From positions 1 through 31,829 of the forward strand of contig JBDRKP010000064.1 of assembly GCA_043813875.1 (NCBI GenBank): a DNA stretch of 31,829 bases. Direction: 5' to 3'. Source of the stretch: an archaeon. Lineage in GTDB: Archaea; EX4484-52; B79-G9. Shown here in pieces: positions 1 to 31,829 of the stretch (the first letter of the stretch is position 1; every line of letters begins with the position of its first letter). The notes below the pieces were generated by a model that saw only the letters and a list, made by a program, of their open reading frames with translations, was not told where the DNA came from and did no database searches. Position numbers and translations under genes: made by a program.

Positions 1-12
1 AAGGCGCAAAAT

Positions 13-1047
13 ATGACCAAAAAGGAAAACAAAAAACTACCTGACAATCAGATAACTGTTTACCAGACATCCGATGGGCAGATCAATATAGAGGTAATGT
101 ACGCTAATGAAAATATATGGCTGCCCCAAAAAAGAATGGCCGAGTTATTCGGATGCAGCACAGACAACATCTCTTTGCACCTTAAAAACATATATGCAGA
201 AAAAGAACTTGACGAATCTGCAACTTCCGAGGATTTCTCGGCAGTTCAAATCGAAGGAAGCAGAAAGGTTACAAGGAAAATTACATACTATTCCCTTGAA
301 GCAATCATCGCTGTGGGATACAGGGTAAACTCAGAACGCGGCACGCAATTCAGGCAATGGGCAATTTCAGTCCTTCAGCAATATATCCACAAAGGATTTG
401 CAATAGACAGCGACAGATTCAAATATGGCACCCGTTTCAGCGCACGCTATTTTGACGACCTGCTCGAAGAAATCCGGGATATCCGTTCCAGTGAGCGGAT
501 GTTATATCAGAAAATTACAGATATTTACGCCACTTCAATTGACTATTCGCCAAAAGCAGAGGATACAAAACAATTCTTTGCGGCAGTCCAGAACAAGCTC
601 CACTTTGCCATTACCAAAAAGACCGCTGCCCAAATCATTGCCGCACGAGCCAAAAGCGAGAAGCCAAACATGGGATTGACATCATGGCGAAAAGCACCTG
701 CCGGTAAAATCCTGCCCGGTGACATTGCTGTAGCGAAAAACTATCTGGACAAACCCGAGCTTGATCATTTGAACCGTATAGTTACACTATATCTTGACTT
801 TGCTGAATTGCAGGCAGTTCGCAACTCACCAATGTATATGAAAGACTGGATTGAGAAGCTGAATGCATTCCTGAAGTTCAGTGAATACGAAATACTCACC
901 AATGCCGGGCAGATAAGTCATGAAGTTGCTCTGGCTCTTGCCAGCAAAGAATATGAGATATTCAAAAAAAATCAGGATAAAAATTACATATCAGATTTTG
1001 ACAAAGAGATACAGCGCATCAAAGGTAAAAAAGATGACAAAAATTAA
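13..1047 (+). CDS. RhuM-family (virulence RhuM-like) DNA-binding protein
   Basis: 344 aa with family-typical segments ENIWLPQKRMAELF, NISLHLKNIYAEKELDE, YYSLEAIIAVGYRVNSERGTQFRQWA, YFDDLLEEIRDIRSSER, VQNKLHFAIT; overlaps the hsdR start. Confidence 0.85.
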   Translation: MTKKENKKLPDNQITVYQTSDGQINIEVMYANENIWLPQKRMAELFGCSTDNISLHLKNIYAEKELDESATSEDFSAVQIEGSRKVTRKITYYSLEAIIAVGYRVNSERGTQFRQWAISVLQQYIHKGFAIDSDRFKYGTRFSARYFDDLLEEIRDIRSSERMLYQKITDIYATSIDYSPKAEDTKQFFAAVQNKLHFAITKKTAAQIIAARAKSEKPNMGLTSWRKAPAGKILPGDIAVAKNYLDKPELDHLNRIVTLYLDFAELQAVRNSPMYMKDWIEKLNAFLKFSEYEILTNAGQISHEVALALASKEYEIFKKNQDKNYISDFDKEIQRIKGKKDDKN

Positions 1048-4000
1048 AATCACAGAATCAGAAATAGAACGATTCGCCATCGAATTACTGGAAAAGTCCG
1101 GCTACCAATACATCTATGCGCCGGATATTGCCCCGGATAGTAAAACACCACAGCGGGCAGGATTCGAAGATGTTTTACTGCTGGAACATCTGAAAAAAGC
1201 AGTCAAGAGAATCAATCCCGGCATTCCGGCCGACGCCAGGGAAGATGCCATAAAACAGATACAGCGCCTCAATTCTCCAGAACTTATCGCCAACAATGAA
1301 TCATTTCACAAAATGCTCACCGAAGGCATAAAGGTAAGCTATCAAAAAGAAGGATCCGACAGGGGTGATCTGGTCTGGCTCCTCGATTTCAATAATCCTG
1401 AAAACAATGAGTTTATTGTTGCCAATCAATTTACCATCATTGAAAATAATGTGAACAAACGGCCCGATATCATTCTTTTTGTCAACGGTCTACCGCTCGT
1501 GGTCATCGAGCTGAAAAACCCTGCTGACGAGAACGCAACTGTAAAAAGCGCATTCAATCAGTTGCAGACCTACAAACAGGCAATCCCCGGGCTTTTCAAT
1601 TACAATGGCTTCCTCATCATTTCCGATGGCCTTGATACACGAGCAGGGTCGATATCACTTGGTTTCAGCCGCTTCATGGCATGGAAATCATCCGACGGCA
1701 AAACAGAGGCATCGCATTTAACCAGTCAACTGGAAATCCTGATCAATGGAATGCTCAATAAAAACACATTGTTAGATATGATCAGGCATTTTATAGTATT
1801 TGAAAAATCGAAAAAAGAAGACACCGAAACCGGCATAATCACCATCCAGACAGTCAAGAAAATAGCATATTATCATCAATATTATGCCGTAAACAAAGCT
1901 GTTGAATCAACTATTCGCGCTGCTGCAATCAATGACAACCCAATGCTGATTAAAGATGCACCCGAGAACTATGGATTGATGAATGTAGCGACACAGGCAA
2001 AAGGGGACAGGCGCGGCGGCGTTGTCTGGCATACACAGGGAAGCGGAAAGTCGCTTTCCATGGTATTTTATACCGGTAAGATTGTCCTTGCATTGGATAA
2101 CCCTACTATTGTGGTAATAACCGACCGCAACGATTTAGACGACCAGCTTTTTGACACATTTGCCGCTTCAAAGCAGCTTCTCAGACAGGATCCAGTGCAG
2201 GCAGAAAACAGGGAGCATTTGAAAGAACTGCTAAACGTCGCATCGGGTGGCGTGGTATTTACCACAATACAGAAATTCCAGCCCGAAGAAGGAAACGTTT
2301 ACCCTGAGCTATCAGACAGAAAAAACATCATTGTGATAGCTGACGAAGCCCACCGGACACAATACGGCTTCAGGGCAAAAACCATTGATGTCAAAGATGA
2401 ACATGGAAACGTAATCGGCAAAAAAATTGTTTACGGCTTTGCGAAATACACTCGCGACGCCCTGCCCAACGCAACTTATCTGGGTTTCACCGGTACGCCG
2501 ATAGAAAAAACAGACGTGAACACGCCTGCTGTTTTCGGCAATTATGTTGATGTTTACGACATATCCCAGGCTGTCGAAGACGGCGCCACAGTAAGAATCT
2601 ATTACGAGAGCAGACTGGCAAAAATCACACTCAGCAAGAACGGCAAAAAACTGCTCAAAGAACTGGACGAAGAACTGGAAAAAGAAGACCTTGCAGAAAC
2701 CCAAAAAGCCAAAGCGAAATGGACGCAATTTGAAGCTTTGATTGGCAGCGAAGAGCGGATAAAGCAGGTTGCATCGGACATTGTAACTCATTTCGGGCAA
2801 AGGCAGGAAGTGTCTGAAGGCAAGGGACTGATTGTTGCAATGTCAAGAAGGATTGCCGCCAATCTGTACGATGAAATAATAAAAATCAAGCCGCAATGGC
2901 ACAACGACGACCTCAAAAAGGGCGTTATCAAAGTTGTGATGACATCTGCATCTTCTGACGGTCCAAAGATTTCAAAGCATCATACCACAAAAGAACAGAG
3001 ACGAACTTTGGCAGAAAGAATGAAAGATCCGGAAGACGAATTAAAATTAGTTATCGTGCGAGATATGTGGCTTACTGGTTTCGATGGTCCGTGCCTGCAC
3101 ACGATGTATATAGATAAGCCCATGAAAGGCCATACCCTTATGCAGGCAATTGCACGGGTGAACAGAGTCTATAAAGACAAGCCAGGCGGATTAGTTGTTG
3201 ATTATCTTGGAATTGCGTCCGATTTGAAAGAAGCGTTATCATTTTATTCAGATAGCGGTGGGAAAGGTGATCCTGCTGTTCTTCAGGAAAAAGCAGTTCA
3301 GATGATGCATGAAAAATTAGAAATTGTTTCCCAGATGTTTCATGGTTTTTCCTATGATCATTACTTTACAGCAGACACATCAACAAAGCTATCAATAATA
3401 CTCGCTGCACAAGAGCATATACTTGGCCTTGAAAATGGCAAGAAACGTTATATTGATGAAGTGACAGCATTGTCAAGCGCATTTTCTATCGCCATTCCGC
3501 ACGAGCAGGCAATGGATGTGAAGGATACAGTTTCGTTCTATCAGGCGGTAAAGGCCCGGCTTGTAAAATTTGACAGCACTGGAACAGGCAAAACCAACGA
3601 CGAAATTGAAACCGCAATCAGGCAAGTTATCGATCAGGCACTTGTAACTGAAAAAGTGATAGACGTGTTTGATGCCGCAGGAATTAAAAAACCGGACATT
3701 TCCATATTATCAGAAGAATTTCTTTTAGAAGTCCAAAACATGGAACACAAAAATATCGCTCTGGAAGTTCTAAAAAAGTTGCTCAATGATGAAATTAAAG
3801 CCAGAGTAAAGAAGAATCTGGTTCAAAGTCGAACATTGATGGAAATGCTCGAAGATTCTATTCAGAAGTATCACAACAAGATCATTACAGCAGTAGAAGT
3901 AATAGATAAACTGATTGAACTTGGTAAAGAGATAAAGAGGATGGACAAAGAGCCGCATGAAATGGGTTTGTCCGATTTTGAATACGCTTTTTATACCGCT

Positions 4001-4258
4001 ATTGCGGATAATGATGGCGCCAGAGAACTGATGCAAAAAGAAACATTGCGGGAATTGGCTGTTGTTTTATTTGAAAAGGTGAAACAAAATGCATCGATCG
4101 ATTGGACAATAAAGGAAAGCGTCAGGGCAAAATTAAAAGTAATTGTAAAACGTACATTAAGACAATATGGTTATCCTCCTGATATGCAGGCACTTGCAAC
4201 AGAAACAGTGCTAAAGCAGGCGGAATTGATTGCAGATGAAATAACCCGTAGAGGATAG
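1034..4258 (+). CDS. hsdR: Type I restriction endonuclease subunit R
   Basis: PD-(D/E)xK nuclease motif RPDIILFVNGLPLVVIELK, Walker A HTQGSGKS, DEAH box (ADEAHR), GFTGTP, DMWLTGFD, QAIARVNR. Start taken as ATG 1034 (MTKIKITESEIE) rather than the ORF-track start at 920. Confidence 0.95.
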   Translation: MTKIKITESEIERFAIELLEKSGYQYIYAPDIAPDSKTPQRAGFEDVLLLEHLKKAVKRINPGIPADAREDAIKQIQRLNSPELIANNESFHKMLTEGIKVSYQKEGSDRGDLVWLLDFNNPENNEFIVANQFTIIENNVNKRPDIILFVNGLPLVVIELKNPADENATVKSAFNQLQTYKQAIPGLFNYNGFLIISDGLDTRAGSISLGFSRFMAWKSSDGKTEASHLTSQLEILINGMLNKNTLLDMIRHFIVFEKSKKEDTETGIITIQTVKKIAYYHQYYAVNKAVESTIRAAAINDNPMLIKDAPENYGLMNVATQAKGDRRGGVVWHTQGSGKSLSMVFYTGKIVLALDNPTIVVITDRNDLDDQLFDTFAASKQLLRQDPVQAENREHLKELLNVASGGVVFTTIQKFQPEEGNVYPELSDRKNIIVIADEAHRTQYGFRAKTIDVKDEHGNVIGKKIVYGFAKYTRDALPNATYLGFTGTPIEKTDVNTPAVFGNYVDVYDISQAVEDGATVRIYYESRLAKITLSKNGKKLLKELDEELEKEDLAETQKAKAKWTQFEALIGSEERIKQVASDIVTHFGQRQEVSEGKGLIVAMSRRIAANLYDEIIKIKPQWHNDDLKKGVIKVVMTSASSDGPKISKHHTTKEQRRTLAERMKDPEDELKLVIVRDMWLTGFDGPCLHTMYIDKPMKGHTLMQAIARVNRVYKDKPGGLVVDYLGIASDLKEALSFYSDSGGKGDPAVLQEKAVQMMHEKLEIVSQMFHGFSYDHYFTADTSTKLSIILAAQEHILGLENGKKRYIDEVTALSSAFSIAIPHEQAMDVKDTVSFYQAVKARLVKFDSTGTGKTNDEIETAIRQVIDQALVTEKVIDVFDAAGIKKPDISILSEEFLLEVQNMEHKNIALEVLKKLLNDEIKARVKKNLVQSRTLMEMLEDSIQKYHNKIITAVEVIDKLIELGKEIKRMDKEPHEMGLSDFEYAFYTAIADNDGARELMQKETLRELAVVLFEKVKQNASIDWTIKESVRAKLKVIVKRTLRQYGYPPDMQALATETVLKQAELIADEITRRG

Positions 4259-4568
4259 AGGATGAGGGCGTATAATATCTTCACTTTAAATAGAACAGCA
4301 CACAGAATCTAAGACAAAACTATCGCTATATGATGATTTTTGGAGACTAAAACATCACAGCACTTTGCTTTGTGCCGCGATGCGCTCTCGCGTCGCTTTA
4401 TGTAGTCGTTTTGTTAAATCCTTGCGGGAACTCCAGATCGCTGCGAAACATTTATTATGAATAAGGTCAAAAAACTCGAAAAAGAGATTGATGCTATTTC
4501 TCACTTACGCAAAATCCATCCAAAACCTATTTAATATTTTGTCCAGTTCTAAACATTAAGCTGATTTT

Positions 4569-7544
4569 ATGGGTATATTCAAGGGAAGAATTCTGCGCGT
4601 CGACCTCACGAAAAAAAATATAAGCGAGGAATATGCCGCCCCCAAAGACATACTAAGATACATCGGCGGCCGTGGCCTTGCAGCAAAAATACTCATCGAC
4701 GAACTCGACCCGAAAACAGATCCTCTTTCTGAAAAGAACATGATAATTCTCATGGCAGGCCCCCTGACAGGCCTTGCCCCAGCCTCAGGAAGATGCTCAT
4801 TCACGTCAAAATCCCCGCTTACCGGCACCATATTCGACTCGAACGTCGGCGGCTCCCTGGGTTATGAATTAAGAAAGACAGGCTACGACGGCGTCATAAT
4901 CACAGGCAGATCAGACACGCCTCTCTACCTTGAGATAACAGACAACAAGGCCGAGCTCAAAGACGCCAAACATCTCTGGACAAAGACCACAACAGAAACC
5001 ACAGAGCTCCTGGCCAAAGACAAATTCAAGGTCGCATGCATCGGTCCGGCAGGAGAGAATCTCGTATTATACTCATCGATAATCATAGACAGAAGCCGCG
5101 CAGCCGGCCGTGGGGGTCTTGGCGCAGTGCTCGGCTCAAAGAAGCTCAAGGCAATCGCCCTCAAAGGCACGCAAAAGATAGAGCCCGCAAACGAGTTCGC
5201 ATTCAGCGAACAGAAAAAACGCTTCCTTGAGATAATAAGAGGCCATCCGGTGACAGGAGACTCGCTCGGTCGTTTCGGCACCCTCGTTCTCATGAACCCC
5301 GTAAACAAGCACGGGATACTCCCCATAAACAACTTCCAGAAAGGCTTCTATGACAACGTGGAAAACATATCCGGCGAGACCATGCAGAAATACCTCACAA
5401 AAAAGACAGGATGCGCCCTCTGCCCCATAATGTGCGGAAGAGACGCTAACGTCGAAGGCGTAAAGACCCACGGTCCTGAATACGAAAGCACCTGGGCGCT
5501 CACAGTTCAGTGCGGTCACTCCGACGCAAAGACACTCGCCATCGCAAACAACCTCTGCAATGAATTAGGCCTTGACACCATAACCACAGGCAGCACAATC
5601 GGCTTTGCCATGGAATGCTCAGATAAAGGCCTCATCAAAGAAAAAATAACCTTCGGCGACACGAAAATAATCCCGGAACTCATAGAAAAGATCGCATACA
5701 AAAAAGACATCGGCGCACTCCTTTCAGAAGGCACCAAACGCATGGGAAAAAAACTGGGCGCAACCGACTTCGCGATAAACGTCAAAGGCCTCGAAATACC
5801 GGCATACGACCCACGCGGCGTAAAAGGCCAGGCATTGTCATACATGACATCAAACAGGGGCGGCTGCCACTTAAGAGCATACATGATCCCGCAGGAAGTG
5901 CTCTCCTCACCAAGATACTTAGACAACCTTGAGCTTGAGGACAAGGCAAGAAAGGTCCGCGACATCGAGAACATATTCGCAGTCATGGACTCGCTTGTCA
6001 TGTGCAAATTCACAACGATCGCAGTATTCGAGACATTCGACTACGAGATAGACATCTACGCAAGGATGCTCACGACCGCGACCGGCATGTACTTCGACGA
6101 AAAGGAGCTAAAGAAAGCAGGCGAGCGCATCTGGAACCTGGAGCGCCTCTTCAACACGAGAGCCGGCTTCACAAAAGAAGATGACCGGCTGCCGAAACGA
6201 TTTGAAGAGCCGATGCCGGAAGGCCCCGCAGAAGGCGAGACCGCAAAGATGGACAGTCTTCTCAGTGAATACTACACTCTCCGCGGCTGGGACGCATCAG
6301 GCATCCCGGAAGAGAAAAAACTGACAGCACTCAGCATAGATTTTGAAGAATCATGGCCGAAAAAGATAGTCTCTCTCAATCACGAATCACTGGAAGATGC
6401 CATATCAGACGCCAAAAAGAACCTCAAAAGCGGCGACTGGATAGAAGTGGCGTCCCCGCTCGTAAAAAGCCAGGGCGTCAACGCGATAATAGCGCTCAGG
6501 GCACTCTACCCTTACAAGACCATAATCGCAGACTACAAGACAATGGACACAGGATACCTAGAAGTCGAGATAGCGGCCCAGGCAGGCGCAGACATAGTCA
6601 CCATCTCAAGCCATGCAGGCAACCATACGATAATCGATGCCATCGGCGCAGCAAAGAAATACGGCGCAAAGATAATGATAGACCTCTTCGACGACATCAC
6701 GCGCGCAAAAGAAGTCGAGAAGCTCGGCGTGGACTACATCCGTGTATTCAAAAACGACATAATCGAAAAGCTTTCAAAAGAGATGAAGATACCGGTCGCA
6801 TCATTCATAGCATCAAAGCATGCAAAGCTGGCAGTCGAATCCTTCATCGACAAGGAACCTAAGGCGACAAAAAGAACAAAGACACCCGAGTTAGAGGGCA
6901 TCTGGCCGAAGCTCCAGGTAGCGCTTGACTTAAGGAACCTGAAAGAGGCCCTGAAGCTTGCCCGCGGCGCAAAAGAAGGCGGCGCACACTGGCTCGAAGT
7001 AGGGACGCCGCTGGTGAAAAGCGCAGGCATGGACGCGGTAAGAGAGATAAGAAAAGAGCACCCTGATTGCACCATCGTGGCTGACTTGAAGACATTAAGG
7101 AACGGCGGAAAAGAGGTCGCAATAGCGGCGCGTGCAGGCGCAGACATAATCGGCATCTGCGGCGCATCAGAGAACAGCATAATAAAAGACGCGATAAGGG
7201 CGGCAAAAGATTATAACGTGAAGATAATGGCTGACCTGATAGCAATAAAAGATCCTGTAGCCCGCGCAAAAGAGCTTGAAGACATGGGCGCAGACTACAT
7301 AGAATTCCATATTTCAGTCGACGAGCAGATGCGAAGCGGCAACGCGAAGATTCCGTTCCCTCTGGTCGAAAGCGTAGCAAAAGCCATAACGATACCGATG
7401 GGCGTCGCAGGCGGCATGAGAGCAGACACAGCGCCGCTCGCGATAAAGTCCGGCGCAAAGATTGCGGTAGTCGGCGGCTCTATAACGCGCGCAGCAGACC
7501 CGAAAAAAGCTTCGATAGTTATCCTGAAGGCCATCGGCAGATGA
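4569..7544 (+). CDS. Aldehyde:ferredoxin oxidoreductase (W/Mo-pterin, 4Fe-4S) fused to two tandem 3-hexulose-6-phosphate synthase/OMPDC-like domains
   Basis: Residues ~1-590 are AOR family (GRILRVDLT, YIGGRGL, KSPLTG, CIGPAGEN, GRGGLGAVLGSKKLKAI, CALCPIMC, GPEYES, GLDTI, YDPRG, RGGCHLR, LVMCKF, YYTLRGWD). Residues ~596-760 and ~779-991 are HPS-like (WIEVASPLVKSQG..ADYKTMDTG; LQVALD..WLEVGTPLVKSAG..ADLKT..VAGG..VVGGSIT). Confidence 0.9.
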   Translation: MGIFKGRILRVDLTKKNISEEYAAPKDILRYIGGRGLAAKILIDELDPKTDPLSEKNMIILMAGPLTGLAPASGRCSFTSKSPLTGTIFDSNVGGSLGYELRKTGYDGVIITGRSDTPLYLEITDNKAELKDAKHLWTKTTTETTELLAKDKFKVACIGPAGENLVLYSSIIIDRSRAAGRGGLGAVLGSKKLKAIALKGTQKIEPANEFAFSEQKKRFLEIIRGHPVTGDSLGRFGTLVLMNPVNKHGILPINNFQKGFYDNVENISGETMQKYLTKKTGCALCPIMCGRDANVEGVKTHGPEYESTWALTVQCGHSDAKTLAIANNLCNELGLDTITTGSTIGFAMECSDKGLIKEKITFGDTKIIPELIEKIAYKKDIGALLSEGTKRMGKKLGATDFAINVKGLEIPAYDPRGVKGQALSYMTSNRGGCHLRAYMIPQEVLSSPRYLDNLELEDKARKVRDIENIFAVMDSLVMCKFTTIAVFETFDYEIDIYARMLTTATGMYFDEKELKKAGERIWNLERLFNTRAGFTKEDDRLPKRFEEPMPEGPAEGETAKMDSLLSEYYTLRGWDASGIPEEKKLTALSIDFEESWPKKIVSLNHESLEDAISDAKKNLKSGDWIEVASPLVKSQGVNAIIALRALYPYKTIIADYKTMDTGYLEVEIAAQAGADIVTISSHAGNHTIIDAIGAAKKYGAKIMIDLFDDITRAKEVEKLGVDYIRVFKNDIIEKLSKEMKIPVASFIASKHAKLAVESFIDKEPKATKRTKTPELEGIWPKLQVALDLRNLKEALKLARGAKEGGAHWLEVGTPLVKSAGMDAVREIRKEHPDCTIVADLKTLRNGGKEVAIAARAGADIIGICGASENSIIKDAIRAAKDYNVKIMADLIAIKDPVARAKELEDMGADYIEFHISVDEQMRSGNAKIPFPLVESVAKAITIPMGVAGGMRADTAPLAIKSGAKIAVVGGSITRAADPKKASIVILKAIGR

Positions 7545-7603
7545 TTTCTTATCATTGAAAATGATCGAGAACCTTTACGATCATGCATTACTATGGTCAT
7601 CAT

Positions 7604-8782
7604 ATGAAGCGAAAAATAAATTCCCTCTTCTCTGAAAGGAGACTTATACTGGATTCCAGCATGGTCTTTTCTGCAAGTTTTATCGGCGCAATCTTCATGT
7701 TCGCATCAAGCGTCGCACTGTCGCGCATCTTCAGCCCGGAGATTTTCGGCAACTACAAGACGCTGGTCAATCTTTTTCTCTTCATTCCCGCGCTTCTTGA
7801 TTTCGGCGCATCCCCCACACTCACCAGATATATCGCCGGATTCATGGCAAAAAAAGAGGAAGGAAAGATCAACCGCATGATCCGGTTTTTCCTGAAGATC
7901 AAAGGGATATCGGTCCTTTCTGTATCTCTCATGATATATCTGTCTCGCGATGCCTTTGCAGGCACATTTTTGAAGGACTCTTCTCTCTCATACCTGATAG
8001 TGCCCGGCCTCCTGCTCTCAGTTTCCTTTTTATTTGACCTCACCAAGCCGGTGATATCGGGCCTGCAGGATTTCAGGCTTCTATCATTCTCGAATTTCCT
8101 CACTACAGCATGCATAGGGATATTCAGCATAGTGCTCGGCTATTATTACGGCGTCTATTACGCCCTGTTGGGCTGGTCGCTTGCTTATTTTGCAGGGAAC
8201 CTGCCCAATATTTATCATATATCGAAAAGACGGCTCTTCAGCAAAAACTCACTATCATTGGATATCGGCCCTATCTTCAGAAGCTATGCTCTTCCGATGC
8301 AGATGATGATGATATTGAACACATCAAGTCTGGCCGTGATTCCGGTCCTGAGCCTCTTCTTTGCCCAGAAGCTGATAGGATACTACGGCTTTGCATGGAC
8401 ATTTTACAGCGGGATAATGCTTGTCCCCATAACCTTTTCTCAGGTGCTTTTCCCTAAAGTAAGCGAGCTTAAGGCGAATAATAAAGCCACAAGAAGCTCC
8501 ATAGTCAGTATACTGGCTGTATACACGCTTATCGTACTGACAGGTGTTACGGCAATACATCTGTTCTCCCCCGAGATAATATCGCTTGTATCCGCAGCAT
8601 ATCTTCCGGGCCTCCATATATTCAGGTGGCTGAACATCGCCGGCCTGTTGCTTGGCTATCTGTTCATATACGCGAACTATCTGAGCGCAAAAGGCAGTAT
8701 AAGAAGCGCATCGATTGTCTTTTTTGTTATGAATATGGCGCTGTTTGCTGTGAGTTTTGCATTGCTTTTCAGTTGGGCATAA
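7604..8782 (+). CDS. Oligosaccharide flippase (Wzx/RfbX, MOP superfamily)
   Basis: Multi-pass hydrophobic protein with SRIFSPEIFGNY, LLDFGASPTLTRYIA, IGYYGFA and QVLFPKVS segments typical of Wzx-like flippases; adjacent to glycosyltransferases. Start may be 7583 or 7604. Confidence 0.8.
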   Translation: MKRKINSLFSERRLILDSSMVFSASFIGAIFMFASSVALSRIFSPEIFGNYKTLVNLFLFIPALLDFGASPTLTRYIAGFMAKKEEGKINRMIRFFLKIKGISVLSVSLMIYLSRDAFAGTFLKDSSLSYLIVPGLLLSVSFLFDLTKPVISGLQDFRLLSFSNFLTTACIGIFSIVLGYYYGVYYALLGWSLAYFAGNLPNIYHISKRRLFSKNSLSLDIGPIFRSYALPMQMMMILNTSSLAVIPVLSLFFAQKLIGYYGFAWTFYSGIMLVPITFSQVLFPKVSELKANNKATRSSIVSILAVYTLIVLTGVTAIHLFSPEIISLVSAAYLPGLHIFRWLNIAGLLLGYLFIYANYLSAKGSIRSASIVFFVMNMALFAVSFALLFSWA

Positions 8783-10253
8783 ACTTCCATATCCATATCA
8801 TTCTATTTGAATATACTTTATCCAAAAATACCATGGAATCATATTTTGATACAGACTCAATCGGCATCAAGAAATGAGGTGCATTAAGTATATCCAGTCC
8901 CCTTGTAAGCGAATGTTTCGATATTATAAAATAGTCTGTATTTTTTTCTCTAAATTCATCGTAAATCTCGCTTTCATCCGGGGTATAATATAACGCATTG
9001 ATTTTTGCAGTCATTCCATATTCCAATCCATTTACATCATAATAATGCAAGTATGATAATAATACATTCGCCAAAAATGTGTCCGTGAATATATTCTCCG
9101 ATTCTGTAGCGAACTGCAATCCGGAAATTGTAGCAGAATCATACTTTTCCAGGCTTCGTGGAGGTACAGTAAAATGGACTAAAGAGACAATAAGCAACGC
9201 TGTCACCAAAAATGTCAGAACGATTTTATTGTTCCATCTATATTTGTATAATTCATAAAATGTCAATACACCTAACAATGGTAAGAAGTAATCAAATGTT
9301 CTTGCAAACACATTCGTAAACCCCAAAAATATAGATAACAGGATAAAACTGAAAAAATATGACAGCACGAATTTATTCGTGGTTGATATTTTATTCATAT
9401 ATAGGAGTTTCAATTGAGTAAATATGAATACAATCGTCAATGGGAACAATATTGACTTTTCGATAATATACAGATAGAAGTATGTGCTTCTTTCATATGA
9501 TAATAGATAGAAAATTACTCGTTCAACAACTTTTGGAAAATTTTTACTGAAATCATTTATAATATTTCCACCAATCACTGAAACTATAACCAAAGATATC
9601 AATCCAATCATTGATATGATGATGGCATTTACTAGTATCTGCTTCTGATTCATGTTATGGTCAAATAAATTAAGAATCATATAACTTATGCTCGTAGCTA
9701 TTAGTATAACAAGAATTGCAAAAAAAGACGATGTGTGAGTAATGTATGTTGCTACCAATAACGGTAAGATGCACAAAATCGCCATTTTATTTTTAGTTTT
9801 TATATATTTTATAAGAAAAAACAATGACAAATAATAATAGAATATATAGCTATTAACTATGATGAATGTCGAGTTAGACAAAAAGACAATCGCTGCAAGT
9901 ATCCCTATAGATGTTGAGAAAAGTTCGCGAAATAGTAAGATTATAGAAAGCAAAGATATAGCAAGAAAGATATAAGGCAATATTCTATTCTGGTGTATTG
10001 TGATCTCCAAAACAGGTGATATGGGATTAACCGTATAAAAATAGACTCCATTTTTAAGATTATTTATGTATACATTATTATATTCCAATACCTCAAGACT
10101 CGGATTGAGATATAGTTCCTGTGCCAGGATAGATTGAAAATTGTATGAGCCGGAAGGATATAGGCTGCCTGCACCGCTGAAATATTGCATGCCCCATGCA
10201 AATATTATGACAAGCGAGATTGTTATGTAAATCTTTTGGTTCATATTGTTCAC
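8769..10253 (-). CDS. Polytopic membrane protein, possibly a GT-C-fold glycosyltransferase or glycan polymerase
   Basis: 494 aa, many hydrophobic stretches followed by a soluble C-terminal domain ending LDKVYSN..IW, as in archaeal membrane proteins of glycosylation clusters; visibly AT-rich. Confidence 0.55.
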   Translation of the reverse strand: MNNMNQKIYITISLVIIFAWGMQYFSGAGSLYPSGSYNFQSILAQELYLNPSLEVLEYNNVYINNLKNGVYFYTVNPISPVLEITIHQNRILPYIFLAISLLSIILLFRELFSTSIGILAAIVFLSNSTFIIVNSYIFYYYLSLFFLIKYIKTKNKMAILCILPLLVATYITHTSSFFAILVILIATSISYMILNLFDHNMNQKQILVNAIIISMIGLISLVIVSVIGGNIINDFSKNFPKVVERVIFYLLSYERSTYFYLYIIEKSILFPLTIVFIFTQLKLLYMNKISTTNKFVLSYFFSFILLSIFLGFTNVFARTFDYFLPLLGVLTFYELYKYRWNNKIVLTFLVTALLIVSLVHFTVPPRSLEKYDSATISGLQFATESENIFTDTFLANVLLSYLHYYDVNGLEYGMTAKINALYYTPDESEIYDEFREKNTDYFIISKHSLTRGLDILNAPHFLMPIESVSKYDSMVFLDKVYSNRMIWIWKFMPN

Positions 10254-10256
10254 CCA

Positions 10257-11357
10257 TTAGCCAAATACCTGCTTTAATTTCAAAGAGATAATGTCCAGCG
10301 AATATTTCGATTCCAGCCACGTTACATTCTTCACAGGTATGGTTTTTGTTGTGTATATATGTTCTAATGCACCTGCCAATCCACATTCATTCCTTGGTTT
10401 TATCACCACTCCGAGCCCATTTTCTGCAATCTCATCTGCTATTCCGGCAATCTCTGTAGTTATCACAGGAGTTCCACAGGCCAGTGCCTCAAGCAGGACC
10501 GTCCCAAATCCTTCTTGCTCACTTGATGTCGACGGGAGCACAAAAACATCCAGTTTGTTATAGAATTCCACTAATTTGTCATCCGGCACAAAGCCGAAAA
10601 ATTCCACACTTTGCGATATTCCAAGTTCATCTGCCATTTTTTTGTATTCTGGAAGCAGTGCGCCGCTACCACCGACCAACAATTTGACATCATGAACCTT
10701 TTCTTTTACTTGCGCTATCGCTTTTAATAGATAATCAAGACCTTTGTACCTGTGATACTCATCAAGGACAGCCAAAAATCCGACAGTATGGGGCTCTTTT
10801 TTGACTTTCATCGGTTTAAATCTATCAGTATCTACCCCCACAGGAATGACAACAATTTTGTCTTTGTATTTTTTCAAGGATGGAGAATAATCGAGATATT
10901 TTGGTTGCGTTATTATGATTTTATGCGCAACGCCAAGCACGATTTTTAGAAGTGTTGCATTGTAAATTTTTGCAATAATCGAAGTAAATCCTTTGCCGAC
11001 AATATCGTTATGATATGTGACAATAAGTTTTTTCCTTCTTAAAAATGCAATTATCGCGCTCCAGTCAGCACTCCAGGGCGTCGGCAAATGCGTGTGAATT
11101 ACGTCAAAATCCTCAAATAGTAGTTTGAAAGGCAAAAATTGGGTGACGTTGGTGTTTGCGATTTTTCCGATATATCCAAGTCTTTCGATTTTAATACCAT
11201 CTATATTATCTCGTTTTTTTGGTGATGTTGGTTCATTGGCGCAAATTACGATCACATCATGACCATTTTTAACCAATTCTTTAGATAAATCACGGACATA
11301 GTTTTCAACCCCACCTATAAACGGATAAAACCTTGCCGGTGTCTGTATAATTTTCAT
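10257..11357 (-). CDS. Glycosyltransferase family 4 (GT-B)
   Basis: FYPFIGGVE, DVIHTH, KGLDYLLKA, DVFVLPS..EGFGTVLLEALACGTPVI (E-x7-E motif). Confidence 0.92.
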   Translation of the reverse strand: MKIIQTPARFYPFIGGVENYVRDLSKELVKNGHDVIVICANEPTSPKKRDNIDGIKIERLGYIGKIANTNVTQFLPFKLLFEDFDVIHTHLPTPWSADWSAIIAFLRRKKLIVTYHNDIVGKGFTSIIAKIYNATLLKIVLGVAHKIIITQPKYLDYSPSLKKYKDKIVVIPVGVDTDRFKPMKVKKEPHTVGFLAVLDEYHRYKGLDYLLKAIAQVKEKVHDVKLLVGGSGALLPEYKKMADELGISQSVEFFGFVPDDKLVEFYNKLDVFVLPSTSSEQEGFGTVLLEALACGTPVITTEIAGIADEIAENGLGVVIKPRNECGLAGALEHIYTTKTIPVKNVTWLESKYSLDIISLKLKQVFG

Positions 11358-11360
11358 ATC

Positions 11361-11945
11361 TTATTCCACCCTGCCAGTTCCAACCGTGACTATGTTTTCT
11401 TTGGTATTTATGTCAATTCGTTTTCCTGTAGGAGGATGCCACCATCCCAACCGAATGTAAGTATTTTGAGGCATTAAGTTATTCGGAACTTTGTGTATTT
11501 GAACATTTTTGTATATCTCTCCGGTTTTCCACAACGTAGTCTTCGGTTCAGGCGCATAATCCCCCTGGAACAATATCCTCCCATCTTCATCCGTAAAATG
11601 CACAAACACAACATAATCCTTGTCCATGTTATCGAGCGCCTTCCAATAATATGTAATCTCAAAAATATCATTCGGATGCAGAAGAGTCTCATTGATATCA
11701 TACCCCATAAACATGATCTTGTAGTCAAAAATCACAGAAAAGTTATGGTGGCCTGGCCGAGTGATATTGGCATACGGATCCAGAACCTGTAATCCTTCAT
11801 CCTGTCCAGTATAAGTTGGAGTTTCATTTCTGTTTGTCAGCACAACATAGCCAACATTGGCAGGCTTCATAAGATACATTAATGACAATAGTACGATGCT
11901 TACAATGATTACGCGGACCCACTTAATCTTTCTTTTTCCCATCAT
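11361..11945 (-). CDS. Membrane-anchored hypothetical protein with a predicted beta-sandwich extracellular domain
   Basis: N-terminal TM helix, then EITYYWKAL..YVVFVHFTDEDG..QGD..P..WKTGE..IRLGWW..TGKR, resembling Ig-like domains appended to membrane glycosyltransferases. Confidence 0.55.
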   Translation of the reverse strand: MMGKRKIKWVRVIIVSIVLLSLMYLMKPANVGYVVLTNRNETPTYTGQDEGLQVLDPYANITRPGHHNFSVIFDYKIMFMGYDINETLLHPNDIFEITYYWKALDNMDKDYVVFVHFTDEDGRILFQGDYAPEPKTTLWKTGEIYKNVQIHKVPNNLMPQNTYIRLGWWHPPTGKRIDINTKENIVTVGTGRVE

Positions 11946-13074
11946 AAATCACATTCCTATAAACCTCCCCTGTCCTCTTCGCGCTCTCATCCCAGCCATA
12001 CTTCCTTGCGCTCTCCTTTCCATTCTTACCCATCCCGGCATCCTCACCCATAAGAATATCCGCAATCCTCCCCGCGATCTCTTCTGCAGAAAGCTTCACG
12101 ACATACCCGTTCTCCGTATCGATAACAAGCTCCTTCGCCGCATTCGATGGATCCTCGACAGTAATCACCGGAAGCCCGCATCCATGCGCCTCAACAACCA
12201 CCATCCCGAATCCCTCGCGCGTAGACGGCAGGACAAAAACCTTTGCCACCTTCATATAAGAGAAGACATCATCAACAGAATCAAGAAAACATATCTTCTC
12301 CTTGACCCCCATCTTCAAAGCAAGCTCAACAAGCCTCTTTTTCTCGGACCCTTTCCCGATTATCCCGACACTGACACGCGGAAACTTCTTATTCACAATA
12401 GCCGTAGCCTCAATAAGTACATCAATATTCTTGTGCTTGATCAGCCTTCCGGCATACAGCACATCAAACTTCTCAGCCGATTCACCGGCTTTATCGATCT
12501 TATAAAAATCAACACCATTCGGGATAACAGTCATATCATCCGCCGAAACACCCATCTCAAGAAGCTTCTTTCGCGTATGCTCAGACACAACAACATACTT
12601 GTCATGCATCCTGACCGCAGCCCGTTCCACAAAATAGCCGATATGCCCCTTAACATATCCCAGATAATCACGCCAGTATTTCCTCCCCCATACCTCATGC
12701 CACGTAGCCACAAGAGGCTTCTTCTTAAGAATGCAATATGATTTTGCGACAAAAAGAGGAAAAAAAGGAAACTGGCTGCAATCAATGACATCATAATCCT
12801 CATCAAAAAGAGGCTTGACCAATTTCATGGAAAAATAAACCGCCTGCGATATCTTCCTCTTCCCGCGAGAATCATATAACTCCACTGGTTCACAGACACC
12901 GTGAAGGACAAGATTATCATTGACCTTGAGATCCTTATCTCCATCCCACCACTTCATGCAATATACATGCACCTCATGAGATTGAGACAATCTTTCAGCA
13001 ATCTCGCTGATCCTCTTCTCCACACCGCCCTTGACATAAGGGTAATAGACATCCGTAATCATAGCTATTCTCAT
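11923..13074 (-). CDS. Glycosyltransferase family 4 (GT-B)
   Basis: YYPYVKGGVEKR, VIPNGVD, YAGRLIKHKN, VFVLPSTREGFGMVVVEAHGCGLPVI. Confidence 0.92.
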   Translation of the reverse strand: MRIAMITDVYYPYVKGGVEKRISEIAERLSQSHEVHVYCMKWWDGDKDLKVNDNLVLHGVCEPVELYDSRGKRKISQAVYFSMKLVKPLFDEDYDVIDCSQFPFFPLFVAKSYCILKKKPLVATWHEVWGRKYWRDYLGYVKGHIGYFVERAAVRMHDKYVVVSEHTRKKLLEMGVSADDMTVIPNGVDFYKIDKAGESAEKFDVLYAGRLIKHKNIDVLIEATAIVNKKFPRVSVGIIGKGSEKKRLVELALKMGVKEKICFLDSVDDVFSYMKVAKVFVLPSTREGFGMVVVEAHGCGLPVITVEDPSNAAKELVIDTENGYVVKLSAEEIAGRIADILMGEDAGMGKNGKESARKYGWDESAKRTGEVYRNVIYDGKKKD

Positions 13075-13730
13075 AACTCCAACCTCAATTTAAAAAGATA
13101 CAAAAGATTCATGACGCCGTCATAATAGCTCTCAAGCTTCGCCTCACCGATACGCTCCCTGTACGCGGTCGGCACCTCCATGAACCGCAGCCCATTTCTT
13201 ATGACCTTGATCTTGAACTCCTCAGAAAACGTCATCCCTCTAGACCTAAGTTCGACCTTGTCAAGGACATCTCTCCTGAACACCCACATCCCGCTCTGCG
13301 AATCACGCATGTGCGTCCCGAAAAGCGCATTCGTAAAAACCGTCAGCACCCCGTTCCCGAACCTGTGCTTAAGCCCCATGACGGATTTATATTCACGTGC
13401 ACACGAGATGAAATCGACATCCTCATCATAAAGCATATCTATCAGCCCGGGAACGGCATCAGCAGGGTATGTCCCGTCCCCGTCCATGCAGACAACCACA
13501 TCAGCATCCTTTGGCAGCCTCGAAAAACCCGTCATATAAGCCCTACCATAACCGTTTCTCTTTTCATAGACCACCGTGGCCCCCAAAGACCTGGCAAGAG
13601 CTGCGGTCTCATCGTCTGAGCCGTCTACAACAATGATATCGCGTATGCCGTTCGACCTAAGTTCCTCTATGACAACCTTGATGCCCAAAGATTCATTCTT
13701 GGCAGGAATAATAACAACAGCCTTTCTCAC
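13071..13730 (-). CDS. Glycosyltransferase family 2, dolichol/polyprenol-phosphate hexose synthase-like
   Basis: VIIPAKNE, IIVVDGSDD, GYGRA, DxD motif MDGDGTYP, DSQSGM, EVPTAYRERIGEAKL; GTG start. Confidence 0.9.
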   Translation of the reverse strand: MRKAVVIIPAKNESLGIKVVIEELRSNGIRDIIVVDGSDDETAALARSLGATVVYEKRNGYGRAYMTGFSRLPKDADVVVCMDGDGTYPADAVPGLIDMLYDEDVDFISCAREYKSVMGLKHRFGNGVLTVFTNALFGTHMRDSQSGMWVFRRDVLDKVELRSRGMTFSEEFKIKVIRNGLRFMEVPTAYRERIGEAKLESYYDGVMNLLYLFKLRLEL

Positions 13731-14111
13731 TCATCTCGCCTCAGTAAAGAAATGCACTTCCTCTTCTCTCCCATCTAGCCTTACCATGACCTTGTGTACA
13801 ATAGAAGTATCCACAGCAAAAAAATATTCGTCGATATGCGTATTGTTGTCAGGGACAAGAACCTCCTTGCTCCTCTGAGTTTCATTATCCATCATGATAG
13901 TGATAGTATAATTCACATCCCTGTTCTCATGATTGGCAATCCCGTACCTCAAAGATACGACACCATCCGGCGGGGACTTATCATAATCAAGAAGATAAAG
14001 CTCAGTGAAACGCTCATCCCCATCCGTTGTCACGATAAGAAAGATGATGACCGCTATACCGACGATACAAGCGACAATGATAGCATTAAGAATCGTATCT
14101 TCATCATTCAT
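13731..14111 (-). CDS. DUF1616-like archaeal membrane-anchored protein
   Basis: TM helix followed by ERFTELYLL and GIANHENRDVNY, a pattern typical of DUF1616 proteins. Confidence 0.65.
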   Translation of the reverse strand: MNDEDTILNAIIVACIVGIAVIIFLIVTTDGDERFTELYLLDYDKSPPDGVVSLRYGIANHENRDVNYTITIMMDNETQRSKEVLVPDNNTHIDEYFFAVDTSIVHKVMVRLDGREEEVHFFTEAR

Positions 14112-14218
14112 TAGCAATCAACTAAAGATATTATCTCTGGGTAGTTAATAACGCATTTACATTTATAATTCTATCGCTTGCCAATGTAAATAAAAAGATT
14201 CGCCACGCAACAGAATGC

Positions 14219-15139
14219 ATGAAATCTTTATCTATAGGCATATTCACAGACTCAGAACTCTCAGACAGCCTCGCAAAAAAGGGCACATCAAGCGACATCA
14301 CACTATACAACAAAAAGACAGACGACTGCATATACACATTCATAGTCCCGCACTCATACCCTGAAAAGATCTCAAGCCTCATCCAGACAGCCCAGCTGGT
14401 CGACGCAGCCGTCATAGTGGTCGACCAGATAACAAAAGACCTTGGCGAAACCATTCTCATACTGGACTCACTTGACATGAAAAACACCTTCATCCACATC
14501 AAGAACCCCATAGACGAACAGCAACTCCAGTCAATACTCAACCAGACATCCTTGAAATACGAAAAAGTCAGCAAAGAAGACCTCATGCAGGCCCTCGACA
14601 AGATTAATCCCGAACAGAAGGACACAAAAACAAAAATCATAATCGACCACTCATTCCAGGTAAAAAGCGTAGGGACCGTAGCATTAGGATTCCTTAAATC
14701 AGGCACAATCAAGCCCTACGACAAACTCACCGCCCTCCCCGCAAAAAAAGAGGCCATGATAAAATCCATCCAGATGCAGAGCAAGAACGTAGACACGGCA
14801 TCCGCTCCCGCAAGAGTCGGTCTCTCCCTGAAAGGGATAGATGTCGAGGACCTCGACCGCGGGACAGTCCTGACAACAAAAGACATGAAATCAGAAAAAA
14901 TATTCATGATAAACTACAAGAAATGCCCATTCTACAAAGGCGAGATAAAAGAAGCATCAAGGCTTCACCTCTCGGTCGGCATGCAGTTCAGGGAGATTAC
15001 GATAAAGAAAATAGAAAACAACATTCTGACAGTAGAATCACAGAAGCCATTCGCGATAGACGAAAATGACAGGATTATCCTGATAGACAACTCAACGACA
15101 GGCCTGCGCCTCGCCGCAAGAGGAAATATAACACTCTAA
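14219..15139 (+). CDS. Archaeal SelB-like translation factor with degenerate GTPase domain (aSelBL-type)
   Basis: N-terminus LAKKGTSSDITLYN..P..YPEKISSL without a GxxxxGK(S/T) P-loop; EF-Tu/SelB domain II IDHSFQVKSVGTVALG..IKSIQM..A.ARVGLSLKG..LDRG. Confidence 0.82.
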   Translation: MKSLSIGIFTDSELSDSLAKKGTSSDITLYNKKTDDCIYTFIVPHSYPEKISSLIQTAQLVDAAVIVVDQITKDLGETILILDSLDMKNTFIHIKNPIDEQQLQSILNQTSLKYEKVSKEDLMQALDKINPEQKDTKTKIIIDHSFQVKSVGTVALGFLKSGTIKPYDKLTALPAKKEAMIKSIQMQSKNVDTASAPARVGLSLKGIDVEDLDRGTVLTTKDMKSEKIFMINYKKCPFYKGEIKEASRLHLSVGMQFREITIKKIENNILTVESQKPFAIDENDRIILIDNSTTGLRLAARGNITL

Positions 15140-15171
15140 TTTTTATATGCACAGGAATCCATAATTCATTC

Positions 15172-16455
15172 ATGGCGCCACAGGACATAGCAAAAAAGAC
15201 ATTAAACATACTATTATGCTTTCTTATCGCATTATTGATCATCCCGTATTCTACTCTCTTTTTCATGCACACATTGGAAAAATCAGTAACCTCTCCCGTA
15301 ACATATGCAAACGTGAACATTCTGAACTGTGAACTGTCAATAACAGACGAAGCTTTTTTGGTTCAATCATTAAAGAAGCGCTGCAACTTCATGAACCTCT
15401 CAAAAGAATCATGCTCAATAGAACAGATGAAAAACCTCGCAAACAGCATTAGAGAAAACAAGACAATAGAAAACACCGCATTTCTGACAGACATAGTATT
15501 CCTTTCCTACCAGAATACCATCAACAAAGACCAATGCAGACTAAAGATCAGAGGCAACGATATATACGGAGGCACTGATTACTATCAATATCCCTATTTC
15601 AGGATTCCGCGCATCAACATCATCGCCCCGCAAAAGCAATCATTGGCAGGCATTGTATCTATCTATCTGGAAAATATCTATCTTAGAGCGATGGATGCTG
15701 TTCTTATACACATGACTTCCGACATCAGGAATAATTTTGATGAGCGATGCACACTTGACCAAGATACCTGTGACCAGAAATATTCAGACCTATACTCGAT
15801 ACTTAAAGAAAATATACAAAATCTCATAGAATCTAAATTCGCTGAGCATGATCTCACCTCATCAGAAGTATCGCCGATCCATGAAGACGAAGAAAAATAC
15901 CTGATATTCAACAATCCTCTCTACGCCTCAAAAGAAAACAGCAATTGGACCAATCCTGTGTCTGATATGGTCTACACAACAATTTCGGGTTCAGGAACTC
16001 TATTTATCCTAAAGATGCAGGAACATTTTCAGAAATATGATGGTGCTTCAGAAGCACCCGGATTTAATCTCTCTTCAACAGAAACAATCGATGATGTTGC
16101 ATTTACTATGGCTGTTTCAGCAGTAAAGGCAAAATTCATTGCCGGTTTTATGCGAGATATCGGTAATCTGTCTGACACGATTGTAAAAAAATACAGGGCC
16201 TGCATGGACGACATAAACTGCACAAAAGAAGTATTCCAGACACATGAATATCAGCAGTGCACAGATTTATGTCTCGAGGAGGAATATCAATATATCGCAA
16301 TAGAAAAAGAGAATCAAGACATGATCTGCGGTTATGATTGTAAGACTGAAGGTTGTCTGGCTGACTGTAGAAAAACAGATCAGATATATGAAGACGCAGA
16401 GGTCGGATACTCTTCATGTTTCAATGGTTGTTATTATGGTGACAGAGATGAATAA
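15172..16455 (+). CDS. Hypothetical secreted or membrane-anchored protein with Cys-rich C-terminus
   Basis: 427-aa ORF with an N-terminal hydrophobic anchor and several CxxxC motifs at the C-terminus. Confidence 0.65.
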   Translation: MAPQDIAKKTLNILLCFLIALLIIPYSTLFFMHTLEKSVTSPVTYANVNILNCELSITDEAFLVQSLKKRCNFMNLSKESCSIEQMKNLANSIRENKTIENTAFLTDIVFLSYQNTINKDQCRLKIRGNDIYGGTDYYQYPYFRIPRINIIAPQKQSLAGIVSIYLENIYLRAMDAVLIHMTSDIRNNFDERCTLDQDTCDQKYSDLYSILKENIQNLIESKFAEHDLTSSEVSPIHEDEEKYLIFNNPLYASKENSNWTNPVSDMVYTTISGSGTLFILKMQEHFQKYDGASEAPGFNLSSTETIDDVAFTMAVSAVKAKFIAGFMRDIGNLSDTIVKKYRACMDDINCTKEVFQTHEYQQCTDLCLEEEYQYIAIEKENQDMICGYDCKTEGCLADCRKTDQIYEDAEVGYSSCFNGCYYGDRDE

Positions 16456-17239
16456 GATAAACAAATCATTGTTTGAATCCTTAAAAGAGATCAGCCTGAA
16501 GAATATTCTAAAAGCCGGCCTCATCATCGCATTGATTATCTTATTGGTATTATGCTATTCCTCATATTTATCCGAGATTTTAAAGCTGAAAGGATATTCC
16601 TCAGATGTTCCTTCCTACCACGAGTCGATACTATATGGAATAAGCATACTTGCTTCCATCATCAGTATACTGTTGATTTTTGAGATCACCCGGGGAACTA
16701 CAAAATCAGAATTCAGATTCCGGGAATATCTTAGATTCACATTGATGTTTGTGTTGATATATGTTATCCTGATACCTGTGGTCTTGTTGTCCTATTTGAT
16801 TCCGGCATACTACGGGATCCCGGCAGATGATAGACCGACAGAAGTTCTAGACAGTATCAGATTTTTGGATCAGAATATGTCTCCGATTGTGATGATCTCT
16901 GTCTTTATGCTTCTTTTCCTCTTCTATGCCCCGTTCATCCAGTACATAGAAAGCCGGGGCTTCAGATACTCCATAGAAAAAAGCATAAGAATCTTCACAA
17001 AAGAGCCGTTAGCCGCAACATCGGGCATAGTCATCTCATTCCTGCTGTTCGTAGTACCAGCAATATTGAGCATGTTCCCCTTCACAAAAGAGATGTCTGA
17101 TGTTATTGTGATTCTTGACTATAATCTCTACCTTCCTTTAACTCTCATACCCGCAACCTTCGGCATGACGATAGGAATCATCCTGATGTACTCGTTCATC
17201 GTGAAATACTACGAGAACCGGCTGGTAGAGATCTCATAA
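16448..17239 (+). CDS. Hypothetical integral membrane protein
   Basis: About 6 hydrophobic segments; ATG 16448 overlaps the upstream stop, suggesting translational coupling. Confidence 0.65.
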   Translation: MNKINKSLFESLKEISLKNILKAGLIIALIILLVLCYSSYLSEILKLKGYSSDVPSYHESILYGISILASIISILLIFEITRGTTKSEFRFREYLRFTLMFVLIYVILIPVVLLSYLIPAYYGIPADDRPTEVLDSIRFLDQNMSPIVMISVFMLLFLFYAPFIQYIESRGFRYSIEKSIRIFTKEPLAATSGIVISFLLFVVPAILSMFPFTKEMSDVIVILDYNLYLPLTLIPATFGMTIGIILMYSFIVKYYENRLVEIS

Positions 17240-18118
17240 AGAAGAAGCCATCCCCTTAAGCTTCTCTTTCCCTTCATCAAACATCTTCTTCTCATCAGCC
17301 GACAGTTTCCACTCAATAATCTTGGCGCCGCCACATCCAAGCTCCACAGGCACCCCGATACTGACTCCATCATCGTTCATCGAGCAAGGCACGGCAATCC
17401 CCGTATCATTCAGGATAGCATCAACCATATCAGCGACGCAGCTTGCCGGCGCAAAATCCGTAATGCCCTTAAGCGTGATGATCTCAAGCGCAATCCCACG
17501 CACCTCTGCGGTAATCTTCTCCTTCTCGCTCTCGCTGAACTTATGCTTCTCATCGTTCACCATGACCCTCGAAAACACAGGCACCATCGACTGCCCATGC
17601 TCACCGATGACATCCGCCTCCACATCACTCATCTTCACACCAAGATGCTTTGCGATAATATACTTAAGCCGCGCCCCGTCAAGCCGTCCGCCGAAACCGA
17701 TGACTCTCTCCTTTGAAAAACCGAGCTTCTTGAACGCGACATGATTCATGAGATCCATAGGGTTACTGCACGTAATGACAATACAATCAGGCGCATGCTT
17801 GCGCACGCTCTCGCACACAGAAGAGACGATATTCGCATTCACCCTGGCAAGCTCAAGCCGGTCCTTCATATCAGGCGTGCGCGGCTTGCCTGCAGTGATG
17901 ACAACAATATCGGAACCCGAAATCGCTTCATACCCGCCCGATACGACGCTGGTATCATTCACATGCGCAATAGACTGCGAAATATCCATCGCATTGCCGC
18001 GCGCAACATCCGTTAGAATATCAACAATAACGACATCATCAGCTATGCCTCTCTGCGCGATAGTATAGGCAATCTTCGAGCCCAGCTTCCCTGCACCGAT
18101 AATCGAAACCTTGCTCAT
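17234..18118 (-). CDS. mdh: Malate dehydrogenase (LDH-like MDH)
   Basis: Rossmann motif IIGAGKLG, substrate loop TAGKPRTPDMKDRLEL (Arg at the MDH specificity position), SNPMD, LDGAR, IGEHG. Confidence 0.85.
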   Translation of the reverse strand: MSKVSIIGAGKLGSKIAYTIAQRGIADDVVIVDILTDVARGNAMDISQSIAHVNDTSVVSGGYEAISGSDIVVITAGKPRTPDMKDRLELARVNANIVSSVCESVRKHAPDCIVITCSNPMDLMNHVAFKKLGFSKERVIGFGGRLDGARLKYIIAKHLGVKMSDVEADVIGEHGQSMVPVFSRVMVNDEKHKFSESEKEKITAEVRGIALEIITLKGITDFAPASCVADMVDAILNDTGIAVPCSMNDDGVSIGVPVELGCGGAKIIEWKLSADEKKMFDEGKEKLKGMASSL

Positions 18119-18119
18119 G

Positions 18120-19889
18120 TCACATCACATCCCAGTACTTATCCTTTCGGACCATGATCTGTCTTATATCCTCAAGTGTGTTTTTGTCAGAATCCTTTAA
18201 AAGAGTCGCATGTTCCAGAAGCGTCTTATAATCCTCCTTCGTCAGGAAAGAATAAATGATATCTCCTTCCTTGATATTGCGCCCCACGACTGCCCCGTCA
18301 AGGCTCACAGCCACCTGCACACCCATCTCGGCAACAGTCACATTCTTTCCTTTCTCCTGTATCGCATGTACAGTACCTACGATCTTTCCCTCATTATTCA
18401 TCAGCCTGACATCCTGCTTGATGGATCCCGTTAGTATCTCCATGCCGATGATAGCCGGCTTTGACTGCCTGAACACGAAGCCTTCGATGAACCTGACCTT
18501 TGATGGCATGCACACAGACTCAAGCACGCCTTTCTTCTTCTCCTCTTCGGTTTTTAAGACATAAGCTTCATAATCCTCAATCAGCCTGTATATGATATTG
18601 CTCTTGAAAATATTCACCTTCGATTGCTTGGCAAGATCTTCCGCCTCAGGCAGTACTTTCGTATTGAACGCAAATATCGCTTTATTCTTATCCTCTACCT
18701 CCTCCATAGTGACGATATCTTTCTTGTTCACGACACCAATCTGAGCCCTCTTGATTGCGATACCTTTCTCACGGAACATCTTGACGATAGCCTCAAGACT
18801 ACCCAACGCATCAGCTTTAATGATGACCCCTTCATCATCGGTCTTGATCTCTACCTCTTCAATCTCCTTCTGCACTTCCTTTTTCAGTTCTTCGATCTCG
18901 CTCTCATTTCGTGCAGACCTTACAGGCACGCCGGCAATCACATTCTCGAGCCCTACAGCAGAAATCTTGAGTCCGCTTGCAGCGACAACCTCATCCATCG
19001 GGATGAACTGTTTCTCCACCCGGATTTCCTTCATCGGCTTCGTCTTGAGCAGGCCCTTGATCTTTGTGCATATCGCGCCGTCAGGATGCCCGATGACCAG
19101 CACATCCCCCTTCTTCATGATCCCGTCATAAAGTATGACATCGATAGTCATGCCAAGCCCCTTCACTTCCTTCACCTCAAGCACAGTGCCTTTCCCATGG
19201 CCAGTCGGGTCGATCACAAGCCTCTTTTCAAGATATTTCTGCGTAAGTCCCGCAAGCATGGTAAGAAGTTCGCCTATCCCTTCACCCGTCCTTGCAGACA
19301 CCGGCACTATCGCGACATTCTTTGTGAAGTCAGTAAGCCTGTCAAATCTCTCGGAAGCGACACCATTTTCATGCAGTTGGCCGATAATCTTATAGAGTTT
19401 CATATCGAGATTCTCTTTCACATCCGGCCTCTGCATATCGTAAGTATCAGAAAAGCATATGTTCTCATGCGGAATCCATCCGGATAGCTTATCGATCTTG
19501 TTCGCAGCAATCACAAAAGGCGTCTTGTAATGCTTCAGTATATTGATCGACTCGAGGGTCTGCGGTTTTATGCCCTCGGTAATATCGATGATAAGTATGG
19601 ATATGTCTGCAAGCATCCCTCCTCTCTTCCGGAGCAGAGAAAAAGCCGCATGTCCCGGCGTATCGACAAAAAGCAGTCCCGGGAGCTTTAGTTCTATCTT
19701 GTACTTGGAAAGCAGTTTCCCGCACGTTTTGATGATGACCTCTTTTGGGACCTCGGACGCCCCGATATGCTGTGTGATGCCGCCGGCTTCACCCGTTGCG
19801 ACACGCGACTGCCTGATATGGTCAAGCATAGAAGTCTTCCCGTGATCCACGTGCGCAAGAATAGAAATTATAGGCTGCCTAAGATGCAT
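18120..19889 (-). CDS. infB: Translation initiation factor aIF5B (IF-2)
   Basis: LRQPII.ILAHVDHGKT, EAGGITQHIGA, LPGLLFVDTPGH, NKID, KADALGSLEA, FRQSKPAI.G; archaeal length without the bacterial N-terminal extension; GGTGGAG SD before ATG 19889. Confidence 0.96.
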   Translation of the reverse strand: MHLRQPIISILAHVDHGKTSMLDHIRQSRVATGEAGGITQHIGASEVPKEVIIKTCGKLLSKYKIELKLPGLLFVDTPGHAAFSLLRKRGGMLADISILIIDITEGIKPQTLESINILKHYKTPFVIAANKIDKLSGWIPHENICFSDTYDMQRPDVKENLDMKLYKIIGQLHENGVASERFDRLTDFTKNVAIVPVSARTGEGIGELLTMLAGLTQKYLEKRLVIDPTGHGKGTVLEVKEVKGLGMTIDVILYDGIMKKGDVLVIGHPDGAICTKIKGLLKTKPMKEIRVEKQFIPMDEVVAASGLKISAVGLENVIAGVPVRSARNESEIEELKKEVQKEIEEVEIKTDDEGVIIKADALGSLEAIVKMFREKGIAIKRAQIGVVNKKDIVTMEEVEDKNKAIFAFNTKVLPEAEDLAKQSKVNIFKSNIIYRLIEDYEAYVLKTEEEKKKGVLESVCMPSKVRFIEGFVFRQSKPAIIGMEILTGSIKQDVRLMNNEGKIVGTVHAIQEKGKNVTVAEMGVQVAVSLDGAVVGRNIKEGDIIYSFLTKEDYKTLLEHATLLKDSDKNTLEDIRQIMVRKDKYWDVM

Positions 19890-20067
19890 AAACTCCACCA
19901 CATATAAGTTAAATATTAACAGTTTGACAATAATTTGCCGTGATTAGACATTAATAGAACACAAAACTTTTAAATAATATACTACGTCTTTTCAATTATT
20001 ACCTTTTATGTTCAATTTTTGCGCAGATATTTATTAGACATTTTGCGTAATTAAGGAACAGATACCA

Positions 20068-20208
20068 AATAACTTCCCCAATTCTCAAGCTGAAACTTCT
20101 TATGACTCTACTTTAGAAGAAAATATGTGTGTCGTAATTAAATCGTATGACGTCGATTTCGCTCTATATCTATGGCATCTATCCATCTAAGATATTGGGG
20201 AAGTTATT
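20068..20208. mobile_element. Putative MITE-like element, 141 bp with perfect 15-bp terminal inverted repeats
   Basis: AATAACTTCCCCAAT at 20068-20082 and its reverse complement ATTGGGGAAGTTATT at 20194-20208; no ORF inside; no clear target-site duplication. Confidence 0.5.
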
Positions 20209-20339
20209 CTATATTCATTCCTAAACCCTTTATAATAGATCAATGTCATTGCAAGGCGCTGTTTTGAACGAGAGTTCAAAAGTGTGGCATGTTATTGTTA
20301 TGACACTCAGATTATTAGTGCCTTGACTACAGATATATA

Positions 20340-20369
20340 TTTATAAGTATCAATATATCAATCTGATAT
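20340..20369 (+). promoter_or_regulatory. TATA-like box and putative ArsR operator
   Basis: TTTATAAG at 20340-20347, 21-28 nt before ATG 20368 (leaderless-type spacing); inverted repeat ATATCA-ATC-TGATAT at 20355-20369 overlapping the start codon. Confidence 0.45.
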
Positions 20370-20685
20370 GAACAAAATGAAGGAAACATTGACAATTTTG
20401 AAAGCGCTCTCTGATGAAACAAGACTAAAAATCGTGGAGTTTCTCCTTGATGGAGAAAAGTGCGTCTGCAAAATTGTCCCGCATACAAAAAGAGCACAAT
20501 CGACTGTTTCAATTCAATTGAGTAAATTGGAAAGCTGGGGGGTTCTGGAATCAAGAAGAGATGGCAAAAAGATATTTTACAAAATTAAAGATTACCGGGT
20601 TTGCGATGTTTTCAAAGCATTAGGTTATCCAAAAGGTAAAATTTTGAAAAAGAGCTGTTGCATGGGTGATAAAAATGAGAATTGA
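20368..20685 (+). CDS. arsR: ArsR/SmtB family metalloregulator
   Basis: LKALSDETRLKIV..GEKCVCKI..QSTVS.QL..L..G..SRRDGKKIFY; CxC metal box plus C-terminal vicinal CC. Confidence 0.88.
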   Translation: MNKMKETLTILKALSDETRLKIVEFLLDGEKCVCKIVPHTKRAQSTVSIQLSKLESWGVLESRRDGKKIFYKIKDYRVCDVFKALGYPKGKILKKSCCMGDKNEN

Positions 20686-20905
20686 AATATTAGGTACCGG
20701 GTGTCCAAAATGCAGAAAACTTGAAGAAAATACAAGAAAAGCATTAGATGAAACGGACAAGAAAGCAGAGGTAGTCAAAGTAACAGATATCAACAAAATT
20801 ATTGATTATGGAATTATGTCCACCCCCGCAATTGTGATTGACAGCGAAGTCAAATGTTCCAGCAGGATTCCGGATGTTGAAGAAATAAAAAAGTGGTTGA
20901 AATGA
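20675..20905 (+). CDS. Small redox-active disulfide protein (MTH895-type thioredoxin)
   Basis: IEILGTGCPKC..KVTD..I..YGIMSTPAIVID; GGTGAT SD before ATG 20675. Confidence 0.88.
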   Translation: MRIEILGTGCPKCRKLEENTRKALDETDKKAEVVKVTDINKIIDYGIMSTPAIVIDSEVKCSSRIPDVEEIKKWLK

Positions 20906-20906
20906 T

Positions 20907-21401
20907 ATGAGAAACAAATATTTCTTTGGACTGTTGATGCTGGCGATTACAGCATGCATTATTATTTCGGGATGTACCGGGAAAACAGAACAGAATGTCT
21001 CTGGTAATATCATGATACAGGAAACAAATCAGGTTTCGGATGCAAAAACAACTGAATCATCAGTACAAAAAATAGAAGTATTTCATTTTCACAGAACACA
21101 ACAATGCTACTCCTGCAAGACCGTCGGAGCATACGCCGAAGAAACAGTCAAAACCTACTTCCGAGATGATTTAAACACCGGGAAAATAGTATTTGACCAT
21201 ATAAATGCTGAACTTCCTGAAAACAAAGAACGTACCATAAAATACGGTGCAACCGGTTCGTCATTGTGGATTGGTGTTTACAGAGCAGACGGAAGTTTTT
21301 CAAAAGAGGAAAATACCAACGTGTGGTATAAGATAAAGGATAAACAGGATTACATGAATTATCTAAAACAGGTCCTTGAACAAAAACTAAAAGGCAATTA
21401 A
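20907..21401 (+). CDS. Exported thioredoxin-like protein, ArsF-like
   Basis: Lipoprotein-like signal (IISGCT) and IEVFHFHRTQQCYSC motif; sits directly before an ArsG-like permease. Confidence 0.7.
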   Translation: MRNKYFFGLLMLAITACIIISGCTGKTEQNVSGNIMIQETNQVSDAKTTESSVQKIEVFHFHRTQQCYSCKTVGAYAEETVKTYFRDDLNTGKIVFDHINAELPENKERTIKYGATGSSLWIGVYRADGSFSKEENTNVWYKIKDKQDYMNYLKQVLEQKLKGN

Positions 21402-21402
21402 A

Positions 21403-22116
21403 ATGGATCTGATGGCTTTCATGGAGTCGATGGGCACAAGCGATATCGGTATAATCGCAGCTTTTTTTATCGGCCTTATGACTGCTATCAGCCCGTGCCC
21501 CATGGCAACAAACATAACTGCCATCGCCTTTATCTCTAAAAAAATAGACAATGGAAAACATACTCTCATCACAGGTTTTATTTATACTGCAGGAAGAATG
21601 TTTACTTATGTTGCTCTCGCATCCCTGATCGTTTATCTGGGCCTGAATGTTCAGGCAATCTCTTTCTTTCTGCAAAAATATGGTGAAAGAACTCTGGGTC
21701 CTCTGCTGATATTTATTGGATTGACTATGTTGAACGTAATTAAATTAAATTTTGTTAGAAACAGTAACAGACTAGACATCCTGAAAGAGAAATTATCAAA
21801 AAAGGGATATATTGGAGCTTTTAGTCTGGGGGTTATCTTTGCATTGGCTTTTTGTCCTTTTAGTGCCGTCCTGTTCTTTGGAATGCTGATCCCTCTTGCC
21901 CTAAAATTTAGTGATGGCATATTGATTCCATCTGTATTCGCATTTGCTACAGGCCTGCCTGTGATTTTATTCTCATTCATGCTTGTTTATAGTATCTCAA
22001 AACTCGGCACTATAACGAACAAGGTCCAGACATTTGAAAAATACCTGAGGTATGTTGTCTCGTTAATCTTTCTTTTGGTTGGTGTCTATTACACAATTCA
22101 GATATGGTGGTTTTAA
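21403..22116 (+). CDS. ArsG-like / CcdA-like membrane protein
   Basis: GLMTAISPCPMATNI and FALAFCPFSAVLFFG motifs; about 6 TM helices. Confidence 0.75.
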   Translation: MDLMAFMESMGTSDIGIIAAFFIGLMTAISPCPMATNITAIAFISKKIDNGKHTLITGFIYTAGRMFTYVALASLIVYLGLNVQAISFFLQKYGERTLGPLLIFIGLTMLNVIKLNFVRNSNRLDILKEKLSKKGYIGAFSLGVIFALAFCPFSAVLFFGMLIPLALKFSDGILIPSVFAFATGLPVILFSFMLVYSISKLGTITNKVQTFEKYLRYVVSLIFLLVGVYYTIQIWWF

Positions 22117-23157
22117 ATGCTCATAACAGATTTATTTTTCAGAGGAACCAACGCATTAACTGAATATCTATCCGCTCACGTATTAACCTGCCTGATTCCC
22201 GCTTTCTTCATAGCAGGGGCGATTGCAGTTTTTCTTAAAAAAGAGTATGTCTTGAAGTATTTAGGCCCGAAAACAAAAAAACACATATCTTACTCAGTTG
22301 CTGCAGTTTCGGGGTGCATTTTAGCGGTATGTTCATGCACGATTTTGCCTTTGTTTGCAGGGATAAAGAAAAGAGGTGCCGGTCTGGGTCCTGCGATTAC
22401 ATTTCTTTTTTCAGGTCCGGCAATCAACCTACTCGCAATTATTTATACCGCACAGGTATTAGGTTTTGATATAGGCATAGCAAGGGCAATTGCTGCCATC
22501 ACATTATCCATAATTATTGGCTTGATAATGCACTTTTTATTCGAGAAAAAAGCAGTAGAAGATGGAGATGCGTTCTCAAATCCAATATCAGAACCGCAGA
22601 AATCAAAAACAACGATCTTATCATTTTTTGCACTCCTCATAGGGATATTGATCATTAACGGTCTTCAGATAGCTTTTAATTTAAAATTAACACTTTTCGG
22701 ATTATCAATTGTTTTTTTGCTGATCTTATTGAAATTAAAATTTACTAAAAAAGAGACCACCGAATGGATGAAAGAGACATGGAATATTACAAAACTAATA
22801 ACCCCCTACCTCATAATCGGTGTTTTCATAGCAGGCATCATCAGTTTTTTACTGCCAGAAGAAATTGTCCGCTCTTATCTTGGAGGCAATAGCTTAACAT
22901 CTAATTTTGTTGCTTCTGTTTTCGGGGCTTTCATGTATTTTGCAACACTGACAGAAGTACCGATAATTGGAGAATTAATGAAACTGGGAATGGGCGAAGG
23001 TCCTGCGCTGGCATTATTGTTGGCAGGCCCAAGTTTGAGTCTGCCGAATATGTTAGTCATAAGAAAAGTATTGGGGAATAAACAAACAATAGTATATGTA
23101 TCTTTAGTCATAATTTTTTCAACTATTGCAGGATTACTGTTTGGTTCAATAATATAA
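22117..23157 (+). CDS. ArsP/DUF318-family permease
   Basis: HVLTCLIPAFFIAGAI, AVCSCTILPLF, GPAITFLFSGPAIN, MYFATLTEVPI, GPALALLLAGPSLSLP. Confidence 0.85.
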   Translation: MLITDLFFRGTNALTEYLSAHVLTCLIPAFFIAGAIAVFLKKEYVLKYLGPKTKKHISYSVAAVSGCILAVCSCTILPLFAGIKKRGAGLGPAITFLFSGPAINLLAIIYTAQVLGFDIGIARAIAAITLSIIIGLIMHFLFEKKAVEDGDAFSNPISEPQKSKTTILSFFALLIGILIINGLQIAFNLKLTLFGLSIVFLLILLKLKFTKKETTEWMKETWNITKLITPYLIIGVFIAGIISFLLPEEIVRSYLGGNSLTSNFVASVFGAFMYFATLTEVPIIGELMKLGMGEGPALALLLAGPSLSLPNMLVIRKVLGNKQTIVYVSLVIIFSTIAGLLFGSII

Positions 23158-23199
23158 TAAACAGCGGGGATATCCAACCTTTAATGTTCGCTTCAAAAA

Positions 23200-24591
23200 T
23201 CAGATCCCCAGTCTCTTCTTCCAGTGATTGCACACAATCTCGGTCTTCTCGGCAGCTGCCCCGACATAGAGTTCAGGATTGAAAAGAATCTCTCGCTCGA
23301 TTTCGCTGAACTTCTGAAGATACGGCTCAAGCTCATCATCAATCTCCATGACATCCCTAAGGCCAGTCTCGTTTTTTTCAGCCTTAAGCGTGAGCTTGCG
23401 CACGAACTCATGCGCATCCGGATGCCCGTGGAACGCAAGAAGCATATAAAGCGGCTCGGCGGCAAACGATTCCTTGCTCATCTCAAAATTCATCTGAAGG
23501 TTCTCCTTATCGACCGCAAGTCTCCTCGACACTTTAGTCAGCCGCACCACAGACACATAAAAAGCAGCAAACAGCTGCGGTATGAACCTCTGGGAAGCGG
23601 AATTGGTGAGATCCCTCTGGTGCTCCGAGATCCCGTCAAGATAAGCAGTCACCATCGCCGGCATGAACGCCTTATACATGCTCTTCACATTCTCGAAATT
23701 GATGGGATTCCTCTTATGCGGCATAGTCGATGATCCCACCTGGTCAACTGAAAACTCTTCCTTCACCTCAGCGATTTCAGTCCTCTGCAGGTTCCTCATG
23801 TCATCAGAGAAATTAGCAAGCACAGAAAAGGCGGTAATCACAGAGTGCATCAGGTCAGTCATAGGTTCCGGCGGCACGATCTGCGTAGAATGAAGTGCAG
23901 GCGAAAGCCCAAGATTCTCAAGCAGCCTCTTTTCAAACTGCATCGGCTTTTGAAAAAATAGTGATGAAGCATTATAAGCGCCGACAGCCCCCGATGCCTT
24001 GCCGCGCAGGCTCTGCTTTGCGCTGTTTATCGCCTCGATCCTGTCCCCGAGCCGGTGGACATAAGACGCCATCGTGAACCCGAAAGTGATCGGCTCTGCA
24101 TGCTGCCCGTGCGTCCTTGCGACCTGGAGCGTATCCTTTTCCCGAAGGGCGATATCCATCCATGTCCTCTCAAGCTCGTTAAGCGCAGGCATCAGCACAT
24201 CCTCACAGAACTCCTTATACCTTAAGACATTGGCAGTATCGACGACATCATATGACGTCAGCGAGAAATGGACAAAGCGCCTCGATTTCTTGGCCACCTT
24301 CGTCCTTATGCAATTGGCAAGAGCCCTGATATCATGCTTTATCCTGTCCTCTTCATGATACACTTCCTTAGCAGTCACTTTCTCGCACGCCTTTGCTATG
24401 TCGTCTGCGATATCCTTTGGGCAGATGCCTTCCTCTGCAAGCGCCACTGCAAGCGCAGCCTCGACCTTCAGCTTGTACCTTATATACGCATTCTCCGAAA
24501 GATAGGGCTCAAGCTTCTCCTTGACGCTCTCATCTCTTCCGTAATACCTGTAATCGATAGGCGATATATTCTCGAACAGATCCATATTCAT
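23200..24591 (-). CDS. purB: Adenylosuccinate lyase
   Basis: ISPIDYRY, HDIRA, TSYDVVDTA, RTHGQHAEP, signature GSSTMPHKRNP, HQRDLTNSA; translationally coupled to purE (TGATG). Confidence 0.95.
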   Translation of the reverse strand: MNMDLFENISPIDYRYYGRDESVKEKLEPYLSENAYIRYKLKVEAALAVALAEEGICPKDIADDIAKACEKVTAKEVYHEEDRIKHDIRALANCIRTKVAKKSRRFVHFSLTSYDVVDTANVLRYKEFCEDVLMPALNELERTWMDIALREKDTLQVARTHGQHAEPITFGFTMASYVHRLGDRIEAINSAKQSLRGKASGAVGAYNASSLFFQKPMQFEKRLLENLGLSPALHSTQIVPPEPMTDLMHSVITAFSVLANFSDDMRNLQRTEIAEVKEEFSVDQVGSSTMPHKRNPINFENVKSMYKAFMPAMVTAYLDGISEHQRDLTNSASQRFIPQLFAAFYVSVVRLTKVSRRLAVDKENLQMNFEMSKESFAAEPLYMLLAFHGHPDAHEFVRKLTLKAEKNETGLRDVMEIDDELEPYLQKFSEIEREILFNPELYVGAAAEKTEIVCNHWKKRLGI

Positions 24592-25052
24592 CACAGCACC
24601 GTCTTTTTGATATTCTCTTTTGTTTTCCTTATATCTTCATCCACTTTCTTGGAAAGCTTCTCATCAGTGAGCGCAATAATCTTCACAGCCGCAAGCGCCG
24701 CATTTTCAGGGCCAAGGACCGTCATTGAAGGTGTCCCCGATGGCATACGAAGGCTTGAATGTATGTCGACAAGATAAGCCGCATTATCCTCGATTGGCGG
24801 GCACGCGATGACCGGCTTCACCGTATTTGCTGCGACGACCCCCGAAAGCCCGTTAGACCTGCCGGCGACAGTGATGAACACCAAATCCGCATACTTCTTC
24901 TCGCTTTCCTTGATCACATCGAGCACAAGTTCAGGCGTCTTATGCGCAGACGCGACCTTGAACTCATAGCGCATCCTGAACTCATCAAGCAGAGAACCTA
25001 TCTTCTTACAGAACGCCATATCCTTAACCGATCCCATCAGGATAACAATCAT
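24591..25052 (-). CDS. purE: N5-CAIR mutase / AIR carboxylase
   Basis: ILMGS.KD, VASAHKTPE, VAGRSNGLSG, PVIACPP, SSLRMPSG, PENAALAA; GGTGAT SD upstream. Confidence 0.93.
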   Translation of the reverse strand: MIVILMGSVKDMAFCKKIGSLLDEFRMRYEFKVASAHKTPELVLDVIKESEKKYADLVFITVAGRSNGLSGVVAANTVKPVIACPPIEDNAAYLVDIHSSLRMPSGTPSMTVLGPENAALAAVKIIALTDEKLSKKVDEDIRKTKENIKKTVL

Positions 25053-25415
25053 ATCTTATCACCATCATCATTTTATGCATCAATCATTACTATAATGACT
25101 ATTTGCACCAAAACATTTATATAAAGATAAACGCCTGAATGACTTGGTACAGAAATACTGTCGTTAAGTTCAATAAAATTGATTCCCATGAAGACGGTGA
25201 GTTCTTTACTCCTTCGCTCAGAGTGGTTTTCTCTAAATCTTCTTCAATACTATAGAAAAAATATTAATGGGCTCGAAGACATGCGTCAACCAATTCGTCA
25301 ACCAGACCTTGAAACATAATAAATCGCTTTCCCTTTCCCCTTTCCCCTTTGGCATCTCTTAATCCCGGATGGCTATGCGATAAGCTATTTAATTATTAAA
25401 CCCCATAAATCAGGC

Positions 25416-27095
25416 ATGACACCGCGCCAGAGGCAGATAAAAGATGCAGTCACAAGATTCACTGAACTTGCAAAATCCAATGAAAACGTAATCGAGATAG
25501 CGCAGTTCGGCTCGTCGATAACAGGGAAAAAGGTGCCAAAAGATTTTGACCTGATGGTCTTTGTAGACAACATCACATGCATCCCCCGCATAGCCCGGTG
25601 CGCAAGAAGCGTAACGTCAATATATCATGCCCACGACATCTTCGTATTCGGCAAAGACAGGCGCTACATGGGAAGGATATGCTCAAGGAAAAACTGCCCC
25701 GGAGACGCAGCAGATTGTTTCGCCCCCGGATGCGGGAAAACACCGCACCTCAAGCAAATTTCGGGCTTCACCTTCAGGGAAGAGGTGGCATTCAAAAAAA
25801 AGCCGCTCATCCTCTACAAAATCCCGGGCACAGGCATAACCGAAAGCTGGTATAATGAGGCAAAAAAATACATGCTCAAAAAGAGCACGATACTGAGAAA
25901 AGAATACTTCGGCGGCATAGCCTTCAACAGGGACAATGCAGCCACTATACAGGTCGACGGCGGGCTCTATGAAATTCTTGCCGGGCTCCATTCAAAAAAA
26001 AGCATAAAAGACATCATAGATGCATCGAAGAACAGCCGCGCCCCATCATGCATCGAGAAGCTGGAAAAACTCGGCTTCATCACAGACGCTACAGATCAAG
26101 AAGATATCCTGCCCTACACCCCCAACGAGACAATTGAAGGCTGCCTTTCTGCCCCCGAGGTAGTCCACCTGTCTGTAACAGGCAGATGCAACCTCGACTG
26201 TGAATTCTGCTACGCCCAAAAAAACGAAAAAGACATGACCACAAAAGAGATAACATCGCTCATAGACGAACTATCGGAAATGAAAGTATTCCAGGTTGCA
26301 ATAGGCGGCGGCGAGCCGCTCCTTAGGGATGACATCTATCGCATATTATCATACTGCAAGAAAAAAGGAATCGTAGCGAACATCACAACGAACGGCACCC
26401 TGCTTGAGGGCGGCGCCGTAAAAAAGCTCAAAAAAATAGCAGGCCAGGTGAACTTAAGCGTCAACGAATGCCTGAAAACACAGGATTGCAGGGACAGGAT
26501 ACTGATGCTGGCCTGTGCAGGCATAAGGACAGGAATAAACCTCATGGCATCCAAAAAAAACATAGGGACGCTTGAAAACACAATACAGGACCTCCTGAAA
26601 TACCCTGTAGAAAGCATCACTCTACTTAGGCCCAAGCCTGCAAAAGACGATGCATGGTATAATGAAAACAGGCTTGACAAAGACGACCTTGTGCGCTTAA
26701 AGTCAGCCATAACCACATCAAAACACCCCGGGAAAATCCGTGTGGACTGCTCACTTGTTTCCCTCATGCATGACGTATCGCCATCAGTTCTTGAATACAA
26801 AAGCATATTCGGCTGCGTTGGTGGCGTAAGATTCTGCACTATCCGGAACAACGGCGACGTCTACCCATGCTCATTTTTCGGCGAGAGACAATACCTTGCA
26901 GGAAACGTGCCTGAATCAGGATTCAAAAAAATCTGGAAAGAAGCGCAAATATTTAAAACATTCAGGACAATGAATAATAAAATAAAAGGCCGCTGCAGAA
27001 AATGCAGGATAAAAGACAACTGCAAGGGGTGCAGGCGGATAGCGCTCAAGGTAAACAACGACTTTTACTCAGAAGACATATGCCCGGGTTGCTAA
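25416..27095 (+). CDS. Nucleotidyltransferase-like domain fused to a radical SAM/SPASM enzyme with a putative PqqD/RRE-like linker
   Basis: N-terminal FGS..KDFDL (pol-beta-like GS..DxD) with a Cys cluster CSRKNC..DC..PGC; middle LRKEYFGGIAF..; radical SAM CNLDCEFC, IGGGEP, NITTNG; SPASM GCVGG..GDVYPC..CRKC..NCKGC..C. Confidence 0.85.
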   Translation: MTPRQRQIKDAVTRFTELAKSNENVIEIAQFGSSITGKKVPKDFDLMVFVDNITCIPRIARCARSVTSIYHAHDIFVFGKDRRYMGRICSRKNCPGDAADCFAPGCGKTPHLKQISGFTFREEVAFKKKPLILYKIPGTGITESWYNEAKKYMLKKSTILRKEYFGGIAFNRDNAATIQVDGGLYEILAGLHSKKSIKDIIDASKNSRAPSCIEKLEKLGFITDATDQEDILPYTPNETIEGCLSAPEVVHLSVTGRCNLDCEFCYAQKNEKDMTTKEITSLIDELSEMKVFQVAIGGGEPLLRDDIYRILSYCKKKGIVANITTNGTLLEGGAVKKLKKIAGQVNLSVNECLKTQDCRDRILMLACAGIRTGINLMASKKNIGTLENTIQDLLKYPVESITLLRPKPAKDDAWYNENRLDKDDLVRLKSAITTSKHPGKIRVDCSLVSLMHDVSPSVLEYKSIFGCVGGVRFCTIRNNGDVYPCSFFGERQYLAGNVPESGFKKIWKEAQIFKTFRTMNNKIKGRCRKCRIKDNCKGCRRIALKVNNDFYSEDICPGC

Positions 27096-27097
27096 AG

Positions 27098-27704
27098 ATG
27101 CAGATCAGAAGCATAAGACAGGGATTCAGCTGCGAGCACAGCTCAGTAAACTACGAGTTTGTCACAGAAAAAAAGATAACTGATGATATTAAGGAAATAT
27201 TAAAAAGAAGCCGCGAAGACTACAATATCAGTGCCAGTGCCAAAAAAATATCCATGCACCTCGATGGCGAAGACTACATCGATGACCAGTTGCAGGATGC
27301 ACTTCTACAAAAAATGCCGCTTCTCATATACGAGGACTACGACTGGTGGAACTTCATACTGATGTTTGATTATGACAGGGGCCTCTTTGATGCCCTGAAA
27401 AAATACGAATCTGAAGGCAAAAGCGAATACTATGTCTCAGTAAGCAGGGAAGGCCGGAGGATACAGTTGTGGATATGCGTGCATTTAGATTACGGGGAGT
27501 TTCATGACCTTGATGAAAGAGACACTTTTCGCGGCTTGCGAAACCTCTTTCTTGAGGCAAGGCGCAACATCCAGAACGGCGATTATGAGTGCATAAAGAT
27601 GTTCCATATCTACTGCAAAAACAGGGGGGGGCTATAACAGATACATTCCCTCATCAGAAATCGCAAAAAAGCTCAAGCCGCTTCTTGCGACAAATGTATT
27701 ATGA
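27098..27704 (+). pseudogene. Hypothetical protein (paralog A), apparently frameshifted at a G8 tract
   Basis: ATG 27098 lies 2 nt after the radical SAM stop. The frame ends at TAA 27637, just after G8 (27624-27631); removing one G extends it as YNRYIPSSEIAKKLKPLLATNVL* to 27704, matching the C-terminus of the paralog at 28214. Confidence 0.65.
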
Positions 27705-27708
27705 TGGT

Positions 27709-28203
27709 ATGATGGATTTTGATAAAGAAGAGATTCTGATCCTGCTGAAAAGCATCAAAATAATGGAAAATGGCGAGGCACTGCTGGGCATAGACATCGA
27801 GCGCGACAAAGTCAATTCCCTTATAAAAAAGCTTTCAAAAAGCGCCATTGAAACTGAGATAAAGGAAATAGACAATTCAATAGAATCACTCATAAAAGAA
27901 GCAGAAGAATACAGGAGCGGGCACAGTGAAGAATACGAAATACAGGACTTTGACGACGTCTTTGGCCCCTCATATCCTTACTCAGATACCATGAAGATAC
28001 TCAAAGAAGCCATAGAAAGCGGCAAATGCGTCGAGATAAACTATTACTCAGCAAACCAGGGCAAATTTACAAAAAGAAAAGTAAGGCCGGAAAGCATCGA
28101 GCGCGACGGCGGCGTTCCGTACCTGAATGCGTACTGCTTTTTGAGGAACGATAAGCGTGTCTTTAAGCTCGGGAGAATAAAAGAAATAAGAATCGTAGAC
28201 TGA
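27709..28203 (+). CDS. Stand-alone WYL-domain protein
   Basis: C-terminal LKEAIESGKCVEINYYS..TKRKVRP..PYLNAYCFLRNDKRVFKLGRI; no obvious HTH or WCX domain; start taken as ATG 27709. Confidence 0.85.
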   Translation: MMDFDKEEILILLKSIKIMENGEALLGIDIERDKVNSLIKKLSKSAIETEIKEIDNSIESLIKEAEEYRSGHSEEYEIQDFDDVFGPSYPYSDTMKILKEAIESGKCVEINYYSANQGKFTKRKVRPESIERDGGVPYLNAYCFLRNDKRVFKLGRIKEIRIVD

Positions 28204-28213
28204 GGTGATATCC

Positions 28214-28624
28214 GTGAGAATAATATCCATGCGTAAAGGATACGAATGCAACCACAGCACAAGGGATTACGGCTATATGTCGGGAATAAAGGTATATTAC
28301 GACTACGGGACTTTTGATATGACTTTTACGATCCCGTACAACACAGAACTCTTCAGGATGCTTCAGGATTTTAAAAATATAGATGCTTCAAAGAAGTTTA
28401 ATGTAATTGAAATCACTATCCGGCTGTATTGCGAGGAATATAATGAAAAGCCCAGTGAATACGTGGACCTTGCACTTGACATAAGGGATGCGATCATTAA
28501 AAAAGACAAGGATGTCATGACCATCCTTGACCTCTATCACGCAGAAAAGAAGGCATACAACAAGTTCAGGCCGGAAACAGAGCTTGCAAGAAAGCTAAAA
28601 AAAGATCTGACAGTATGTTTTTGA
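28214..28624 (+). CDS. Hypothetical protein (paralog B of the 27098 gene)
   Basis: GTG 28214 after GAGGTGA SD; N-terminus MRIISMRKGYECNHSTRDY and downstream segments align by eye with paralog A. Confidence 0.7.
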   Translation: MRIISMRKGYECNHSTRDYGYMSGIKVYYDYGTFDMTFTIPYNTELFRMLQDFKNIDASKKFNVIEITIRLYCEEYNEKPSEYVDLALDIRDAIIKKDKDVMTILDLYHAEKKAYNKFRPETELARKLKKDLTVCF

Positions 28625-28656
28625 ACTCTATAGTTGACATGTCGACGTGAGCGTTT

Positions 28657-29034
28657 ATGACGTACCGGAAAGAAAATCAGATAGAAGAGACAGATAAAAG
28701 AATCCTTGAAGTGCTTAAAGATACAGATAAACACGATATAATGAAAGCACTGAGAGCATGGAAGATACATCTTGAAAAGAATCTCCTATTTCCTTTCGAC
28801 GCCGTGATTTTCGAGGAACAGGAAGAAGACCCGCTTAAAGCTGGCGACAGGGTAAGTGTTCTAAGGATAGATGATTCAGATGATCTATACGGGTTGCTGG
28901 CTGAGATAAGGTTTGGGCGTCGTAAATATTATTTTCCACTGTGCGACCTTGAGGTTACAAAAAAACGTTCACCAAACTATCAGCCAGTGAGTGATTACTG
29001 CGTTTGGTTTGTAAATAGAGATCGCTACGATTAA
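28657..29034 (+). CDS. Calcium-binding protein CcbP-like family protein
   Basis: W..HLE..L.FPF.A..GD.V.V..DDLYGLL..FPLCDLE..N.Q.V.DY..WF.N pattern. Confidence 0.65.
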   Translation: MTYRKENQIEETDKRILEVLKDTDKHDIMKALRAWKIHLEKNLLFPFDAVIFEEQEEDPLKAGDRVSVLRIDDSDDLYGLLAEIRFGRRKYYFPLCDLEVTKKRSPNYQPVSDYCVWFVNRDRYD

Positions 29035-29136
29035 TAACATCTACAACATATAGTCAAATCCAACAAACGGCGCTATATTGGAAGGATACGCTCTTATGGC
29101 AAGAAGAGCAAAACAAATCAAGAGGTGTTTAAAATT

Positions 29137-29574
29137 ATGAACGAAAAAGGCATCTGCGCCATAGGCATAATAAAGCCGGAATCATTCTATGCCAATGAAA
29201 GCGAAAAAACAAAGCTGAACTGGTTTTGCTATGAATTATCCATGGTCATATATGGCACAATGAAACAGGACCTTGGAAGCCAGCTAAAAAAGCACAGGAT
29301 AGATGACAGAACCTTTGCTGATTTTTCAGTGCATCTCTCGAGGAAAATGAAGATAGAGATATTAAAAAAACTATCAGGCCAGATAAAAAATGTATGCATA
29401 TCATACGAAATGATTGAATCCTGTTTTCCAGGCATCGACGACAGATTACTTGATCAGATGCTGGATGCTGTCTCGAGTGCATGGGATAGGCATATGGATA
29501 CTTGCGTAATATGCCCCACCCGCTGCATCAGCGAAAGAAACATACATTGCACAATGTTTAATGACACAGAATGA
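29137..29574 (+). CDS. Hypothetical protein with C-terminal CxxCPxxC-x7-C cluster
   Basis: ATG 29137 after GAGGTG SD; ends CVICPTRCISERNIHC. Confidence 0.65.
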   Translation: MNEKGICAIGIIKPESFYANESEKTKLNWFCYELSMVIYGTMKQDLGSQLKKHRIDDRTFADFSVHLSRKMKIEILKKLSGQIKNVCISYEMIESCFPGIDDRLLDQMLDAVSSAWDRHMDTCVICPTRCISERNIHCTMFNDTE

Positions 29575-29589
29575 CATAATCGGGAATGA

Positions 29590-31305
29590 ATGGATATGGC
29601 AGAAAATATGAGTTTAAGGGAATTCATGGAAGAGGTAGAAAGGCGCATAAACAGCAGCTCCAAGGAGGCCCTCTGCACCATAATCATGGAATGGGCAAGA
29701 AATACAGATTCTTCTAGCCGCGATGATTTCCTTTTGATGCTTGCTCCGCCTGCAAAAAAAGAGCCTTCTGCCTACGGCGAAGAACTGCTTGAGGACATCT
29801 GCAGCTTGCTGAAACGTGTGGAAAAAGGCGATTATTCAGAAGGGTGGGGCTGGGACGATGAAATACATGATGAAAGAGAATTTGGCGACGAGAGCTGGGC
29901 AGATGAGGCAGATGATTTCTTTAAAGATGCCCGCGATGCGATGTTCGCCGGCAATTACAGCCTGGCAAAAGAGGCATATGCGCTCCTCTTTGAAATACTA
30001 AAGATGGGTGAAGAAACCGGGCATTTGCCGGGCCCGCCAGACCCGCTGGAGATACTCGAAACCGATCTTGAAGAAGCAGTTGCATGCTACCTGAGGTCTC
30101 TTTACATGGCATCGCCTGTTGGCAATCTGCCTGTCATGATATGGAAAACAATGCAGAAAGTCAGGCACCATATTAAAGGCAATCTGAATTTAAACTGTCT
30201 TATCAACGCAGACACCAGGCCGCTGCCGGAATTCAGTGAATTTCTGCAGGCATGGATAACCTTGATAAGAAGCACAAATGACGATTCATCAGCCTACCTT
30301 CTCTGTGAGGCAACAGTATTGTCTGGCGGCACGCCTGCTATTGCAGAGCTTGCGTGCAGGGAAGGCAGACGCTTTCCAAGAGCATACATAGAATGGATTG
30401 GCATTCTGGAAAAACAAAAAGATTACACCTCCATGCTAAGCGCAGCAAAGCAAGGGCTCCTTGATGTCCCGAAAGATTATGTGATCCGAAGAGAAATTGC
30501 AGGCGGCATGATACGCGCAGCAGGACACCTAAAAGACAGGGAACTCCGGCTTGCAGGCTGGCATGAAGCATTCTACTCCATGCCGTCCCTTTCAGACCTT
30601 CTCTCCATGCTGTCACTTGCAGAAGAAACCGGCTGTTACGATGAAAAAATAAGCGCTGCTATCGAAAGAATAGAGACGCTGAGAAAGAATGAGAAATCAG
30701 ATGGCCATGAATTCATAGAAAATGCAGACAAAATAAAATCCACTGCATCGGAAATACTCCTGTGCCAGGCATATCTTCTTGCAGGCCGCTATAGGGATGC
30801 CCTCTGTCTCTGTGAAAATAAAAAGGCGCTGGGATGGACTTACGGCAGCAATCCAAAGGCGCTGGTAATCCCGTTTTTTCTTGTGCTGTTAAAAGGAAAT
30901 AATAAGAGAACAACCCCTAACCTTGAAGAGTTATGGAATACTGCCACTGGTATTAGCGGTGAATACCATACTCTGCGCGATGCCGATGTGCCGCAAAGAT
31001 TCAAAGACGCGATGGCCAAGGTATTTTGCTCTATTCGGCTTTCAGACGATGAAGCGGACAAATACATGCACCTCTGCATTACAGAAGCAGGCAACAGAGC
31101 AGATGCAATCGTGGGTGAGAAGCACAGGGGAAGCTATTATAAGGCAGCAAATCTGCTTGTAGCAGCAGCCGAAGTGCTTGCCAGCCGCGGCAGGGAATCA
31201 GACGGCACACGCCTCATAGATAAATACCATCAGGTATACAATCGCCATTCAGCTTTCAGAAAAGAGCTGAAAGAAGCAGCAAAAAGATCAGGCATGTTTA
31301 TATAA
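29590..31305 (+). CDS. Large predicted alpha-helical hypothetical protein
   Basis: 571-aa ORF in operon context; acidic GWGWDDE..FGDESWA segment, helical-repeat-like body, C-terminal HRGSYYKAA..YNRHSAFRKEL. Confidence 0.7.
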   Translation: MDMAENMSLREFMEEVERRINSSSKEALCTIIMEWARNTDSSSRDDFLLMLAPPAKKEPSAYGEELLEDICSLLKRVEKGDYSEGWGWDDEIHDEREFGDESWADEADDFFKDARDAMFAGNYSLAKEAYALLFEILKMGEETGHLPGPPDPLEILETDLEEAVACYLRSLYMASPVGNLPVMIWKTMQKVRHHIKGNLNLNCLINADTRPLPEFSEFLQAWITLIRSTNDDSSAYLLCEATVLSGGTPAIAELACREGRRFPRAYIEWIGILEKQKDYTSMLSAAKQGLLDVPKDYVIRREIAGGMIRAAGHLKDRELRLAGWHEAFYSMPSLSDLLSMLSLAEETGCYDEKISAAIERIETLRKNEKSDGHEFIENADKIKSTASEILLCQAYLLAGRYRDALCLCENKKALGWTYGSNPKALVIPFFLVLLKGNNKRTTPNLEELWNTATGISGEYHTLRDADVPQRFKDAMAKVFCSIRLSDDEADKYMHLCITEAGNRADAIVGEKHRGSYYKAANLLVAAAEVLASRGRESDGTRLIDKYHQVYNRHSAFRKELKEAAKRSGMFI

Positions 31306-31332
31306 AAAATCTTACGGATAGTTTGTGATATC

Positions 31333-31710
31333 ATGCACGACATGGACATAATAGAAAAAGAACTGAAAAAGATAGATGAACAGGACAAACAAAAGCAACA
31401 GAAAACGCCTTCAATAGTCATGGAAGTCTGCCCGGTATTCGGCGAGCCGGACCTCACATACTGCCGCATGAGCGCAGGCGGCATAATATTCGGCCTGAGC
31501 GCAGAGCAGAAATACCAGTGCAAGAACTGCGGCTACGTAGGGTCGGTAAGCATCGAGATAAAAAGCGCCGACGACATCAGAAAGATAAAAGAGAACTACA
31601 GGAAGACCAGGATATCAAAAGACCCAAAGCCGGAGTTGATGACACCCGGTTCCGCCCGGCTGTGGCGCATCATAATCATCATCATAATCTTATTCCAGTT
31701 CTGGGTTTAA
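31333..31710 (+). CDS. Zinc-ribbon-like membrane-anchored protein, possibly degenerate or truncated
   Basis: VCPVFG..YQCKNCGYVG followed by a poly-Ile TM stretch; the stop codon is the first triplet of the downstream repeat. Confidence 0.55.
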   Translation: MHDMDIIEKELKKIDEQDKQKQQKTPSIVMEVCPVFGEPDLTYCRMSAGGIIFGLSAEQKYQCKNCGYVGSVSIEIKSADDIRKIKENYRKTRISKDPKPELMTPGSARLWRIIIIIIILFQFWV

Positions 31711-31829
31711 TACCCCGCAGCTTGCTGCGATTTTGAACGTGTGCACTTGAATGGGGGCTTTGATGAGTTGATATCTTAATAATTAGCATCGCCGTAATAC
31801 CCCGTAGCTTGCTGCGGGGATAGGCGATG
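31708..31829. repeat. Two copies of a palindromic TAATACCCCGYAGCTTGCTGCG repeat, IS200/IS605-end-like or REP-like
   Basis: TAATACCCCGCAGCTTGCTGCG at 31708-31729 and TAATACCCCGTAGCTTGCTGCGGGG at 31795-31819; the second is flanked by CATCGCC (31787-31793) and GGCGATG (31823-31829), forming a longer hairpin. Confidence 0.7.

Follow-up and report, generated by a model that had tools for sequence, protein, structure and literature searches.

Many archaea make their pentoses by running the ribulose monophosphate (RuMP) pathway backward, with one formaldehyde released per pentose, and methanogens use Fae for this RuMP-derived formaldehyde. Outside methanogens, the fate of the formaldehyde from pentose synthesis is usually left open or guessed to lie with a free aldehyde oxidoreductase (AOR), as in those parts of the Brockarchaeota and Atabeyarchaeia papers that assign it to a free AOR by guesswork. 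The closest described arrangement is the Fae-HPS fusion of methanogens and Archaeoglobi (NF009833), in which hexulose-6-phosphate synthase (HPS) is joined to a formaldehyde consumer; according to PMC5241800, this arrangement "might immediately capture formaldehyde". The AOR-HPS protein described here resembles it in that the partner is N-terminal and the apparent setting is reverse RuMP in archaea without a pentose-phosphate pathway. Fae, however, condenses formaldehyde with tetrahydromethanopterin, with no redox step or metal, whereas here the AOR, a pterin/[4Fe-4S] oxidoreductase, would give formate and reduced ferredoxin. The protein would thus work like the Fae-HPS family but is not a member of it (181 bits against a cut-off of 274, with no Fae domain). 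The earlier note on this DNA had listed HPS-PHI and Fae-HPS as the known HPS fusions, a list that is incomplete, as HPS-MenG/RraA-like proteins (NF005442; Mhun0647 of M. hungatei) also appear in the relevant part of PMC5241800, where the M. hungatei protein has an HPS activity about 30-fold below that of Fae-HPS. The partner domain of this further fusion has no known link to formaldehyde.

Architecture of the fused protein

The window (the whole stretch of DNA analyzed, 31,829 nucleotides) contains the open reading frame (ORF) shown in Table 1, and both the ORF listing and the translation bear out the earlier description of it as one uninterrupted frame, of 991 amino acids plus the stop codon. 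Judged by its sequence, the ORF is a complete AOR-family enzyme (residues 1 to 590) followed by a degenerate HPS-like barrel (barrel 1) and an intact HPS barrel (barrel 2). Pfam detected OMPdecase in two stretches (164 bits, the best at residues 780 to 981), and the AF2 model of the whole protein had a mean pLDDT of 93.9 and a pTM of 0.87. The linker between the barrels showed the lowest confidence of the model in that area (pLDDT of 71 to 76) and was variable in the alignment. The "HPS-like TIM barrels" of the earlier note are therefore two in number, as it had said, but not equal, as the first is truncated and without the HPS catalytic residues, and only the second is complete.

Table 1 Features of the AOR-HPS ORF and the evidence for each
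Feature	Coordinates	Strand	Evidence
Whole ORF: AOR, degenerate barrel, HPS	4569..7544	+	ORF listing, Pfam, NCBIfam, AF2
AFOR_N domain, residues 6-201	4584..5171	+	Pfam PF02730, 257 bits
AFOR_C domains 2 and 3, residues 217-590	5217..6338	+	Pfam PF01314, 454 bits
C282-x2-C285-x3-C289, three of four [4Fe-4S] ligands	5412..5435	+	Aligned to CxxCxxxC of 1AOR
Barrel 1, residues 596-775, truncated, catalytically degenerate HPS-like	6354..6893	+	NCBIfam, alignment, DSSP
DYKTMD of barrel 1	6531..6548	+	Kept in 10/10 two-barrel proteins
Linker between barrels, residues 761-779, Lys/Thr/Pro-rich	6849..6905	+	AF2, alignment
Barrel 2, residues 780-989, complete HPS barrel	6906..7535	+	TIGR03128, Foldseek, site table
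DLKTLR of barrel 2, Arg844 at the trans-acting Asp position	7083..7100	+	Site table

It is extremely improbable that the ORF is an artefact, whether a chimeric assembly or separate genes read through as one, or that barrel 1 is a duplicate in decay that no longer has a role. Public sequencing runs gave little direct coverage, with a best share of sampled words of 0.17 and no RNA run among the matches, and four runs assembled at 80% likeness yielded only short pieces, with no contig across positions 6300 to 6360 or 6850 to 6910, so that neither junction was bridged. However, the same three-part ORF is found without stops in independent assemblies, and this recurrence of the AOR, barrel, barrel order excludes the chimera that had initially been considered as a possible refutation.

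The AOR domain

Both Pfam domains passed their gathering cut-offs (29.8 for AFOR_N and 27 for AFOR_C). The motifs quoted at the outset from the sequence were all recovered in the translation (GCALCPIMCGR at 281 to 291, PEYES at 303 to 307, AYDPRG at 412 to 417, NRGGCH at 429 to 434, and MCKF at 478 to 481), and residue alignment to 1AOR placed C479, which completes the four Fe-S ligands, in the AFOR_C region together with E306 and H434. The six residues C282, C285, C289, C479, E306, and H434 were invariant across the 101 sequences of alignment A1, and they align with C288, C291, C295, C494, E313, and H448 of the Pyrococcus furiosus enzyme. The P. furiosus AOR (1AOR) and the bacterial AORs 9G7J and 9MQX share 42 to 43% identity with the domain over about 590 residues, with all cofactor-binding and catalytic residues aligned, and in Foldseek the target TM values were 0.95 for 9MQX, 0.94 for 1AOR, 0.94 to 0.95 for 9G7J, and 0.91 for 1B25. 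The two Pfam domains, the ligand and active-site residues, and the predicted three-domain fold place this part of the protein in the AOR family, although 1AOR, 9G7J, and 9MQX stand alone or in larger electron-transfer complexes, none with a sugar-phosphate barrel. The fused clade is further marked by K480, beside the fourth cysteine, and by a 6-residue insert near 485 to 490.

The comparison with FOR made in the earlier note did not hold, since the domain is of the AOR-proper type, with 511 bits to 1AOR (511 to 519 bits to 1AOR, 9G7J, and 9MQX) against 356 bits to the FOR 1B25. As the domain is nearer to the broad-range AORs than to FOR, its subfamily does not imply formaldehyde as the substrate. 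This similarity to broad-specificity enzymes is a point for another explanation, in which the AOR acts on a different aldehyde, as a general detoxifier or in amino-acid or sugar breakdown, and HPS is a parallel formaldehyde scavenger, a scaffold, or a regulatory module, so that the domains are not consecutive steps. We consider this unlikely on the conservation and distribution evidence given below, although the fused AOR is the sole AOR-proper gene found in the source genome (the other family member is GAPOR-like) and may have to serve general needs.

Two barrels with complementary residue loss

In known HPS enzymes two identical barrels pair up, and each lends an Asp to its partner, as worked out for the OMPDC suprafamily. 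Barrel 2 passed the NCBIfam cut-off for HPS (TIGR03128, RuMP_HxlA; 281.6 bits against 200, residues 782 to 986) and superposed on HPS 3AJX with a Foldseek TM of 0.94. With the M. gastri HPS (3AJX), the HPS-PHI structure 9LJ9, and TIGR03128 it shares the D, E, D-x-K, and H residues and the phosphate loops; D787, E810, D839, K841, and H914 are present in 10/10 two-barrel proteins, together with both Gly-rich phosphate loops. The β-1 Asp, β-2 Glu, D-x-K, and β-6 His are the catalytic and Mg-binding residues of HPS, with roles described in part in the relevant sections of PMC10176493. The protein does not belong to HPS-PHI (NF041755), with 275 bits against a cut-off of 500 and no SIS domain.

Barrel 1 gave only a partial TIGR03128 match at about residues 597 to 721, and its residues 597 to 707 matched KGPDC 4 to 114. 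It keeps D655-x-K657-x-x-D660, has N606 in place of the β-1 Asp, and is without the phosphate-binding loops; in the AF2 model it has eight strands but only six helices (DSSP), at a pLDDT of >90. The DYKTMD loop presumably bears the Asp that reaches the active site of the partner barrel in the OMPDC suprafamily, and it is in this last Asp of D-x-K-x-x-D that the two barrels differ: it is D660 in barrel 1 (10/10), within the predicted interface, and R844 in barrel 2, where the column holds Asp in 0/10 two-barrel proteins (three Arg, four Ser, one Cys, one Ala, and one Lys) compared to 75/75 one-barrel fusions. Unlike in known HPS, the active barrel has thus lost this Asp, which survives solely on the dead, truncated sister barrel of the same chain. 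This complementary loss was found in 10/10 two-barrel proteins and was absent from 75/75 one-barrel proteins.

In the barrel tree, each barrel type formed one group (support of 100 and 96) nested inside the nearest one-barrel fusions. Complex prediction gave the pair of barrel 2 and barrel 1 a score of 0.92 (best control, 0.15), a mark reached by 58/80 solved complexes and 2/110 mismatched pairs, although it may reflect likeness to the HPS, KGPDC, and OMPDC dimers, which have been solved. The runs shared at least 92% of contacts (partner pLDDT of 92), and the predicted interface includes D787, 840 to 845, and H914 of barrel 2 and 656 to 665 (656 to 657 and 659 to 665) of barrel 1. From the residue pattern and the models, the two barrels probably make up a pseudo-dimer within one chain, packed like the HPS dimer and with only one active site between them. 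Barrel 1 does sit on a long branch (stem of 1.04 changes per column), as a decaying remnant might, but its D-x-K-x-M-D-T-G motif is kept in 10/10 two-barrel proteins, down to 53% overall identity, and its confident model and predicted packing on barrel 2 also argue against decay. So does a free-standing two-barrel HPS of 353 amino acids, which shows the same residue pattern and whose cluster members are all of one length (9/9).

Distribution and origin of the fusion

The best 120 hits to the 991-aa protein included 10 AOR plus two-barrel and 75 AOR plus one-barrel proteins, the latter of about 800 to 860 aa. The AOR, barrel, barrel order recurs in 9 further 90%-identity clusters (53 to 82% identity), in 7 named metagenome-assembled genome (MAG) contigs, and in 13/42 genomes of the phylum when pieces on short contigs were counted. 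The few one-barrel forms that carry a source name come from Asgard, Thermoproteota-type, and Thermoplasmata MAGs. In the AOR-domain tree (FastTree), the 85 fused proteins were parted from the 16 unfused proteins included by a branch with a support of 100, a pattern that fits a single origin of the fusion and its maintenance under selection. The literature searched contained no description of an AOR-HPS fusion, in agreement with the impression in the earlier note that the architecture was undescribed; however, it is neither rare nor unique to this genome, as the one-barrel form is widespread in archaeal MAGs, and AOR-HPS sequences have already been deposited publicly with generic names.

The same conservation speaks against an AOR acting on some other aldehyde. 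The fusion has been kept across 85 diverged proteins, all on one side of a well-supported branch, and the preserved HPS catalytic residues in 75/75 and 10/10 proteins seem to indicate a working HPS tied to the AOR. Fusions also usually join consecutive steps. Within the phylum, where counts are only descriptive because related genomes are not independent, PHI accompanied the fusion in 12/13 fusion genomes and Fae was found in 1/42 genomes and 0/13 fusion genomes. The sole case was a 403-aa Fae-HPS fusion in genome G018, while G021, of the same genus, has AOR-HPS in its place, so that HPS appears to be joined to either of two formaldehyde consumers, a replacement that likewise argues against an unrelated aldehyde. 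A fused sink is not obligatory, since in three genomes of the phylum (genus g13) HPS adjoins PHI with neither Fae nor a detectable AOR.

Gene content and proposed function

In the source genome (91.5% complete), PHI is encoded on its own on contig C69 (192 bits against a cut-off of 160) and RpiB is present, and profile searches did not find Fae, Transketolase_N, transaldolase, or RpiA; phi/hxlB and the lack of Fae and transketolase were thus as the earlier note had proposed to look for. PurP-family genes occur in two copies in 8/8 genomes of the genus, which has FTHFS (formate-THF ligase) in 0/8, and the source genome carries a full-length PurT-like gene (439 bits, short of the 502 required for the equivalog). 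Taken together, the PHI and RpiB genes, the missing Fae, transketolase, and transaldolase, and the PurP and PurT-like genes fit a reverse-RuMP reading. The proposed search for pterin and tungsten transport genes had a mixed outcome: MoaC and two MoeA genes are clustered on contig C4, but WtpA was found in 0/8 genomes of the genus, and SBP_bac_11 and PBP_like_2 (tungstate/molybdate binding) and MoaE were not found in the source genome, absences that are soft given its completeness. A second HPS, fused to a RraA/MenG-like domain (442 aa; NF005442 score of 562 bits, cut-off 593), has intact catalytic residues, so the AOR-fused HPS need not be the biosynthetic one; this is a further point in favor of an AOR serving another aldehyde. 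A type I restriction subunit gene precedes the ORF, polysaccharide and glycosyltransferase genes follow it, and two related loci have different neighbors. None of the three loci examined has a conserved neighborhood with PHI, RpiB, or ferredoxin, and they gave no operon clue.

We consider it reasonably probable that the protein is a bifunctional reverse-RuMP enzyme, with an HPS part (the pseudo-dimer) that releases formaldehyde and a fused AOR that oxidizes it to formate. The separate PHI would convert fructose-6-P to hexulose-6-P, and the C-terminal HPS barrel would cleave this to ribulose-5-P and formaldehyde, which may be channeled to the N-terminal AOR, putatively a tungsto- or molybdo-pterin/[4Fe-4S] enzyme, on the same chain. 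Oxidation to formate, with two electrons passed to ferredoxin, would remove a toxic product and pull forward an otherwise unfavorable cleavage, and the formate could be used by the folate-independent purine enzymes PurT-like and PurP. After duplication, barrel 1 would have lost its own active site and retained the trans-acting Asp loop, and barrel 2 would have lost the trans-acting Asp and retained all else, leaving one composite HPS site per AOR in each chain. Conservation and gene content support the architecture and the idea, first put forward in the earlier note, that HPS is coupled to a formaldehyde sink by fusion; formaldehyde as the substrate, the direction, channeling, the metal, and the use of formate are what we infer.

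The enzyme might also run in the opposite direction, in that the AOR would use reduced ferredoxin to turn formate into formaldehyde, which HPS would immediately condense with ribulose-5-P, a ferredoxin-driven assimilation of formate into hexose phosphate. AOR-family enzymes are reversible, reducing acids in acetogens, and HPS favors condensation, which would pull the unfavorable reduction. Little formaldehyde would be free with both domains on one chain, and the domain order and residues fit both directions. On the other hand, a cyclic RuMP pathway needs regeneration of ribulose-5-P, and Transketolase_N was found in 0/42 genomes of the phylum and transaldolase was not found in the source genome. 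The formate/formaldehyde couple is also more negative than most ferredoxins, and the source genome has formate consumers (PurP and PurT-like) and no evident formate source. We therefore hold this direction to be very unlikely.

Implications

Returning to the oxidative reading, AOR-HPS could be the general, unrecognized way in which anaerobic archaea other than methanogens (Asgard, TACK-type, Thermoplasmata, and DPANN-like) deal with the formaldehyde of pentose synthesis. It might form a closed, reversible formate/formaldehyde-to-sugar-phosphate module, able to fix formate into hexose phosphate given reduced ferredoxin, with the two-barrel form as an evolved one-chain heterodimer whose one HPS site per AOR is aimed at the AOR substrate tunnel. 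An extension this broad is, in our estimation, quite unlikely.

That the fusion is conserved gives direct genomic evidence linking AOR to the formaldehyde of pentose synthesis, and it would give a physiological substrate to one clade of a poorly understood family. The two-barrel form would be a clear example from nature of how complementary loss can make a single-chain heterodimer out of a homodimeric TIM-barrel enzyme. Carbon might be saved as well, in a loop that leads from ribose synthesis through formate to purine C2 and C8, and the purpose of having AOR and HPS on one chain is probably that toxic formaldehyde would be made into useful formate on site.

AOR-HPS fusion and its distribution

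[quoted passage not shown] The OMPdecase-type Pfam match falls in two stretches, here called barrel 1 and barrel 2. Directly upstream, across a 310-bp gap, lie the gene of a 1112-aa type I restriction enzyme R subunit and a RhuM-family gene that overlaps its beginning.

Features of the window and of related HPS loci
Feature	Location	Strand	Remarks
AOR-HPS fusion ORF	window 4569-7544	+	single uninterrupted frame, 991 aa
AFOR_N	residues 6-201 of fusion protein		Pfam
AFOR_C	residues 217-590 of fusion protein		Pfam
Partial HPS/KGPDC-like stretch	residues ~597-721 of fusion protein		NCBIfam
C-terminal barrel, 3-hexulose-6-phosphate synthase	residues 782-986 of fusion protein		NCBIfam TIGR03128, 281.6 bits (cut-off 200)
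RhuM-family gene and type I restriction R subunit	window 13-4258
purB and purE	window 23200-25052	-
Radical SAM/SPASM protein (559 aa), then WYL-domain protein and several ORFs without Pfam match	window 25416-28200
HPS-RraA/MenG-like gene	G000:C39:814-2142 of L002	-	HPS catalytic residues all intact
Fae-HPS	G018:C16 (L014 442-1650)		403 aa
AOR + two-barrel HPS of G021	G021:C28 (L015 691-3768)
HPS-like barrels + SIS protein of G021	L015 8150-10429	-	759 aa; 4.4 kb from G021 AOR-HPS gene

A search of 5.8 billion proteins, with 8,000 candidates scored and the best 120 taken and sorted by length, gave 10 two-barrel proteins (AOR plus both barrels, 988 to 1,014 aa, the window's among them and the others 53 to 82% identical), 75 one-barrel fusions (800 to 860 aa), 26 unfused AORs (575 to 625 aa) and 9 partial proteins. 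One-barrel fusions came from MAGs whose names include Promethearchaeota, Hodarchaeales, Heimdallarchaeota, Thorarchaeota, Methanomethylicaceae, Nezhaarchaeales, Thermoprotei and Thermoplasmata; the two-barrel form was found on 7 MAG contigs, whose titles read Candidatus Nanohalarchaeota, Aenigmatarchaeota or uncultured archaeon. Within the window's phylum, 13 of 42 genomes, kin that are not independent counts, carried the two-barrel fusion (short-contig fragments counted): 8/8 in genus g1, which includes the window's genome, 4/4 in g3 and 1/4 in g6. This identical three-part order in other proteins, MAG contigs and phylum genomes rules out an assembly chimera. Among public sequencing runs, none with this stretch was found, and no read-derived contig crossed either junction.

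In the open literature we came upon no account of an AOR fused to HPS, which agrees with the earlier note. The nearest published proposals envisage formaldehyde oxidation by a free AOR or AFOR alongside RuMP enzymes (PMC8065059, PMC11291895).

Evolutionary origin

The AOR-domain tree (FastTree) comprised 101 rows: the 10 two-barrel and 75 one-barrel proteins and 16 of the 26 unfused AORs, the 9 partial proteins being omitted. A branch with support of 100 separated all 85 fused proteins from the rest, and within them the two-barrel proteins grouped together (support 91) inside a set shared with 7 one-barrel proteins (support 100). In the barrel tree (IQ-TREE quick), barrel 1 (support 100, with a long stem of 1.04 changes per column) and barrel 2 (support 96) each formed one group, both within the same set as the nearest one-barrel fusions. 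W-P-K at the start of both barrels indicates that the duplicated unit was a whole barrel. The simplest history would be a single fusion followed by a single internal duplication and subfunctionalisation.

AOR domain

By sequence, the AOR part was closest to AOR proper (9G7J, 519 bits; 9MQX, 513; 1AOR, 511), with lower scores to FOR (1B25, 356 bits), a type we therefore rejected, and WOR5 (216). C282, C285, C289 and C479 align to the four [4Fe-4S] cysteines of 1AOR, and E306 and H434 to its active-site Glu and His; all six columns were invariant across the 101 sequences. Modelled with AlphaFold2, the whole chain (mean pLDDT 93.9, pTM 0.87) matched 9MQX, 9G7J and 1AOR with target TM of 0.94 to 0.95. 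Sequence closeness, residue alignment and fold match together identify it as a complete AOR-family member of the AOR-proper type. That this domain works on an unrelated aldehyde substrate seems unlikely to us.

Residues 480 to 493 (window 6006-6047) carry marks of fused AORs absent from the 16 unfused relatives, namely, Lys480, which immediately follows the fourth Fe-S cysteine, an insert of 6 residues that includes F487 and T489, and E493; further fused-specific positions are Y508, E513, G230 and K247. These may form a barrel docking surface or an altered substrate tunnel.

Two complementary barrels

We aligned all barrels of the 75 one-barrel and 10 two-barrel proteins from the best 120. The one-barrel fusions have the beta-1 Asp, beta-2 Glu, D-x-K-x-x-D and beta-6 His in 75/75 cases, and the two phosphate loops, rich in Gly, are kept as well; the Mg-enediolate/His mechanism is described in PMC10176493. 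Barrel 2 retains all these features, loops included, in 10/10 proteins save the last Asp of D-x-K-x-x-D, found in none and replaced by R (three), S (four), C, A or K (one each). Barrel 1 has D-x-K-x-M-D-T-G in 10/10, with the beta-1 Asp in 0/10, no reliable beta-6 His, no phosphate loops and no last two helices. Of the HPS-like barrels in the earlier note, only barrel 2 is a complete HPS. In the OMPDC/KGPDC/HPS suprafamily, the last Asp of D-x-K-x-x-D comes from the partner across the dimer interface; given this trans-acting role, the losses of the two barrels are complementary.

When barrels 2 and 1 were modelled as a complex, three runs scored 0.92 versus 0.15 for the best control; 58 of 80 solved complexes reached this mark, as did 2 of 110 mismatched pairs. 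The runs shared at least 92% of contacts (partner pLDDT 92). They place segments 813-822 and 840-845 opposite 628-638 and 656-665, respectively, in a predicted pseudo-two-fold interface to which barrel 2 contributes, among others, D787 and H914, and barrel 1 its D660 loop. Since dimers of the suprafamily are already solved, this result speaks for likeness to them and is not proof.

A two-barrel query against 1.84 billion representative proteins recovered the module also without AOR: P0146 (353 aa; 9/9 cluster members of the same length, found on contigs as long as 152 kb) and P0144 (393 aa), which has a single cluster member and thus may be a fragment. Both retain D-x-K-x-M-D-T-G in barrel 1, and the trans-Asp position of barrel 2 is occupied by E or S. 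In P0145 (968 aa) and the 759-aa protein of genome G021, SIS (PHI-type) domains are attached to two or three HPS-like barrels, which by eye again differ in the catalytic motifs retained.

Genomic context and proposed role

The window's genome (1.64 Mb, 91.5% complete) encodes PHI and RpiB, and no Fae, Transketolase_N, transaldolase or RpiA was found in it, in keeping with the PHI presence and the Fae and transketolase absence that the earlier note had proposed to check. Among the pterin synthesis genes that it also listed for checking, MoaC was found clustered with two MoeA genes on contig C4, and MoaE was not found; for tungsten transport, no W or Mo binding protein was found at this completeness. 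The sole other AOR-family gene found is GAPOR-like. A second HPS (442 aa; NF005442, 562 bits, cut-off 593) carries an RraA/MenG-like aldolase-type partner domain; HPS activity of such an enzyme of M. hungatei was weak (PMC5241800). Some genomes of the genus (G006:C104, G007:C62 and G001:C20) have an extra HPS-like frame of ~217 aa that is broken once or twice by an in-frame stop (TAA or TAG), possibly pseudogenes of a third HPS copy.

Across the phylum, PHI occurs in 17/42 genomes, 12 of the 13 fusion carriers among them, and Transketolase_N in 0/42. Fae appears in one, as the Fae-HPS of G018, which belongs to the same genus as the AOR-HPS carrier G021; these alternative fusions look like a natural exchange of the formaldehyde-consuming partner. 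In three genomes, of genus g13, HPS adjoins PHI and neither formaldehyde sink was found.

The window's purB (adenylosuccinate lyase) and purE (AIR carboxylase), 16 kb downstream of the fusion gene and unlinked to it, indicate that the organism makes its own purines. Free formate would have takers, given two PurP-family copies in 8/8 genomes of the genus, a full-length PurT-like gene (439 bits, below the 502 cut-off) and FTHFS in 0/8. Formate assimilation by AOR-HPS in the opposite direction is compatible with the protein itself, but no route was seen for ribulose-5-phosphate regeneration, and we regard it as improbable. We rather favor, as the probable role, a coupling of hexulose-6-phosphate cleavage to formaldehyde oxidation: the HPS part would release formaldehyde, which the fused AOR would oxidise, yielding formate and reduced ferredoxin. 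AOR-HPS would then be the redox counterpart of Fae-HPS.

Follow-up and report, generated by a model that had tools for sequence, protein, structure and literature searches.

We found that one open reading frame of 991 amino acids (4569..7544, forward strand) in the window, the whole 31,829-nucleotide stretch of archaeal DNA that was analysed, encodes an aldehyde:ferredoxin oxidoreductase (AOR) domain and two HPS barrels in a single chain, as judged from its translation. In the HPS/OMPDC suprafamily, whose enzymes are the standard case of active sites lying across a homodimer interface, the last Asp of the DxKxxD motif acts in trans and is given by the partner subunit. We consider it probable (roughly 0.7) that duplication of the HPS module in the AOR-HPS fusion has led to a one-chain pseudo-dimer, in which D660 of barrel 1 would act in trans and one composite site would result. 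The features that bear on this reading are collected in table 1. A sequence-only reading had placed the tandem barrels at 6354..7544; the barrels were indeed found there, but that span omitted the AOR domain of the same reading frame. Overlapping open reading frames at 6353..6862 (forward strand), 6734..7180 and 6859..7458 (both reverse strand) were taken as by-products of the long coding frame.

Table 1. Features of the AOR-HPS-HPS reading frame, with positions numbered along the window
Feature	Residues	Positions	Strand	Basis
AOR domain (aldehyde:ferredoxin oxidoreductase)	1-590	4569..6338	+	Pfam, solved-chain alignment
Barrel 1, degenerate HPS barrel	596-760	6354..6848	+	TIGR03128, 9lj9 match, AF2
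Strand-1 Asp position of barrel 1, Asp lost (VSLN)	N604	6378..6380	+	Alignments
Barrel 1 motif D655-Y-K657-T-M659-D660-T661-G662 (DYKTMD = D655-D660, 6531-6548)	655-662	6531..6554	+	Alignment
Catalytic His position of barrel 1, His lost (YIRVF)	F727	6747..6749	+	Alignments
Inter-barrel linker, Lys/Glu-rich	761-778	6849..6902	+	Low pLDDT, variable in alignment
Barrel 2, complete HPS barrel	779-991	6903..7541	+	TIGR03128, 9lj9/3ajx matches, Foldseek
Barrel 2 motif D839-L-K841-T-L-R844, Arg replaces last Asp	839-844	7083..7100	+	Translation, alignments
Catalytic His of barrel 2 (EFH)	H914	7308..7310	+	Aligned with 3ajx H134

The first part of the protein matched the Pfam families AFOR_N (residues 6-201, 1.7e-76, 256.8 bits with a cut-off of 29.8) and AFOR_C (residues 217-590, 5e-136, 454.3 bits with a cut-off of 27). 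Its nearest solved chains were the AORs 9g7j (5.4e-154) and 1aor (5e-152), and the FOR 1b25 was matched at 1.2e-103. The CxxCxxxC motif and the fourth Cys align with those of 9g7j, and the domain is a member of the AOR family.

Barrel 2 starts at W779 and matched positions 1-202 of the 205 positions of TIGR03128 (1.6e-54); it scored 184.7 bits alone, and the whole protein 281.6 bits as the sum of two stretches, with a cut-off of 200. Among solved chains, 9lj9 was matched at 1.2e-57 and 3ajx at 2.3e-38, and Foldseek aligned the barrel with 3ajx_A (E 1.7e-17, target TM 0.95, rmsd 1.4, 209 columns) and with 9lj9_A (E 5.5e-18). To locate the catalytic positions, HMMER alignments to 3ajx were used together with a published residue table, which gives D8, E30, D59, K61, D64, D109, H134 and two Gly loops for that chain (PMC5980557). 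In this mapping D8, E30, D59, K61, D109, H134 and the Gly loops of 3ajx correspond to D787, E810, D839, K841, D889, H914, G948-G949 and G969-G970, and the sole catalytic residue missing in barrel 2 is the last Asp of DxKxxD, where R844 stands. The motifs that the sequence-only reading had assigned to this barrel, namely VALD (D787), EVGTP (E810), DxK, the His at 914, VAGG (G948-G949) and VGGSIT (within VVGGSIT, G969-T973), as well as the change from Asp to Arg, were all recovered at their places.

The same is true of what had been described for barrel 1, which is shorter, has the full DxKxxD and has lost the strand-1 Asp, the His and the phosphate loops. This barrel starts at W596 (6354) and matched positions 5-132 of TIGR03128 (RuMP_HxlA; 1.4e-32), with 113.1 bits on its own set against the cut-off of 200; it also matched residues 5-136 of the solved HPS chain 9lj9, and 3ajx. 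In this protein it further retains E626, D655, K657 and D705. Compared with barrel 2 and with single-barrel HPS, about 15 residues are deleted after F727 in all barrel-1 copies. IPVASFIAS stands in place of the AGG loop, no G-G comes after strand 7, and the strand-8 VGGxIT loop, the loop that follows strand 6 and helices 7 and 8 are absent. AF2 gave barrel 1 eight strands (598-604, 624-627, 651-658, 676-680, 701-706, 723-726, 743-745 and 754-760) but just six helices, the seventh and eighth strands being linked as a hairpin. As modelled, barrel 1 is a closed but stripped barrel and not a fragment; judged from its alignments, it is related to HPS by descent and is not a working HPS.

The reciprocal losses, first noticed in this one protein, proved to be conserved in its homologues. 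They occur in all 10 AOR-fused double-barrel proteins, which are 50-80% identical over both barrels, in two double-barrel proteins without AOR (P0059 and P0061), and at 9 of 9 orthologous loci of related genomes. The 12 double-barrel proteins are of one origin, so that a count of 12/12 does not represent 12 independent events. In barrel 2, D787, E810, D839, K841, D889, H914, G948-G949 and G969-G970 are invariant in all 12. The last-Asp position of this barrel holds Arg in three proteins, Ser in five and Cys, Ala, Lys or Glu in one each, the acidic Glu being that of P0061, and it is never Asp. Positions 844-846 vary here, and single barrels have D-T-G there; DxKxxD was intact in 48 of 48 single-barrel AOR-HPS proteins.

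Barrel 1 presents the opposite picture. Only 18 of its residues are invariant in the 12 proteins, and seven of these form one block (D655, K657, M659, D660, T661, G662 and E665), with D-x-K-x-M-D-T-G kept in every copy. The strand-1 position is never Asp (Asn in eight copies, Gln in two, Phe and Glu in one each), and the His position is occupied by Phe, Met, His, Leu, Cys or Ser, with His in P0005 alone. The catalytic positions that were lost thus differ between lineages, as expected from relaxed selection on a dead pocket. D705 is also invariant (12/12), and E626 is kept in seven copies and replaced by Gly or Cys in the other five. It had been proposed that barrel 1 supplies only the trans Asp: the conservation of the D660 loop agrees with this, but "only" was too strong, and on the alignment the retention of D655, K657 and D705 in all 12 copies, and of E626 in 7 of 12, is left unexplained by such a model.

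Across the family, the last position of DxKxxD was Asp in 149 of 156 HPS-type domains from 149 representative proteins. Six of the seven exceptions were downstream modules of tandem proteins whose upstream module retains the Asp; the seventh was a stand-alone protein with a change from Asp to Glu. Since losses of the last Asp are almost confined to domains accompanied in the same chain by a module that keeps it, this distribution points to one such Asp being needed per site.

The earlier expectation that the barrels pack like the homodimer is supported by structure prediction. For the two barrels (residues 591-991) AF2 reached a mean pLDDT of 95.6 and a pTM of 0.93, and for the full-length protein a mean pLDDT of 93.0 and a pTM of 0.86, the lowest blocks of the latter model (pLDDT 74 and 68) being the inter-barrel linker. 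When barrel 1 and barrel 2 were given to ESMFold2 as a complex, the ipSAE was 0.93, 0.93 and 0.92, compared with 0.00 for the best of three controls; in calibration, 58 of 80 solved complexes attained this mark, as did 2 of 110 mismatched pairs, counts that are rough because an own alignment was used. The runs share at least 93% of their contacts (96-109 contacts), with a partner pLDDT of at least 92. The predicted interface is isologous, with 23 of 33 contact residues at equivalent aligned positions where 4.9 were expected, and it includes M659-E665 of barrel 1, D660 among them, and D787, K841 and H914 of barrel 2; D660 is absent from the 25 contact pairs listed for the predicted complex. Foldseek searches with the two-barrel model matched one barrel at a time, at a query TM of about 0.5. 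The AF2 and complex predictions may echo remembered solved HPS and KGPDC homodimers, and what they convey is likeness, not binding.

An interface of this size would by itself justify keeping barrel 1, and the retained D655, K657 and D705 would fit structural conservation of the loop and strand. According to this assumption, barrel 1 is a structural pseudo-subunit that fills the obligate dimer interface and thereby stabilises barrel 2, D660 is non-catalytic and barrel 2 needs no Asp in trans. We consider this unlikely, given that no block of barrel 1 is more conserved than the M-D-T-G loop, that the counterpart of this loop in barrel 2 varies freely, and that six of the seven last-Asp exceptions noted above have an Asp in another module of the chain. 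Another scenario is that the pocket of barrel 1 has gained a new role beside or instead of Asp donation, either in regulation or ligand binding or in connecting the HPS site with the AOR as a conduit, which recalls the degenerate second site of single-chain pseudo-dimeric cyclases. E626, D655, K657 and D705 persist where the usual binding of sugar phosphate is lost, barrel 1 is joined directly to the AOR C-terminus, and the full-length pTM suggests a fixed three-part arrangement. Nevertheless, the replacement of E626 by Gly or Cys in 5 of 12 copies and the variation at the strand-1 and His positions argue against a conserved new site, and we regard this scenario as decidedly improbable.

The two barrels share 45% protein identity over 152 amino acids (E 5e-36), and the likeness between them at the DNA level is limited to short in-register remnants, of which the longest covers 38 nt with 74% identity. 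The same architecture was found in 9 other genomes and in 7 named MAG records. An assembly artefact or a recent duplication was ruled out on the basis of this divergence, of the short DNA remnants and of the recurrence of the architecture. Both barrels open with W-P-K, which indicates that the duplicated unit took in the end of the AOR-HPS linker. In a tree of 68 rows and 139 columns, the barrel-1 copies formed one clade (SH-aLRT 94) and the barrel-2 copies another (98), and the same internal split within both clades fits a single duplication followed by co-divergence. Barrel 2 is placed among the single barrels of Thermoplasmata type (P0011-P0017); barrel 1 lies on a long branch, and its source may be a duplicate of the ancestor of barrel 2 or an acquisition from another lineage. 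Over 135 shared columns and 45 pairs, barrel 1 had a mean pairwise identity of 56% and barrel 2 one of 68%, and at 56% barrel 1 does not appear, from these comparisons, to be decaying. That it is a decaying remnant or spacer, with barrel 2 working alone or paired with its counterpart in another chain, for instance through an AOR dimer, is highly improbable: its faster evolution and the loss of several catalytic residues, two helices and a loop would agree with decay, but the same deletions and the invariant DxKxMDTG are found in 12/12 copies down to 45% identity, the barrel folds at a pLDDT above 90, and pairing barrel 2 with itself would leave both sites lacking an Asp at position 844.

In the preferred pseudo-dimer reading, the HPS module of an ancestral AOR-HPS fusion would have been duplicated internally, and the homodimer thereby turned into a single-chain pseudo-dimer. 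Barrel 2 would hold the whole cis half of the site, comprising D787, the Mg ligands E810 and D839, K841, D889, H914 as the base and the two phosphate loops. Barrel 1 would lie against the catalytic face of its partner, using the isologous interface of a normal dimer, and its M659-D660-T661-G662 loop would insert there and give the Asp that a partner subunit normally supplies. The pocket of barrel 1 would be dead because it has no strand-1 Asp, His or phosphate loops, which would leave the Asp that barrel 2 sends there free for loss (R844). The outcome would be a single composite HPS site per chain.

Homodimers of the OMPDC suprafamily have an isologous interface on the catalytic face, and the predicted barrel-barrel interface resembles those of HPS and KGPDC in both respects. 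Barrel 2 shares its fold and every cis active-site residue with HPS (M. gastri 3AJX; HPS-PHI 9LJ9) and with KGPDC (1KV8 and related). Unlike these enzymes, the present protein has non-equivalent halves in one chain, and it would have one site instead of two. The AOR domain is shared with the single-barrel AOR-HPS proteins (P0011-P0058), whose record titles name Thermoplasmata, Hodarchaeota, Nezhaarchaeales, Thermoprotei and Methanomethyliaceae, and so is the linker, whose last residues ahead of the barrel are W/Y-P-K; with one barrel and an intact DxKxxD, these proteins presumably need a second chain for each site. In the window's clade a further, degenerate barrel is inserted after the AOR and ahead of the active one. 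In mammalian adenylyl cyclase, C1 and C2 show complementary losses and a single composite site when set against the homodimeric class III cyclases. The likeness to these pseudo-dimers is an analogy in how they work, fold and chemistry being unrelated.

Most likely, the protein cleaves hexulose 6-phosphate to ribulose 5-phosphate and formaldehyde and oxidises the latter to formate with ferredoxin; we infer the reaction, its direction and the coupling of HPS to AOR. Fae-Hps of methanogens (NF009833), which pairs HPS with a formaldehyde-consuming partner, and Hps-Phi (NF041755) likewise join HPS to an enzyme that handles its product or substrate, but the fusion partner here is AOR and not Fae or PHI. 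The open reading frame scored below the cut-off for both (181.1 bits vs 274 for NF009833, 275.3 vs 500 for NF041755), and Pfam and NCBIfam profiles identified no Fae or SIS domain in it. PHI is a separate gene, and Fae was not found in this genome, which is 91.5% complete. The AOR-HPS fusion may account for the way in which small anaerobic archaea that have no Fae get rid of the formaldehyde produced in pentose synthesis (reverse RuMP).

Within the open literature searched, no description of an AOR-HPS fusion was found, although HPS-PHI, Fae-HPS and separate AORs are mentioned in the passages covered. Nor did this search yield, among the matches listed, a description of an HPS pseudo-dimer or tandem duplication, or openly available wording to the effect that the final Asp of DxKxxD acts in trans. 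The finding opens no long-standing question. If true, however, it would provide a natural fused pair with complementary losses within one well-studied fold, in which an obligate homodimer has been subfunctionalised into a catalytic subunit and a helper pseudo-subunit, and D660 versus R844 would be a natural experiment that cleanly probes what the trans Asp does.

A bolder extension, to which we attach little credence at present, is that tandem HPS pseudo-dimers are recurrent and not one-off, and that in the AOR-linked form barrel 1, whose dead pocket lies wedged where the AOR meets the live HPS site, serves as a gated path or binding site through which formaldehyde passes directly between that site and the tungsten centre. 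Such a path could allow a reverse run from formate through formaldehyde to hexulose 6-phosphate with reduced ferredoxin. A second class of tandem HPS proteins does exist (P0060, P0079, P0124 and P0127). Its upstream module is partial, ending at about strand 5, and keeps x-K-P-[ML]-D-[TI]-G; its downstream module is without strands 1-2 and has D-[LI]-K-x-I-S, in which the last Asp is lost. These proteins have no AOR, and some of them carry SIS (PHI-like) domains.

The last Asp of the DxKxxD motif reaches into the site of the partner subunit in OMPDC and KGPDC and, by homology, also in HPS. In the AOR-HPS-HPS protein, barrel 1 (degenerate, residues 596-760) keeps this Asp as D660, and barrel 2 (complete, residues 779-991) has Arg at position 844 together with the other catalytic residues, a distribution referred to here as the reciprocal pattern. 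All of the motif positions named by the sequence-only reading were recovered, at the same coordinates, in the translation of the ORF (see the table). The active sites were mapped by alignments to 3ajx and by the residue table for 3ajx and KGPDC 1xbv in PMC5980557, in which the 3ajx entries are D8, E30, D59, K61, D64, D109, H134 and two Gly loops.

Features of the AOR-HPS-HPS locus, of its protein and of the second HPS in the host genome
Feature	Position	Strand	Remarks
RhuM-family gene	13..1047		followed by type I restriction R subunit (region 13-4258)
Type I restriction R subunit ORF, as listed	920..4258		overlaps RhuM ORF by 128 nt
AOR-HPS-HPS ORF	4569..7544	+	991 aa; barrel pair in C-terminal 40%
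Barrel 1 DYKTMD (D655-D660)	6531-6548	+	
Barrel 2 DLKTLR (D839-R844)	7083-7100	+	
Barrel 1, other motifs	residues		VSLN (N604), WIEVASP (E626), IMIDL (D705), YIRVF (F727), IPVASFIAS
Barrel 2, other motifs	residues		VALD (D787), EVGTP (E810), IMADL (D889), EFH (H914), VAGG (G948-G949), VVGGSIT (G969-T973)
Interface, barrel 1 side	residues		N604, E606, A628-P630, V632-N638, Y656, K657, M659-E665, I668, A669, S680, H682-G684, H686, T687, I689, D690, D705, F707 (predicted, confident)
Interface, barrel 2 side	residues		D787, R789, T813, P814, V816-D822, L840-N845, K848, E849, I852, A853, C864, A866, I891, A892, H914, S916-E919, M921-S923 (predicted, confident)
Glycosyltransferase cluster	7583-13730		polysaccharide-biosynthesis (flippase-type) membrane protein, two GT4 and one GT2 glycosyltransferases
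Canonical HPS ORF of host	L001 814..2142 (= G000:C39)	-	442 aa

Pfam divided the protein into AFOR_N (residues 6-201), AFOR_C (217-590) and two stretches of the OMPdecase/HUMPS family. Against the NCBIfam HPS model TIGR03128, barrel 1 matched over residues 596-727 (model positions 5-132 of 205, 1.4e-32) and barrel 2 over residues 782-986 (model positions 1-202, 1.6e-54), and HPS 9lj9 and 3ajx were the nearest solved chains to both. The AOR domain (residues 1-590) was closest to the solved AOR chains 9g7j (5.4e-154) and 1aor (5e-152), ahead of the FOR 1b25 (1.2e-103), and its cluster cysteines aligned with those of solved AOR. The barrels were 45% identical to each other over 152 aa (E 5e-36). 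Their DNA likeness was reduced to short in-register remnants, so the duplication is old, which rules out an assembly artefact as the source of the tandem barrels.

A word-indexed search with residues 591-991, in which 7996 candidates were scored, returned 58 proteins, namely ten double-barrel AOR fusions, the window's own included (988-1014 aa, 98-100% cover of the two-barrel query, 50-80% identity), and 48 single-barrel AOR-HPS fusions (562-859 aa). By record titles, the latter were spread over the archaeal lineages Thermoplasmata, Hodarchaeota, Nezhaarchaeales, Thermoprotei and Methanomethyliaceae. The reciprocal pattern, which the sequence-only reading had set apart from random decay, was conserved in the homologues: all ten AOR-fused double-barrel proteins had D-x-K-x-M-D in barrel 1 and D-L-K-T-L-x in barrel 2, where x was R (3), S (4), C, A or K. 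Both motifs were also present in 9 of 9 orthologous loci of related genomes. DxKxxD was found in all 48 single-barrel proteins (47 by pattern search, the N-terminally cut P0057 being added from the alignment). A full scan of the representatives revealed the same pattern in two double-barrel proteins lacking the AOR domain, P0059 (393 aa; DLKTMD, then DLKTLS) and P0061 (353 aa; DLKIMD, then DMKTLE). P0059 has its own start Met and groups with the type of the related proteins P0008-P0010. One orthologue, 71% identical, was located at G034:C28:9565-10764; its genome shares the order of the host but belongs to another family (f6). Of the three further genomes in the genus of G034, none had a full two-barrel match: two had weaker partial HPS matches and one had no such match. 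Lateral transfer or binning could account for the isolated copy.

The 12-sequence alignment of double-barrel proteins contained 18 invariant residues in barrel 1, of which seven formed the block D655, K657, M659, D660, T661, G662 and E665; positions 844-846 of barrel 2, equivalent to part of this block, varied. The positions that barrel 1 has lost differed among lineages: the strand-1 position was N (8), Q (2), F or E, the His position was His in 1 of 12 sequences, and the Glu position was Glu in 7 of 12. All 12 barrel 1 copies lacked helices 7 and 8 and had a common deletion of some 15 residues behind strand 6.

A total of 149 further representative hits (P0059-P0207) were aligned to the single-barrel profile, giving 156 domains. 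The Lys of the motif was present in all 156. The last Asp was retained in 149 domains and replaced in seven, by S in 5 and by E in 2. In six of these seven the domain is the downstream member of a tandem protein, and the module upstream of it has the Asp (P0059, P0061, P0060, P0079, P0124 and P0127); the seventh, P0143, stands alone and carries Glu in place of the Asp. In this sample, Asp loss thus occurs essentially only where another module of the same chain can supply the residue.

Tandem HPS proteins of a second class lack the AOR domain; they were represented by P0060, P0079, P0124, P0127 and the loci G026:C6:1745-2740 and G034:C28:16340-17311 of two compared genomes. In this class x-K-P-[ML]-D-[TI]-G is retained by a partial barrel upstream (about strands 1-5), and the module downstream, in which strands 1-2 are missing, reads D-[LI]-K-x-I-S; P0060 has a third full barrel and a SIS domain in addition. 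Such a protein could represent either a pseudo-dimer built from partial barrels or one barrel in which a segment has been duplicated.

Across an identical set of 135 columns and 45 pairs, barrel 1 had a mean pairwise identity of 56% and barrel 2 one of 68%; judged by these alignments, barrel 1 evolves faster than barrel 2, yet is clearly under constraint. In a tree of 68 barrels and 139 columns, the barrel 1 copies formed one clade (SH-aLRT 94) and the barrel 2 copies another (98), with an identical internal split, a topology that fits a single duplication followed by co-divergence of the barrels. The barrel 2 clade was nested among P0011-P0017, which are single barrels; one of these carries Thermoplasmata in its record title. 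The barrel 1 clade sat on a long branch, placed too loosely to show its source.

The structure of the pair was predicted with AF2, both for residues 591-991 (48-row alignment; mean pLDDT 95.6, pTM 0.93) and at full length (52 rows; mean pLDDT 93.0, pTM 0.86), where the linker 761-780 had the lowest confidence. In the model barrel 1 is a closed, stripped barrel of eight strands and only six helices, with strands 7 and 8 as a hairpin. Foldseek matched the barrels singly (3ajx_A, target TM 0.95, rmsd 1.4). When barrel 1 (596-768) and barrel 2 (776-991) were entered as separate chains, the ipSAE values were 0.93, 0.93 and 0.92 and the best of three controls was 0.00, a score that measures likeness, not binding, and may stem from model memory, since homodimers of the HPS family have already been solved. 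Of solved complexes, 58 of 80 attained the ipSAE mark, as did 2 of 110 mismatched pairs; these counts are a rough guide here, as a custom alignment was used. At least 93% of contacts agreed among runs, and partner pLDDT was at least 92. Equivalent aligned positions accounted for 23 of the 33 interface residues per side, against 4.9 expected (hypergeometric P ~1e-17), so that the predicted interface is isologous; it lies on the catalytic face. Prediction, in both its score and this symmetry, favoured the homodimer-like packing that had been proposed. By pseudo-symmetry, the loop M659-D660-T661 would face D787 and K841, and L843-R844-N845 would face N604, K657 and D705. T842, A892, H914 and the loop 916-923 made contacts on the barrel 2 side only, and six residues of this loop had no aligned barrel 1 counterpart.

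Comparative and predictive evidence supports a single-chain HPS pseudo-dimer, in which the trans-Asp step is the inferred part. Barrel 2 would form the cis half of the single site, and barrel 1 would donate the trans Asp and the dimer face. The pocket of barrel 1 itself would be dead, which would make the Asp of barrel 2 dispensable. HPS chemistry is described in PMC10176493 as proceeding through a Mg-stabilised enediolate with a His base. That barrel 1 supplies only the trans Asp, as the sequence-only reading had it, is too strong: beside the last Asp, barrel 1 still keeps E626, D655, K657 and D705. The invariant D655, K657 and D705 are not accounted for by a dead pocket with a trans Asp. No description of an AOR-HPS fusion or an HPS pseudo-dimer was found in the open-access main texts searched.

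The AOR-HPS fusion probably couples formaldehyde release to formaldehyde oxidation; the whole protein likely cleaves hexulose 6-phosphate and oxidises the freed formaldehyde, the direction being a proposal. The host genome (1.64 Mb, 91.5% complete) encodes a second, canonical HPS with VALD, EVGTP, DMKTVD, FH, AGG and IIGSAIT all intact; the C-terminal half of its ORF is taken as RraA-like from the PRK07028 architecture (NCBIfam HPS/ribonuclease regulator). A separate stand-alone PHI was located on contig C69, and Fae was not found in this 91.5% complete genome. Close orthologues of the AOR-HPS-HPS protein occurred in MAGs titled Candidatus Nanohalarchaeota. A DPANN genome comparison reports HxlA and HxlB as annotated in Altiarchaeota and absent from other DPANN phyla (PMC8407392). 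The host genome has HPS and PHI, and its near relatives bear the title Ca. Nanohalarchaeota. Annotation may have missed fused or divergent forms.

Three genomes of the same genus had a third HPS-like match, about 217-221 aa long, with one or two in-frame TAA/TAG stops (G003:C20:3549-4175, G006:C62:6832-7461 and G007:C104:2016-2654); these copies may be pseudogenes or sequencing errors. The counterparts in genomes G002 and G004 had no in-frame stops.

The genes neighbouring the AOR-HPS-HPS gene in the window (RhuM-family gene, type I restriction R subunit and glycosyltransferase cluster) offered no pathway context. Because of its overlap with the RhuM ORF, the R subunit probably starts downstream of the listed start. 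A 494-aa multi-pass membrane protein in the glycosyltransferase cluster had no Pfam match, and GC fell to 0.30 at 9001-10000, within the same cluster.
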